A stretch of 64,000 bases of DNA from Clavibacter sp. B3I6 (GTDB lineage Bacteria > Actinomycetota > Actinomycetes > Actinomycetales > Microbacteriaceae): positions 3,069,682-3,133,681 of the forward strand of contig NZ_JAUSYL010000001.1 in the NCBI RefSeq assembly GCF_030816895.1, written 5' to 3'. Position numbers and translations under genes: made by a program. Below the pieces are notes generated by a model, which made no database searches, had not been told where the DNA came from, and saw only the letters and a list, made by a program, of their open reading frames with translations. Shown here piece after piece: positions 1 through 64,000 of this stretch. Position 1 is the first letter of the stretch. Each line of letters begins with the position of its first letter.

Positions 1-35
1 CGCCCGTCCGCCTCCCGCGCCGAGGGGGTGCGCGC

Positions 36-821
36 GTGGAGGTGATCATCCTGCCGACGGCCGAGGAGGTCGGCCGCGTGGCCGCGGGCCGCGTCGCCGC
101 CGTCGTCGCGCGCGACCCCGAGGCGGTCGTCGGCCTCGCCACGGGATCCAGCCCCGAGGGGATCTACGCGGACCTCCGCCGTCGCGTCGACGCCGGCGAG
201 GTCTCCTTCGCCCGCGCGCGCGGCTTCGCGCTCGACGAGTACGTGGGCATCCCGCTCGAGCACCCCGAGTCGTACGCGAGCGTCATCGCGCGCGACGTGG
301 TCGGGCCGCTCGGCTTCGACCCCGCGCGTGTGCGCGTGCCCGACGGCCGCGCCGCGGACCTGCGTGCGGCCGCCGAGGAGTACGACCGGGCGATCCGCGA
401 CGCGGGCGGCATCGCCGTGCAGATCCTCGGGATCGGCGCGAACGGGCACATCGGCTTCAACGAGCCGACGTCGTCGCTCGCGTCGCGCACCCGGATCAAG
501 ACGCTCGCCCCCGCGACCCGCGAGGCGAACGCCCGCTTCTTCGACTCCCTCGACGACGTGCCCACCCACTGCATGACGCAGGGGCTCGGCACGATCCTCG
601 AGGCCGGCCGGCTCGTGCTCGTGGCGCAGGGGGAGGGCAAGGCGGCCGCCATCGCCGCGGCCGTCGAGGGGCCGCTCACCTCCTTCGTGCCGGGCAGCGC
701 GCTGCAGCTGCACGAGCACGCGGTGGTCGTGCTGGACGAGGCGGCGGCGTCCCGGCTGACGCTCCGCGACTACTACCGGCACACGTACGCGAACAAGCCC
801 GCATGGCAGCGCATCCCGTGA
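36..821 (+). CDS. nagB: glucosamine-6-phosphate deaminase
   Basis: 261-aa ORF from GTG; NagB-family motifs (DEYVG, GIGANGHIGFNEP); overlaps nagA start by 19 bp. Confidence 0.85.
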   Translation: MEVIILPTAEEVGRVAAGRVAAVVARDPEAVVGLATGSSPEGIYADLRRRVDAGEVSFARARGFALDEYVGIPLEHPESYASVIARDVVGPLGFDPARVRVPDGRAADLRAAAEEYDRAIRDAGGIAVQILGIGANGHIGFNEPTSSLASRTRIKTLAPATREANARFFDSLDDVPTHCMTQGLGTILEAGRLVLVAQGEGKAAAIAAAVEGPLTSFVPGSALQLHEHAVVVLDEAAASRLTLRDYYRHTYANKPAWQRIP

Positions 822-1966
822 GCGGCACGACGCTCCTCCGCGCGGCGCGGGCGGTCGACGCGCGGGGCGCCGTCGACGAGGCGTGGGTCCTCCTCGACGG
901 GGACGCGATGGCGGCCCTCGGCAGCGGGCGGGAGACGCCGGCCGCCGACCGCGTCGTCGACCTCGGCGACGCGACGCTCGTACCCGGCTTCGTCGACCTG
1001 CATGTGCACGGCGGCGCCGGCGGATCCCACGACGACGGGCCGGACGGGATCCGCGCGGCCGTCACCCTGCACCGGCGGCACGGCACGACGCGGTCGGTCC
1101 TCAGCCTCGTCGCGAACCCCGTGCCCGACCTCGCGCGGTCGCTCGCCGGGATCCGCGCGGTGATGGCCGAGGACCCGACCGTGCTCGGCGCCCACCTCGA
1201 GGGCCCGTTCCTGTCACCGGCCGCGGCGGGGGCGCACGCGCACGCGCACCTCGTGGATCCGACGCCCGCGCGCATCGACGCCCTGCTGGAGGCGGGGGAG
1301 GGCGTGCTCCGGCAGGTCACCATCGCGCCCGAGCTCGACGGCGCGCTCGACGCGATCGGACGCCTGGTCGCGCACGGCGTGGTCGCGGCCGTCGGGCACA
1401 CGACGTGCTCGGGCGCGACCGCCCGAGCCGCCTTCGACGCGGGCGCGACCGTGCTCACGCACGCGTTCAACGCGATGCCGGGCATCCACCACCGCCAGCC
1501 GGGGCCGATCATGGCGGCGCTCGCCGACGAGCGGGTGACGCTCGAGCTGATCCTCGACGGCGTCCACGTGGCGCCCGCGGTCGCCGGGCTGCTGTTCCGG
1601 GAGGCGCCCGGCCGCGTCGCGCTCATCACCGACGCGATGGCGGCGGCCGGATCCGCGGACGGCCGGTACCGCCTCGGCGAGCTCGAGGTGGAGGTCGCGG
1701 ACGGCATCGCCCGGCTCGCGGGAGCGGACACGATCGCGGGCTCCACCCTCACGCAGGACGCGGCCCTCCGGATCGCGGTGCACGAGGTCGGCCTCGCGCT
1801 GCCGGACGCCGTGGCCGCGCTCACCCTCGTCCCCGCGCGGGCGCTCCGGCTCGACGACCGGATCGGCCTGCTGCGCGCCGGTCACGCGGCCGACGTCGTG
1901 GCCCTCACGCCCGACCTGCAGGTCTCCCGCGTGTGGGCGGACGGGCGGGAGCTGTCGCCGGGCTGA
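803..1966 (+). CDS. nagA: N-acetylglucosamine-6-phosphate deacetylase
   Basis: 387 aa; amidohydrolase metal-site motif FVDLHVHGGAGG; operonic with nagB. Confidence 0.85.
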   Translation: MAAHPVSGTTLLRAARAVDARGAVDEAWVLLDGDAMAALGSGRETPAADRVVDLGDATLVPGFVDLHVHGGAGGSHDDGPDGIRAAVTLHRRHGTTRSVLSLVANPVPDLARSLAGIRAVMAEDPTVLGAHLEGPFLSPAAAGAHAHAHLVDPTPARIDALLEAGEGVLRQVTIAPELDGALDAIGRLVAHGVVAAVGHTTCSGATARAAFDAGATVLTHAFNAMPGIHHRQPGPIMAALADERVTLELILDGVHVAPAVAGLLFREAPGRVALITDAMAAAGSADGRYRLGELEVEVADGIARLAGADTIAGSTLTQDAALRIAVHEVGLALPDAVAALTLVPARALRLDDRIGLLRAGHAADVVALTPDLQVSRVWADGRELSPG

Positions 1967-1996
1967 CCGCGCACCGGGCGCGGCCCGTCGCGCGCC

Positions 1997-2554
1997 TCAG
2001 CGTCCGTCGGCCAGCGACGCCTGGATCGTGCGGATGTGCGCGCCCAGCTCCCCGGAGGCCAGGAGTCCCGGGCCGAGCGGGCCCGACGGATCCGTCCCGA
2101 GGAGCGGGAGGAGCCGCAGCGCGGACCGCACGGGGTCGGTGAGGAGCGCCAGCTGCGCGGCGATCTCCTGCATCGCGCGCGACGGGTCGCCGGGTGCGGC
2201 GGCGGCCGCGGCCTTCGCGGCGTACGCGGCCGCGCCCAGTCCGTGCGCGCCCATGTGCGCGACGCCCGCGGCCTGCCCCGCCGACCAGGCGGCGGCGCGC
2301 GCGGACGGCGACGTCACGACCTGCGCGGCGCGGTTCGCCACGAAGCGGCGCCGGATCTCCCCGGCCGTGTCGAGCTCGCCGCGCGCGAAGCCCCGCGCGC
2401 GGGCGATGGCGTCGCGCGGTCGGTCGTCGTCCGGTGCCTCGACCACGAACAGGGGCAGCACGCGCAGGGCGCAGTCCGCCGCCCACGCGGCGACGAGGCG
2501 CCGGTCGGTCTCGCTCAACGTCTGCGGGGAGGGCATGCCAGCACCCTCGCACAC
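1997..2554 (-). CDS. conserved hypothetical protein (alternative start at 2536)
   Basis: 185-aa non-low-complexity ORF; resembles an actinobacterial family often labelled SbcC-like/immunity-like; no function assignable. Confidence 0.45.
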   Translation of the reverse strand: MCEGAGMPSPQTLSETDRRLVAAWAADCALRVLPLFVVEAPDDDRPRDAIARARGFARGELDTAGEIRRRFVANRAAQVVTSPSARAAAWSAGQAAGVAHMGAHGLGAAAYAAKAAAAAAPGDPSRAMQEIAAQLALLTDPVRSALRLLPLLGTDPSGPLGPGLLASGELGAHIRTIQASLADGR

Positions 2555-2569
2555 GCGCGACCCGACGGG

Positions 2570-3301
2570 TCAGGCCTCGTCGCGGTAGACCACGCGGCGC
2601 TCCCCGGCGCGGACGGCCGCGGACAGGCGGTTCCCGGCGGGCGGGAGCGGGCAGTTCATCCAGTCGGAGAAGCCGCAGGGCGGGACGACGGCGCGCGTGA
2701 AGTCGAGGGTCACGGGTCCGTCGCCGTCCGGGCGGGGGAGGAAGAGGAAGCGGCTGGGCGCGTAGCTCTCGCGGCCCGTGGTGGCGTCGGCGAAGACGAG
2801 CTGCAGGCGGTCGCCGTCCGCGAAGGCGCTGAGGCGCACCTCCTCACCCTCGATCTCCACGACGATGTCGCCCGGCACGGGCAGCTCCCGCGTGCGCCCC
2901 TGGTCGGCGATGTGCTCGAACGGGATCACGCGGTCGTCGTCGACGCGCTCGAAGCGGCCCTCGAGGATCCACTCGGGCGCGTACGGGTAGACCTCGATGT
3001 CCTCGAACGCGCGGTTGCGGGGGCTCGCGGAGTCCCAGAGCCGGTAGCCGTGCTCGGGCTCGCCGGTCTCCAGCGAGGTGCGCTCGATGCGCGTGAGCTG
3101 CACGGTGTCGGGCTGCCCCTCGAGCGCCTCGAGGTCGCTGACCTCCTGGCCGGGAGCGAGCCACGTCGTCTGGATCAGCGCGAGGCTGCCGAACGGGCTC
3201 GTCACGGCGGCGAGGCGGGCGCGGTGCCAGGCCTCGTAGCGGGCGAGGGCGTCGGGGTCGGCGGCGTCGGGGCGGGCGGCATCGGTCGTCGTGTCGGTCA
3301 C
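2570..3301 (-). CDS. DUF1684 family protein
   Basis: 243 aa from GTG (VTDTTTD...); conserved C-terminal FTRAVVPPCGFSDWMNCPLPP; the longer listed ORF is a GC-driven run-on. Confidence 0.6.
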   Translation of the reverse strand: MTDTTTDAARPDAADPDALARYEAWHRARLAAVTSPFGSLALIQTTWLAPGQEVSDLEALEGQPDTVQLTRIERTSLETGEPEHGYRLWDSASPRNRAFEDIEVYPYAPEWILEGRFERVDDDRVIPFEHIADQGRTRELPVPGDIVVEIEGEEVRLSAFADGDRLQLVFADATTGRESYAPSRFLFLPRPDGDGPVTLDFTRAVVPPCGFSDWMNCPLPPAGNRLSAAVRAGERRVVYRDEA

Positions 3302-3450
3302 GTGAGGGTCAACGCGCCCGGTCCGGCCGCATTCCCGCCGCGCGCGTCGTCGCCGCGTGCACGTGCCGGCGCACGGGCCCGGGTGCGCCGCGCGGAGCCC
3401 GCGCGGAGGCGACGGGTATTGACTGGGCGCACCGACGGAAGGACGCTCCC

Positions 3451-5205
3451 ATGGCACGCACGGTCGCCGACCAGCTCATCGCCCAGCTCATCGAGGCGGG
3501 GGTGAGCCGGATCTACGGGGTCGTCGGCGACAGCCTCAACCCGGTCGTCGACGCCGTGCGGCGCACGGGCGGGAGCCGCAAGGGCGGCATCGACTGGATC
3601 CACGTGCGGCACGAGGAGGCGGGCGCGTTCGCCGCCTCGGCCGAGGCGCAGCTCACCGGGAAGCTCGCCGTGTGCGCCGGATCCTGCGGGCCCGGCCACC
3701 TGCACCTCATCAACGGCCTCTACGACGCGCACCGCTCGGGCGCGCCCGTGCTCGCGATCGCCAGCCACATCACCACGAACCAGATCGGCTCCGGCTACTT
3801 CCAGGAGACGCACCCCGACCGCCTCTTCGTCGAGTGCTCGCACTACACGGAGATGATCTCGACCGCGGTGCAGGCGCCCCGCGTCGTCGACCAGGCCATG
3901 CGGCACTCCCTCGCGCTCGGCGGCGTCAGCGTCATCACGCTGCCCGGCGACGTCGCCGAGTTCGAGGCGGAGGGCGAGGCACCGACGTTCACGCTGCCGC
4001 GCCGGCCCGCGATCGTCCCGGCCGAGGAGGACGTGCGCGCGCTCGCCGCCGCCATCGACGAGGCGAGGAGCGTCGCGATCTTCGCGGGTCGCGGCGCCGG
4101 ATCCGCGCACGCCGAGCTCATGGAGCTGGCCGACCGGATCGCCGCACCCGTCGGCCACTCGCTGCGCGGCAAGGACGTGATCCAGCAGGACAACCCGTTC
4201 GACGTGGGCATGACGGGCCTCATCGGCTACGGCGCGGCGGCCGCGGGCATCTCCGGCGCCGACCTCCTGATCCTCATCGGCACCGACTTCCCCTACGACC
4301 AGTTCCTGCCCGGCAAGGAGGTGCGGACGGCGCAGATCGACATCGCGCCCGAGCGCCTCGGCCGACGCACCGACGTCGACATCGCGATCCACGGCGACGC
4401 GCTCTCCACGATCCGCGCGGTGCTGCCGCTCGTGCAGCGGAAGACCGACCGGCGGTTCCTCGAGAAGCTGCTGAAGGAGCAGGACAGGAAGGTCGAGCAG
4501 GTCGTCGGCGCGTACACGTCGAAGGCGGAGAAGCTGAAGCCGATCCACCCCGAGTACGCGGCGAGCATCCTCGACGAGGTCGCGGCCGACGACGCCGTCT
4601 TCCTCAGCGACACCGGCATGTGCAACGTGTGGAGCGCGCGCTACCTCACCCCGAACGGCCGCCGGCGGATGCTCGGCTCGCTCGTGCACGGGTCCATGGC
4701 CAACGCGCTGCCGATGGCCATCGGCGCGCAGGTCGCCCAGCCGGGCCGCCAGGTGGTCTCGGTCTCGGGCGACGGCGGGCTGTCCATGCTGATGGGCGAG
4801 CTCGTCACGGTCGCCGCGTACGGGCTGCCGGTGAAGGTCGTCGTGTTCAACAACTCGACGCTCGGTCTCGTGAAGGTGGAGATGCTGGTCGACGGGATCC
4901 CCGACTTCGGGGTCGACGTGCCCATGGTCGACTACGCGGCCGTCGCGGCCGCGCTCGGGATCCACTCCCAGCGCGTCGAGGACCCGGCCGACATCCGCGG
5001 CGCCCTCGAGGCCGCGTTCGCGCACGACGGGCCCGCGCTCGTCGACCTCGTGACCGACCCGATGGCCCTGTCGATCCCGCCGGAGATCACCGCCGCGCAG
5101 GTGAAGGGCTTCGCGCTGTCGATGTCCAAGATCGTGATGAACGGCGGCGTCGGCGAGGCCGTGAAGCTCGCCCGCTCGAACCTGCGGAACATCCCGCGGC
5201 CCTGA
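3451..5205 (+). CDS. poxB: thiamine-diphosphate-dependent pyruvate oxidase / pyruvate dehydrogenase (quinone), PoxB-like
   Basis: 584 aa; ThDP N-terminal domain, FAD-binding middle domain and ThDP C-terminal motif (GDGG...N); RBS GGAAGGA upstream. Confidence 0.8.
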   Translation: MARTVADQLIAQLIEAGVSRIYGVVGDSLNPVVDAVRRTGGSRKGGIDWIHVRHEEAGAFAASAEAQLTGKLAVCAGSCGPGHLHLINGLYDAHRSGAPVLAIASHITTNQIGSGYFQETHPDRLFVECSHYTEMISTAVQAPRVVDQAMRHSLALGGVSVITLPGDVAEFEAEGEAPTFTLPRRPAIVPAEEDVRALAAAIDEARSVAIFAGRGAGSAHAELMELADRIAAPVGHSLRGKDVIQQDNPFDVGMTGLIGYGAAAAGISGADLLILIGTDFPYDQFLPGKEVRTAQIDIAPERLGRRTDVDIAIHGDALSTIRAVLPLVQRKTDRRFLEKLLKEQDRKVEQVVGAYTSKAEKLKPIHPEYAASILDEVAADDAVFLSDTGMCNVWSARYLTPNGRRRMLGSLVHGSMANALPMAIGAQVAQPGRQVVSVSGDGGLSMLMGELVTVAAYGLPVKVVVFNNSTLGLVKVEMLVDGIPDFGVDVPMVDYAAVAAALGIHSQRVEDPADIRGALEAAFAHDGPALVDLVTDPMALSIPPEITAAQVKGFALSMSKIVMNGGVGEAVKLARSNLRNIPRP

Positions 5206-5297
5206 GCCGTTCCGCCTGGGGGCCGGTCCCGCCTGCGCGCGGTCGGCCCTCGCACCCCGTCCCGTCCCACCCCGCACGTCCCACCCGAGGAGCCACC

Positions 5298-5615
5298 ATG
5301 TCCCAGCCCGTCGTCGTCACCGCCGTGTTCACGCCCGTCGAGGGGAGGCGGGACGAGGCCGTCGCCGCCCTCTCCCGCGGCATTGCCGAGGTCCACGAGG
5401 AGGACGGGTGCGAGGTCTACGCCATCCACGACGCCCCCGACGGCACGATCGTCATGCTCGAGAAGTGGTCGTCCGCGGAGGCCCTCGATGCGCACGGGGC
5501 GGGCGAGCCCGTCGCGCGGATGGTGGCGTCGCTCGAGGGCCTGATCACCGGCCCCGCCGTGGTGACGCGCCTCGCGCCCATCCCGGCGGGCACCGAGCTG
5601 CAGGGCGCGCTCTAG
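5298..5615 (+). CDS. antibiotic-biosynthesis-monooxygenase (ABM) domain protein
   Basis: 105 aa, ATG preceded by GAGGAG; ferredoxin-like ABM pattern. Confidence 0.6.
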   Translation: MSQPVVVTAVFTPVEGRRDEAVAALSRGIAEVHEEDGCEVYAIHDAPDGTIVMLEKWSSAEALDAHGAGEPVARMVASLEGLITGPAVVTRLAPIPAGTELQGAL

Positions 5616-5650
5616 GCGGCAGGCCCGCGCGCCCCGCACGCCCCGCGCGG

Positions 5651-6691
5651 TCAGCCGACCTCGACCAGCGTGATCCCCGCCGAGCGGTCGCCCGACGCCA
5701 GCGCCTCGAGCGCGGCCGGGGCGTCCTCGAGCGGGATGCGGTGCTCGATGAGCAGCTCCGGACGGAGCGCGCCTGACGCGACCATCGCCATCAGCTCGGC
5801 GTAGTCGTGCGCGGGCATGCCGTGGCTGCCGTGCAGGCTCAGCTCCCGGCCGATGATCACGGGGACCGGCACCGCGGGCTCGCTCGCGAACAGGCCGATC
5901 TGCACCTGCCGGCCCGTCGGCGCGAGCGCGAGCAGGCTGATCCGCAGGGTCGACTCGCGGCCGAGCGCCTCCACCGACACCTGGACGCCCTCGGGCGCGG
6001 CCGTGCGGATCGCGGCGAGCACGTCCTCCTCGGCGAGCCCGGACGAGTCGATCGCGTGCGCGGCGCCGAGCTCGGTGGCGCGCGCGAGGGCGGCCGGGTC
6101 GATGTCGACCGCGATGACCTCGGCGCCCACGGCGACCCCGATCATCACGGCGCTGAGGCCCACGCCGCCGCAGCCGACGACGACGAGGCGCTCGCCCGGC
6201 CGGATGCGCGCCCGGTGCACGAGCCCGCGGAACGCCGTGGCGAACCGGCAGCCGAGGAGGGCGGCGGCGCCCGCGTCGAGGTCGTCGGGCACGGGGATCA
6301 GGTTCACGTCGGCGTCGTGCAGCACGACCAGCTCGGCGAAGGACCCCCAGTGGGTGAAGCCCGGCTGCGTCTGGTCGCGGCACACCTGGCCGTTCCCGGC
6401 CAGGCACTCGGGGCAGCGGCCGCACGCGCAGACGAAGGGGACGGTGACGCGGTCGCCCGCGCGGAAGCGCGTGACCTCGGGACCCGCGGCGTGGATCCGC
6501 CCGACCAGCTCGTGGCCCGGCACCTGGGGGAGCGCGATGCCGTCGTCGTGGCCGAGCCAGCCGTGCGCGTCGCTGCGGCAGACGCCGGTGGCCTCGACGC
6601 GCACGACGACCCCGCGCGCGGAGGGGACGGGGTCCGGCAGGTCGCGGACGACGGGCGTCGCGCCGAACTCCTCGTAGACGACGGCGCGCAT
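5651..6691 (-). CDS. zinc-dependent alcohol dehydrogenase (MDR family)
   Basis: 346 aa; GHE..G, catalytic Zn Cys/His and structural Zn CxxCxxC, GxGxxG NAD motif. Confidence 0.8.
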   Translation of the reverse strand: MRAVVYEEFGATPVVRDLPDPVPSARGVVVRVEATGVCRSDAHGWLGHDDGIALPQVPGHELVGRIHAAGPEVTRFRAGDRVTVPFVCACGRCPECLAGNGQVCRDQTQPGFTHWGSFAELVVLHDADVNLIPVPDDLDAGAAALLGCRFATAFRGLVHRARIRPGERLVVVGCGGVGLSAVMIGVAVGAEVIAVDIDPAALARATELGAAHAIDSSGLAEEDVLAAIRTAAPEGVQVSVEALGRESTLRISLLALAPTGRQVQIGLFASEPAVPVPVIIGRELSLHGSHGMPAHDYAELMAMVASGALRPELLIEHRIPLEDAPAALEALASGDRSAGITLVEVG

Positions 6692-6751
6692 GGGGGCTCC
6701 TCGGGTGGTGCGGGATCGGGTGAGCCCTCCACGCTATCCGAGCGGGCGCGG

Positions 6752-6787
6752 CGACCCGAGCGGCCCGAGCGACCCGAGCGGCCCGCG
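6752..6787. repeat. 9-bp tandem repeat x4 (cgacccgag/cggcccgag) in a divergent intergenic region
   Basis: direct reading of the sequence between the ADH start (6691) and the small membrane ORF. Confidence 0.8.
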
Positions 6788-6803
6788 CTGGCAGACTGGG
6801 CGC

Positions 6804-7157
6804 GTGACCCGCACCCCCGCCGCCGCCCCCGCGTTCACCCGACCGTCGCTCGCCCCGGGGCTCCTCGGGGCCATCGTGCTGCTGGCCGGGTTCGCGGTGA
6901 TCGACGGGGACCTCTTCACCGTCGTGCGGTTCGCGGTGTCGATCCTCGCGCTCATCATGATCGTGTTCTCGCTCCGCGCCCGCAGCTGGTGGAGCGCGGC
7001 GCTGCTCGCGGGCGTCGCCGTGATGTGGAACCCCGTCGCCGTGATCCCGGTCGAGGCGACGACGTGGCAGTCGCTGCAGTACGTCGCCGCGATCGTCTTC
7101 ATCGCGGCCGGCATCCTCGTGAAGGTGCCGGTCAGCTCATCTCCACCCCGGAGGTAG
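6804..7157 (+). CDS. small membrane protein (3 TM)
   Basis: 117 aa from GTG; strongly hydrophobic helices; 3' end overlaps the convergent hydrolase gene by 26 bp. Confidence 0.4.
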   Translation: MTRTPAAAPAFTRPSLAPGLLGAIVLLAGFAVIDGDLFTVVRFAVSILALIMIVFSLRARSWWSAALLAGVAVMWNPVAVIPVEATTWQSLQYVAAIVFIAAGILVKVPVSSSPPRR

Positions 7158-7947
7158 TGCCGAACTCGCGCTCCTCCGTGAGGCCGCGGCGGAGGAAGGC
7201 CACGATCTCGTCGAGCGAGCGGCGCGTGAGCTGCGGATCCACGCGGGGCAGCGCGAGCCACCCGCGGTCGGCGTTCGGCAGCGTCACGAGCCGGGACTTG
7301 ACGCCCGCGGCGCGCAGCTCGGAGACGGCGGCCACCAGGCGCTGACGGCGGGGATCCCCGGCGCCCGTGTGGATGAGGTTCGACGGCAGGTCGCGGAGGC
7401 CCCGCGGGCCGGACCCGGTGCGCGAGCTGTCGTCCGCGGCGATGTCGCCCGAGGGCAGCGTGCCCGAGGGGCTCACGAGCACCAGGCGCAGCACGGACGG
7501 CCCGCCGGTGTCGCGGGCCGTGGCCGTGACGCGGAGCGCGAGGTCGGCGCCCGGACCGTCGCCGAGGACGCCGAGGCGCTCGGGCGTCCCGTTCCAGCCG
7601 GCCGTGCGCGCCGCGATCCAGCGCATCCCGGCGAGGGCGAGCGCGTCGTCGTCGGTCGGCATGCTCACGACCACCGCGCGGAGCTCCGTGGCGAGGGTCG
7701 ACGGCAGCCAGTCGCCGCGGATCCGCGGGAACACCACGACGACGGGGGATCCGGTCTTACCCAGGTCGTGATCCGGCGGCAGCCAGACGTCGAGGTCGAG
7801 CGGCGGGCCCTGCTCGCCCGCGGTGCGGCGATCCACCGTGGTGCCGGCCGCCTGCGACCCGCGGAGCGCGCGTGCGGCCTCGGGGAACTCGCGCCCCGCC
7901 CACCAGAGGAGCCGGCTGCGGGTCGGGACGGCGGTGCGGTCGGCCAT
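7132..7947 (-). CDS. alpha/beta-hydrolase (esterase/lipase-like)
   Basis: 271 aa from ATG at 7945-7947, which overlaps the upstream GST stop (ATGA); hydrolase-fold HGGG-like region. Confidence 0.6.
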   Translation of the reverse strand: MADRTAVPTRSRLLWWAGREFPEAARALRGSQAAGTTVDRRTAGEQGPPLDLDVWLPPDHDLGKTGSPVVVVFPRIRGDWLPSTLATELRAVVVSMPTDDDALALAGMRWIAARTAGWNGTPERLGVLGDGPGADLALRVTATARDTGGPSVLRLVLVSPSGTLPSGDIAADDSSRTGSGPRGLRDLPSNLIHTGAGDPRRQRLVAAVSELRAAGVKSRLVTLPNADRGWLALPRVDPQLTRRSLDEIVAFLRRGLTEEREFGTTSGVEMS

Positions 7948-9071
7948 CACGCGTCCTGCGCGTCGACGGCGGGCAGCTCGGCCGGGGCGGCCTCCGAGGG
8001 ACGCGTCTCGCGACCGCCGCGCGGGACGGCGCCGTGGCCCTCGGGTACGCGCTCGCCCTCCCGGACGGGACCGGGGGGCGTACCGTCGCCGAAGGGGCGA
8101 CCGCCCAGCTCCTCGCGCCCGTGCGGCTCCAGCCAGCCCCAGGTCTCGGGGCCGACGGGCACGACGCGCGTCGGGTTGATGTCGGTGTGCGTCAGGTAGT
8201 AGTGCTGCTTGATCTGCACGAAGTCGATGGTGTCGCCGAAGCCGGGCGTCTGGAACAGGTCGCGCGCGTACGCCCACAGCACGGGCATCTCCGCGAGCTT
8301 CTGCCGGTTGCACTTGAAGTGCCCGTGGTACACGGCGTCGAAGCGCGCGAGCGTGGTGAAGAGGCGGACGTCGGCCTCGGTGATCGTGTCGCCCACGAGG
8401 TAGCGCTGCGTGGCGAGGCGCTCGCTCAGCCAGTCGAGCCGGGAGAAGAGGCGGTCGTACGCCTTCTCGTACGCCTCCTGCGATCCCGCGAAGCCGCAGC
8501 GGTACACGCCGTTGTTCACGTCGCGAAAGACGAGGTCGGCGACCTCGTCGATCTCCGCGCGGAGGTGCTCGGGGTAGAGGTCGGGCGCGCCCTCCCGGTG
8601 GTGCTCGGTCCACTCGGTGGAGAGGTCGAGCGTGATCTGCGGGTAGTCGTTGGTGACCACCTGGCCGGAGGGGATGTCGACGAGGGCCGGCACCGTGATC
8701 CCGCGCGGGTAGTCGGGGAAGCGCGCGAAGAACGCCTCCTGCAGGCGCTCGATGCCGAGGACGGGGTCGCGCCCGTCGGGGTCGAGGTCGAAGGTCCAGC
8801 TGCGGGCGTCGTGCGTGGGGCCGGGGAGGCCGAGCGAGATGGCGTCCTCGAGGCCGAGCAGGCGGCGCACGATCACGGAGCGGTTGGCCCACGGGCAGGC
8901 GCGCGCCGCGACGAGCCGGTAGCGGCCGGCCTCGACCGGCCAGCCCTGCGAGCCGTCTCGGAGGATGCGGTCCTCGATGTAGTTCGTGTCGCGGGTGAAC
9001 TCACCCTCCTCGACGTAGCGGCCGGGGGAGCCCGCCTCGTTGGTACCGGTGGGTGTCGCCTGATCCGTCAT
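7947..9071 (-). CDS. Xi-class glutathione S-transferase (glutathionyl-hydroquinone reductase, YqjG/ECM4 family)
   Basis: 374 aa; catalytic CPWA motif; full-length similarity to the GS-hydroquinone reductase family. Confidence 0.8.
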   Translation of the reverse strand: MTDQATPTGTNEAGSPGRYVEEGEFTRDTNYIEDRILRDGSQGWPVEAGRYRLVAARACPWANRSVIVRRLLGLEDAISLGLPGPTHDARSWTFDLDPDGRDPVLGIERLQEAFFARFPDYPRGITVPALVDIPSGQVVTNDYPQITLDLSTEWTEHHREGAPDLYPEHLRAEIDEVADLVFRDVNNGVYRCGFAGSQEAYEKAYDRLFSRLDWLSERLATQRYLVGDTITEADVRLFTTLARFDAVYHGHFKCNRQKLAEMPVLWAYARDLFQTPGFGDTIDFVQIKQHYYLTHTDINPTRVVPVGPETWGWLEPHGREELGGRPFGDGTPPGPVREGERVPEGHGAVPRGGRETRPSEAAPAELPAVDAQDA

Positions 9072-9392
9072 CCGTCCAGCGTAGGCCGGACGGCCCGCGG
9101 CGACCGGGCCGGGATGCGCTCCGGCACCGGACGGATCGCCGGGGGACGCGCGGCGGATCAGGGCACGCGGCGGTCCCGGCGTGCCCTAAACTCCTCATGT
9201 GCCCGTCCTCCCCGAGGCGGCCGGGCGCAGGCGGCGGACCCGCATCCCACCCCCGACCCGGAACCCCGGTTGCTCGAGGAAGGTCCCCTCGCCACCGTCC
9301 GACCGCACGCGTCACCGTGCGCGACGGGCGCTGAGTCCTTCCGATCCGGGAGCGCAGGCACGGCCTGGCCCCGGCAGTGAACAAGGAGTTGC

Positions 9393-11526
9393 ATGGCTCG
9401 CACCGGCCAGCGGCGGTCGTCCGCCCGCACGCGCACGATCGACAACGAGGGGCTCATCCCCGTCCTGGCGCGCGCCGTGCGCGAGATCGAGCAGGCCGCC
9501 CAGCGCGGCAAGCTCAAGCCGGTCAACCGCACGAAGTTCCAGGTCATCGCCGTGCTCATGCGCGAGGAGCGCACGCACGCGAAGGACCCGGCCACCCCGC
9601 TCAGCGACTCCGAGCGCGCCGAGACGCTCAAGCGCCTCGACGGCATCGCCAGCATCCTCGCCCGCACCGCCGCGCGCGACACCTCGGTGCTGCCGCTGCT
9701 GGATCCCGACGCCAAGCTCTCCGAGGCCGCCCGCGCCATGCGCAAGCACATGCTGTTCGACGGCGGCGTGGAGATGGTCGTCGAGGACGAGCCCGAGCCC
9801 GAGCCCGAGGATTCCCGCCCTCGCCAAGCTGCACGAGCGCCAGGTCGTGCCGCCGTCGGTGAAGGCGCGCGTGCTCGCGAACCCGTTCCTCGAGCCCGAC
9901 CTCGACCGGCCCGCGCCCGCCGCGCCGCCCACGCGCCTGCTGGCGAACTGGGAGCTGCTCGGCCCGCTGTTCAAGTCGTTCGAGTACGGCGCCGGCGGCG
10001 GCATCGCGAGCATGGACCTCCCCGAGAGCCCGCGCATCGACCGCCTGTCGCCGCAGAACCTCGAGCTCATGCGCCACCAGGCCCGCTTCCTCGAGAGCGT
10101 CCGCCTCGGCCACCGCGAGTTCCTGCTCGCCGACGAGCCGGGCCTCGGCAAGACCGCGCAGGCGCTGCTCGCCGCGTCGGTCGCCGACGCGTACCCGCTG
10201 CTCGTCGTCGTCCCGAACGTCGTGAAGATGAACTGGAAGCGCGAGGTGGAGCGCTGGACGCCGCACCGCCGCGCCACGGTCATCCACGGCGACGGCGCGG
10301 GCCTCGACGCCTTCGCCGACGTCGTCATCGTCAACTACGAGGTGCTCGACCGCCACATCGGCTGGCTGCGCACGCTCGGCTTCCGCGGCATGGTCGTCGA
10401 CGAGGCGCACTTCATCAAGAACCTCCAGTCGCAGCGCTCCAAGTTCGTGCTGGCGCTCGCCGAGAGCATCCGGGAGCGCCAGTCGAACCCGCTGCTCATG
10501 GCGCTGACGGGCACGCCGCTCATCAACGACATCGACGACTTCCGCGCCATCTGGCAGTTCCTCGGCTGGATCGACGGGGACAAGCCCACGTCCCGCCTCA
10601 TGGGCGAGCTCGAGGAGGCGGGCCTCACGCCGGCCGACCCCGGCTTCTTCGCCGAAGCCCGCCGCGCGGTCATCGACCTCGGGATCGTCCGCCGCCGCAA
10701 GATCGACGTGGCGACCGACCTGCCCAGCAAGCGCATCGCCGACCTCCCCGTCGAGCTCGACGACGACCTGGGCCGCTCCATCCGCCAGGCCGAGCGCGAG
10801 CTGGCGGCGCGCCTCGTGAAGCGCTTCACGGCGCTCGTCGGCGCCCGCGGCACCACGGTGCCCGACGTGCTCGACGGACCCGCCGCCGAGCGCGCGCACC
10901 TCATCCGGCTCGTCGCGCAGTCGGAGCTCGACGAGGCCAAGGCGCAGAAGACCGGCGAGAACGTGTTCACCATGGTCCGCCGCATCGGCCAGGCGAAGGC
11001 GGTGCTCGCGGCCGACTACGCCGCGCAGCTCGCGCGCTCGGTCGGCAAGGTGGTGTTCTTCGCCAAGCACGTCGACGTGATGGACCAGGCGGAGGCCACG
11101 TTCGCGAAGCGCGACATCACGTCCGTCTCCATCCGCGGCGACCAGACCCCGGCCGCGCGCCAGCACGCGATCGACGCCTTCCAGAACGACCCCGAGGTCC
11201 AGGTCGTGGTGTGCTCGCTCACCGCGGCGGGCGTCGGCCTCAACCTGCAGGCGGCGTCCAACGTGGTGCTCGCGGAGCTCAGCTGGACGAGCGCGGAGCA
11301 GACGCAGGCCATCGACCGCGTGCACCGCATCGGCCAGGAGGAGCCCGTCACCGCGTGGCGGATCATCGCGGCGCAGACCATCGACGCGAAGATCGCCGAG
11401 CTCATCGACAGCAAGGCGGGCCTCGCGGCGCGGGCGCTCGACGGCGAGGACTTCGACGAGGCCGGATCCACGTCGGTCCAGCTCGACGCCCTCTCGCACC
11501 TGCTCGAGGAGGCGCTGGCCGCGTAG
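9393..11526 (+). pseudogene. SNF2-family helicase, frameshifted near 9800-9830 (first ~145 aa in one frame, remaining ~570 aa in the +1 frame)
   Basis: N-terminal 145 aa read from 9393; the helicase core (DEPGLGKTAQA, DEAH box, SNF2 C-terminal helicase motifs) continues in the frame of ORF 9199..11526; single-nt indel at the EPEPEPE-coding repeat. Confidence 0.7.
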
Positions 11527-11594
11527 CTGTCGCGACCTGCACGACGACGCCCCCGCGACCTGCTGGTCGCGGGGGCGTCGCGCGTGCGTGCGGG
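11377..11594. repeat. direct repeat copy 1 (helicase last ~50 codons + terminator)
   Basis: ~97% identical to 12598-12821. Confidence 0.85.
11548..11577. terminator. 13-bp perfect stem / 4-nt loop hairpin (cgcccccgcgacc-tgct-ggtcgcgggggcg) after the helicase stop
   Basis: read directly; no T-tract, typical of high-GC actinobacteria; could act bidirectionally. Confidence 0.6.
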
Positions 11595-11602
11595 GTATCG
11601 GC

Positions 11603-11830
11603 TCACTGCTGCCTTTCTCGGCCGAGGAGACGAGGGACCTTCAGGAGCACGAAGTAGCTGAAGGCGAAGAGAAGCAAACCGAACACGCCGGCCGGATACG
11701 TGCGAGTCATCGCGTCCTCACCAGCGGCGAGGGGGGCGACTACGAGTGTGGCGAAGAGGTAGAAAGCGGTGATGATCGCGGTGAGCACCAGGGCGCGCGT
11801 CCTGCGCCTGCGAATCGTCGGTTCAGTCAT
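11603..11830 (-). CDS. small two-TM membrane protein (75 aa), candidate immunity/partner protein
   Basis: ATG overlaps the stop of the upstream secreted-protein gene (ATGACTGA); two hydrophobic helices; lies in the low-GC insert. Confidence 0.5.
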   Translation of the reverse strand: MTEPTIRRRRTRALVLTAIITAFYLFATLVVAPLAAGEDAMTRTYPAGVFGLLLFAFSYFVLLKVPRLLGRERQQ

Positions 11831-12431
11831 TTCGGCACTGCCCTTCCAAGCTGAGGATGTAGATGCGGTAGTTCTGATTGTCGGGGCAGACCCCGTGGGC
11901 TGCGACGATGGCCACGATCGTGACGCCGAGGCCGCCTGCGGCGACGCACCCGACACCGCCCGTCTCCGGTCCAAGTGCGGCGCAGATTGTCGCGGCGAGT
12001 CCCCCGGCCGCAGCGGTGGCACCGGTCGCTTGCTCCGTGGAGTCGAGGCTGACGTAGGGGAAGGGATCCGAGCCGACGGAGACGAGCGATGTGTCGATGA
12101 CGTCGTGGGCGGCGGGGACAACGACGGCGCTGCCAGATGAGTCGTAGGTGAAGGCGATGTCTACGCCGGGTGAGACGTGATAAGTGACCCGTTCTCCGTG
12201 AGCCGTCGCGACGCTGTCACGTGGTGCTGGCCCACGTTGAAGGGCCCTGCCCAGCTCGGCGAGTCGGTGAGGGGTGAGTGCAGCGCTCGTCTGGGGAGCG
12301 GGCCGCGAGTCCGACAAGACCCGTAAGCCATGTCCGGGGGGACCGGCGGCGAAGGCGGGTGGAGTGGCGGCGAGCGGTGCGAGTGTGAGCGCCACCAGGA
12401 GCGCGAGGCGTTTGAGCGATCGAGATCTCAT
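11823..12431 (-). CDS. secreted Gly/Ala/Cys-rich protein (202 aa precursor, Sec signal peptide)
   Basis: strong RBS GGAGGAG 5 nt before the ATG; signal peptide MRSRSLKRLALLVALTLAPLAATPPAFA|AG; 4 Cys in the C-terminal hydrophobic Gly/Ala-rich segment; GC content clearly below flanks. Confidence 0.6.
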   Translation of the reverse strand: MRSRSLKRLALLVALTLAPLAATPPAFAAGPPGHGLRVLSDSRPAPQTSAALTPHRLAELGRALQRGPAPRDSVATAHGERVTYHVSPGVDIAFTYDSSGSAVVVPAAHDVIDTSLVSVGSDPFPYVSLDSTEQATGATAAAGGLAATICAALGPETGGVGCVAAGGLGVTIVAIVAAHGVCPDNQNYRIYILSLEGQCRND

Positions 12432-12597
12432 GTTCTCCTCCAGTCGGGAACGCACCTACAGTCCTCCTCCGGCAGCTCCTGGGCGCGCGTTGTGCACAGG
12501 GTGCGGATGGCGGGGCCGAAGTGTGCTTAGGACCCGCGAATGGTGTGAACGGTTGCGCGTCGTGTCACGACCAGCGCTCGCGGCACCAGCGGCATCG

Positions 12598-12821
12598 GTG
12601 GCAGGCGCAGACCATCGACGCGAAGATCGCCGAGCTCATCGACAGCAAGGCGGGCCTCGCGGCGCGCGCGCTCGACGGCGAGGACTTCGACGAGGCCGGA
12701 TCGACGTCCGTCCAGCTCGACGCCCTCTCGCACCTGCTCGAGGAGGCGCTGGCCGCGTAGGTGTCGCGACCTGCACGACGACGCCCCCGCGACCTGCTGG
12801 TCGCGGGGGCGTCGTGCGTGC
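12598..12821. repeat. direct repeat copy 2 (orphan helicase 3' end + terminator hairpin 12782-12811)
   Basis: encodes ...QTIDAKIAELIDSKAGLAARALDGEDFDEAGSTSVQLDALSHLLEEALAA with no upstream helicase body; 4 substitutions plus 1 indel vs copy 1. Confidence 0.85.
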
Positions 12822-12830
12822 GGGGAGGCG

Positions 12831-13010
12831 CTAGCCGCGCTCGGCCCGGCGGCGTGCGTGCTCGGCCTTGCGGGCGGCGCGGCGCTCGCGGGCGACGGCG
12901 TCCTGCGCGTCCTGCGTGGGGTTCGAGCGCGAGGTGCCGATGACGGCGAACGCGATGAGGACCACGACGACCGCCAGCACGGCGTAGACCAGGATCGTCG
13001 TGCCGGTCAT
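12831..13010 (-). CDS. small membrane protein (59 aa)
   Basis: ATG with GAGGAG 6 nt upstream; one TM helix followed by a basic tail; directly downstream of the MFS gene; below the ORF-track length cutoff. Confidence 0.4.
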   Translation of the reverse strand: MTGTTILVYAVLAVVVVLIAFAVIGTSRSNPTQDAQDAVARERRAARKAEHARRRAERG

Positions 13011-13049
13011 GCGCGCTCCTCGGGTCGGGTGCTCCGAGCGTAGCGGCGG

Positions 13050-14408
13050 TCAGTCCTCGAGGGCCGCGCCGCGGAGGTCCGGCAGGGTGAGCGCGGCCGC
13101 GGCGGCCAACGCGAAGACGGCGGCGAAGACGCCGAACGGCAGCGCGACGCCGCCGAGCGCGAGGAGCGGCGGCACGCACAGCGGCGCGATGATCGACGCG
13201 AGCCTCCCGAAGCCCGCCGCGCTGCCCGCGCCCGTCGCGCGTACCCGCGTCGGGTAGAGCTCCGGGGTCACGGCGTAGAGCGCGCCCCACGCGCCGAGGT
13301 TCGAGAACGACATGAGGGAGCCGAACACGAGGATCGAGGTCACGTCGTCGGCGGTGCCGAAGAGGCCGGCGGACACGGCGGATCCCGCGAGGAAGACCGC
13401 GAGCGTCACGCGGCGGCCCCAGCGCTCGACGAGCCAGGCGGACACGGCGTAGCCCGGCAGCTGCGCGAGCGTGATGAGCAGCGTGTACGCGAACGACCGC
13501 ACGAGCGAGAAGCCCTGCGCCACGAGCAGCGTCGGCAGCCAGATGAAGGCGCCGTAGTACGCGAAGTTGACGCAGAACCACACGATCCAGAGGGACAGCG
13601 TGCGGCGGCGGAGTCGCGCGCCGAAGAGGCGCTCGCGGGGCGCGGGGGCCGCGGCGTCGGCGGCGGCGTCGGCCATGAGGTCCGTCGGCGTCTCCGGAAC
13701 CGCGTCCGGGGCCGGATCCGCCCCCGCCGCCCCCTCCAGATCGCGCACGACCCGCTCGGCCTCCGCGTGCCGGCCCTTCGCCTCGAGGAACCGCACCGAC
13801 TCCGGCAGCCGCAGCCGCACGAAGATCGCCCACACGGCGGGGACGGCGCCGAGCGCGAGCGCCCACCGCCAGCCGTCGTCGCTCGACGGGATGACGAGGT
13901 AGCCGATGAGCGCCGCCGCGGTCCAGCCCACCGCCCAGGACGACTCGAGGATCACGATGACGCGGCCGCGGATCCGCGCCGGCGCGAACTCGCTCACGAG
14001 CGTCGACGCGACCGGCAGCTCGGCGCCGAGCCCCAGGCCCACGACGAAGCGGAGCGCGATGAGGGCCCCCACCGACATCGCGAGCGCGGAGACGCCCGTC
14101 GCCAGGCCGTAGACCAGCAGCGTGAGCGCGAACACCTGGCGGCGGCCGAGCCGGTCGGCGAGGAGCCCGCCCACGCTCGCGCCGATCGCCATGCCGAGGA
14201 ACCCGGCGGATGCGACGAGGCCGAGCTGGCCGGCGTCCGCCTTCCACACCACCGCCAGCTGCGCGATGACGAACGAGATGAGGCCGACGTCCATGGCGTC
14301 GAGCGCCCAGCCGACGCCGCTGCCGCCGAGGATGCGCGAGTGCGCCCGCGTCCAGGGAAGGGCGTCGAGGCGCTCGGAGCGGGTGGGCCGCGAGGTGGTC
14401 GTGGTCAT
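13050..14408 (-). CDS. MFS transporter, putative thiamine/HMP-precursor transporter (NiaP-like)
   Basis: 452 aa; 12 TM; MFS signature; last gene of the riboswitch-controlled thiamine operon; an in-frame TGA upstream fixes the start. Confidence 0.75.
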   Translation of the reverse strand: MTTTTSRPTRSERLDALPWTRAHSRILGGSGVGWALDAMDVGLISFVIAQLAVVWKADAGQLGLVASAGFLGMAIGASVGGLLADRLGRRQVFALTLLVYGLATGVSALAMSVGALIALRFVVGLGLGAELPVASTLVSEFAPARIRGRVIVILESSWAVGWTAAALIGYLVIPSSDDGWRWALALGAVPAVWAIFVRLRLPESVRFLEAKGRHAEAERVVRDLEGAAGADPAPDAVPETPTDLMADAAADAAAPAPRERLFGARLRRRTLSLWIVWFCVNFAYYGAFIWLPTLLVAQGFSLVRSFAYTLLITLAQLPGYAVSAWLVERWGRRVTLAVFLAGSAVSAGLFGTADDVTSILVFGSLMSFSNLGAWGALYAVTPELYPTRVRATGAGSAAGFGRLASIIAPLCVPPLLALGGVALPFGVFAAVFALAAAAALTLPDLRGAALED

Positions 14409-14662
14409 GTGCTCGGCTTTCGGGGAGGACGGGCGCGTCCGCGGGCCGCTCCGGGTGGAGGCGGTCACGCGGGAGGACGACGGGCTACCGGGAGCCCGGA
14501 GGGGCGGACGGGCGGACGGTCCGGGGACGCCGAGACGGGCGGGGGACAGGGCCCGAGCGTAGCGGGGGCCTGCCGTGCCGTCAGCCGTGTGACGCGGGGA
14601 GGCGTCCGCCCGGCCGCCCGGCTCGCCGAGGCGGGGAGGGGCGGAGCGGGGCGGACTCCGGA

Positions 14663-16957
14663 TCAGCCGAGCGCCTCCGGGGCGCGGAAGAAGTCGCGCT
14701 CGTAGGCCGCGGAGACGCGGGACGCCTCGAGCATCGCCGCGCGTCGCCCGGGTCCCGCGAGCACGGCCGCCTCGTCCACCAGCGCGCACGCGTGCTCCGT
14801 CGCGGCCGCGAACGCCGGATCGGCGTAGGTCTCCAGCCACGCCGCGTACGGGTGCGCGGCACCGGCCGCCGCCGCCGCGGATCCCGCCGCCCGGAGCCGG
14901 GTGCCCACGTCCGCGTAGATCGTGAAGCACGGCAGCAGCGCCGCGACGAGGACGGCGTAGTCGCTCGCCGCCGCGTGCGCGAGGAGGTGGTCGACGTACG
15001 CGCGCGTCACGGGTCCGACGACCGCGGGCGCGGGGTGCCGGGCCAGCCACTCCTCGTGCAGCGCGGACTCGGCGGCGATCGCGTCGGCCGCGGAGCGCGC
15101 CCAGGCGACCTGCGCCGCGGGCGTCGGCGCGAGCTGGCTGGCCCGGGCGAGCACACGGGAGTACGCGCGGAGGTAGATCGCGTCCTGCGCGAGGTAGTGC
15201 GAGAACCACGCCTCGGGCAGGCTGCCGTCGCCGAGGCGGCGGACGAACGCGAGCTCGTCGATCTCCCGGCGGAGATCCGCGGATCCTGCCCACATCTCCG
15301 CGGTGACGGGTCCCGCGTGCGTCCCCGCGGCGTCCCAGAGGGTCCGCAGGTGGTCGAGCGGGCCGGCGCCCGCGCCCACGTCGAGGTCCTCGGCTCGCGC
15401 GAGGGATCCGGTGAGCCAGCCCTTCGCCTCCGTGAGCGCCGCGAGCCAGTCGCCGCGGCGCGGGTGCAGCGTCGCCAGGGCGCTCGACAGCGAGCAGCCG
15501 GTGCCGTGCGTGCTCGTCGTCGCGATGCGCGGACCGGCGACCACGTCGACCGCGGCCTGCGCGCCGGGCGCACCGGGTGACACGAGCGCGTCCGGGCAGT
15601 CGTCCTCGCGCAGGTGGCCGCCCTTGACGATGACGCGCACCCGGTGCCGGTCCGCCAGCGCGCGGCCCTGCGCGAGCGCCTGGTCCCAGCCGTCGGCCTC
15701 GGGCTCGCCGAGGAGCGCCGCGAGCTCGGGCAGGTTCGGCGTCACGACGTCGGCGAGCGGCAGGAGGCGGCGGAGCGCGTCCGTGGCGTCGTCGTCGAGG
15801 AGGGCGTCGCCGGACTGCGCGACCATGACCGGATCCAGCACCACGACGGGCGGGCGCACCGCGCGCAGCCAGTCCGCCACCTCGTCGACCACGGCGGCCG
15901 AGCCGAGCATGCCGATCTTCACGGCGTCGATCGCCACGTCGTCCGAGACGGCGTCGAGCTGCGCGCGCAGGAACGCCACGGGCGGCACGTGGATCTCCCG
16001 CACGCCCCGCGTGTTCTGCGCCACGAGCGCCGTGACGACGGCCATGCCGTAGCCGCCGTTCGCCGCGATGGACTTGAGGTCGGCCTGGATGCCGGCGCCG
16101 CCCGTCGGATCCGTGCCCGCGATGCTGAGGACGCGCGGGACGCGGGACGGATCGGCAGCGGGGCGCGGAGTGCCCGTCGCGTCCGCCTCCGGGGACTCGG
16201 CCGTGGCCGTCGCGGTGCCCGCCTCCGCGACCTCCGCCCCGACGTCGTCGCCGCCGCCCGCCCCGCGCACGCGCGCCCACTCGGCCGCGAGCTCGCGCGC
16301 CGAGGCCGCGGGATCCTCGGCCGCGCAGATCGCCGACACGACGGCCGTGCCCGCGCCGCCCGCCGCCGCGATCGCCGCGACGTCCCGCACGTCCACGCCG
16401 CCGATCGCGACGCAGGGCACGGGGGAGAGCCCCGCGATGATCCCGAACCCGTCGTGGCCGAGCGGCGCCGGGTGGTCGGGCTTGGTGCTGGTGGGGCGGA
16501 TCACGCCGACGCCGAGGTAGTCGACGGTGCCGGCCGGGAGCGCGCGCACCGCCTCGACGTGCGCGGGCGTGTTCGCGGTGAGGCCGACGACGAGCCGCCG
16601 GTCGGGGCTCGCCGCGTCGAGCATCCGCCGGACCAGCTCGGCCGGGACGTCGGACTGCCCGACGTGCACGCCGTCCACGCGCGTGCCGCGCGCGAGGGCC
16701 GCCAGGACGACGTCGACGCGGTCGTCGACGAGCAGCAGCGGACGGGCGGCGTCCGGGTGCGCGGACGCGTGCGCGTCGATCGCGTCGGCCGCCGCCGTCA
16801 CGGTCGCCAGCAGGTCGGCCGCACTGGCGTGCTTGTCGCGGATCTGCACGGCCGTCGCCCCGCCCGCGACCGCCGCCGCGACGACCGCGGGCACGCCGCG
16901 CTCGCCGCAGAGCGCGGGGTCGGTGACGAGGTAGACGGAGAGGTCGAGCGCGCTCAC
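14663..16957 (-). CDS. thiED-tenA: trifunctional ThiE (thiamine-phosphate synthase) - ThiD (HMP/HMP-P kinase) - TenA (thiaminase II) fusion
   Basis: single stop-free frame of 764 aa; ThiE domain (VYLVTDP...), ~45-aa low-complexity linker, ThiD domain ([16 protein letters not shown]), TenA domain with active-site Cys (LLPCFTIY); GTG start overlaps the thiM stop (GTGA). Confidence 0.65.
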
Positions 16958-17781
16958 GAGAGGCGCTCGCGGTGGGCGACGAGCTCGGGCGTGATCGCGT
17001 CGAGGGCGTCGAGGAGCGCCACCGCGAACGATCCGGGTCCGCGCGCGCCCTCGGCGGCGACCTCCGCGGCGATCGTGTACACGCTCGTCGCGGCCACGGC
17101 GGCCCGCAGCGGATCCGGCTCCAGCGACGCGAACGCCGCCATCACGGCGCCGAGCGCGCAGCCCCCGCCGGTCACCTTCGTCAGGAGCGCGTCGCCCGTG
17201 TGCACGCGCACGACGCGGTGGCCGTCCGTGATGTGGTCGACGGGACCCGACACCGCGACGACCGTGCCGTAGGTGCGCGCGAGGAGCGTCGCGGCGTCGA
17301 GCGCCGCCTCCACCGCGTCGGTCGCGTCGACCCCGCGTCCGCCGACGCCGCCGGTCGCGAGCGCGATGACCTCCGATGCGTTGCCGCGCACGATCGTGGG
17401 CGACAGCGCCACCAGCTCGTGCGCGAGCCGCGTCCGCACCGGCAGGGCGCCGACCGCGACGGGATCCAGCACCCACGGCGTGCCCGCCTCGCGCGCCGCG
17501 TGCGCGGCCTCGACCGCGGCCTCCCGCTGCTCGGCGTGCGGCGTGCCGAGGTTGACGAGCACGCCCGACGCGATCCGCGCGAACGGCCCCGCCTCGGTCG
17601 GCACGTCCGTCATCGCGGGCGCGGCGCCGAGCGCGAGGAGGACGTTCGCGGTGAAGCCGGTGACGACGGCGTTCGTGATGCACTGCACGAGCGGCGTGCG
17701 CTCCCGCAGCAGGCGGAGGAGGTCCGCCGAGGCGGTCCCCGCTCCCGTGGTCTCGTGGGTGGATGGGCGCGCAGCGCTCAT
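16954..17781 (-). CDS. thiM: hydroxyethylthiazole kinase
   Basis: 275 aa; full-length ThiM similarity. Confidence 0.85.
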
Positions 17782-17784
17782 GAT

Positions 17785-17872
17785 GACATCCCTCCGCCGG
17801 TGCGAACCGGATCAGGTGCGACGGGTCTCATCTCAGCCCTCGTGGGCACCCCGTGTCAGGGATCCACACTAG
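17785..17872 (-). promoter_or_regulatory. TPP (THI-box) riboswitch in the thiM 5' leader
   Basis: minus-strand RNA contains ACGGGGUGCCC...GGCUGAGA...ACCC...ACCUGAUCCGGUUCGCACCGGCGGAGGGA immediately before the AUG, matching the THI-element consensus; the RBS GGAGGGA sits in the 3' aptamer arm. Confidence 0.85.
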
Positions 17873-17924
17873 GGGAGACGCGTCGCGCCCGTCGGGTCGA
17901 CCGGCGGCGGGAGGCGGAGGCGCG

Positions 17925-20082
17925 CTAGGCGAGCCCCGCCACGTCGAGCACCCACGCGTAGTCGGAGGCGCGCTCGCGCCAGGCGTCGTACCGGCCCGAC
18001 TTGCCGCCGTGGCCCGCCTGCATCTCGGTGCGCAGCAGCACGGGCGCGCCGACCTCGCGGAGGCGGGCCGTCCACTTCGCGGGCTCGACGTAGAGGACGC
18101 GCGTGTCGTTGAGGCTCGTGACCGCGAGGATCCGCGGGTACTGCACGCCCTCGCGCACGTTCTCGTACGGCGTGTACGACTTCATGTACGCGTACACCTC
18201 GGGGTCGTGCAGCGGGTCGCCCCACTCGTCCCACTCGATCACGGTGAGCGGCAGCGACGGGTCGAGGATGCTCGTGAGCGCGTCGACGAACGGCACGCCC
18301 GCGAGGATCCCGGCGAAGCGGTCGGGCGCGATGTTCGCGACCGCGCCCATCAGCAGGCCGCCGGCGCTCCGGCCCTCGGCGACGAGGCGGTCGGGGCTCG
18401 TCCACCCGCGGGCGATGAGGTGGTCGGCCGCTGCGACGAAGTCGGTGAAGGTGTTGCGCTTCGCGATCGTCTTGCCCTCGTCGTACCAGCGCCGGCCCAT
18501 CTCGCCGCCGCCGCGCACGTGCGCGATCACGAACGCCATGCCCCGGTCGAGCAGCGAGAGCCGCGCGATGGAGAACGACGGGTCGATGCTCGCCTCGTAC
18601 GAGCCGTAGCCGTACAGCAGGAGCGGCGCGGGTGTACCGGGGTGCACGAGGCCGCGCTTGTAGACGACCGACAGCGGGATCTCGGTGCCGTCCTCCGCAG
18701 TCGCCCACTCGCGGGTCTGCACGTAGTCGTCGGGGTCGTAGCCGCCGCGCACGGGCTGCTGCTTGAGGAGGCGGAGCTCGCGGGTGGCGAGCACGTAGTC
18801 GTAGGTGGTGGGCCGGCGTCGCGAGGCTCGTGTAGCCGAGGCGCACGGTGGGCTGCGCGAACTCGGGGTTGCCGGCGGTGCCGACCGTGTAGATCGGCTC
18901 GTCGAACGCGATCTCGTGCAGCTGCTCGCCGTCGAGGACCCGGTCGAAGGGGATCACGCCGACGCGGGTGAGGCCCTCGCGGCGGTACGACACGACGACG
19001 TGGTCGGCGAACGCGCTGGCGTCCTCGAGGCGCACGTCGTCGTCGTGCGGGATGACGACCTGGCGGTCGGTCGTCGAGGTCGGGTCGTCGGCGGGCACGT
19101 CGATCAGCTCGAAGTTGGTGGCGCCGTCGTTGTGCAGGATGAGGAGCCGGTCGCTGCCGTCGATGACCGCGTGGTCGACGTCGTACTCGACGCTGTGGCG
19201 GCGGGGCCACACCGGGCGGAAGGTGCCCGTGGGGTCGCCGGCGTCGAGCAGCAGCACCTCGGTCGTGATCTTCGAGCCGACCTGGATCACGAGGTACTGG
19301 CGGCTGCGGGTCATGCCGAAGCCCGTGAAGTAGCTCTCGTCGGGCTCGGTGAAGACCTTCACGTCCTGCGCGGCGGGCGTGCCGACGCGGTGGCGCCACA
19401 CGGTGTCGGGGCGCCAGGCGTCGTCGACCGTGACGTAGAAGAGATGGTCGCCGTGCGCCGAGAAGGTGGCGCCGTGGCTGGTGCCGGGGATCTCGTCGGC
19501 GAGGTCCTCGCCCGTGGCGAGGTCGCGGATCCGGAGCGTGAAGCGCTCGTCGCCCTCGACGTCGACCGAGTAGGCGAGGAGCGATCCGTCGGGGCTGACC
19601 TCGAACGCGCCGAGGGAGAAGAACTCGTGGCCCTCCGCCTCGGCGTTGGAGTCGAGGAGCACCTGCTCGCCCTCGACCGCGACGCCGTCGTCGGCTGCCT
19701 CGATGACGGGCGGGGTCCAGTCGTCCGGACCCTGGACCGGCCGCCGGCAGCGGATCGCGTACTGCGACCCCTCGACCGTGCGCGCGTAGTACCACCAGTC
19801 GCCCTCGCGCACGGGGACCGAGAGGTCGGTCTCCTGGGTGCGGTCCTTGATCTCCGTGAAGATCCGCTCGCGCAGCGGCTCCAGGTGCGCCGTCGCGGCT
19901 TCCGTGTACGCGTTCTCGGCCTCCAGGTGCGCGATGACGTCGGCGTCGTCCTTGTCGCGCAGCCACTCGTACCGGTCGACGAAGGTGTCGCCGTGGAACG
20001 TGCGCTCGATGGGGCGCTGGTCCGCGACGGGAGGGGTGGGGGAGGAGGACTCGGAGACGGCCGGGACGGCGGGGTCGGTCAT
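17925..20082 (-). pseudogene. ptrB: oligopeptidase B (protease II), frameshifted near 18810-18816
   Basis: N-terminal beta-propeller domain in ORF 17869..20082 up to ...RLGYTSLATP; peptidase S9 catalytic domain continues in ORF 17925..18794 (..TTYDYVLATRELRLLKQQP..); the two frames join if one C is removed from the run ccggccc. Confidence 0.75.
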
Positions 20083-20091
20083 CCGTCGAGC

Positions 20092-20277
20092 CTACCGACG
20101 GAGCTGCCGCCGCCGCCCACCGCGTCGCCCGCGGACGGCCTCGACCACCGCGCCGAGGACCACGAGGATCCCTCCCGCGACGCCCCACCACCCGGACGGC
20201 GGGTCCGCGGGCCCGACCGGGACGGACAGGGCGACGAGTCCCACGCCCACGAGCGCGAGGAGGATCCAGCCGAGCAT
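20092..20277 (-). CDS. small membrane protein (61 aa)
   Basis: two hydrophobic helices; weak RBS. Confidence 0.3.
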   Translation of the reverse strand: MLGWILLALVGVGLVALSVPVGPADPPSGWWGVAGGILVVLGAVVEAVRGRRGGRRRQLRR

Positions 20278-20387
20278 GGGGTCTCCGTCCGGGTGAGGAC
20301 GCGCCCAGGCGGGACGGCGCGTCCCGTCACGCTAGCTGCACAGCCCCATCGCGCGCGGAGATCGCCCCCAGGGAGGGCGCGGTCGCG

Positions 20388-21857
20388 TCAGGAGGAGATC
20401 GGCCCCGCCTCGCGCGGACCCGTCGCGCCGGGCGTGGTCTCCCGGCCGATGGTGCTCGAGCGGGTGGCGAGGCGGGCGACGGCCTGCAGCGGGATGGACA
20501 GCCAGCCGGGACGGTTGCGGACCTCGTAGATCGCCTCGTACACGGCCTTGTCGATCTCGAACGCGTCGAGCAGCGCCCGGTTCGCACGGAGGTCGGTGCC
20601 GGAGCGGGCGATGTAGCCGTCGACGAACGCGCGACGCGCGTCCGACGCCCACGACGCCGCCGACTTGCCCGGGTGCGCGAGCGCGTAGGAGCCGGCCACG
20701 TAGTCGAACGAGCGGAGCATGCCGGCGACGTCGCGGAGCGTGACGTCGGGCAGCGAGCGCTCGTGCATGGGGCGGAGCGGCTCGCCCTCGAAGTCGAGGA
20801 GGACCCAGCCGCGGTTCGGCACGGAGAGCACCTGGCCGAGGTGGTAGTCGCCGTGGATGCGCTGCAGCTTCGGCCACTCGCCGTGCTCGGCGGCGTCGTA
20901 GACGCTCGCGATGGCGTCGTGGAAGGCGGCGATCTCGGGGACCTCGCGCTCGGCGGTCGCGTGGCGACGGCGGAAGCTGACCATGATCCCCTCGATGACC
21001 TCGGGGGTCGCCTCGACGGTGGGCAGGGCGGCCGCGAGCGTGGCGTGCACGTCGGCGGTCGCCTCGCCGAGCGCCCGGGCCTGCGCCTGGAAGTCCTCGT
21101 CGGCCTCGGCCGCGCGGAGCGCGACGCGCCAGGCGTCGGTGACGCCGGGGAGGAACTCCTGCGCGAAGGCGACGTGCCCGACGGCGTGCCCCACCTCGCG
21201 GCCGGAGTCGCTCCACTCGGCGAGCACGCTGCCCATGGTCTGCGGCACGAGCCGGGATCCGGCGCCCGCGATGGCGGACTGGAGCACGACGTCGGGGTTC
21301 TCGCCGTGGTGCAGCGCGCGGAAGACCTTGACGATCATGGAGTTCGCGGCCGTGCCGTCGGCGGAGACCATGTCGTAGATGATCGAGGTGTTCGACTGCT
21401 CGCCCGAGAGCACGTGGGATCCGACGACGGTCGCGATCTCCACGCCCGGCTGGCGCTGGCCGCGGGCGGTCGCGCCCAGCGAGGTCTCGTCGACGTCGGC
21501 CTCGCGCTCGTCGAGGATCGTGCGGATCAGCGCCCACGCGTACGCCGGGTCGTGCGGCCCGTCGTAGACGTGCAGCTCGACGCCGTCGTCCTCGACGATC
21601 GAGCCGATGTGGAAGGGCTTCAGCTCCTCCAACGGCGCCTGCCGGTAGGTGAGCGGCACCTGATAGAGGACGGGCTTCGCGCTGCCGTGGTCGATGATCA
21701 GGTGCGTCTCGATGCGGGCGAACCAGCCCTCGTCGCTGAAGCTCCAGCCGCCGATGCGCTCGAGGCGCGGCTCGGTGCCCTTCGAGGCGAACCAGCGCTG
21801 CTCGCGCATCCACGCGGCGAGGAAGTCGGGGATGACGCTGAGGTCGTGGTGCTGCAT
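20388..21857 (-). CDS. mak: maltokinase (Mak/Pep2, aminoglycoside-phosphotransferase-like)
   Basis: 489 aa; N-terminal cap with the QRWF motif; kinase-like C-terminal domain. Confidence 0.7.
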   Translation of the reverse strand: MQHHDLSVIPDFLAAWMREQRWFASKGTEPRLERIGGWSFSDEGWFARIETHLIIDHGSAKPVLYQVPLTYRQAPLEELKPFHIGSIVEDDGVELHVYDGPHDPAYAWALIRTILDEREADVDETSLGATARGQRQPGVEIATVVGSHVLSGEQSNTSIIYDMVSADGTAANSMIVKVFRALHHGENPDVVLQSAIAGAGSRLVPQTMGSVLAEWSDSGREVGHAVGHVAFAQEFLPGVTDAWRVALRAAEADEDFQAQARALGEATADVHATLAAALPTVEATPEVIEGIMVSFRRRHATAEREVPEIAAFHDAIASVYDAAEHGEWPKLQRIHGDYHLGQVLSVPNRGWVLLDFEGEPLRPMHERSLPDVTLRDVAGMLRSFDYVAGSYALAHPGKSAASWASDARRAFVDGYIARSGTDLRANRALLDAFEIDKAVYEAIYEVRNRPGWLSIPLQAVARLATRSSTIGRETTPGATGPREAGPISS

Positions 21858-21860
21858 GGC

Positions 21861-22139
21861 TCAGGCCACCTTCGCGGTCACGTCGGCGAGCGACGGGTTG
21901 GTGGCGGACGAGCCGTCGGGGAAGAGGACGGTCGGGACGGTCTGGTTGCCGCCGTTGATGGCGGCCACGAGCTCCGCGGTGCCGGGCACCTGCTCGATGT
22001 CCACCTCGTCGTAGCCGATGCCCGCTCGATCGAGCTGCGACTTCAGCCGGCGGCAGTAGCCGCACCAGGTGGTGGAGAACATCGTGATCCGCCCGGGGGC
22101 GGGCACGTAGGAGGAGGTCTCGGGCGCCATGGTGCTCAC
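21861..22139 (-). CDS. glutaredoxin-like protein (NrdH/mycoredoxin type; true start may be the internal Met)
   Basis: TWCGYCRRLK redox motif; stop lies 3 nt before the mak start. Confidence 0.6.
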   Translation of the reverse strand: MSTMAPETSSYVPAPGRITMFSTTWCGYCRRLKSQLDRAGIGYDEVDIEQVPGTAELVAAINGGNQTVPTVLFPDGSSATNPSLADVTAKVA

Positions 22140-22242
22140 CCTACGCGCCGAGCGCGACGCCGACCCGTGATTCCCGCGGCCGGGGGAGAAGCCTCGGCGC
22201 GTCGGGATCGCGGGTGCGGTGCCGGTCAGCGGCGGATGCGGC

Positions 22243-23529
22243 TCAGCCGCGGAGCGAGCGCTCGAACCAGGCGTTGCGGAACTTGCCCGCCGGGTCCAGG
22301 CGCTCGGCGAGGGCGAGGAAGTCGCCCGCGCGCGGGTACAGCGGGACGATGTCGGCCGCCGTGGCCGTGAAGACCTTGCCCCAGTGCGGGCGCGCGCCGA
22401 ACGGGCGGATCGCCGCCTCGAGCTCGACGAGCAGCGCCTCCACGGCCTCCTGCTCGCGCTTCCACGTGAAGTGCAGGCCGATCGTGGCCTGCCCGTGCTG
22501 CGGGCTCAGCCACAGCTCGTCGGCGGCGACGGCGCGGAGCTCGCAGACGAGGAGGATCGGACGGATCCGGTCGCCCATCGCGCGGAGCGCCTGCACGGCC
22601 TCGACGGCGCGGTCGAGCGGCACGTGGAACTCCGACTGGATCTCCTCGCCGTCGCTCGGCGTGAAGCCCATCTTGAAGTGCGAGAGGCGGTCGGACCAGA
22701 GGCCGACGACCCCGAGCTGGGAGGTGCTGTTCACCGGGTCGATCCCGAGGATCGGGTGGCGCTCCTCGGTGGCGGCGGGCGCCCCGAAGTACTCCTCCAT
22801 GACGACCTCGTCCTCGGGCTGGCCGTCGACGCCCAGCTGCACGCGGCTCTTCAGCCACACCTGGTCGGTGGCCTCGCCGAAGCGCGTGAAGACGCTCACG
22901 CTGTAGGCGGCGCTGAAGACGTCCTCGAGGTTCCGGTCGAACGCGTCCCAGGAGAGCCCCTCGAAGACGCGCTGGCGCACGAGGTAGGAGGGCTCGACGT
23001 CGAGGGTCACGCGCGTGACCACGCCGAGCGCGCCGAGGCCCACCACGACGCCGTCGAAGTCGTCGTCTCCGCGGCGGTACGTGACCGTCTCGCCGTCAGC
23101 CGTGATCAGCTCGAGGGCCGCGACGGCCGTGCCGAGGTTGCCGTTGCCGATGCCGGATCCGTGGGTCGCCGTCGCGATCGCGCCCGCCACCGAGATGTGC
23201 GGCAGCGACGCGAGGTTGTGGATCGCGAGGCCCTCCTCGCCGAGGAGCTCCGCGAGCTTCCCGTAGGCGAGGCCCGCGGAGAAGGTGGCGGTGCTCGCGT
23301 CGCGGTCGATCACGAGGTCGGCCGGGAGCTCGGCGAGCGAGACCAGCTCCTCGGAGTCGGCGATGTCGTTGAACGAGTGGCGGGATCCCAGCACGCGGAT
23401 CCTCGACGCGTCGCGGACGATGGTCCGCAGCCCCTCGATGCTCGTCGGTGCGTGCACGGTCCGTGCCCGGTAGGCGTAGTTGCCGGCCCAGTTGGTGCCC
23501 GCGGTGCCCTGCTCGATGGTGTCGGTCAT
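22243..23529 (-). CDS. aldO: FAD-linked alditol (xylitol) oxidase, VAO/GLO family
   Basis: 428 aa; RBS GAGGAGG; collinear similarity to Streptomyces AldO, including the His-FAD motif region NWAGN...GSGHSF. Confidence 0.8.
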   Translation of the reverse strand: MTDTIEQGTAGTNWAGNYAYRARTVHAPTSIEGLRTIVRDASRIRVLGSRHSFNDIADSEELVSLAELPADLVIDRDASTATFSAGLAYGKLAELLGEEGLAIHNLASLPHISVAGAIATATHGSGIGNGNLGTAVAALELITADGETVTYRRGDDDFDGVVVGLGALGVVTRVTLDVEPSYLVRQRVFEGLSWDAFDRNLEDVFSAAYSVSVFTRFGEATDQVWLKSRVQLGVDGQPEDEVVMEEYFGAPAATEERHPILGIDPVNSTSQLGVVGLWSDRLSHFKMGFTPSDGEEIQSEFHVPLDRAVEAVQALRAMGDRIRPILLVCELRAVAADELWLSPQHGQATIGLHFTWKREQEAVEALLVELEAAIRPFGARPHWGKVFTATAADIVPLYPRAGDFLALAERLDPAGKFRNAWFERSLRG

Positions 23530-23639
23530 GCGTCCTCCTCGCGCCCGCCATCGGACGCCGTCGTCTCCAGCTTGCCCGCCCTCCGGCCGGAGGGCGAGCG
23601 ACGGGCCGCCGGTGGGGCGGCCCGTCACGTGCTCCGCCG

Positions 23640-28826
<5,187 letters not shown>

Positions 28827-28830
<4 letters not shown>

Positions 28831-30179
28831 GCGGACGCCGCCTCGACGCGCAGGCCCTTGTTGCGGAAGGCCTCGATCACGGCCTCCTGCGCGATCGGCA
28901 GGGACTCGACGAGGGTCTGGCCGCTCGTGAGCTTGCGGCGGAACTCGTCCTGCAGCGTGTTGAGCGTGTACTGCGTGAGCGGCGACCACGTCCACTCGAG
29001 GTTCTGCTCCCTCGCGGCCGGCACGAAGACCTCCTCGTTGTAGGACTGGCCGCTGAAGAACGCGCTGGGCTCCTGGCGGGGCGCGCCGATGTAGTCGGGC
29101 GAGGGGGACCAGCCGATGCCGGAGTTCGCGATCATCGCGTCGATGCCCTCGGGCGACGTCGTCATCCAGGTCATGAACTTGAGCGCCTCCACGGGGTGCT
29201 TGCTGTTCGCGAGCACGGCCGCGGTGGATCCGCCCAGGTAGCTCGACCCGTACGACCCGTCGAAGGACCACGTCTGCATGGGCGCGACGCGCCACTTGCC
29301 CTCGCCGCCGGAGACGGACTGGATGAGGGCGTCCCCCCAGCTCGCGCTCGTGCAGCCGAAGATCTTCGCGTCCGCGGCCGCCGCGTACCAGGGCGGCGAG
29401 TAGGCGCTGAAGGAGGTGTTCACGATGTCGTCGTCGACCGCCCTGTCGAAGAACGCGGCGACCTCCATCGTGCGGTCGTCGAGCATGTCGATCACCCAGC
29501 GCTCGCCGTCCACCTGGAACCAGTTCGCGCCGGCCTGGGTGGCGTACGCGGTGAAGACGCTGGCGTCGGCGACGGGGAAGCAATCGAGGTAGTTGCCCGC
29601 GCCCGTCTTCCGCACCTCGGCGCTGAGGGCGGCCCAGTCGTCCCAGGTCGCCGGCGGCTGGCCGCCGACCTGGTCGAGGAGGGCGGGCTGGTAGTAGAAG
29701 GCCATGGGGCCCGAGTCCTGCGGGATCCCGAAGACGCCGTCCTGGAAGCTCACCTGCTTCCACAGCGCCTCGTCGTAGCGGTCCCGGTACTCCTCGACGC
29801 CGTAGCGGGTGAGGTCGACGAGGCCGTTGGCGAGGAGGAACTCGGGCAGCTGCCGCAGCTCGACCTGGCCGATGTCGGGTCCGCCGCCCGCGGTGATCGC
29901 GGAGTACATCTTCTGGTAGCCGCCGGCGTTGCCGCCGGGGATCCAGACGGCCTCGACCTGGATGTCGGGGTTCTCGGCGTTCCAGACGTCGGCGACCTTC
30001 TGCAGGTCCTTCAGCCACGCCCAGTACGTGAGCGTGACCTTCTCGCCCGGTGCGGCGGCGGGGAGGACCGGATCGGAGTTGACCAGCCTCCCGCCCGGTG
30101 CCGAGCAGGACGCGAGGGCCAGCGTCCCCGCGGCGGCGGCCCCCACCCCCAGCGCCTGTCTCCTGCTGATCGAATGCAT
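28827..30179 (-). CDS. ABC sugar-binding lipoprotein (family 1 SBP)
   Basis: 450 aa; Tat-type SRRQALGVGAAAAG leader plus lipobox LASC. Confidence 0.85.
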
Positions 30180-30257
30180 CGTCGCATCCCTCCCGTCGTC
30201 GTTGATGGCAGTCGGCGCGTGGCGCCGTCTCCACTCTAGACGTCGAGCGAAAATTAT

Positions 30258-30274
30258 CCCGACCTCTGGTCGGG
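30258..30274. promoter_or_regulatory. 17-bp palindrome cccgacc-tct-ggtcggg in the promoter region of the sugar ABC operon
   Basis: perfect 7-bp arms ~80 bp upstream of the SBP start, in an AT-richer stretch (gcgaaaattatccc). Confidence 0.4.
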
Positions 30275-30283
30275 ATCACAGGA

Positions 30284-30544
30284 TCAGGGGCGCGCGCCCC
30301 GGTTCCGCACGGCCCACTCGAGGCCGTGCATGGCCTGGTCCTTCGTGAGCCGCGTCTCGGCCCCACAGTTCGAGCACTCGACGCGGTAGGTGGAGCGGAG
30401 CGGGATGAGCGGGACGAAGAACAGCGTGAAGCGGACGGTGCGGTGCAGGACGCGCTGCGGGGCGGTCACCCCGCACACGAGGCAGGCGAACGTGACGACG
30501 ACGAGGAGGGCGTCGCGCGCACGCGTGCCGAAGAGGAGGATCAC
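30284..30544 (-). CDS. small zinc-ribbon/TM protein (two CxxC motifs)
   Basis: 86 aa from GTG; CLVC...CSNC flanking a hydrophobic helix; poor RBS spacing. Confidence 0.3.
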   Translation of the reverse strand: MILLFGTRARDALLVVVTFACLVCGVTAPQRVLHRTVRFTLFFVPLIPLRSTYRVECSNCGAETRLTKDQAMHGLEWAVRNRGARP

Positions 30545-30729
30545 CTCCCGAACCTACGCCGGTCGGCGCGGAGCATACGGGCTCCCGCGGCCCCCGGACG
30601 AGGAGGCGACGGGAAGCGGATGACCCGGTACCTTCGGGAGGACACGCACGCGGCAGGGGGCATCCGCATGACCACGCACCACGACGGCGCGCACGTCAGC
30701 GCGGTCCCAGCCTGCCCGGGAGGCGCCGC

Positions 30730-31212
30730 GTGACCGTCTTCGTGATCGTGGGGGCCGTCGGCCTCCTGCTCCTCCTCGCCAGCATCCTGCTCGGCGACCT
30801 CCTCGACGCCATCGGCGGCGGCGACGGCCTCGTCTCGGGCGTCGCGCTCGGCGCGGCCCTCGCCATCTACGGCGTCGGCGGCGTGCTCGCCGACCAGGCC
30901 GGCATCGGGTCGGGTGGCGCCATCGCGATCGCCGTGGCCCTCGCGCTCGTCGCGCTCGTGGTCGTGCAGCTCGCCGTCCGCTTCGTCGCGAGGCAGGAGA
31001 GCGGCGGCTCGTACTCGCCCGTCGGGATGGTGGGCGTCGTCACGTCGCCCACATCGCCCACGGGCGGCGAGGTGCGGCTCGAGCACGTCCGCGAGCTCGA
31101 GCGGCGCCTCGCCGTGAGCGACGCGCCCCTCAGCATCGGCACGCGCATCCGCGTCGTGTCGGAGGACGGGTTCCGGGTGCGCGTCGAACCGCAGCCCGGC
31201 GATCCGGCCTAG
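30730..31212 (+). CDS. NfeD-like membrane protein (short form, flotillin partner)
   Basis: 160 aa; N-terminal TM helices plus C-terminal OB-fold beta-barrel; GGGAGG RBS. Confidence 0.65.
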   Translation: MTVFVIVGAVGLLLLLASILLGDLLDAIGGGDGLVSGVALGAALAIYGVGGVLADQAGIGSGGAIAIAVALALVALVVVQLAVRFVARQESGGSYSPVGMVGVVTSPTSPTGGEVRLEHVRELERRLAVSDAPLSIGTRIRVVSEDGFRVRVEPQPGDPA

Positions 31213-31243
31213 CACCACCCGTCCCAACGAGAGGAACCCTTCC

Positions 31244-32705
31244 GTGGATCTCATATCCGGCGGCGCGAGCGCGATCGCCGTCATCGTCGTCATCGTCATC
31301 CTGGTGGCGCTGGTCGCGTTCATCGCGTCCCGCGTGCGCCGCGTGCCGCCGAACCAGGCGCTCGTCATCGTCGGCCGCAACGCCGAGAAGAGCGAGAGCG
31401 GCGCCGGGTTCTCCAGCCCGCAGAAGGTCATCATCGGCGGCCGGACCTTCATCTGGCCGATCTTCCAGGAGGGCTTCACGCTCTCCCTGGAGCAGTACCA
31501 GACGAGCGTCACGGCCGAGGCGCGCGACGCGAACTTCATCAACACCGCGGTCGTCGCGACCGTCAACTTCAAGGTCACGGGCACCGAGGACGGCGTGCGC
31601 CGCGCCGTGCAGCGCTACCTGCTGCAGCAGGACGCGCTCCCGGAGATCGTGCGGCAGTCGCTCGAGGGCGCCATCCGCGGCCTCATCGGCGACCGGCCCG
31701 TGGACGAGCTCGTGAAGAGCTTCTCCGTCGTGGCGCAGGAGGCCGTGAACCAGACGAAGAACGACCTCGCGGAGCTCGGCCTCCAGATCGAGACGCTCAA
31801 CGTCCGCGAGATCACGACCCCCGGCAGCTCCTACCTCGACGACCGGGCGCGCTCGAACGCCGCCCGCGCCCGCCAGGTGGCCGAGGTCGCGGAGGCCGAG
31901 AACAAGCGGATCTCCGCGCTCGCCGCGATCGAGAACGACCAGCAGACCGCCGAGCGCCAGCTCGAGCTCGACCTGCGCCGCGCGGCCATCAAGGCCGACA
32001 CCGACCGGGCCAACGCCACCGCGCTCGCGGCCGGCGAGCTCGCGAAGGCCGAGCAGGACCGCCTCGTCGCCGACCAGGAGCGCACCGCCGTGGCCGCGCA
32101 GGCCGAGGTGTCGAAGGAGCGCCTCCGCATCGACGTGGAGCTCCCCGCCGAGGCGCGCAAGTACGCGACCGTCCAGGACGCGCAGGCCGCGCGCGACGCC
32201 GAGAAGGCGAAGGTCGACGTGGAGGTCTACCAGCGCACGCAGAACGCCGAGGCGGCGAAGACCGCGGCCGTGAACGAGGCCGCGTCCATCACCGCGCTCG
32301 GGAAGGCGAACCGCCGACGCGATCCAGGCCCGCGGCCAGGCGGAGGCCCAGGCGGCCGCCGCGCTCGCCGAGGCGCAGAACAAGCTGTCGCGCGAGGCCC
32401 TGCAGGCGCGCATCATCGCGTCCATGCCGGAGATCGCGCGCGAGATGGCGGCGCCGCTCGCGAACGTGGACAACATGACGATCATCTCGGCGGACGGCGC
32501 CAACGCGCTCAACCGCTCGGTGGCCGAGAACATGGCGACGCTGCCGAAGCTGCTGAAGGACACCACGGGCATCGACGTCGCCACGGCGCTGAGCTCGTTC
32601 CTCGGCTCGACGGCCGCGGGCACGTCCGCCGGCGGATCCGCGTCCGGTGCGACCGCCACGGACGTGGGCCCGAGGACGGCCGCGTCCGAGGGCGCCGGGA
32701 TCTGA
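31244..32705 (+). pseudogene. floT: flotillin (SPFH/band-7, FloT/YuaG-like), frameshifted near 32308-32318
   Basis: SPFH domain and the EA-repeat region lie in one frame up to ...ITALGKA; the C-terminus (..ADAIQARGQAEAQAAAALAEAQNKL..MPEIAREMAAPLANVDNMTIIS..) is in the +1 frame; a 1-nt insertion is inferred. Confidence 0.7.
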
Positions 32706-32754
32706 TCCCGGTGCCGGTGCCCGTCGGGACGCGCGGCGTCCCGACGGGCCCGGT

Positions 32755-33954
32755 GTGAGATCCCCGAGCCCGTTCGCGGCGCTGTGGGGCGCGAACGCGC
32801 TCTCCAACCTCGCGGACGGGCTCGTCTTCGTGGCCGTGCCGCTCGTGGCGGCGGACCTCACCGACGACCCGCGCGCGGTGGCGGGGCTCGCCACGACGTA
32901 CGCGCTCGTGCGGCTGCTGGTCGCGCTGCCCGTGGGCGTCCACGTCGACCGGCTCGACCGGCGCACGCTGCTGGTGGTCGCGAACCTCCTCCGCGGTGCC
33001 GCGCTCGTGGCGCTGGCCGCGGCGATCCACGCGGGCGTCGCCTCGCTCGTCCTCCTCTACGCGGTGATGGCCGTGGTCGGCGTGCTCGAGAGCGCGGCCG
33101 ACGGCGCCGCGGTGGCCGTGCTGCCGTCGCTCGTGCCGCGCGACCGGCTCGACCGGGCCAACGCGCGGATCGCCGGCACGCAGCTCGTCGCCGACGAGTT
33201 CGTGGGCCCGCCGCTCGGCGGGATCCTCTTCGCGGTCGCCGCCGCCGTGCCCCTCTACGCGACGGGCGGGCTCTGGGGCGCGGCCGGCGCCGTGGCCCTC
33301 GCGCTGCCGCGGCGACCGCCCGCCGCGGACCTCGCGGACGCGCCGCGCGCCTCCGTCGTGCGCGAGGCCGCGGAGGGCGTGCGCTGGCTGGCGGGCCACC
33401 GCGTGGTCGGCGCGCTCGCGCTCCTCGGCGGCCTCGCGAGCGTCGGGTACATGCTGCCGTTCTCGGTGCTCGTGCTCTTCGCGCGCGACCGGCTGGGACT
33501 CGACGCCGCGGGCTACGGCGTGCTCCTCGCGGCCTCCGCGCTCGGCGGCCTCGCCGGATCCGCGATCGCCGCGCCCCTCCGCGCCCGCCTCGGCGCCCGG
33601 TGGACGATCGTCTGCGCCCTCGCGCTCGGCGCCGTGAGCCTCGCGGGGCTGGCCGTCACCCGGGATCCGGTCGTCGCCGGGGTCCTGCTCGCTCTCTACA
33701 TCCTGCACGCGGTCGTCTGGGGCGTCTGCGCGACTTCGCTCCGGCAGCGCCTGGTGCCGGATCCGCTGCTCGGCCGCGTGGGCGCCGCCGGCCGGGTGCT
33801 CAGCCTGCTCGGCCTCGCGGTCGGCTCGGCGCTCGGCGGTGCGCTCGCGACCGTCGGCATCGCGGTGCCGACGATCGCGGGCGCGGCCGTGTTCGCGGGC
33901 TGCGCGGTGCTGGCGGTGCTCCGCCTCCACGGGTCCGACGCCGTCGCGGACTAG
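32755..33954 (+). CDS. MFS transporter
   Basis: ~400 aa from GTG; 12 TM. Confidence 0.65.
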   Translation: MRSPSPFAALWGANALSNLADGLVFVAVPLVAADLTDDPRAVAGLATTYALVRLLVALPVGVHVDRLDRRTLLVVANLLRGAALVALAAAIHAGVASLVLLYAVMAVVGVLESAADGAAVAVLPSLVPRDRLDRANARIAGTQLVADEFVGPPLGGILFAVAAAVPLYATGGLWGAAGAVALALPRRPPAADLADAPRASVVREAAEGVRWLAGHRVVGALALLGGLASVGYMLPFSVLVLFARDRLGLDAAGYGVLLAASALGGLAGSAIAAPLRARLGARWTIVCALALGAVSLAGLAVTRDPVVAGVLLALYILHAVVWGVCATSLRQRLVPDPLLGRVGAAGRVLSLLGLAVGSALGGALATVGIAVPTIAGAAVFAGCAVLAVLRLHGSDAVAD

Positions 33955-34832
33955 CCCGCGTTCGGCAGCCGCACCTCCACGAGGCCGGCCGTGACGCGGG
34001 TCTCGAAGCGCGGCTGGGGCGCCGTCGCGGGGCCGTGGATGACCTCGCCCGTCTTCAGGCTGAAGACGCTCTGGTGCCACGGGCAGGTGACGCAGGCCTC
34101 GCCGGTCTTCGGGTCCTTCCCGAGCTCGCCCTCGTCGAGCGGCGCGGAGAGGTGGCTGCAGGTGTTGCTGAGCGCGTCCACCGTCATGCCGTGGCGGCGG
34201 ACGAGGACCGGCAGGCCCGCGACGTCGCGCTTCGCGAGGCGGCCGTCGGGCAGGTCGTCGAGCTGGCCGAGCTCCTGCCAGCCGGCGGGGAAGCGGTGCG
34301 GCACGTCCTCGGCGTGGTTCGCGCCCGACGCCTGGCGGTACGCGAGGTGACCGCCGAGGAAGCCGCCGGCGGAGACGAGGCCGAGGCCCGCGAGGCCGAG
34401 GATCTTGCCGCTCGTCTGCTTGCCGCGGGCGCGCTGGATCCACGACAGCCCGTAGAGGCCGGTGGCGAGCGCGTTGGCGGCGGAGTGCACGATGCCCACC
34501 CGGAGCTGCTGCTCGTGCAGCTGCGACCAGTCGGCGTAGCCGGAGACGATCGACGGCGCGGCACTGAGGATCCCGACGCCCACGAGCGCCTGGCTGGCTT
34601 TCTCGTTGCCGGGCAGGAGGTCGAGGACCGCGGACGAGATCCACGCGCCCGACGGGATCAGCACGGCGACGGGGTGCAGCGGGTGCCCGAACGGCACGCC
34701 GTGCAGCAGGTCGGCCAGCGCACGCGGCTTGAGCAGGGCGACCACGGTGCCGCGCACCTTGGCGACGATCGGGTCGAGCACCTCGGCGTCCTCGATCTTC
34801 GTGATGGCCGAGACGAGCTTCAGCTCCCTCAT
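33951..34832 (-). CDS. Rieske [2Fe-2S] domain protein fused to a DUF2231-like membrane domain
   Basis: C-terminal CSHLSAPL...CPWHQSVF Rieske motifs; N-terminal TM region; ATG with GGAGAT RBS (alternative ATG at 34850). Confidence 0.6.
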   Translation of the reverse strand: MRELKLVSAITKIEDAEVLDPIVAKVRGTVVALLKPRALADLLHGVPFGHPLHPVAVLIPSGAWISSAVLDLLPGNEKASQALVGVGILSAAPSIVSGYADWSQLHEQQLRVGIVHSAANALATGLYGLSWIQRARGKQTSGKILGLAGLGLVSAGGFLGGHLAYRQASGANHAEDVPHRFPAGWQELGQLDDLPDGRLAKRDVAGLPVLVRRHGMTVDALSNTCSHLSAPLDEGELGKDPKTGEACVTCPWHQSVFSLKTGEVIHGPATAPQPRFETRVTAGLVEVRLPNAG

Positions 34833-34954
34833 GGGATCTCCGTTCTTCATCGGCGCCGGCGTCGACGCTCTTCCCCCAGGCAACGCCCCTCGGGGCGCGA
34901 CGGCAAGGCCGGGCGGCCTGATGGCCAGTGCCGCGTAACCGGGAGGGCTCCGGA

Positions 34955-35686
34955 TCAGGCGTCGGGATCGCGCGCCGGGTGCCGCGAGGAGACGGGCGCG
35001 CCGTGCCGCGCGTCCCGGTAGGCGGGGGCGCGGAGGCGGCGCGCCCAGGCGTACGTCGTGTCGCCGGGCGGGGCCGCGAGCACCGGGTCGACGCGCGTGG
35101 CGGTGTCGAGCGGGCCGGTGGCGTCGTGGGTCAGCTCGATGCGCGCGGCCACGTGCCACAGTCCGCGCGGCGTCGCGTGGACGAGCCGGAGCCCGAGCCG
35201 TCGGGTGGCGAGGGCGCGGCCGAGGTCCTCCGCGCCGGCGGGCAGCGGCGGATCCTGGTCCACCAGCACGCCGAGGAGCACCGGCCCGGTGGATCCGCGG
35301 TACGGCATCAGCGTCGTCATGCGGGCGCCGGAGAGGGAGCGCCTGGGCTGGAGCAGGAAGCGGCCGGGGAACCCGATGCCGGTCGTGGAGACGAGCACGT
35401 CGACGGTCGTGTCGCCGCCGTCGGGGATCCGCAGCGCGAGCCCGAGCACGTCGGGGAGCGCGGCGGGGGTCCCGGCTCCGCGCGAGAAGCGGGCGGTGAT
35501 CGCGAGCGGCGCGTCGAGCCCGTCGAGCCAGGCGAGGCCGGAGGCCGCGCGACCGGCGACGGGCGTCAGCGTGCCGGCGAGGGCGACCCCGGCCGGGTGG
35601 ATAGGACGGGGGCGGCGGACCAGCCGCACGGCGCGGATGAGGGCGGCGAGGACGTTCCCGCCGACGCGGGCCGGGATGTCGGTCAT
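34955..35686 (-). CDS. hypothetical protein
   Basis: 243-aa ORF with coding-like composition; no recognisable motif. Confidence 0.35.
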   Translation of the reverse strand: MTDIPARVGGNVLAALIRAVRLVRRPRPIHPAGVALAGTLTPVAGRAASGLAWLDGLDAPLAITARFSRGAGTPAALPDVLGLALRIPDGGDTTVDVLVSTTGIGFPGRFLLQPRRSLSGARMTTLMPYRGSTGPVLLGVLVDQDPPLPAGAEDLGRALATRRLGLRLVHATPRGLWHVAARIELTHDATGPLDTATRVDPVLAAPPGDTTYAWARRLRAPAYRDARHGAPVSSRHPARDPDA

Positions 35687-35834
35687 CGCTCGACCCTATT
35701 CCGATGCGCCTCCGGCGTCCCGGCCGCGGTCGAGGAGGCGCAGACGGCGGGGGACGCGACGACGCCCGGGTCGACCGTGCGGTCGACCCGGGCGTCGGGC
35801 GTGCGGGGCGTGCGGCGCCGGGAGGCGCGGTCCG

Positions 35835-36731
35835 CTACGGCGTGGGCATGCCGCCGTTGACGTGCAGCGTCTCGCCGATGACGTAGCTCGACTCGGGCGA
35901 GGCGAGGAACACGAACGCCGGGGCGAGCTCGGCGGGCTGGCCGGGGCGGCCGAGGGGGGTGTCCTCGCCGAACGACGGCAGCGCCTCGGCGGGCTGGCCG
36001 CCGGCGGTCTGCAGCGGGGTCCACACGGGGCCGGGCGCGACGACGTTCACGCGGATGCCCTTGGGCGCGAGCTGCTGCGCGAGGCCCTTCGAGAACGCGT
36101 TGATCGACGCCTTGGTGGTCGCGTAGTGGATGAGGTTCGGCGACGGCTGGTACGCCTGGATCGACGACGTGTTGATGATCGTGGAGCCGGGCTTCAGGTG
36201 CGCGAGGGCCGCCTTCGTGATCCAGAACATCGCGTAGACGTTGGTCTTGAAGGTGACGTCGAACTCCTCGTCCGAGATCTCCTCGAGCGTGTCGAAGTTC
36301 TGCTGCTTGCCCGCGTTGTTCACGAGGATGTCGAGGCCGCCGAGGCCCTCGACGGCCTTCGCGACGAGCTCGCGGCTGAACTCGGCCGTGGAGATGTCGC
36401 CGGGGATGGTGACGGCCTTCCGGCCGGCCTCCTCGATGAGGGCGACGACCTGCTTCGCGTCCTCCTCCTCCTCGGGGAGGTAGGAGAGGGCGATGTCCGC
36501 GCCCTCGCGGGCGAAGGCGATGGCGACGGCCGCGCCGATGCCCGAGTCGGCGCCCGTGATGAGGGCCTTGCGTCCCTCGAGGCGGCCGGATCCGCGGTAG
36601 CTCTTCTCGCCGCGGTCCGCGGTCTCCTGGAGGTCGGCGTCGAGGCCGGGTCCGTCCTGCTCCTGGGCGGTCGTGTCGATGCCGCTGTACATCGCGGCGG
36701 GGTCCTGGAAGGTGTACTGGTCGTCGCTCAT
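35835..36731 (-). CDS. SDR-family oxidoreductase (general stress protein 39 / YghA-like)
   Basis: 298 aa; TGADSGIG Rossmann motif; catalytic S...YxxxK. Confidence 0.8.
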   Translation of the reverse strand: MSDDQYTFQDPAAMYSGIDTTAQEQDGPGLDADLQETADRGEKSYRGSGRLEGRKALITGADSGIGAAVAIAFAREGADIALSYLPEEEEDAKQVVALIEEAGRKAVTIPGDISTAEFSRELVAKAVEGLGGLDILVNNAGKQQNFDTLEEISDEEFDVTFKTNVYAMFWITKAALAHLKPGSTIINTSSIQAYQPSPNLIHYATTKASINAFSKGLAQQLAPKGIRVNVVAPGPVWTPLQTAGGQPAEALPSFGEDTPLGRPGQPAELAPAFVFLASPESSYVIGETLHVNGGMPTP

Positions 36732-36789
36732 GGGGTCTCCTCGTGCTGGATCTGCGTGGGTGCGTGCGGATGCGGTGCGGGTGCCGGCG

Positions 36790-37083
36790 TCAGCTCGGCG
36801 GGGTGTCGTCCAGGTCGATGTCCTGGCCGGCGAGGTCGTTGGGGGCGAGCGCGGGCTCGGCCTCGCCGTCGACGCCGAGGGAGTCGGCCTCGGGCTCGGC
36901 GTTCGCGCCCATCACGGCGTCGTCGTCGTCGACCTGCTCGACGGGCTCGTCCGTGTCGGGGAGGACGGTCTCGCCGGCGACGGCGTCGTTGACGACCGTC
37001 TCCTTGTCGATGCCGACCACGTCGAGCGCGGTGTCGTCGCCGGTCGAGTCGTCACCGGGGGTGGTGGAGGTGGCGTCGGTCAT
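36790..37083 (-). CDS. small acidic disordered protein D (97 aa)
   Basis: D/E/P/T-rich; ATG 4 nt after the stop of protein C; codon usage GAC/GAG/CCC typical of the host. Confidence 0.45.
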   Translation of the reverse strand: MTDATSTTPGDDSTGDDTALDVVGIDKETVVNDAVAGETVLPDTDEPVEQVDDDDAVMGANAEPEADSLGVDGEAEPALAPNDLAGQDIDLDDTPPS

Positions 37084-37087
37084 CGGG

Positions 37088-37390
37088 TCACTCACCGGCC
37101 TCGGGCTTGGGGTGGCCGGGGATCGAGTCGCCGCTGAGGTTGAGCTCGTCGGGGTCGACGTCGATCTCGCCGACGTCGTCGGGGCCGCCGGAGCCGGGGA
37201 GCACCTGCACGTCGTCCTCGGCGTCGGGGGCGTCCGGCGAGACGGCGTCGCTCTCGGAGATCTGCTGCTCCTGCAGCACCTTGGTGTCGTCCTCGCTGGG
37301 CGAGGTGAAGTCCCTGTCCGGGAGCGTGTCGGAGGGCTCGAGGTGCGGGTAGTCGGTGTCCATGCGCTCGACGCTACGCTCGCCCTCCAA
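37088..37390 (-). CDS. small acidic disordered protein C (start uncertain; ATG at 37363 gives 91 aa)
   Basis: contains the SPDAPDAEDDVQV motif shared with paralogs. Confidence 0.45.
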   Translation of the reverse strand: MEGERSVERMDTDYPHLEPSDTLPDRDFTSPSEDDTKVLQEQQISESDAVSPDAPDAEDDVQVLPGSGGPDDVGEIDVDPDELNLSGDSIPGHPKPEAGE

Positions 37391-37464
37391 GGGCGTGGGG
37401 TGGCATCCGGCAAACGCCCATGAACGGTCCGCGGACGCCGCCGACCCGCTTCCCGAGGGCCGCG

Positions 37465-37620
37465 CTACTGGTCGTCCGGGCCCTCGCCGAACGGGTCGGG
37501 CTCGTCCTCGCGGGCGTCCTCCTCCTCTGCCTCCGCGCGGGTGGCGACCGAGTCCGCGTCGATCGGCTCGGGCTCGGCGAGCGGGGTCGGGGTGTGCTCG
37601 CGCGCGCCGGGATCCGTCAC
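37465..37620 (-). CDS. small acidic peptide B (51 aa, GTG start 1 nt after the stop of A)
   Basis: VTDPGAREHTPTPLAEPEPIDADSVATRAEAEEEDAREDEPDPFGEGPDDQ; below the ORF-track cutoff; tight coupling to A. Confidence 0.3.
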   Translation of the reverse strand: MTDPGAREHTPTPLAEPEPIDADSVATRAEAEEEDAREDEPDPFGEGPDDQ

Positions 37621-37621
37621 G

Positions 37622-37939
37622 TCAGCGGCCCTCGGGGTCGACGTGGCCCGCGGCGTCGTCCGCCGGCGCGCCCATGTGCGAGTCGGCGGCGGTGACCGCC
37701 CGGTTGTCGGGGACGGCGGGGTACTCGGCGTCGGCGGGATCCGCGTCCTCGACCTCGAGGGTGTCCTCCTCCGCGTGCCCGTACGTCGTGCCGTCGGGTT
37801 CGCGGACGGCGTCGCCGGTGCCCGCGGGGGCGTCGTCGCCGGCGGGGGAGACCACGTCGTCCACGGTCACCAGCCCGTCGGGATCGCCGGGGCCGCGCCC
37901 GGTGCGGATGCCGTCTGCCTGGTCTTCTCGGTCGCTCAT
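37622..37939 (-). CDS. small acidic disordered protein A (105 aa)
   Basis: AGGGTGGGAG upstream of the ATG; EVEDADPADAEYP motif. Confidence 0.45.
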   Translation of the reverse strand: MSDREDQADGIRTGRGPGDPDGLVTVDDVVSPAGDDAPAGTGDAVREPDGTTYGHAEEDTLEVEDADPADAEYPAVPDNRAVTAADSHMGAPADDAAGHVDPEGR

Positions 37940-38038
37940 GCTCCCACCCTACGAGCGACCCGTGCACGCGGAGGAGCCGCCGCCCGCTTCCGCGGACGAC
38001 GGCTCCTCGTCGTGGGGTGCCGGCGGGCACCGGGTGGG

Positions 38039-38497
38039 TCAGCTCGCGGCGGGCGCGCCCTGCTCCACCGTCAGCGTGCGCGCCTCCTGGCCCTGGGGCT
38101 CCTCGGACGTCACCGCGATCTTGCGCGGCTTCGCCCGCTCGCTCACCGGGATGGTGACGCTGAGCACGCCGTTGGCGTAGTGCGCGGAGATGCGCTCGGT
38201 GTCGATGCCCTGGCCGAGCGTGAGCTGGCGGAGGAACGTGCCGGCCACGCGCTCGCGGGTGAGCCAGCGGACGCCGGGGTCGCCGGCGAGCGTGCGCTCC
38301 GCGCGGATGGTCAGCAGCTGACCGTCCACGTCGATGTCGACGGAGCCCGGGTCGATGCCCGGCAGGTCGGCGGCCAGCACGTAGGTGTCGCCCTCGCGGT
38401 GCAGGTCGATGGGCATCGGACGGTTGGCCTGGCGGGTCTCGGCCAGCGCGCCCATGGCGCGGTCCAGCTCGCGGAACGGATCGAAGGTCATGTTCAT
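38039..38497 (-). CDS. Hsp20/alpha-crystallin small heat-shock protein
   Basis: 152 aa; ACD domain with the GVLTVTIP-like motif (GVLSVTIPV); RBS GAGGAG. Confidence 0.85.
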   Translation of the reverse strand: MNMTFDPFRELDRAMGALAETRQANRPMPIDLHREGDTYVLAADLPGIDPGSVDIDVDGQLLTIRAERTLAGDPGVRWLTRERVAGTFLRQLTLGQGIDTERISAHYANGVLSVTIPVSERAKPRKIAVTSEEPQGQEARTLTVEQGAPAAS

Positions 38498-38524
38498 GCT
38501 CGACTCCTCTGATGATCTGTGGGG

Positions 38525-38543
38525 TTGAGCCCACTCGGCTCAA
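38525..38543 (-). promoter_or_regulatory. HAIR-like inverted repeat TTGAGC-N7-GCTCAA (HspR-operator-like)
   Basis: compare the HAIR consensus CTTGAGT-N7-ACTCAAG; lies between the putative -10 and the RBS of hsp20. Confidence 0.45.
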
Positions 38544-38551
38544 CTACGTCG

Positions 38552-38581
38552 ACATTAGCACTCCGAGCAGGCGAGTGCCAA
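38552..38581 (-). promoter_or_regulatory. CIRCE element (TTAGCACTC-N9-GAGTGCcAA) overlapping a TTGGCA-18-TAATGT promoter
   Basis: 17/18 match to the HrcA-operator consensus with exact 9-nt spacer; -35 at 38576-38581 and -10 at 38552-38557 on the minus strand. Confidence 0.7.
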
Positions 38582-38619
38582 GCCGTTCGCCGAGGGCGAA
38601 TGTCACTCTCATCACCGGT

Positions 38620-38970
38620 TCAGGCGCGTCGACGGAGGTCGCGCTCCATGCGGCCGATGAGGGTCCATACCGCGCGCGAGAGGTCCGGGTGCTCCAGCGC
38701 GATCCCGCGCAGCAGCCGGTACTCGAAGCGCGCGACGACGCCCGGCGCGGTCGACGGATGGCGCACGCGCGCGAGCTCCTCCGCCAGCCCCGCGGCCTCG
38801 AGCGCGTCCTGGCGGAGGGTCGCCACCACGTGCTCGTCCACGGTGGGCAGCTCGGGGATGACCTCCCACGGGTCGTCCCCGTTCCGGCAGCGGTGCTCGA
38901 TCACGGCGTCCAGCTCGTCGCGGGCCTCCTGGCGCAGCACCTCGAGGCTGGCGGGGAAGCGGGCGTGCAC
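38620..38970 (-). CDS. hypothetical protein (116 aa)
   Basis: non-repetitive ORF from GTG with AGAGGA RBS; the opposite-strand ORF is compositional noise. Confidence 0.4.
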   Translation of the reverse strand: MHARFPASLEVLRQEARDELDAVIEHRCRNGDDPWEVIPELPTVDEHVVATLRQDALEAAGLAEELARVRHPSTAPGVVARFEYRLLRGIALEHPDLSRAVWTLIGRMERDLRRRA

Positions 38971-39043
38971 GGGCGGATCCTCTCGGGCGGTCGGGGTGGG
39001 GGACCCCGGCCTCGCGACCGGGTCCCCTTCACGCTACGTCATG

Positions 39044-39081
39044 CCCCGGACCGCCCCGGACCGCCTCGGACCGCCCCGGAC
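39044..39081. repeat. 10-bp tandem repeat x~4 (ccccggaccg) in a divergent promoter region
   Basis: read directly. Confidence 0.8.
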
Positions 39082-39133
39082 GGGGAGGCGGGACGCCGTG
39101 GGTAGCCTGGAGGCCCGGCCACCAGGAGGACCC

Positions 39134-39826
39134 ATGACCGACACCGCCCGCCCCGTCGCCCTCGTCACCGGGGCCACCCGCGGCATCGGCCGGGCGATCG
39201 CCGAGGACCTCGGCCGCACCCATCGCGTCATCGTGCACGGGCGCGACCGGGACGCCGTCGACGCGCTCGCCGCCTCCCTCCCGGACGCCGTCGGCTGGGC
39301 GGCCGACCTCGCCGCGGGCGGGCTGGACGCATTCGTCCCCGCGCTCGACCGGCTCGACGTCCTCGTGCACTCGGCCGGCGTGATCGGCGGCGACGCCGTC
39401 GACCGCACGCCCGTCGAGGAGTGGCGGCGCGTGTTCGAGGTCAACGTCTTCGCGGTCGCCGAGGTCACGCGGATCCTCCTGCCCGCGCTCCGGGCGGCCG
39501 GCGGGCAGGTCGTGCTCGTCAACTCCGGATCCGGCTTCACGGCGAACCCCACGGGCGGCGTCTACGCGGGATCCAAGTTCGCCCTCCGCGCGCTCGGCGA
39601 CGCCCTCCGCGAGGAGGAGCGTCCGCACGGCGTGCGCGTCTCGAGCGTGCACCCGGGCCGCGTCGCCACCGACATGCAGCGCGAGCTCCGCGCCAAGGAG
39701 GGCGGCGAGTACGACGCGGCGCGCTACCTCGAGCCCGCGTCCGTCGCGCGCGCCGTGCGCCTGGTCGTCGACCAGACCCGCGACGGCACGCTCGAGTCGG
39801 TGTCGCTGCGGCCGTTCGGGGGCTGA
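39134..39826 (+). CDS. SDR-family oxidoreductase
   Basis: 230 aa; AGGAGG RBS; TGATRGIG...YAGSK motifs. Confidence 0.8.
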   Translation: MTDTARPVALVTGATRGIGRAIAEDLGRTHRVIVHGRDRDAVDALAASLPDAVGWAADLAAGGLDAFVPALDRLDVLVHSAGVIGGDAVDRTPVEEWRRVFEVNVFAVAEVTRILLPALRAAGGQVVLVNSGSGFTANPTGGVYAGSKFALRALGDALREEERPHGVRVSSVHPGRVATDMQRELRAKEGGEYDAARYLEPASVARAVRLVVDQTRDGTLESVSLRPFGG

Positions 39827-39844
39827 CCCGCCGGGCCGCGCCGA

Positions 39845-41014
39845 TCAGCGCCCGCGGAACGTCGCCCGGATGTCGTCGACGACGAGCCCCGGCTGCTCGA
39901 GCAGCGCGAAGTGCCCGCCGCGCGCGACCTCGCTGAACAGCACGAGGTCGGTGTACCGGCGCTCCGCCCAGCGGCGCGAGCGGCGCACGTACTCGCCCGG
40001 CATGATGCTGAGCCCCGTCGGGATGGTGATCGGCGCGTCGATCGTGCCCGGCGTCGCCCAGCCGACCTGCGCCGACTCCCAGTAGAAGCGCGCCGCGGAG
40101 GCCGCCGTGCCGGGCAGCCAGTACAGCATCACGTCGTCGATCATCTCGTCGAGCGCGAAGAGCGCCTCGGCGTCGCCGTGCTCGTCGTGGGACCCGCCGA
40201 CGTCCTGGAACATCGCGTAGATCCACGCGGCGAGACCCGCGGGGGAGTCCTGCAGGCCGTACCCGACGGTCTGCGGCCGGGTCGACATCATCTGCGAGTA
40301 GCCGGACAGCTGCTGCCAGTAGTGCCCGGTCTCCGCCATCATCCGCCGCTCCTCGTCGGTGGCGTCGCGCATCTCGTCGTCCGTCGGCATGAAGGGCGCC
40401 ATGTTGAGGTGGATCGCCCGGAGCCCGATCCCCTCCGCGGCCTCGAGGGCCGCGAGCTCGGACGTGACGGACGCTCCCAGGTCGCCGCCCTGCGCGTACC
40501 AGGCGTCGTAGCCGAGGCGGTGCATGAGCTCGGCCCACGCGCGGGCGGTGCGCCCGGCGCCCCAGCCCGTGCCCGTCGGCTTCCCGGAGAAGCCGAATCC
40601 GGGGAGGCTCGGGATCACGACGTGGAAGGCGTCCTCCGCGGAGCCGCCGTGCGCCACCGGGTCGGTGAGCGGGCCGATGGCGTGCCGGAACTCCAGCACC
40701 GACCCCGGCCAGCCGTGGGTCAGCAGCAGCGGCCGCGCGCCGGGCTCGGGGGAGCGGACGTGCAGGAAGTGGATCCCCAGGCCGTCCACCTCGGTGATGT
40801 GCTGGCCCCAGCCGTTCAGCAGCGCCTCGGTCGGGCGCCAGTCGTAGCCGTCGGCCCAGCGCTCGACGAAGCGCCGCATGCGCGCGAGCTGCGGGCCCTG
40901 CCCGGTGTCGCCGACGGTCTCGGGCTCGGGCCAGCGGGTGGCGAGGAGGCGGCGGCGGAGGTCGTCGAGGTCGGCCTCGGGGACGTCGAGGCGGAAGGGG
41001 GTGATGGCGGACAT
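39845..41014 (-). CDS. epoxide hydrolase (microsomal-EH-like alpha/beta hydrolase)
   Basis: 389 aa; EH N-terminal domain plus HGWP oxyanion motif; GGAG RBS. Confidence 0.8.
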   Translation of the reverse strand: MSAITPFRLDVPEADLDDLRRRLLATRWPEPETVGDTGQGPQLARMRRFVERWADGYDWRPTEALLNGWGQHITEVDGLGIHFLHVRSPEPGARPLLLTHGWPGSVLEFRHAIGPLTDPVAHGGSAEDAFHVVIPSLPGFGFSGKPTGTGWGAGRTARAWAELMHRLGYDAWYAQGGDLGASVTSELAALEAAEGIGLRAIHLNMAPFMPTDDEMRDATDEERRMMAETGHYWQQLSGYSQMMSTRPQTVGYGLQDSPAGLAAWIYAMFQDVGGSHDEHGDAEALFALDEMIDDVMLYWLPGTAASAARFYWESAQVGWATPGTIDAPITIPTGLSIMPGEYVRRSRRWAERRYTDLVLFSEVARGGHFALLEQPGLVVDDIRATFRGR

Positions 41015-41061
41015 GCGCGGCTCCGATCGGGTGCTGATGCGCAGCAGGTGCGTGCGCTCAG

Positions 41062-41086
41062 AGATCATCTTCACATAAGACGATCT
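41062..41086. promoter_or_regulatory. imperfect palindrome AGATCATCTT-cacat-AAGAcGATCT (MarR-type operator candidate)
   Basis: 9/10 complementary arms in the 92-bp divergent intergenic region between the epoxide hydrolase and marR. Confidence 0.55.
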
Positions 41087-41106
41087 GGGCGGGATACGAT
41101 CTCCCC

Positions 41107-41712
41107 ATGACCTCCTCCGCCGCCCCCGCCCCCCGGGCCGACGACCGCGCCGCCGACGACGCCACCGGCATCGACTGGGGATCGGGCGGCATCGAGACGC
41201 AGTTCGGCTGGTCCATCCAGGCCGTCTACCAGGGCTTCGCGCGCACGGCGCAGACCGCCGTGGCCGACGTGCCGGGCGGGCCGCGCGGCTACCAGGTGCT
41301 CGTCGCGATCACGACGGAGGAGGCCACCTCGCAGCTCGCGCTGGCGCAGCGCCTCGGCATCGACAAGACGCAGATGACCTACGTCATCGACGCGCTCGCC
41401 GACGGCGGCCTCGTCGAGCGGCAGCCGCACCCGCGGGACCGGCGCATCCGCCAGGTCGTGCCCACCGACGCCGGACGCGCCCTGCTCGAGACGGCCCGCG
41501 TGGCCCTCGGGGACGTCGAGGACGCCCTCATGCGCGACCTCGACCCCGACGAGCGCACGGCGCTCCGGCGGCTCCTCGCGCGCGTCGCCCTCGGCGCCGG
41601 CGACGCCGCCGCCTGCCTCCCCGACGGGCAGCCGATGGAGCAGCCCGTCGCCGCCCCCCACCGCTCGCGCCGACCGGCGCGCCGCACCCCCCGAGACGGA
41701 GACCACTCGTGA
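41107..41712 (+). CDS. MarR-family transcriptional regulator
   Basis: 201 aa; winged-HTH MarR core (..LAQRLGIDKTQMTYVIDALADGGLVERQPHPRDRR..). Confidence 0.8.
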   Translation: MTSSAAPAPRADDRAADDATGIDWGSGGIETQFGWSIQAVYQGFARTAQTAVADVPGGPRGYQVLVAITTEEATSQLALAQRLGIDKTQMTYVIDALADGGLVERQPHPRDRRIRQVVPTDAGRALLETARVALGDVEDALMRDLDPDERTALRRLLARVALGAGDAAACLPDGQPMEQPVAAPHRSRRPARRTPRDGDHS

Positions 41713-42668
41713 GCATCCCCACCCCCACCACCCCCGCATCCGGATCCCCGTCCGGCCCCGTCGTCGTCGCCGGCGCCACCGGCGACCTCGGCCGCCGCAT
41801 CGTCCGCGAGCTCCTCGCCGCGGGCGCCCGCGTCCGCGTGCTCACCCGCCCGGGCAGCTCGGCCGCGGCGGAGGCGTGGGGCGAGGATCCCCGCGTCGAG
41901 GTCGTCGAGGCCGCCTACACGGACCGCGCCGCGCTCATCCGCGCGGTCGCCGGCGCCCGCGTCGTCGTCTCCGCCGTGAGCGGCGCCCGCTCCGTGATCG
42001 TCGGGGCCCAGCGCGCGCTCCTCGCCGCGACCGTCGCGGCCGGCGTCCCGCGCTTCATCCCGTCCGACTACTCCTCGGACTACCGCCGCGTCACCCCCGG
42101 CAGCAACCGCAACTTCGAGCTGCGCCGCGAGTTCGCCGCCGACCTCGACGCCGCTCCCGTGCGCGTCACCTCCGTGCTCAACGGCGCGTTCGCCGACATG
42201 CTCACCGGCCAGGCCCCCATCGTCCTGTTCGACCGGCACCGGGTCCTCTACTGGTCGTCCGCCGACCAGGTGCTCGACTTCACGACCAAGGACGACACCG
42301 CGCGCGTCACGGCGCTCGTCGCCCTCGACGACGACGCGCCCCGCGTGGTGGAGGTCGCCGGGGACCGGGTCACGGCGCGCGACCTCGCGCGGATCATGAC
42401 GGAGATCACCGGCACGCCGTTCCAGCTGCAGTGGGCCGGCACCACGGGCGTCCTCGCCGCGGCGAGCAAGGCCATGCGCCGCGTCGCGCGGGACGAGCAG
42501 GAGACCTTCCCCGCCTGGCAGGGGATGCAGTACCTCGTGAGCATGTACAGCGGCGAGGCGGAGCTGCGGCACGTCGACCGCGAGCGGTTCGGCGACCTGT
42601 CGTGGACGGGCGTGCGCGACGTGCTCGCCGCCCACGTCGCCGAGCGGGGGACCGCGCCGGCCGCGTAG
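41709..42668 (+). CDS. NmrA-like NAD(P)-binding protein
   Basis: 319 aa; GATGDLG Rossmann motif; GTGA overlap with marR. Confidence 0.7.
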   Translation: MSIPTPTTPASGSPSGPVVVAGATGDLGRRIVRELLAAGARVRVLTRPGSSAAAEAWGEDPRVEVVEAAYTDRAALIRAVAGARVVVSAVSGARSVIVGAQRALLAATVAAGVPRFIPSDYSSDYRRVTPGSNRNFELRREFAADLDAAPVRVTSVLNGAFADMLTGQAPIVLFDRHRVLYWSSADQVLDFTTKDDTARVTALVALDDDAPRVVEVAGDRVTARDLARIMTEITGTPFQLQWAGTTGVLAAASKAMRRVARDEQETFPAWQGMQYLVSMYSGEAELRHVDRERFGDLSWTGVRDVLAAHVAERGTAPAA

Positions 42669-42849
42669 GCGTCGCCGGGGCAGGGAGGGGAAGCGGCCGG
42701 GGGTCGCGGACGCGCGACGCGCCCGGCCGCCCCGTCCCGAGGCCACGGCTCGCTGGGTGCCGCGTCCAGGCGGCGGTGGTCGGATGGCTCCGCGCCACGA
42801 GCGCCGCGGGCGGCCGTCCGACCGCCCGCACCCCGAGCGAAGGAGACCC

Positions 42850-43869
42850 ATGACCGCACGCAGCATCCAGTGGCAGCTGGCGAGGCGCCCCACCGGCGAG
42901 CCGACCCCCGACGACGTCCGCCGCGTCGAGGTCGACCTCCCCGACCTGCGGGACGGCGAGGTCCGGGTCGAGAACGAGTACATCTCCGTCGACCCCTACA
43001 TGCGCGGCCGCATGAACGACGTCCCCTCCTACATCCCGCCCTTCGGCCTCGACGAGGCCATGACCGGATCCGCGGTGGGCCGCGTCGTCGAGTCCCGCTC
43101 CGACGACCTCGCCGTCGGCACGCTCGTCAGCCACAGCCTCGGCTGGCGCGACGTCGCCCAGGGCCAGGCGGGCGCGTTCCGCCCCGTCCCCGAGATCCCC
43201 GGCGTGGCGTCGTCTGCCCACCTCGGCGTGCTGGGCCTCACGGGCCTCACCGCCTACGTCGGCCTCGCCCGCATCGCCTCCATCCGCGAGGGCGACGTCG
43301 TGTTCGTCTCCGGCGCGGCCGGGGCCGTGGGGTCCATGGTCGGCCAGATCGCCCGGCTCCTCGGCGCCTCGCGCGTCGTCGGCAGCGCCGGATCCGCGGA
43401 GAAGGTCGAGCGCCTCACGTCGCACCTCGGCTTCGACGCCGCGTTCGACTACCACGGCGGCGACCTCGAGGGGAAGCTCGCGGAGGCGGCGCCCGACGGC
43501 ATCGACCTCTACTTCGACAACGTCGGCGGCGACCACCTCTCGGCCGCGCTCGGCGCCCTGCGCGACGGCGGCCGCGTCGCCAACTGCGGCTCGATCTCGA
43601 CCTACAACTCCACGGGCGAGGAGGTCGCGATCCGCAACACGGGCCGCATCGTCACGCGCGGCCTCACGCTCCGCGGCTTCACCCTCGGCAACCACCAGGA
43701 CCTCGCGCCGGAGTTCGCCGCGAAGATGGGCCCGTGGCTCGCCGAGGGCCGCATCAGGGCCGACGAGACCGTGATCGACGGCATCGACCGCGCGTTCGAC
43801 GCCTTCACGGGCCTCATGCGCGGCGAGAACGTCGGGAAGATGGTCGTGCGGACCCGCGCCTCCGCCTGA
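42850..43869 (+). CDS. NADP-dependent oxidoreductase (MDR, YncB/CurA-like)
   Basis: 339 aa; AAGGAG RBS; GAAGAVG motif. Confidence 0.8.
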   Translation: MTARSIQWQLARRPTGEPTPDDVRRVEVDLPDLRDGEVRVENEYISVDPYMRGRMNDVPSYIPPFGLDEAMTGSAVGRVVESRSDDLAVGTLVSHSLGWRDVAQGQAGAFRPVPEIPGVASSAHLGVLGLTGLTAYVGLARIASIREGDVVFVSGAAGAVGSMVGQIARLLGASRVVGSAGSAEKVERLTSHLGFDAAFDYHGGDLEGKLAEAAPDGIDLYFDNVGGDHLSAALGALRDGGRVANCGSISTYNSTGEEVAIRNTGRIVTRGLTLRGFTLGNHQDLAPEFAAKMGPWLAEGRIRADETVIDGIDRAFDAFTGLMRGENVGKMVVRTRASA

Positions 43870-45001
43870 CCCGCACCTCCCGCGCGTCGTCCTCGGGGAG
43901 CGTCGGCGGCGCGTCCGCCCGGCGCTCCTCGCGGGCGTCGTCCGCGCTCCCGACCCGCGCCTCGCGCAGCCGCCGCCCCTCGTCCTCGAGGAGGGCCCGG
44001 CGGCGCGCGAGCCGCTCGGCCCGCGTCGTGTCGCGCACCGGCAGCCGCAGCGCCTGCTCCGCGGCGATGCCCGCCTGCAGCTGCCGGGCGCGGAGGATCT
44101 CCACGTCGAGCTCGCCGCCGAGGACGAGCGACAGGTTCCCGATGTAGAGCCAGAGCAGCAGCACGATCACCGCGCCGAGGACCCCGTAGGTCGACTCGTA
44201 GCTCGCGATGGTGGTCACGTACGCGACGAACCCGGCGGTGCCGAGCCCCCACGCGACGATGGCCACGAGGCTGCCCCAGGTGAGCAGGTCCACGCGACGG
44301 CGCCGCAGGTTCGGGGTCGCGGCGTACAGGACGCCGATGATCCCCGTGAGCAGCACCACGAGCAGCGGCCACTTGACGACGGCCCACACCACGAGGGTCG
44401 TGTCCCCGAGCCCGAGGTGCTGGCCGAGCGCCCGGGCCCCCTCGTCCGTGAGCAGCAGCATGCCCACCATCACGACGCTGACGACGAGCAGCGCGATCGT
44501 CACCAGGAGCATCAGCGCCCGGTACTTCACGAGCGGCCGGCCCTCCTCGGTCTCCTGGACGCGGTTCATGGCGCGCCCGAACGCGGTGACGTAGGCGGCC
44601 GACGTCCACAGGGCGCCGAGCGCGCTGATGCCGAACGCGAGCCCGGAGCGCGGCCCGTCGGCGAGCTGCTCGACCGGGTCGCGGATCACGTCGACCGCGG
44701 GGTCGCCGAGCACGGCCGTGAGGACCCGGAACACGCCCTCGACGCCGGCGCGCGTGTCGCCGACCAGGCCGATGAGGCTGAGCACCGCGACCGCGGCGGG
44801 GATGAGCGAGAGCGTGGAGTAGAAGGTGAGGCTCGCGGCCGCGTCGATGCCGCGGTGCTTCATGAAGCCGTAGACCGCGCGTCGACAGGCGTACCAGCCG
44901 AGCTCCCGGCCGATGGGCTGGCGCCGGTGGAGGGCCGCCTCGACGAGCGCGTCCTGCGGGTCCGCGTCGTCGGGGTCGGAGCGGGTCGCGCGGTGGGGCA
45001 T
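43814..45001 (-). CDS. YihY/BrkB-family membrane protein
   Basis: 395 aa; 6 TM; 56-bp convergent 3' overlap with the oxidoreductase gene. Confidence 0.7.
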   Translation of the reverse strand: MPHRATRSDPDDADPQDALVEAALHRRQPIGRELGWYACRRAVYGFMKHRGIDAAASLTFYSTLSLIPAAVAVLSLIGLVGDTRAGVEGVFRVLTAVLGDPAVDVIRDPVEQLADGPRSGLAFGISALGALWTSAAYVTAFGRAMNRVQETEEGRPLVKYRALMLLVTIALLVVSVVMVGMLLLTDEGARALGQHLGLGDTTLVVWAVVKWPLLVVLLTGIIGVLYAATPNLRRRRVDLLTWGSLVAIVAWGLGTAGFVAYVTTIASYESTYGVLGAVIVLLLWLYIGNLSLVLGGELDVEILRARQLQAGIAAEQALRLPVRDTTRAERLARRRALLEDEGRRLREARVGSADDAREERRADAPPTLPEDDAREVRVRRRRGSARPSSRRSRRA

Positions 45002-45104
45002 GCCCGCCAGTCTGACCCACGCCCACCGCCCGGCCGCCCCGGCGGCGAGGCGCGCCCGCCCCGACGGCTAGGCGCACCCGCCCGGGTGCGCTACACAGGG
45101 AGGC

Positions 45105-46688
45105 ATGGTGCACACGGAGTCCGTCGAGATCGAGCGCAAGTACGACGTCCCCGAGGGGGTGCCCGTCCCGGCCTTCGCCGGCATCGAGGGGATCGCCGAG
45201 GCGCGGCCCGCGGAGCCCGTCACCCTGGTGGCCGTGTACCTCGACACCGCGGACCACGCGCTCGCCGCCCGCCGCATGATCCTCCGCCGCCGCGAGGGCG
45301 GGCACGACGCGGGCTGGCACGTGAAGCTCCCGGCCGACGGCGGCGAGGGCCGCACGGAGCTCGGCTGGCCCCTCGCGGACGGCGACGACGGCGACGGCGC
45401 CGTGCCGCCCGCCGTGCTCGACGCGGTGGCCGTGCACGTGCGCGGCCGCGAGCTCACGCCGCTCGCGCGCCTCGAGACCGTGCGCACCGTCGTCACGCTG
45501 CACGACGCGGACGGCCGCGCGGTCGCGGAGTTCGCGGACGACCGGGTCACCGGATCCGACGTGCGCGGCGGCATCGTGCGCGCCTGGCACGAGTGGGAGG
45601 TGGAGCTGCTGCCCGACGCGCCCGCGAAGCGCAAGCAGCGCACCGCGCTCCTCGACCGGATCGAGCAGCACGTCCTCGACGCGGGCGGCCGCCCCTCCGA
45701 CAGCGCGTCCAAGCTCGCCCGCGCGCTCGGTGCCGACGCGCTCGGCCGGCAGGCGCCCGCGGGTCCCGCGCTGCCGGATCCCGCCGCGCTCACGAAGGAC
45801 GGCCCCGCCTCCGACGTCGCCCGGGCGGTCCTCGCCCGCGGCGTCCGCGACCTCGTCGCCGCCGACCCGCACGTCCGCGCGGACGAGCACGACTCCGTCC
45901 ACCGGATGCGCGTCGCCGTCCGCCGGCTCCGCAGCGCCCTGCGCACCCACCAGGACGTCATCGACCCCGCGGCCACGGCCCCGATCCGCGCCGAGCTCAC
46001 GGCGCTCGGCACCGTGCTCGGCGAGGCCCGCGACATGGAGGTGCTGCGCGACCGCGTCGTCTGGTCGGTCGTCGAGCACGACACGGCGACCGTGCCCGAC
46101 CACGTGGGCGACGCCCTGCACGACGTCCTCGACGAGCGCTACCACCAGGCCCGCGAGCGCGTCGTCCGGGCGCTCTCGTCCGCGCGCTACGTCCAGCTGC
46201 TCGACTCCCTCGACGCCCTGGTGCAGGATCCGCCGCTCACGCACGACGCCAGCGCCCCCGCGGGTCCCGCCCTGCACCGCGCGCTCCGCCGCGACGCCGA
46301 GCGCGTCGGCCGCCGCGCCGCCATCGCGCAGGAGGCGGTCGGCGAGACCGCGCGCATCGAGGCGCTGCACGAGGTCCGCAAGGCCGCGAAGCGCCTCCGC
46401 TACGCGGCCGAGGAGGTCAGCGGGCGCACGGTCGCGGTCCTCGGGCGGAAGACCCTGCGGCTCGCGACGGCCGCCGAGGAGGTGCACGACGAGCTCGGGG
46501 AGCACCGCGACGGCATCGCCATGCAGCGCGTCCTCCGCGAGGAGGCGCAGCGCCTGGCGGCCCGCGGCGAGGACTCCTTCGCGCTCGGCGTGCTGCACGA
46601 GGCCGAGCGGCTGCGCACCGAGTCCGCCCTGTGGCGGGCGCAGCGCGCGCTCGAGCGCCTGCTCGCCACCGCCGTCCCGGGAGCGTGA
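45105..46688 (+). CDS. CYTH-domain + CHAD-domain protein (triphosphatase-like)
   Basis: 527 aa; N-terminal EIERKY CYTH motif; C-terminal CHAD helical domain. Confidence 0.7.
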   Translation: MVHTESVEIERKYDVPEGVPVPAFAGIEGIAEARPAEPVTLVAVYLDTADHALAARRMILRRREGGHDAGWHVKLPADGGEGRTELGWPLADGDDGDGAVPPAVLDAVAVHVRGRELTPLARLETVRTVVTLHDADGRAVAEFADDRVTGSDVRGGIVRAWHEWEVELLPDAPAKRKQRTALLDRIEQHVLDAGGRPSDSASKLARALGADALGRQAPAGPALPDPAALTKDGPASDVARAVLARGVRDLVAADPHVRADEHDSVHRMRVAVRRLRSALRTHQDVIDPAATAPIRAELTALGTVLGEARDMEVLRDRVVWSVVEHDTATVPDHVGDALHDVLDERYHQARERVVRALSSARYVQLLDSLDALVQDPPLTHDASAPAGPALHRALRRDAERVGRRAAIAQEAVGETARIEALHEVRKAAKRLRYAAEEVSGRTVAVLGRKTLRLATAAEEVHDELGEHRDGIAMQRVLREEAQRLAARGEDSFALGVLHEAERLRTESALWRAQRALERLLATAVPGA

Positions 46689-46710
46689 GGGCGGCTCGTA
46701 GACTCGTCAG

Positions 46711-48444
46711 GTGACCCCCGACGCCGAACCGCCGACCCCGGCGTACGACCCGTCGGAGCTCGACGTGCGGGTCACGGGCGGCACCGTCCGCGGCGTGCGC
46801 GAGCGCGGCGTCGAGGCGTGGCGCGGGATCCCGTTCGCCGCCCCGCCCCGCGGCGACCTCCGCTTCCGGGCCCCGCAGCCCGTCGTCGGCTGGGAGGGCG
46901 CGCGCTTCGCGCAGCACTTCGGCAAGGTGGCGCCGCAGGTCAGCGCGGGCGCGTTCCTGGGCGCGCCGCAGGGCACGCCCATGGGCGAGGACTGCCTCAC
47001 GATCAACGTGATCGCGCCGTCCGGGCTCAGCCCCGACGCCGCGCGCGTGAACCGCGAGTCGCAGCTGCGGCCGGTCATGGTCTTCATCCACGGTGGCGCG
47101 TACGTCGTCGGATCATCGCGGGAGAACCCCGTGCAGGGCGAGGGCCTCGTGCGCCAGGGCGGCATCGTCTACGTCAGCTTCAACTACCGCCTCGGCGCGC
47201 TCGGCTACCTCGACTTCAGCCGGTACTCCACGCCCGAGCGGCCCATCGAGTCGAACCTCGGCCTCCGCGACCAGGTGCAGGCGCTCCGCTGGGTGCGCGA
47301 CAACATCCGCGCGTTCGGCGGGGATCCCGACAACGTCACGGTCTTCGGCGAGTCCGCGGGTGGCAACGCCGTCACGACCCTCATGGCGGTGCCGTCGGCG
47401 CACGGCCTGTTCGCGCGCGCCATCGCGCAGAGCTCGCCCACCAACGCCATCTACCCGTCGGAGCAGACGGCCAGGTGGGCGGAGCAGTTCGTGCGGATCC
47501 TCGCGGACCGGGCGGGCCGCGCGCCGGACGACGCCGAGGCCGTCCGCCTCCTCACCTCCGCCAGCTCCTCCACCCTCGCGACGGCGGCGAACGAGCTCAT
47601 GGTCCGCACGCCCGACGAGGAGCCCGGCACGATCACGTTCAGCCCGGTGATCGACGGCGACGTGCTGCCCGAGCGCCCCCTCGACGCCTTCAAGCACGGC
47701 CGGGCAGCCCGCGTGCCGCTCATCATCGGGACCAACGAGCGCGAGGGGTCGCTGTTCACGGGCCGCCTCGACATCCTCGCGACCACGCCCCGCCGCATCG
47801 AGGCGGTGTTCGCCAAGACCGACGAGGAGCACCGTGAGGAGCTGGCGGCGCTCTACCCGGGGCTGCCGAAGCGCCGCGCCGCCCTCGACTTCGGCGGCGA
47901 CTACGCCTTCTGGTTCCCGTCCGTCAAGGTCGCCGAGCGCCACGCGCGCTACGCGCCCGTGCACTTCTACCGGTTCGACATCGCGCCCCGGCTCGTGCGC
48001 CTCATGGGCCTCGACGCCACGCACGGCCTCGAGCTCTTCGCCCTCTTCGACCGGATGGACTCCCTGGTCGGCCGCGGCATGACCCTGCTCGGCGGCCGTC
48101 GCGCGTTCGTCGCCGCCGGCGAGCGGATGCGCATCGCCTGGCTCCGGTTCGCGCAGGACGGCTCGGTCGACGAGTCCTGGCCGGCGTACGTGGGCGACGA
48201 CGAGGACGCGCTGCGCGACCTCGAGGAGGCCGACGACCGCACGGCGGGCACGGGCGCAGCGGGGGAGCGCGGTCCGTCGCGCCCCGGATCCGGCCCCCGC
48301 CCCGCGCGCGTGCGCCCGGGCGGCATCCGCGACCGCGGCCCCCGGCGCCGCGCCACCCTGGTCTTCGACGTGGTCGACCGCGTCGAGCACGACCCGCACG
48401 CCGACCGCCGGGTCGCCTGGCGCGACTTCGTCCCGCACATCTGA
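46711..48444 (+). CDS. carboxylesterase type B (para-nitrobenzyl-esterase family)
   Basis: 577 aa; GESAGG nucleophile elbow; EDCLTINV motif. Confidence 0.8.
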   Translation: MTPDAEPPTPAYDPSELDVRVTGGTVRGVRERGVEAWRGIPFAAPPRGDLRFRAPQPVVGWEGARFAQHFGKVAPQVSAGAFLGAPQGTPMGEDCLTINVIAPSGLSPDAARVNRESQLRPVMVFIHGGAYVVGSSRENPVQGEGLVRQGGIVYVSFNYRLGALGYLDFSRYSTPERPIESNLGLRDQVQALRWVRDNIRAFGGDPDNVTVFGESAGGNAVTTLMAVPSAHGLFARAIAQSSPTNAIYPSEQTARWAEQFVRILADRAGRAPDDAEAVRLLTSASSSTLATAANELMVRTPDEEPGTITFSPVIDGDVLPERPLDAFKHGRAARVPLIIGTNEREGSLFTGRLDILATTPRRIEAVFAKTDEEHREELAALYPGLPKRRAALDFGGDYAFWFPSVKVAERHARYAPVHFYRFDIAPRLVRLMGLDATHGLELFALFDRMDSLVGRGMTLLGGRRAFVAAGERMRIAWLRFAQDGSVDESWPAYVGDDEDALRDLEEADDRTAGTGAAGERGPSRPGSGPRPARVRPGGIRDRGPRRRATLVFDVVDRVEHDPHADRRVAWRDFVPHI

Positions 48445-48561
48445 CCGGGTCGGCGGCACGCGCTGTTCACCGGCCCGCCACCCGCCCGTCGCCCGGTTCC
48501 GCCTGTTCACGAGTAGGCCGTTAGGATCGACGACTGTGATATCCGCTCGAGGGATCCGGTA

Positions 48562-49743
48562 GTGGATCTCACCCTCATCGTCGTCCTGGTCATCGTCCTG
48601 GCTCTGTTCTTCGACTTCACCAACGGCTTCCACGACACGGCGAACGCGATGGCGACCCCCATCGCGACGGGTGCGCTGAAGCCGCGAGTGGCCGTCGCCA
48701 TCGCCGCGGTCCTCAACCTCGTCGGCGCGTTCCTCAGCACCGAGGTGGCGAAGACCGTCTCCGGCGGCATCATCCGCGAGGGCGACGGCGGCGTGCAGAT
48801 CACGCCCACCATGATCTTCGCGGGGCTCATGGGCGCCATCGTCTGGAACCTGGTGACCTGGCTCCGCGGCCTCCCCTCGAGCTCCAGCCACGCGCTGTTC
48901 GGCGGCCTCATCGGCGCGGCCGTCGTGGGCGCGGGCCTCGGCTCGGTCGACTTCGGCGTCGTCATGTCGAAGGTGATCCTGCCGGCGCTGCTCGCCCCCG
49001 TGATCGCGGGCGTCATCGCGTACACGACCACGAAGCTCGCCTACTCGATCACGCGCCGCTCGAGCGGCCCGAACGAGCGCGGCGGATTCCGCTACGGCCA
49101 GATCTTCACCTCCTCGCTCGTCGCGCTCGCGCACGGCACCAACGACGCGCAGAAGACCATGGGCATCATCACCCTCACGCTCATCGCGGGCGGCTTCCAG
49201 GCGGCGGGCTCAGGCCCCGAGTTCTGGGTCATCGCCGTCTGCGCCGTGGCCATCGCGCTCGGCACCTACATGGGCGGCTGGCGCATCATCCGCACGATGG
49301 GATCCGGTCTCACCGAGGTCAAGCCCGCGCAGGGCTTCAGCGCCGAGGCGTCGACCGCGGCCACCATCCTGGCGTCGAGCCACCTCGGCTTCGCGCTCTC
49401 CACCACGCAGGTCGCGTCGGGCTCCGTCATCGGCTCGGGCCTCGGCCGCCGGGGCGCGTCCGTCCGCTGGAACACCGTGGGCAAGATCGCGCTCGGCTGG
49501 CTCCTGACGCTGCCGTCCGCGGCGATCGTGGGCGCCGTCGCGGCGCTCGTCGCCAGCACGGGCACGGTCGGCTTCGTGATCGACGCGGTGGTCGGCGTCG
49601 CGGTCATCGTGTGGATCTTCTGGCGCTCGCGCCGGAACGCCGTGCACGCCCGCAACGCCATCGTCGAGGTCGACGCCGCCGGGTTCGCGGTCCGCGGACG
49701 CAAGGCCACCAAGGCCGCGAGGAAGGCCAGGGAGGCCGCATGA
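48562..49743 (+). CDS. pit: inorganic phosphate transporter, PiT family
   Basis: 393 aa; duplicated GANDVANA-type motifs (FHDTANAMATP / HGTNDAQKTMG). Confidence 0.85.
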   Translation: MDLTLIVVLVIVLALFFDFTNGFHDTANAMATPIATGALKPRVAVAIAAVLNLVGAFLSTEVAKTVSGGIIREGDGGVQITPTMIFAGLMGAIVWNLVTWLRGLPSSSSHALFGGLIGAAVVGAGLGSVDFGVVMSKVILPALLAPVIAGVIAYTTTKLAYSITRRSSGPNERGGFRYGQIFTSSLVALAHGTNDAQKTMGIITLTLIAGGFQAAGSGPEFWVIAVCAVAIALGTYMGGWRIIRTMGSGLTEVKPAQGFSAEASTAATILASSHLGFALSTTQVASGSVIGSGLGRRGASVRWNTVGKIALGWLLTLPSAAIVGAVAALVASTGTVGFVIDAVVGVAVIVWIFWRSRRNAVHARNAIVEVDAAGFAVRGRKATKAARKAREAA

Positions 49744-49991
49744 TCGACTGGAGCGCGTTCCTCATCGTCGCCGTGGCGGCCCTCGTGGGCGCCGTCGCGG
49801 TGGTCACCCTCTTCTCCATCGGCGTGCGGCTGCTCGCCGTCGGCACCGAGTACGACGACGAGGGCGACAAGGTGTCCGTCACGGGCATCCGCCCGCAGGC
49901 CGCGACCGTCGGCGGCTACGTCTGCTTCGCCCTCAGCGGCCTCGCCGTGCTGTACGGCGTCTACCTCATCGTCCCCGCGCTGCACTCCTGA
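49740..49991 (+). CDS. small membrane protein translationally coupled to pit (ATGA)
   Basis: 83 aa; two TM helices. Confidence 0.45.
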   Translation: MIDWSAFLIVAVAALVGAVAVVTLFSIGVRLLAVGTEYDDEGDKVSVTGIRPQAATVGGYVCFALSGLAVLYGVYLIVPALHS

Positions 49992-50113
49992 CCGGGCCGC
50001 GCGGGACCGGGGTCGCCGGGCCGCGCGCCCGCCCCTAGGCTCGACCCATCCCGACGCCGTCGTCGGCTCCTCCCTCCTCCTGTCGTCCGACCCGACCCCT
50101 CGCGGAAGAAGCC

Positions 50114-51589
50114 ATGACCGAAGCGCGCACGTCGTCCCCCGCCCCCGCGACCCCCGGAGCGCGCGGCGCGCTCGACCGGTTCTTCGAGATCACGGCGCGG
50201 GGCTCCACGTACGCCCGCGAGATCCGCGGCGGCGTCCTCACGTTCGTGACGATGGCGTACATCGTCGTGCTCAACCCGCTGATCCTCGGCGGCTTCAGCG
50301 CCGACGCGGCCACGCTCGACGTCGAGGGCAACTGGCTGCAGGCCACGCAGGTGGGCGCGGCGACGGCCCTCACCGCGGGCGTCATGACCATCCTCTTCGG
50401 CCTCGTCGCGCGCCTGCCGTTCGCGTTCGCGGCTGGCCTCGGCATCAACTCGTTCCTCGCGGTGAGCGTGGTCGGCGAGGTCACCTGGCCCGAGGCGATG
50501 GGCCTCGTCGTCATCAACGGCCTCGTGATCGTCCTGCTCGCCACCACGGGACTCCGCACACTGATCTTCCGGGCCGTCCCGCGGGAGCTGAAGACAGCCA
50601 TCACGGTCGGCATCGGGCTCTTCATCGCGTTCATCGGCTTCGTCGACTCCGGGTTCGTGCGCGGCACGGGCGTGCCGGCCTCGCCGCTCGCGCTCGGGAT
50701 CGACGGCTCCATCGCCTCGCTGCCGACCGTCGTCTTCATCCTCGGCCTCGTGGTCATGGGCGTCCTCATGGCCCGCCGCGTCCCCGGCGCGCTCCTCATC
50801 GGCATCGTCGCGACCACGCTCATCGCCATCGTCGTGGAGCAGGTCTTCCGCATCGGCCCGTCGAACACCTCGGGCGCCACCGGCTGGAACCTCAACGCGC
50901 CCGTGCTGCCCGCCGCGCCCGTGTCCCTCCCGGACCTCGGGCTCGTCGGCGCCTTCGACCTCGGCGCTTTCGGCCGCATCGGCGTCATCTCCGCGCTCAT
51001 GCTCGTCTTCACGCTGGTCTTCACGAACTTCTTCGACGCGATGGGCACCATGACGGGCCTCGCGAAGGCCGCGGACCTCTCCGACGAGCGCGGCGACTTC
51101 CCCCGCCTCAAGGGCGCCCTGGTCGTCGAGGGCTTCGGCGCGGTCGCGGGCGGGGCCACCTCGAGCTCGTCGAACACGGTGTTCATCGAGTCGGCCTCCG
51201 GCATCGGCGAGGGCGCGCGCACGGGCCTCGCGTCGATGGTCACGGGCGTGCTCTTCCTCCTGGCGATGTTCTTCACGCCGCTCACGCAGGTCGTGCCGCT
51301 CGAGGTCGCGGCCGCCGCGCTCGTCATCGTCGGCACGCTCATGGCGTCGCAGATCAAGGACATCGTCTGGACCGACTTCTCGGTCGCGCTCCCGGTGTTC
51401 CTCACCGTGCTCGTGATGCCGCTCACGTACTCGATCGCGAACGGCATCGGCGTCGGCTTCCTGTCGTGGGTGCTGGTGCGCTCGTTCTCGGGCCGCGTGC
51501 GCGAGGTCTCGCCGCTGCTCTGGGTCGTCTCCGCGGGCTTCCTCGTGTTCTTCGCGCGCGGGCCCATCGAGCAGCTGCTCGGCGTCTGA
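50114..51589 (+). CDS. NCS2-family purine permease (AzgA-like)
   Basis: 491 aa; 12-14 TM; AzgA family conservation. Confidence 0.8.
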   Translation: MTEARTSSPAPATPGARGALDRFFEITARGSTYAREIRGGVLTFVTMAYIVVLNPLILGGFSADAATLDVEGNWLQATQVGAATALTAGVMTILFGLVARLPFAFAAGLGINSFLAVSVVGEVTWPEAMGLVVINGLVIVLLATTGLRTLIFRAVPRELKTAITVGIGLFIAFIGFVDSGFVRGTGVPASPLALGIDGSIASLPTVVFILGLVVMGVLMARRVPGALLIGIVATTLIAIVVEQVFRIGPSNTSGATGWNLNAPVLPAAPVSLPDLGLVGAFDLGAFGRIGVISALMLVFTLVFTNFFDAMGTMTGLAKAADLSDERGDFPRLKGALVVEGFGAVAGGATSSSSNTVFIESASGIGEGARTGLASMVTGVLFLLAMFFTPLTQVVPLEVAAAALVIVGTLMASQIKDIVWTDFSVALPVFLTVLVMPLTYSIANGIGVGFLSWVLVRSFSGRVREVSPLLWVVSAGFLVFFARGPIEQLLGV

Positions 51590-51683
51590 CGCGCGCGCGT
51601 CGGTCCGCCCGGGTCGGCGCGACGCGCCCAGCCCTGCGTAAGGTGGGTCGGGACCCCCTCCGACGACGCACGGGAGCCCGCAC

Positions 51684-52961
51684 ATGACCGACCTCGACAC
51701 GCGCGGCGACGTCCGCGAGCCCCAGGAGTCCGCGAAGCGCTGGCGCATCGTCGGGCCGGGCCTCGTCGTCGCGGCCACCGGCATCGGGGCGGGCGACCTC
51801 GTCGCGACCCTCGTCGCCGGATCCCGCTTCGGCTACGCCCTGCTCTGGGCGGCCGTGCTCGGCGTGGTCATCAAGATCTTCCTCGTGGAGGGCGCCGGCC
51901 GGTACTCGCTCGCGACGGGCCGCACGATCTTCGAGGGCTGGCGCAGCGTCGGCCGCTGGACGACCTGGTACTTCGGCCCGTACATCCTCATCTGGGGACT
52001 CGTCTACGGCGCCGCCGCCATGAGCTCCTCCGCGCTCCCGCTCGCCGCGCTCTTCCCCGGCGTCGACCTCAAGGTGTTCGCGATCGGCTGCGGCGTCGCG
52101 GGCGCCGTGGTGGTCTGGTTCGGCCGCTACTCGGCGTTCGAGAGGATCATCGCGGTCTTCGTCGGCCTGATGTTCGTGACCGTCGTGGGCGCGGCGGTCG
52201 TCACCGTCCCGAACGTCCCCGCGCTCCTCACCGGCCTCGTGCCCACGATCCCGGAGGGCGGCCTGGTGGTCGCGCTCAGCATCGCGGGCGGCGTGGGCGG
52301 CACGATCACGCTCGCGGCGTACGGCTACTGGCTGCGCGAGAAGGGCTGGGTGGCGCCCGGGTGGATGAAGGTGATGCGCATCGACAACTCCGTCGCCTAC
52401 GTCATGAGCGGCGTCTTCGTGCTCTCCATGCTCGTCGTGGGAGCCGAGCTGCTCTACTCGGCCGACATCGCGCTGGCCGACGGCGAGGGCGGCCTGGTGC
52501 AGCTCGCCGACGTGCTGGGGGAGCGCTACGGCGCATTCATGACGTGGTTCTTCCTGCTCGGCTTCTTCGCCACGTCGTTCTCGTCGATCCTCGGCGTGTG
52601 GAACGGCGTCTCGCTCATGTTCGCCGACTTCCTCGGCACGGTCCGCGGCCTCGACGTCGAGGACCCGCGCCGTCGCCTCGGCGGCAGCTACTACAAGGGG
52701 TTCATCGTCTGGCTGACGATCCCGCCCATCGGCCTGCTGTTCCTCGACCAGCCGATCGGCCTGATCATCGCCTACGGCGTGCTCGGCGCCCTGTTCATGC
52801 CGTTCCTCGCCATCACCCTGCTCGTGCTCCTCAACACCGACCGCACGCCGCGCGCGTGGCGGAACCGCCCGCTCAGCAACACGGTGATGGGCATCTCCGC
52901 GCTGCTGTTCGTGGTGCTCGGCGTGCAGCAGCTCGTGACGGAGATCGGGAAGCTCCTGTAG
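51684..52961 (+). CDS. mntH: NRAMP-family divalent metal (Mn2+/Fe2+) transporter
   Basis: 425 aa; NRAMP signature DAGDL-like (GAGDLVAT) and MPH-type motifs. Confidence 0.85.
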   Translation: MTDLDTRGDVREPQESAKRWRIVGPGLVVAATGIGAGDLVATLVAGSRFGYALLWAAVLGVVIKIFLVEGAGRYSLATGRTIFEGWRSVGRWTTWYFGPYILIWGLVYGAAAMSSSALPLAALFPGVDLKVFAIGCGVAGAVVVWFGRYSAFERIIAVFVGLMFVTVVGAAVVTVPNVPALLTGLVPTIPEGGLVVALSIAGGVGGTITLAAYGYWLREKGWVAPGWMKVMRIDNSVAYVMSGVFVLSMLVVGAELLYSADIALADGEGGLVQLADVLGERYGAFMTWFFLLGFFATSFSSILGVWNGVSLMFADFLGTVRGLDVEDPRRRLGGSYYKGFIVWLTIPPIGLLFLDQPIGLIIAYGVLGALFMPFLAITLLVLLNTDRTPRAWRNRPLSNTVMGISALLFVVLGVQQLVTEIGKLL

Positions 52962-52996
52962 CGGCGGCGATGGCCCGTGGCCCGTGGTCGAGGCCG

Positions 52997-53512
52997 TCAG
53001 TCGGCGGAGGCGGTCGCGCGCACGTCCGAGGTGCCGGGGACGGCACGCTCGCCGGACGCCGGGGCCTCGGGCGCCCGGAACACCACGAGGCGGTAGAGCG
53101 TGAAGTTCCAGACGAGGCCGATGAGCACCGCGGTGGCCTTCGCGATGTTGATCTCGACGAACTCCTGCTCGGCGCTCGAGCCGAACGTGATGAGCGAGCG
53201 GCCGAACGTCGTGTCGAATCCGCGCTCGAAGAGCCAGATCACGCCGCTCTGCAGGAGCAGCGAGCTGAAGCCCGTCACCGCGAAGAACCGGAGGAAGCGG
53301 CCCACGGTCACGGGCCCGCCCTGCCGGAACACGAAGAAGTGGTTCAGGAAGTAGGAGATGGTGATGCCCACGGTCACCGAGACGAGGTTCGCGCCGATCA
53401 CCGGCATGGCGGCGCCCAGGATCAGCAGGTTGAGCAGCACGAAGTCGAGGCCCGTGTTGAGGAGCCCGGCGAGGAGGAAGCGGACGCGGCGGTCGCCGAG
53501 GAGCTTCGTCAT
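52997..53512 (-). CDS. GtrA-family membrane protein
   Basis: 171 aa; 4 TM; GtrA pattern. Confidence 0.7.
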   Translation of the reverse strand: MTKLLGDRRVRFLLAGLLNTGLDFVLLNLLILGAAMPVIGANLVSVTVGITISYFLNHFFVFRQGGPVTVGRFLRFFAVTGFSSLLLQSGVIWLFERGFDTTFGRSLITFGSSAEQEFVEINIAKATAVLIGLVWNFTLYRLVVFRAPEAPASGERAVPGTSDVRATASAD

Positions 53513-53704
53513 GCTGATCCTCCCGGCATCCGGCGCGGAGGCCGTCCGGTCGGCGCGCGCACGGCGTCAGGGCGCCGAGCCACTGGCAGTGTAACAAGCG
53601 CGTAACGGGCACGGCGGTGCCCGCGCGGCCGGATCGACGGTCGCTGGCTAGAATCGACGGGGCCCTGATCGGGTCATCCCCGATTCGGAGACGGAACCAC
53701 CAGC

Positions 53705-54451
53705 TTGAGCAGTCTCACGATCGTGATCCCCACCTACGAGGAGGCGCGCAACGTCGGGGAGCTGCTGCCCCGCCTCGCCGCCATGTCCGCCGAGAACCCC
53801 GACGTCCGCATCACCGCGATGATCGTCGACGACTCCTCGCCCGACGGCACCGCCGACCTCGCCCGGTCGCTCGCGGCCGACGTCGCGACCGACACGTTCG
53901 ACGTGCGCGTCGAGACCCGCGCGGAGAAGGCCGGCCTCGGCGCCGCGTACATCTGGGCCTTCGAGCGGCTCCTCGAGGCCGACGAGCCGCCCACGCACAT
54001 CCTGCAGATGGACGCCGACCTCTCGCACGACCCCGCCTACATCACCGAGATGCTGCGCCGGGTGCGCGGCGGCGCGGACCTCGTGGTCGCCTCCCGCTAC
54101 ATCCGCGGCGGCGCGACGCCCGACTGGGACCTCAAGCGCCGCTTCCTCAGCGTGGGCGGCAACCTCTACACGCGGCTGTTCCTCGGGTCCCGCATCACCG
54201 ACTACACGGGCGGCTTCAACCTGTACGAGACGGGGCTGCTGCGCCGGATCACGCCGTCGACCATCACGACCACCGGCTACGGCTTCCAGATCGAGATGAA
54301 GCAGCGGGCGCTCCGGTACGCGAAGCGCCCCACCGAGGTCGCGATCGTGTTCATGGACCGCGCCGAGGGCGAGTCGAAGATCCCGAGCGACACGCTCGTG
54401 ACGAACCTGCTGCTCGTCCTCCGCCTGCGCTTCGGGGGCCGCCGGCCCTGA
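53705..54451 (+). CDS. ppm1: polyprenol-phosphate mannosyltransferase (GT2, Ppm1/DPM1-like); TTG start
   Basis: 248 aa; IVIPTYEE...DDSSPDGT...DADLSHDP GT2 motifs; divergent from gtrA. Confidence 0.8.
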   Translation: MSSLTIVIPTYEEARNVGELLPRLAAMSAENPDVRITAMIVDDSSPDGTADLARSLAADVATDTFDVRVETRAEKAGLGAAYIWAFERLLEADEPPTHILQMDADLSHDPAYITEMLRRVRGGADLVVASRYIRGGATPDWDLKRRFLSVGGNLYTRLFLGSRITDYTGGFNLYETGLLRRITPSTITTTGYGFQIEMKQRALRYAKRPTEVAIVFMDRAEGESKIPSDTLVTNLLLVLRLRFGGRRP

Positions 54452-54510
54452 TCCCGAGCGGACGGCCGCGGCAGCCGACCGCCCTCCTCCGGGCCGCTCC
54501 CGCCGCCGGC

Positions 54511-55362
54511 TCAGCCCGCGGGCGCGTGCAGCGGATCGTGCGGGGCGCGCTGGTGCGGGCGCGCCGGCGCGATGATCGTGCCGCGCCGTCCGAGCCCGTC
54601 GACCACGGGATCGGTCGCCCCCAGCACCTGCGAGCGCGCGGTGCCGTGGCGGGCCCAGTACGCCGCCGTCCACGCGCAGATGAGGCCGTCGAGCAGGTCC
54701 TCGAGGTGCTTGTGCTGCCGCTCCACGATCGCGGGTCCGTCGGCGACGAGGGCGGCCGCGCGCGGGTGCGTCGCCACGTCGAGCGGCGGATCCGCGTGCG
54801 CGAGCCCCGCGACCCGGTCGAGGACGATCCGGAACTCGGCGGCGCGGTGGGGGCGGCGGTCGGCGGTCGCGAGCAGCGGGGCGAGGCGCTTGTACCGCGG
54901 CTTCATGGCGTCGAAGCCGAGCTCCGGGGCGCCGACGAGCGTCGTGTACGGGTAGCACTCGATCATCGTGCGGGCGTCGTCGGCGCGGTCGGTGGCGGAG
55001 CCGTCGTCGTAGTCCCAGCCCGCCGCCTCGAGCCGCGTGCGGAGCGCGACGGCGCCCTGGGCGGGGCGGCCGGCGTTCGACGGGTAGGCGGAGATGCCGA
55101 GCCGGCCGTAGCGCGACGCGACCTCCTTCTCGGCGAGGCGGCTGCCGGTGGCGTTCGCGACGACCAGCGGGCCGTCGACGGCGGCGACCGCGCCGGGACC
55201 GCCCCACTCCTCCGTCCAGGCGACCACGGCGTCGATGCCGCGCGCCACCCGGAGGTCGAGCACGCGGCCCTCCTCGTCGATGCAGGCGAGCCCCGTCTCC
55301 CGGGCCGGACGGGCCGCCGTGCCCTCCGCCCAGGCGAGGTCGATCCCGAGGAAGCGGCGCAT
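54511..55362 (-). CDS. DUF429-domain protein (RNase-H-like fold)
   Basis: 283 aa; GIDLAW N-terminal motif. Confidence 0.55.
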   Translation of the reverse strand: MRRFLGIDLAWAEGTAARPARETGLACIDEEGRVLDLRVARGIDAVVAWTEEWGGPGAVAAVDGPLVVANATGSRLAEKEVASRYGRLGISAYPSNAGRPAQGAVALRTRLEAAGWDYDDGSATDRADDARTMIECYPYTTLVGAPELGFDAMKPRYKRLAPLLATADRRPHRAAEFRIVLDRVAGLAHADPPLDVATHPRAAALVADGPAIVERQHKHLEDLLDGLICAWTAAYWARHGTARSQVLGATDPVVDGLGRRGTIIAPARPHQRAPHDPLHAPAG

Positions 55363-55468
55363 CCGACGAGCCTATCCGCGGGCCCGGGAGCCCCCGGGCG
55401 GCCGGAGGGCCGCTAGTAGTGTCGAGGGATCCTCCTGCCACGAGCGACGAGACGATGGAGCCTCCACC

Positions 55469-56986
55469 ATGACCCCTGTGAGCCCGAACGACGACCGCAT
55501 CCCCACCCCCGACGGCCACCCCGTCCGGACCGAGACCGACAGCCTGGGGAGCCTCGATGTCCCGGCCGACGCCTACTGGGGGATCCACACGGCGCGCGCG
55601 CTCGAGAACTTCCCGATCAGCCTCCGGCCGTTGAGCGTCTACCCGGACTTCGTGGTCGCGCTCGCGCAGGTGAAGCAGGCGGCGGCCCGCGCCAACGTGC
55701 AGATCGGCGTGCTCGACGCGCGGAAGGCGCGGCAGATCGACGAGGTCTGCTCGGAGATCATCGCGGGGGAGCTGCACGACCAGTTCGTGGTCGGCGTGAT
55801 CCAGGGCGGCGCCGGCACGAGCACCAACATGAACACCAACGAGGTCATCGCGAACCGCGCCCTCGAGCGGGCCGGCCACGCGCTCGGCGACTACCGGCAC
55901 ATGCACCCGCTGGACGACGTGAACCGCAGCCAGTCCACCAACGACACGTACCCGACCGCGCTCAAGGTGGCGCTCATCCACTCGCTGCGGCAGACGCTCG
56001 ACGAGCTGGAGCTGCTGCGGATGTCGTTCCTCACCAAGAGCGCGCAGTTCTCGCAGGTGCTGAAGGTCGGCCGCACGCAGCTGCAGGACGCCGTGCCCAT
56101 GACGCTCGGCCAGGAGTTCCACGGCTTCGCCACCACGCTCGGCGAGGACCACGCGCGCCTCGGCGAGCTCGTGCCGCTGCTGTCGGAGATCAACCTGGGC
56201 GCGACGGCGATCGGCACGGGCATCACGGCGGATCCGAACTACGCGGCCGCCGTGCGCGGGCACCTCAGCGCCATCACGGGCTACACGCTCGTGACCGCGA
56301 GCGACCTCATCGAGGCGACGAGCGACGCGGGCGTGTTCATGACCCTCTCCTCGACGCTCAAGCGGAGCGCGATCAAGCTCTCGAAGATCTGCAACGACCT
56401 CCGGCTGCTGTCGTCGGGTCCGCAGGCGGGGCTCGGCGAGATCAACCTGCCGCCCCGGCAGGCGGGGTCGAGCATCATGCCCGGCAAGGTCAACCCGGTG
56501 ATCCCCGAGGTCGTCAACCAAGTTGCGTTCTCCATCGCGGGCGCGGACGTGACGGTGACGATGGCGGCCGAGGGCGGGCAGCTGCAGCTCAACGCGTTCG
56601 AGCCGGTCATCGCGCACTCACTGCTGCAGTCGCTCAGCTGGCTGCGGAACGCCGCGTGGACGCTGCGGGTGAACTGCATCGACGGGATCACCGCGAACAC
56701 GGAGCGGCTGGCGGCGCAGGTGGAGTCGTCGGTCGGCGTCGTCACGGCGCTCACGCCGTACATCGGCTACGCCGCCTCCTCCAGCCTCGCGAAGACGGCG
56801 CTCATGACGAGCGCGTCGATCCCGGACCTCGTGGTCGAGGCGGGCCTCATGACGCGGTCGCAGGTGGAGAAGATCCTCGCGCCCGACCGGCTATCGGGCC
56901 TCGAGCCCGTGACCGCGGCCATGTCCGTGATCACGCCGGAGATGCTCGCCGCCCACGCGGCCGAGCAGGGCGGCGCCCTCAGCTGA
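55469..56986 (+). CDS. aspA: aspartate ammonia-lyase (fumarase/aspartase family)
   Basis: ~505 aa; GSSIMPGKVNP signature; TNDTYPTA motif. Confidence 0.85.
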   Translation: MTPVSPNDDRIPTPDGHPVRTETDSLGSLDVPADAYWGIHTARALENFPISLRPLSVYPDFVVALAQVKQAAARANVQIGVLDARKARQIDEVCSEIIAGELHDQFVVGVIQGGAGTSTNMNTNEVIANRALERAGHALGDYRHMHPLDDVNRSQSTNDTYPTALKVALIHSLRQTLDELELLRMSFLTKSAQFSQVLKVGRTQLQDAVPMTLGQEFHGFATTLGEDHARLGELVPLLSEINLGATAIGTGITADPNYAAAVRGHLSAITGYTLVTASDLIEATSDAGVFMTLSSTLKRSAIKLSKICNDLRLLSSGPQAGLGEINLPPRQAGSSIMPGKVNPVIPEVVNQVAFSIAGADVTVTMAAEGGQLQLNAFEPVIAHSLLQSLSWLRNAAWTLRVNCIDGITANTERLAAQVESSVGVVTALTPYIGYAASSSLAKTALMTSASIPDLVVEAGLMTRSQVEKILAPDRLSGLEPVTAAMSVITPEMLAAHAAEQGGALS

Positions 56987-57059
56987 CAGGCGCCTCGACG
57001 ACGACAGCGCGCCGCGGCCCGAGGGCTGCGGCGCGCTGTCGTATCCGGCGGATCCGGCG

Positions 57060-58118
57060 CTAGGCGTCCGGGTCCGCGGCGGTGCGGGCCGGCGTGGTGC
57101 CGGACGCGTCGTCCGCGGAGGCGTCGTGCGCGGGCTCCTCGCGGTGCACGGATCCGGCGATGTCGGCCGGGGTGGGGACGTGCGGGGCGCCGGCGGCGGT
57201 CGGCTCCGGGGCCGCCTTCCGCTTCGGCGCGGGCGTCCCGGAGGCGGCCGTGGGAGTGGGCGCGGGCGCGGCGGGCACGGTCGGATCCGTCTCGGCGGCG
57301 GGCTCCTCGTCGGCGTCGGCCGGCTCGCCCAGGTCGTCGGGGCCGAGGGTGTCGAGGTCCTCGTCCGCGTCGTCCTCGGTGCCGTCCGCGGAGGCGTCGG
57401 CCTCGCCGGCGCGCGCGGCGCCGTCCTCGGGGATCGGGACGGGGCCGGTCTCGTCCTCGTCGTCGAAGGACGCGAGCGCCTCGTCGCGCGCCTCGGCGGC
57501 CGTGAAGACGGCGCGGCGGCCGGCCTCCTCGCCGCGCTCGCGCAGGTCCTCGGCCGTCGCCTGGACGCGCGTGCGCGCCTCCTCGGCGGTCTCGACGACG
57601 CGGCCGCGGACGTCCTCGGCCGTCTCGGCGACGCGGTGGCCGACCTCGGTGGCCTGCTGGCCGACGCGGTCGACGACGTGCTTGGTCTGGTCCGCCGTGC
57701 GGGTGCCGAGGTCCTTGGCGGTGTCGCCGACCCGTCCCGCGATGTCCTGGGTGGTGCTGCCGACCCGGCCCGCGATGTCCTGGGTCGTGCTGCCGACGCG
57801 ACCGGCGACGTCCTGCGTGGTGGTGCCGATGCGCTCGCCCACGGTGTGCGCGGTGCGGCCGACGGCGACGGCGGCGCCCTGGACGGCGTGCCCGACGAAG
57901 TCCGCGACCTCGCGCGCCGTCTCGACCGTGCGCTCGACGACGACCGGCCCCTTCTCGTCGAGGACGGCCTGCGCCTCGCGGACGCCCCGCTGCACGGGTG
58001 CGCTCGACCAGACGGTGCGCGACGCGCGGGCGATGCCCTCGTAGCGCTTCCGGCCGGCACGTGCGCCGAGGACGTAGCCGGTGCCGAGCCCGGCGAGGAG
58101 GAGGAGACGGTTGATCAT
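57060..58118 (-). CDS. YtxH/LEA-like membrane-anchored stress protein with 11-residue repeats and an acidic tail
   Basis: N-terminal TM (LLLLAGLGTGYVLGARAGRKRYE); three tandem TTQD(V/I)AGRVGS repeats encoded by 33-bp DNA repeats; long D/E/P-rich C-terminus. Confidence 0.6.
   Translation of the reverse strand: MINRLLLLAGLGTGYVLGARAGRKRYEGIARASRTVWSSAPVQRGVREAQAVLDEKGPVVVERTVETAREVADFVGHAVQGAAVAVGRTAHTVGERIGTTTQDVAGRVGSTTQDIAGRVGSTTQDIAGRVGDTAKDLGTRTADQTKHVVDRVGQQATEVGHRVAETAEDVRGRVVETAEEARTRVQATAEDLRERGEEAGRRAVFTAAEARDEALASFDDEDETGPVPIPEDGAARAGEADASADGTEDDADEDLDTLGPDDLGEPADADEEPAAETDPTVPAAPAPTPTAASGTPAPKRKAAPEPTAAGAPHVPTPADIAGSVHREEPAHDASADDASGTTPARTAADPDA
57721..57830. repeat. 33-bp tandem repeat (~3.5 copies) inside the LEA-like gene
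   Basis: gtgctgccgacccggcccgcgatgtcctgggtg units. Confidence 0.8.
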
Positions 58119-58161
58119 CCGTCCAGCCTAGACGCGCCGGTCGGGGATCGACCGGGAGGGG

Positions 58162-58299
58162 CTACGCGTCCCGCCCGCCCTGGGGGCCCGTGGCGTCGTG
58201 CACCTCGTCCGCGTCGGGATCCGCCGCGTCGGGCGCGTTGAGGTCGGCGTCCTCCGGGATGGAGTGGTCGTGGATCGGGTCCTGCGGCTGGTCGGTCAT
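58162..58299 (-). CDS. small acidic peptide (45 aa), paralog of the A-D family
   Basis: MTDQPQDPIHDHSIPEDADLNAPDAADPDADEVHDATGPQGGRDA; shares the PEDAD..APDA.D.DA motif; weak RBS. Confidence 0.3.
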   Translation of the reverse strand: MTDQPQDPIHDHSIPEDADLNAPDAADPDADEVHDATGPQGGRDA

Positions 58300-58340
58300 G
58301 CGGTCGAGCCTACGCGCGGGCGTCGACCGCCCGACCCGGG

Positions 58341-59219
58341 TCAGAGGATGCGCGTGTGCGTGGTGAGCGAGCCGATGCCCTCGACCGAGACGGTGACCGT
58401 GCTGCCGTCCTTCAGGAAGATCTGCGGGTCGCGCGAGTAGCCGGCGCCGCTCGTGGTGCCCGTGGAGATGAGCGTGCCCGGCTGCAGCGTGGAGGAGGTG
58501 GAGAGGTAGGAGACGAGGCGCGCGACCGTGCGGACCATGCCGCTCGTGCGTCCGTCCTGCACCGTCTCGCCGTCGAGGACCGTGGTGATGCGGAGGTCCT
58601 GCGGATCCGGCACCTCGTCGCGCGTGACGACGACGGGACCCGTGGGGGAGAAGCCGTCGAAGCTCTTGCAGCGGCTCCACTGCTGCTCCGAGAACTGCAG
58701 GTTGCGGGCCGTGATGTCGTTGACGACCGTGTAGCCGAAGACGTGGTCGAGGGCGTCCGCCTCCGACACGTCGCGCGCGGCCCGGCCGATGACGACGCCG
58801 AGCTCGACCTCGTAGTCGACCTCCTCGCTGAGCGAGCGCGGCCAGCTGGTGGTGCCCTCGTGGCCCGAGAGCGAGTTGGGCCAGAGCGCGAAGACGGTGG
58901 GGGCGGAGGCGCTCGTGATGTTGAGCTCCTCGGCGTGCGCGGAGTAGTTGAGGCCCACGGCGTAGACGGCCGGCGGGCGGAGGATCGCGGAGGCGTGCGT
59001 GAGGCCGTCCACCGGGGTGGTGCTGGTGCGGCTGGCGACGGCGCGCTCGACGGTGGCGCGGACGCGGGCCATCTCGTCGTCGCCGCGCTCGATGAGGTCC
59101 TGCAGGTCGCGAGGGGACTCGTCGAGCACCTCGTCGAGGAAGAGCGCCTGGCCCTCGGAGACGATGGCGGCCAGTCGGGGGGTCACGCCGTCGTCGGCGA
59201 GCAGGTGCGCGAACTTCAT
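58341..59219 (-). CDS. fumarylacetoacetate-hydrolase (FAH) family protein
   Basis: 292 aa; FAH-fold metal-binding E..E..D pattern. Confidence 0.8.
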   Translation of the reverse strand: MKFAHLLADDGVTPRLAAIVSEGQALFLDEVLDESPRDLQDLIERGDDEMARVRATVERAVASRTSTTPVDGLTHASAILRPPAVYAVGLNYSAHAEELNITSASAPTVFALWPNSLSGHEGTTSWPRSLSEEVDYEVELGVVIGRAARDVSEADALDHVFGYTVVNDITARNLQFSEQQWSRCKSFDGFSPTGPVVVTRDEVPDPQDLRITTVLDGETVQDGRTSGMVRTVARLVSYLSTSSTLQPGTLISTGTTSGAGYSRDPQIFLKDGSTVTVSVEGIGSLTTHTRIL

Positions 59220-59329
59220 GCCACCACCGTATCGGGCGGGCGCGGTGGGCCGCGGTTGCGGTCATAACGTGCATGGGGCGTGCATCCCGCGTGCATCCCG
59301 CGTGCACGCGCACGCGCGACCGCGGCGGA

Positions 59330-61852
59330 TCAGTCCTCGCGCACGACCTCGTCGGGGGACTTGTCGTGCCGCCAGCCCCGCCACGAGGCCTGGCGGAGGC
59401 GGCCGGTCGCGGTCCACTCGGCGAACTCGACCTCGCCGACGAGGCGCGGGGTGATCCAGTGCGCGTCGCGGGCGTCGGCGGCCGGCACGTCGGCGAAGGG
59501 GGTCGTCTTCCGCTCGAGCGGCCGGAAGCGTCGGAGGGCGTCGGCCAGGTCGCGCTCCGTGAAGCCCGTGCCGACGCGGCCCGCGTACGCGAGGCCGTCC
59601 GGTCCGGGCACGCCGACGAGCAGCGAGCCGACGCCGGAGGAGCGGCTGCCGGATCCGGGGCGCCAGCCGCCCACGACCACCTCCTGCGCCCGGTGGTGCT
59701 TGACCTTCACCCACGCGCTCGACCGCCGCCCGGACTCGTAGGGCGCGTCCACGCGCTTGGCGACGACGCCCTCGAGGCCGAGCTCGCGGCTGGTGGCGAG
59801 GGCGTCGTCGAGGTCGCCGTCGAACGCGGGCGGGACCTGGATGCGGCCGCGGTCCGGCGCGCGCACGGCGTCGAGGAGGGCGGCGCGGCGCTCCCGGTAC
59901 GGCGCGTCGACGAGGACGCGGTCGCCGATGGCGAGCGCGTCGAAGAGCATGAGGTGCACGGGCGCGGCCTTCCGGGCCCGGGCGACGTCCTTCTCCGCGG
60001 TGAGGCCGAGGCGCGTCTGCAGGAGCCCGAAGTCGGGCCGGCCGTCGGCGCCCAGCACGACGATCTCGCCGTCGAGCACGGCCGCGTCCACGTCGAGCTG
60101 GTCCGGCAGCTCGGCGAGCTCGGGGAAGGCGGCCGTGAGGTCGACGCCGTTGCGGCTCGTGATGGTCGCGCGGCCGTCCGCGACGACGGCGATCGCGCGG
60201 TAGCCGTCCCACTTCATCTCGACGGCCCACTCCTCGTCGGGGTCGAGGCCGGCGGCGGTCGCGGCGGTCGCGAGCATGGGCGCGGGGGCGGACGCCGCGC
60301 CGCCTCGCCGCCGGGCGCCGACGCGCGTGCGTCCGCCCGCCTTCTCGAGCTTCGCGGCGCGCGCGGGCCGTGCGTGCGCCGTCGCGGGCGCGTCGGCGGG
60401 CTCCATCAGGTGGATCAGCCAGTTCGCGTCGGCCTTGCCGTGCCCGCCCGTGTGGATGAGCGCGTAGCGGCGCGGCCCGTCGATCCCGGTGCCCGCGCCG
60501 CGCCCGTGCAGCGTCGCGATGACCTCCTTCCCGTCGCGCCACTTCTCCAGCTCGTAGGTGCCCGCGTCCCAGATGGCGACCTCGCCGCCGCCGTACTCGC
60601 CCGCGGGGATGGTGCCCTCGAAGGAGCCGTACTCGACGGGGTGGTCCTCGGTCTGCACCGCGAGGTGGTTCGTGCCGTGCTCGGTGGGCACGCCCTTGGG
60701 GAGGGCCCAGCTCACGAGCACGCCGTCGTGCTCCAGCCGGAAGTCCCAGTGCAGCGCGCGGGCGTGGTGCTCCTGGATCACGAAGGACCGGCCCTCGGAC
60801 GGCGCGGGCGGCTCCGCGGGGACCGGCTCGCTCGTCTTGGCGGCGTCGCGCTTGGCGCGGTAGGTCGCGAGGCGGTCGGATCCGGGATCGGGCGCGTCGC
60901 CCGTGCCCTCCTTCCGCGCGAAGGAGGCCAGGCGCTCGGGCGTGGGCTCCAGGCTCTCCCGGTTGCCCTCCTCGACGGGGGCGAGCGGATCCTCCCGCGT
61001 CCGCATGCGGTCGAGGACCTCGTGCATCTCCAGGTGGCGCAGGGCGGGCGACGCGAGCTCGCGCCAGGTGCGCGGCACCGCGACGGTCGGCCGCGAGCGC
61101 CCGCGCAGCGAGTACGGCGCCACCGTGGTCTTGTTCGGGTTGTTCTGGCTCCAGTCGACGAGCACCTTGCCCTGCCGGAGCGCCTTCTTCATGTCGCTCA
61201 CCACGAGGTCCGGGTGGTCGGCCTCGAGCGCGCGGGCGAGCTCGTGCGCGACCTCGGAGATCGCCGCGGCGTCGTGGCTGCCGTCGAGGGCGGCGTAGAG
61301 GTGGATGCCCTTGGATCCGCTCGTCACCGGGTAGGGCTCGAGGCCCATGTCGCGGAGGATCGCGCGGGCCGCCTTCGCGACCTCCACGCACTCGGGGAGG
61401 CCGGCGCCCGGGCCCGGGTCGAGGTCGAGCACGAGCCGGTCGGGTCGGCGGACGTCGCCCGTGCGGCCGAAGCGCCACTGGGGCACGTGCAGCTCGAGCG
61501 CGGCGATCTGCCCGAGCCAGGTGAGGGTCGCGACGTCGTTCGCCAGGGGGTAGTCGTTGGCGTGGTCGCGGTGCTGGATGGCGCGGCGCAGCACCCACTC
61601 CGGCGTGTGCGCGTCGAGGTCCTTCTGGAAGAACATCTTCCCCGGGTGCTCGTCGGTGCCGACGCCGTCGACCCAGCGCTTGCGCGTGACGGGCCGGTCG
61701 CGCAGGTGCGGGATCATGTGCGGCGCTACGCCTGCGTAGTACGCGATGACGTCGCCCTTGGTGGTGCCCGTCTCCGGGTAGAGCACCTTGTCGAGGTTCG
61801 ACAGCGTGATCCGCCGCCCCTCGACCTCCACCTGCTGCTTCGCGCCCGCCAT
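59330..61852 (-). CDS. ligD: multidomain ATP-dependent DNA ligase LigD (Pol - PE - Lig)
   Basis: polymerase/primase domain, phosphoesterase domain (FVIQEHHARALHWDFRLE), ligase domain with KxDG (EMKWDGYR); start trimmed to Met-28 of the listed ORF so it does not overlap ku. Confidence 0.85.
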   Translation of the reverse strand: MAGAKQQVEVEGRRITLSNLDKVLYPETGTTKGDVIAYYAGVAPHMIPHLRDRPVTRKRWVDGVGTDEHPGKMFFQKDLDAHTPEWVLRRAIQHRDHANDYPLANDVATLTWLGQIAALELHVPQWRFGRTGDVRRPDRLVLDLDPGPGAGLPECVEVAKAARAILRDMGLEPYPVTSGSKGIHLYAALDGSHDAAAISEVAHELARALEADHPDLVVSDMKKALRQGKVLVDWSQNNPNKTTVAPYSLRGRSRPTVAVPRTWRELASPALRHLEMHEVLDRMRTREDPLAPVEEGNRESLEPTPERLASFARKEGTGDAPDPGSDRLATYRAKRDAAKTSEPVPAEPPAPSEGRSFVIQEHHARALHWDFRLEHDGVLVSWALPKGVPTEHGTNHLAVQTEDHPVEYGSFEGTIPAGEYGGGEVAIWDAGTYELEKWRDGKEVIATLHGRGAGTGIDGPRRYALIHTGGHGKADANWLIHLMEPADAPATAHARPARAAKLEKAGGRTRVGARRRGGAASAPAPMLATAATAAGLDPDEEWAVEMKWDGYRAIAVVADGRATITSRNGVDLTAAFPELAELPDQLDVDAAVLDGEIVVLGADGRPDFGLLQTRLGLTAEKDVARARKAAPVHLMLFDALAIGDRVLVDAPYRERRAALLDAVRAPDRGRIQVPPAFDGDLDDALATSRELGLEGVVAKRVDAPYESGRRSSAWVKVKHHRAQEVVVGGWRPGSGSRSSGVGSLLVGVPGPDGLAYAGRVGTGFTERDLADALRRFRPLERKTTPFADVPAADARDAHWITPRLVGEVEFAEWTATGRLRQASWRGWRHDKSPDEVVRED

Positions 61853-61889
61853 CGGTCCAGCATGGCCCGGGCCGGTGTTCACTTGACCC

Positions 61890-62954
61890 ATGAGAGCCAT
61901 CTGGAAGGGCGCCGTCACCTTCGGCCTCGTCAACGTGCCCGTGAAGGTCTACAGCGCGACGCAGGACCACGACGTGCCGCTGCACCAGGTCCACGACGCC
62001 GACGGCGGCCGGATCCGCTACCAGCGCCGCTGCGAGATCTGCGGGAAGATCGTCGACTACGCGCACATCGACAAGGCGTTCGACGACGGCGACCGCACGG
62101 TCGTGATCACGGAGGAGGACCTCTCCTCCCTCCCCGAGGAGAAGAGCCGCGAGATCGACGTGGTCGAGTTCGTGCCGAGCGACCAGATCGACCCCGTGAT
62201 GCTCGACCGCAGCTACTTCCTCGAGCCGGACTCCTCGAGCCCCAAGTCGTACGCGCTCCTCCGCCGGACGCTGCAGGAGACGGACCGTACGGCGATCGTG
62301 CACGTGACCCTCCGCCAGCGCACCCGGCTCGCGGCGCTGCGGGTCCGCGGCGACGTGCTCATGCTGCAGACGCTCCTCTGGGACGACGAGGTGCGCGAGG
62401 CCGACTTCCCGTCGCTCGACGCCGCCCCGAAGGTGTCGCCGCGGGAGCTGAAGATGTCGGCGCAGCTCGTCGAGGGGTTCGCGGAGGACTTCGACCCGTC
62501 GAAGTTCAGCGACGAGTACCAGGAGCAGCTGAAGACCCTCATCGACGCGAAGCTCGCGCAGGGCGACTCGCTCGACACGGACGCGACCTTCGGGGAGTCC
62601 GACGACGACGAGGACACCGGCGGCGAGGTGCTCGACCTCATGGACGCGCTGAAGCGCAGCATCGAGCGGAGCAGGGGCGGGGGAGGCGCGAAGCGGAAGG
62701 CGCCCGCGCGGAAGCCCGCGGGGGAGGGGAAGGCGGCGGCGTCGGAGGACGCGGAGGACGCGGACGACGCGTCGGCGGAGGCAGCGACCACGACGGCGGC
62801 GGCGAAGAAGACGGCGACGAAGAAGACGGCGACGAAGAAGGCGTCGACCGCGAAGGCCGCGGCGACGAAGAAGGCGACGACGACCACGAAGACGACGACG
62901 ACGACGCGGTCGACGGCCGCGGGGAAGCGGACCGCAGAGAAGAAGAGCGCCTAG
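61890..62954 (+). CDS. ku: Ku protein (NHEJ) with Lys/Thr/Ala-rich C-terminal tail
   Basis: 354 aa; Ku core (MRAIWKGAVTFGLVNVPVKVYSA...); C-terminal KKTAT-type repeats. Confidence 0.9.
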   Translation: MRAIWKGAVTFGLVNVPVKVYSATQDHDVPLHQVHDADGGRIRYQRRCEICGKIVDYAHIDKAFDDGDRTVVITEEDLSSLPEEKSREIDVVEFVPSDQIDPVMLDRSYFLEPDSSSPKSYALLRRTLQETDRTAIVHVTLRQRTRLAALRVRGDVLMLQTLLWDDEVREADFPSLDAAPKVSPRELKMSAQLVEGFAEDFDPSKFSDEYQEQLKTLIDAKLAQGDSLDTDATFGESDDDEDTGGEVLDLMDALKRSIERSRGGGGAKRKAPARKPAGEGKAAASEDAEDADDASAEAATTTAAAKKTATKKTATKKASTAKAAATKKATTTTKTTTTTRSTAAGKRTAEKKSA

Positions 62955-63020
62955 GCTTCCGCACGCGGTCGAAGTCGGCGACCGGTCGCTGCGGACCACT
63001 GGTGCGCCCGCGCGAGCAGC

Positions 63021-63999
63021 TCAGAAGGAAGGGGAGCCACCGGGATCCGTTCGGCCGAGACCGAGGACGACCAGGAGGAGGATGAACGCCGCCAGGCCGC
63101 AGAGCGCGAGCCCGTTCAGCGCGATCCCCGCCATGGCCACGCCGCGAGGGCGGCGCCGGACGTCGCTGAGGCCGAGGATCACGCCGACGAGCGGCCCGAT
63201 GCCGAGACCCCCGAGGGTCACGATCGACAGGACCCCGAGGATGAGCGACGCCGTGCCCAACCCGCGGGGAGCGCGCGTGGTCCGAGGGCCAGACGGGACG
63301 AGGGAGTCCGGCGCCATCGGGGAGAGGTTGCCGGGATGGGGCGCGGGACCACGTCGCAGTGATGGGGTCGTACGCGGCCGCGGGGCCGCGGCGACCGTTC
63401 GCTTCGTCGCAGGCGGCGACGCCTCCTCTGCTCCCTCGAGGGGGACAGCCCGTCCCGCCGTGCTGGTGTCGGTGACGGGAGTCCCCACGCCGCCGGAGCG
63501 CTGCAGGCTGAGGACCGCGCTCACCTCCCTGCCGAGGTCACCGGGCACGGGCCGCGACGCGTCCGCGACGAGGTCCGCGACGGTGACGTCCGCCCGGTGT
63601 CCGATGGACGTGATGACGGTGCTGCGACAGGCGAGGATCGCACGCACCACATCGGGGTGGTCGAAGGCCCAGAGGCCTCCGTCGCCTGCTCCTCCGCGGA
63701 CGAGGGCGACGACATGCCCGGGACGGTCGGGGACGGCGGCGATGGCCCGCGCCAGGTCCTGCGGCGTCCGCTCGGTTCCCAGTTCGACGGCGCGTCTCGT
63801 CACCACGCGCTTCTGACGGTCCTCCAGCGCACCGCAGAAGTCCTCTGCCGTCTTCGACTGCCACCCGGTGATGAGGAAGACCCGCGTGACGGGATCGGGG
63901 AGGGCCGCGATGAACTCCTGCGGAGACGCATAGGGCTCCTCGTGATGGAGCCTCCAGCGCAGGGCCTTGGCGAGACTCCCTGTCTCCGCTTCGGCGCAT
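63021..63999 (-). CDS. XseA-catalytic-domain-like protein continuing into a DUF4190-like two-TM tail (5' end beyond the window)
   Basis: RGGAGDGGLWAFDHPDVVRAILACRSTVITSIGHRADVTVADLVAD matches the XseA core RGGGS.EDLWAFN..V.RAI....PV.SAVGHE.DVT.AD.VAD; no stop codon before the hydrophobic tail GLGTASLILGVLSIV... Confidence 0.45.
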   Translation of the reverse strand, partial: CAEAETGSLAKALRWRLHHEEPYASPQEFIAALPDPVTRVFLITGWQSKTAEDFCGALEDRQKRVVTRRAVELGTERTPQDLARAIAAVPDRPGHVVALVRGGAGDGGLWAFDHPDVVRAILACRSTVITSIGHRADVTVADLVADASRPVPGDLGREVSAVLSLQRSGGVGTPVTDTSTAGRAVPLEGAEEASPPATKRTVAAAPRPRTTPSLRRGPAPHPGNLSPMAPDSLVPSGPRTTRAPRGLGTASLILGVLSIVTLGGLGIGPLVGVILGLSDVRRRPRGVAMAGIALNGLALCGLAAFILLLVVLGLGRTDPGGSPSF

Positions 64000-64000
64000 C

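What the first reader, a model, noticed from the sequence alone, without database searches (positions are those of the whole stretch)
36790..37939. Tandem operon of four small acidic intrinsically disordered proteins downstream of hsp20, with a fifth paralog at 58162-58299
Seen in sequence:
- Four consecutive minus-strand ORFs (105, 51, ~91 and 97 aa) are extremely D/E/P/T/A-rich. They have host-like codon usage and tight spacing: A to B 1 nt, C to D 4 nt.
- They sit between hsp20 and a GSP39-like SDR.
- A 45-aa ORF next to the LEA-like gene shares a recognisable motif with them: PEDADLNAPDAADPDADEV vs SPDAPDAEDDVQV vs EVEDADPADAEYP.
- The opposite strand has only V/G/R-rich noise ORFs.

Inference:
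- This looks like a paralogous family of hydrophilin-like or chaperone-accessory disordered proteins co-expressed with the heat-shock and stress genes.
- No characterised family is recognisable, and several members fall below standard gene-calling length cutoffs.
Basis: partly seen in the sequence, partly recalled or inferred. Interest (0 to 1): 0.6.

Follow-up and report, generated by a model that had tools for sequence, protein, structure and literature searches.

The report
Small acidic disordered proteins, Clavibacter
The five small acidic reading frames are real, conserved genes for disordered proteins of unknown function, already annotated as hypothetical proteins; they are not relatives of one another and are tied to a downstream dehydrogenase gene rather than to hsp20.

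Summary
The window is from Clavibacter sp. B3I6. All five ORFs exist at the stated coordinates and are real genes. GC3 is 0.93-0.98. Reading frames and gene order are conserved in five other Clavibacter species. In-ORF indels are multiples of three. dN/dS is 0.24-0.64.

- **Not paralogs.** Profile-profile and shuffle tests show nothing beyond shared composition. A positive control (D against its Planctomonas homolog) scores E 7e-12.
- **Not an hsp20 operon.** hsp20 is absent next to A in four other species and has its own CIRCE operator.
- **Two leaderless units.** A and C each have a conserved TANNNT -10 box 6-7 nt before the ATG. B and D are translationally coupled to them.
- **Link to the SDR.** The GSP39-like SDR follows D in every Clavibacter locus examined. 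It has no -10 box of its own, so C-D-SDR co-transcription is likely.
- **Uneven spread.** C belongs to a Microbacteriaceae-wide orphan family (133 clusters) with an invariant C-terminal motif. D is shared with Planctomonas. A, B and E were seen only in Clavibacter and unnamed metagenome contigs.

All are predicted disordered and match no Pfam, NCBIfam, PDB, PADLOC or PHROG family. Function is unknown; a stress or dormancy role through short binding motifs is my best guess, held weakly.

The parts
37622..37939 (-). Gene A: 105-aa acidic disordered protein (QFZ62_002968). Seen only in Clavibacter and unnamed metagenome contigs.
   Evidence: GC3 0.93. dN/dS 0.24. 61 invariant columns in 14 homologs. 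20 homologs, all Clavibacter or unnamed metagenome sequences. No Pfam match.
37946..37951 (-). -10-like box TAGGGT, 6 nt before the ATG of A. Inferred promoter of a leaderless A-B mRNA.
   Evidence: TAGGGT in four of the five aligned Clavibacter sequences and TAGGCT in C. lycopersici, while the sequence further upstream is unrelated.
37465..37620 (-). Gene B: 51-aa acidic protein, GTG start 1 nt after the A stop (translationally coupled). C-terminus PDPFGEGPDD invariant.
   Evidence: Only one possible start. The start codon swaps GTG/ATG at the same position between species. GC3 0.96. dN/dS 0.64. Alignment A5. Orthologs annotated in other species.
37371..37376 (-). -10-like box TAGCGT, 7 nt before the ATG of C. 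Inferred promoter of a leaderless C-D(-SDR) mRNA.
   Evidence: Invariant block GAGCGTAGCGTCG in five species. The same TAGCGT precedes the ATG of C homologs in Subtercola and Planctomonas. In Agreia I read it from the residues RHRSVER that precede the conserved Met in the annotated product.
37088..37363 (-). Gene C: 91-aa acidic protein (QFZ62_002966). Member of a Microbacteriaceae-wide orphan family with the motif VLPGTGGPDDVGDIEVDPSELNLSGDSIPGHPKP.
   Evidence: GC3 0.98. dN/dS 0.33. AF2 pLDDT 60.6. Antisense frames not conserved.
36790..37083 (-). Gene D: 97-aa acidic protein (QFZ62_002965). ATG 4 nt after the C stop; in sister species a GTG overlaps the stop (GTGA). Homolog in Planctomonas.
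   Evidence: Planctomonas homolog by hmmsearch E 1.2e-9 and hhalign 97.5%. dN/dS 0.43. AF2 pLDDT 60.9.
35835..36731 (-). YdaD/GSP39-like SDR, 58 nt downstream of D with a GAGGAG Shine-Dalgarno and no -10-like box of its own. Probable last gene of the C-D transcript.
   Evidence: Pfam adh_short_C2, 8.6e-63. It follows D in all six Clavibacter-type loci. No TANNNT between the C box and the SDR start in the window or in the four orthologous loci L001-L004. 51 of 75 orthologs in other genera have a TANNNT within 150 nt upstream, against 0 of 5 Clavibacter-type loci.
58162..58299 (-). Gene E: 45-aa acidic protein (QFZ62_002988) between a fumarylacetoacetate-hydrolase gene and a LEA-like gene. Not related to A-D.
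   Evidence: GC3 0.98. Homologs of 73-89% identity on six metagenome contigs, with conserved core DPIHDHSIPEDAD. dN/dS 0.53 overall, 0.32 for codons 1-38. No similarity to A-D.
58307..58312 (-). -10-like box TAGGCT, 7 nt before the ATG of E (leaderless type).
   Evidence: GCGCGTAGG(C/G)T conserved in all eight E loci.
38039..38497 (-). hsp20: upstream neighbour in this strain only, a separate heat-shock unit.
   Evidence: Pfam HSP20, 8e-21. Not next to A in other species. Own -10 box TAATGT at 38552-38557 and CIRCE.
38555..38581 (.). CIRCE inverted repeat (TTGGCACTC-N9-GAGTGCTAA) in the hsp20 promoter region.
   Evidence: One match with 1 mismatch; 0 expected in 100 shuffles.

Best explanation
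**What it is (shown).** These are five real genes for small, strongly polyanionic, intrinsically disordered cytoplasmic proteins. They belong to unrelated, lineage-restricted orphan families.

**Organisation (shown or strongly indicated).**
- A-B and C-D are two adjacent bicistrons.
- A and C each begin 6-7 nt after a conserved TANNNT -10 box. That is the signature of leaderless mRNAs in Actinobacteria.
- B and D start 1-4 nt after, or overlapping, the preceding stop codon, so each is probably made together with its upstream partner.
- In Clavibacter the block always lies directly upstream of a YdaD/GSP39-type SDR that has no -10 box of its own.
- E is a separate leaderless mini-gene in front of a LEA-like repeat protein.

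**Inferred.** C, D and the SDR are one transcript. Read-through from A is possible.

**Function (low confidence).** Each protein keeps long invariant stretches inside an otherwise variable, structure-less acidic chain. That pattern is typical of short linear binding motifs. I therefore think they act by binding partners or cations during stationary-phase, stress or dormancy physiology, alongside the SDR, rather than as enzymes. The leading model is a highly charged protectant that keeps other proteins soluble under heat, osmotic or drying stress.
For: **Coding.**
- GC3 0.93-0.98.
- Synteny and frame conservation in five further loci.
- Indels in multiples of 3 and an excess of third-position changes.
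- dN/dS 0.24-0.64.
- Antisense frames not conserved.

**Leaderless promoters.**
- TANNNT is rare here: 39 sites in 64 kb on both strands. 14 of them lie 6-7 nt before the start of a high-GC3 ORF, including A, C, E and the LEA-like gene.
- The boxes are conserved across species while flanking DNA is not.
- In M. tuberculosis the TANNNT -10 is the dominant promoter element and a quarter of genes are leaderless (PMC3898074).

**Coupling.** Stop/start geometry and the GTG/ATG swap at the B start.

**SDR linkage.**

**Disorder.**

**Conserved motifs.**

**Family spread.**

**Stress flavour, weak.**
- The SDR is of the type named general stress protein 39 in B. subtilis (my own knowledge).
- E sits before a protein with 11-residue repeats.
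- C homologs lie beside or within about 3.4 kb of DUF3140 genes in Subtercola and Planctomonas.
- Leaderless mRNAs rise in starved M. tuberculosis.
Against: - No expression data were available, so transcription start sites, co-transcription and translation are all inferred from sequence.
- The -10 boxes are of the general housekeeping type shared by unrelated genes in the window. They do not indicate stress control.
- Outside Clavibacter, C homologs have no conserved neighbour. The SDR ortholog in 75 loci of other genera has no acidic ORFs beside it. The SDR link may therefore be a genus-level accident of gene order.
- Invariant, protein-specific motifs fit specific partner binding better than a generic shield.
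- The hydrophilin criteria are only partly met.
- B has dN/dS 0.64, and above 1 in two pairs.
Confidence: 0.55

Rival explanations
1. One reading: A-E form one paralogous family of hydrophilin-like chaperone accessories, transcribed with hsp20 as a heat-shock operon.
For: - Shared composition, and in this strain adjacency to hsp20 on the same strand with a 99-nt gap.
- No terminator-like site between hsp20 and A, so read-through cannot be excluded.
- Short look-alike strings exist, for example PFGEGPDD in B against PGSGGPDD in C.
Against: - No pair of families is significantly similar, although the method detects the true D homolog.
- hsp20 is absent upstream of A in four other species.
- A has its own conserved -10 box, and homology between species begins only there.
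- hsp20 carries a CIRCE operator that A-D lack.
Confidence: 0.08
2. They are specific regulators or adaptors. Each disordered acidic chain carries a short linear motif that docks onto a defined, probably basic, partner such as a nucleic-acid-binding protein, RNA polymerase or a ribosomal protein, and blocks or redirects it in the way nucleic-acid mimics or anti-factors do. A pairs with B and C with D.
For: - Long invariant blocks inside otherwise variable chains: 22 invariant residues (D9-V30) at the N-terminus of A, and about 35 residues in C that are conserved across a bacterial family.
- Translational coupling suggests fixed stoichiometry.
- Net charge is -15 to -28.
- A weak, sub-threshold hit of A to the small regulator AfsS (E 0.03, 14.8 bits against a cut-off of 60).
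Against: - No partner can be named.
- There is no conserved neighbour outside Clavibacter.
- The AfsS hit is far below threshold.
- No structural model is good enough to test mimicry.
Confidence: 0.25
3. They are divalent-cation (Ca2+ or Mg2+) binding or buffering proteins, using their D-x-D-x-D type strings.
For: D+E is 27-35%. Strings such as DVDPDE (C), DIDLDD (D), DADS (B) and DADPAD (A) are conserved.
Against: - No match to any calcium-binding Pfam family.
- The strings lack the glycine of the DxDxDG loop.
- Such strings are expected by composition alone.
Confidence: 0.08
4. They are not functional genes. They are either chance ORFs of a 74% G+C genome or frameshifted fragments of a decayed larger gene.
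For: - Long open frames are common on both strands here.
- The four frames alternate between two phases.
- B evolves fast.
Against: - Frame-specific GC3.
- The same ORF boundaries, start codons and coupling junctions in six genomes.
- Purifying selection.
- Protein-level conservation of C across many genera with open sense frames and broken antisense frames.
- No longer homolog that would represent an intact ancestor.
Confidence: 0.02

Closest known systems
Hydrophilins and LEA-type stress proteins (and the highly charged 'Hero' protectant proteins of animals)
   Same: They are small, very hydrophilic and predicted disordered, with no enzymatic domain. They lie near general-stress-type genes (SDR, hsp20 in this strain, a LEA-like repeat protein next to E).
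   Different: - They have no LEA Pfam domain and no 11-residue repeats.
- They carry almost no lysine; the charge is purely negative.
- The hydrophilin numerical criteria are met only by E, and borderline by B and C.
- Each protein has its own invariant motif, which points to specific binding.
DUF5709 (PF18970), acidic actinobacterial proteins of unknown function
   Same: UniRef labels the cluster of one A homolog (P0147, C. nebraskensis) 'DUF5709 domain-containing protein'. From memory, the C-terminus of A (SAPADDAAGHVDPE) resembles the DUF5709 consensus.
   Different: hmmscan of A and 13 homologs, including P0147, against Pfam gives no DUF5709 hit even at E <= 10. DUF5709 itself has no known function; it is mentioned only as an accessory gene of some Streptomyces encapsulin operons (PMC8346489).
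AfsS, the small regulatory protein of Streptomyces (NCBIfam NF053616)
   Same: It is small and without a recognised domain. It is the only named family with any hit to A (residues 64-92).
   Different: The score is 14.8 bits against a cut-off of 60, E 0.03. I saw no repeated AfsS-type motif. Not a member.
Pup, the prokaryotic ubiquitin-like protein of Actinobacteria
   Same: It is a small, acidic, disordered actinobacterial protein that works through a short binding region.
   Different: There is no Pfam Pup hit. From my own knowledge, Pup ends in GGQ or GGE; the termini here are PEGR, PDDQ, EAGE, TPPS and GRDA. No proteasome or Pup-ligase genes lie nearby.
Leaderless, translationally coupled small-gene pairs of Actinobacteria (for example toxin-antitoxin modules)
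   Same: A TANNNT box lies directly before the start codon, and the second gene overlaps or abuts the first stop (PMC3898074).
   Different: Neither partner matches a toxin or antitoxin family. Both partners are acidic and disordered.

Membership tests
Hydrophilins | Glycine above 6% and mean hydrophilicity index above 1 (Kyte-Doolittle GRAVY below -1) | tested here: inconclusive
   A: Gly 12%, GRAVY -0.84 (fails). B: 6%, -1.39 (borderline). C: 8%, -1.00 (borderline). D: 8%, -0.51 (fails). E: 7%, -1.22 (meets).
Hydrophilins | Accumulation under water deficit | not testable with these tools
   No expression data available.
LEA proteins | Match to a LEA Pfam family, or tandem 11-residue amphipathic repeats | tested here: not met
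   No Pfam hit for A-E. The neighbour of E (57060-58118) does have 33-nt repeats; A-E do not.
DUF5709 (PF18970) | Match to the Pfam model | tested here: not met
   No hit for A or for 13 homologs at E <= 10. Only a UniRef label on P0147's cluster.
AfsS (NF053616) | Score at or above the curated cut-off of 60 bits | tested here: not met
   14.8 bits, E 0.032.
   hhalign E 0.15-0.29. Shuffle test p 0.15-0.89 for all ten pairs. Positive control E 7e-12.
hsp20 operon | Conserved adjacency to hsp20 and no promoter of its own | tested here: not met
   hsp20 absent upstream of A in L001-L004. Conserved -10 box before A.
Leaderless mRNA genes of Actinobacteria | TANNNT -10 box ending about 6-8 nt before the start codon, no Shine-Dalgarno | tested here: met
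   A, C and E, conserved in orthologs. The transcription start itself is not mapped.
Leaderless mRNA genes of Actinobacteria | Mapped 5' end at the start codon | not testable with these tools
   Needs 5'-end RNA sequencing.
C-type orphan family (Microbacteriaceae small proteins with the LPGTGGPDD motif) | Full-length profile match including YSPxSE...Q and LPGTGGPDDxGDxxVDP | tested here: met
   C matches 55 proteins by word search. The family profile finds 133 clusters at E <= 1e-3. Alignments A2 and A6.

The most novel reading that the evidence does not exclude
The C-type protein is the founding member of an undescribed, Microbacteriaceae-wide class of small polyanionic disordered proteins. 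They would work through an invariant roughly 35-residue linear motif. In Clavibacter and Planctomonas they have recruited lineage-specific acidic partners (D, then A and B), and in Clavibacter an oxidoreductase, into one leaderless expression unit. This would be a bacterial counterpart of highly charged protectant or adaptor proteins with a specific, still unknown, target.
Probability: 0.2. Interest if true: 0.55.

Novelty: new member of a known kind. Interest (0 to 1): 0.3.

Why it matters
Small disordered acidic proteins are rarely studied in bacteria, and they fall outside domain databases.

This work turns a loose 'paralog cluster' into a defined set of testable units:
- two leaderless coupled gene pairs joined to a general-stress-type dehydrogenase;
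- one orphan family (C) spread over a whole bacterial family, with a sharply conserved motif suitable for partner fishing.

Clavibacter species are seed-borne plant pathogens that must survive drying. If these proteins aid survival in the dry or dormant state they would be of practical interest. As it stands the result is modest, because the genes are already annotated as hypothetical proteins and their function remains unknown.

Tried and rejected
- **Family libraries.** Pfam, NCBIfam, PADLOC and PHROGs scans of A-E and of the family alignments gave no usable hit.
- **Solved structures.** PDB sequence search with the C and A profiles found nothing.
- **RNA families.** Rfam over 35500-39500 found nothing.
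- **Promoter and terminator scan.** The classical sigma-70 and terminator scan found nothing, as expected at 74% G+C.
- **Structure prediction.** C and D were modelled in the hope of a fold to search with. Both came out unstructured, so I ran no fold search.
- **Gene neighbourhood of C homologs.** I looked in seven genera (Agreia, Subtercola, Planctomonas, Marisediminicola, Frigoribacterium, Microbacterium, Herbiconiux) and found no conserved neighbour. SDR genes recur near C in Agreia and Frigoribacterium, and in one apparent fusion (P0273). SDRs are too common for that to count, and the P0273 locus could not be retrieved.
- **Longer proteins in the C profile search.** These (P0152, P0250, P0261, P0273) carry unrelated domains in front of the motif. 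I take them to be run-on gene calls on short contigs.
- **Planctomonas 94-aa ORF upstream of C.** It is not related to A or B.
- **A stress-specific promoter motif shared by A, C, E and the LEA-like gene.** Rejected: the shared (C)GTAGSST is simply the general -10 box, also found before unrelated genes.
- **A single frameshifted gene.** Rejected because junctions and start codons are conserved.
- **Antisense ORF 37107-37352 (+) with GC3 1.0.** An artefact. It shares third positions with C, has GC1 0.40 below GC2 0.74, and that antisense frame is broken by stops in four of the seven non-Clavibacter homolog loci checked.
Full report
**Source and observation**

Exact-sequence look-up places the window in the chromosome of Clavibacter sp. 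B3I6. A, C, D and E are annotated there as hypothetical proteins QFZ62_002968, _002966, _002965 and _002988. hsp20 and the SDR were also found in the collection, named by their sources as Hsp20 and glucose 1-dehydrogenase.

- A: 37622-37939
- B: 37465-37620
- C: 37088-37363
- D: 36790-37083

E is at 58162-58299.

D+E content is 27-35%, net charge -12 to -28, and computed pI about 4. None of the other genes I called in the window exceeds 19% D+E.

**Are they coding?**

The window is about 74% G+C, so open frames alone mean little. Several independent lines show the five ORFs are genes.

- **Codon-position G+C.** GC3 is 0.93-0.98 and GC2 0.41-0.54, like hsp20 and the SDR.
- **Synteny.** A scan of one genome per species with the SDR as probe returned 80 loci. 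Only the five Clavibacter-type loci carry A-B-C-D directly upstream of the SDR, in the same order and frames. These are C. nebraskensis, C. lycopersici, Clavibacter sp. VKM Ac-2873, C. michiganensis subsp. insidiosus and one metagenome-assembled genome.
- **Indels.** In a five-species DNA alignment, every indel inside an ORF is a multiple of three, whereas the B-C spacer has single-base indels.
- **Position of changes.** Variable columns are concentrated at third positions: A 13/15/40 and D 17/15/39 for codon positions 1/2/3.
- **Selection.** Mean pairwise dN/dS is A 0.24, B 0.64, C 0.33, D 0.43 and SDR 0.22.
- **Start of B.** It switches between GTG and ATG at the same nucleotide and is the only start available.
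- **E.** Six more divergent copies (73-89% identity) from metagenome contigs keep the 44-45-codon frame. dN/dS is 0.53 overall and 0.32 over codons 1-38.
- **Opposite strand.** Its ORFs have non-coding G+C patterns. The one with GC3 of 1.0 (37107-37352) merely shares third positions with C. The antisense frames of C contain stops in most of the homologous loci checked in other genera, while the sense frame is always open.

**Are they paralogs?**

No similarity beyond composition was found.
- Profile-profile comparison of the A, B, C and D family alignments gives E 0.15-0.29 and probability below 1%.
- Smith-Waterman scores for all ten pairs among A-E are no better than scores against shuffled partners (p 0.15-0.89).
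- As a positive control, the D profile finds an 81-aa Planctomonas protein at 97.5% probability, E 7e-12 (also hmmsearch 1.2e-9).

**Distribution**

| Protein | Spread |
|---|---|
| A | 20 homologs, all Clavibacter or unnamed metagenome sequences |
| B | Only in the Clavibacter-type loci held here; orthologs annotated in several Clavibacter species |
| C | Subtercola, Agreia, Planctomonas, Marisediminicola, Frigoribacterium, Microbacterium, then many more by profile search |
| D | 26 Clavibacter or unnamed metagenome homologs by word search, plus Planctomonas immediately after its C homolog |
| E | Clavibacter-type sequences only |

C is the exception. A profile search of 1.84 billion representative proteins gives 133 clusters at E <= 1e-3. 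Most are proteins of 53-135 aa; four of 156-182 aa look like run-on gene calls. Every named one among the ten I looked up is a Microbacteriaceae 'hypothetical protein' (Herbiconiux, Leifsonia, Okibacterium, Leucobacter). The family has a variable acidic N-terminal half with a YSPxSExET..Q patch. It also has a nearly invariant C-terminal block, VLPGTGGPDDVGDIEVDPSELNLSGDSIPGHPKP.

No Pfam, NCBIfam, PDB, PADLOC or PHROG family matches any of the five. A UniRef label 'DUF5709' on the cluster of one A homolog is not reproduced by hmmscan. A weak AfsS hit scores 14.8 bits against a cut-off of 60.

**Anatomy of the locus**

In this G+C-rich window the hexamer TANNNT occurs only 39 times on both strands. 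Fourteen of these lie 6-7 nt upstream of the start codon of a high-GC3 ORF. That is the signature of leaderless transcripts. In M. tuberculosis TANNNT is the dominant promoter element, no -35 motif is found, and a quarter of genes are leaderless (PMC3898074).

A (TAGGGT), C (TAGCGT), E (TAGGCT) and the LEA-like gene after E (TAGGCT) all have such a box.
- The boxes before A and C are conserved in all five aligned species. Upstream of the A box the sequences are unrelated.
- The TAGCGT-spacer-ATG arrangement also precedes C homologs in Subtercola and Planctomonas. In Agreia I read it from the residues that precede the conserved Met in the annotated product.
- The E box is conserved in all eight E loci.

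On the minus strand between 35000 and 39500 there are only five TANNNT sites:
- 39031-39036, upstream of the 116-aa ORF
- 38552-38557, hsp20
- 37946-37951, A
- 37371-37376, C
- 35693-35698, the gene after the SDR

None lies between the C box and the SDR start. The same holds in the four orthologous loci examined, L001-L004. By contrast, 51 of the 75 SDR orthologs in other genera have a TANNNT within 150 nt upstream, against 0 of 5 Clavibacter-type loci.

I therefore read the locus as two leaderless units, A-B and C-D-SDR. B and D are translationally coupled:
- B follows the A stop as TGAcGTG.
- D overlaps the C stop as GTGA in sister species, and lies 4 nt after it here.

This organisation is inferred from sequence, not measured.

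**Relation to hsp20**

hsp20 is adjacent only in this strain. It is not found in the upstream sequence available for A in the other four species. In C. nebraskensis the neighbour is a divergent 768-aa ORF, which I did not scan against any family.

hsp20 has its own -10 box, and a CIRCE inverted repeat overlaps it (38555-38581, one mismatch, none expected by chance). It is therefore a classical, separately controlled heat-shock gene. Read-through into A cannot be excluded, because no terminator is recognisable. Even so, 'operon downstream of hsp20' is not a conserved property.

**Structure**

All five proteins fall on the disordered side of the charge-hydropathy plot, whereas hsp20 and the SDR fall on the ordered side. 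AlphaFold2 with family alignments gives pLDDT 60.6 and pTM 0.16 for C, and 60.9 and 0.12 for D, with essentially no secondary structure. None has a signal-peptide-like N-terminus; this is read directly from the sequences.

**What they probably do**

Nothing here demonstrates a function. The facts that constrain it are these:
- The chains are extremely negative, disordered and without a domain.
- Each carries long invariant blocks, the hallmark of short linear binding motifs.
- Production is in coupled pairs.
- In Clavibacter there is an obligate position in front of an SDR of the type known in B. subtilis as general stress protein 39 (my own knowledge).
- E lies in front of a protein with a hydrophobic N-terminus and 11-residue repeats.
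- The mRNAs are leaderless, a class that gains weight in growth-arrested mycobacteria.

My best guess is that they belong to stationary-phase or stress physiology and act as highly charged protectants or adaptors. I give the protectant version about 30%. A specific regulator or adaptor role is nearly as likely (about 25%), and the motif conservation favours it. Cation binding is a minor alternative.

Against any stress reading:
- The -10 boxes are of the general type.
- C homologs have no conserved neighbours in other genera.
- SDR orthologs elsewhere lack acidic neighbours.

**Verdict**

The useful new points are three: the leaderless, coupled two-unit architecture joined to the SDR, the recognition of C as a family-wide orphan with a sharp motif, and the C-D pair shared with Planctomonas. 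This is a new member of a known, loosely defined kind (small lineage-restricted acidic disordered proteins). Interest is moderate to low.

Noticed in passing
window 38555-38581 and 38525-38550: A CIRCE operator (TTGGCACTC-N9-GAGTGCTAA, one mismatch to the consensus, none expected by chance) overlaps the -10 box TAATGT of hsp20. It is followed by a second inverted repeat, TTGAGCC-N5-GGCTCAA, that loosely resembles the HspR operator. This suggests hsp20 is under HrcA control and perhaps dual heat-shock control.
   Followed up: partly
window, whole (list): Fourteen genes in the window have a TANNNT box 6-7 nt before their start codon. About a quarter of the genes here look leaderless, including the fumarylacetoacetate hydrolase (58341-59219), the LEA-like gene, a MarR regulator (41107-41712) and a DUF429 gene (54511-55362).
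   Followed up: partly
window 57060-58118 (-): The 'LEA-like' neighbour of E has a hydrophobic N-terminus, two arrays of 33-nt (11-residue) repeats (about 3.1 and 3.7 copies) and an acidic tail. It has only sub-threshold Pfam hits (Apolipoprotein, YtxH, DUF948). It follows E in all eight loci examined.
   Followed up: partly
window 38620-38970 (-); L084 8238-8585: A 116-aa ORF just upstream of hsp20 has no Pfam match. By eye it has a clear homolog in Planctomonas psychrotolerans, beside a DUF3140 gene and about 3 kb from that genome's C-D pair. A DUF3140 gene also lies divergently next to the C homolog in Subtercola boreus (L083).
   Followed up: no
L084 3643-5587 (Planctomonas psychrotolerans): Planctomonas has its own run of small acidic ORFs: 118 aa, then 94 aa, then the C homolog, then the D homolog. 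The 94-aa protein is unrelated to A or B. Clusters of unrelated small acidic genes around C-D may therefore arise repeatedly.
   Followed up: partly
protein P0077 (Clavibacter tessellarius), alignment A2 columns about 120-140: This C homolog replaces the core motif GSGGPDDVGEIDVDPDE with DRADPTTSGRSTSTPTR and then returns to the normal sequence. That looks like a pair of compensating frameshifts, or sequencing errors, in one genome.
   Followed up: no
window 59330-62954: LigD (59330-61933, -) and, by my reading, a Ku-type protein (61890-62954, +, not scanned against any family) lie next to the fumarylacetoacetate hydrolase, E and LEA-like genes. These are non-homologous end-joining genes, which from my own knowledge are associated with dormancy and drying tolerance in Actinobacteria.
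   Followed up: no
cluster 5: The 90%-identity cluster of the 152-aa Hsp20 also lists many 115-116-aa Clavibacter proteins named 'hypothetical protein' or 'Tryptophan synthase subunit alpha'. These may be truncated start calls or a clustering oddity.
   Followed up: no
window 37107-37352 (+): An 81-aa antisense ORF inside C has GC3 of 1.0 because its third positions coincide with those of C. This is a trap for GC3-based gene calling. Its GC1 (0.40) is below its GC2 (0.74), and that antisense frame is not conserved in other genera.
   Followed up: yes
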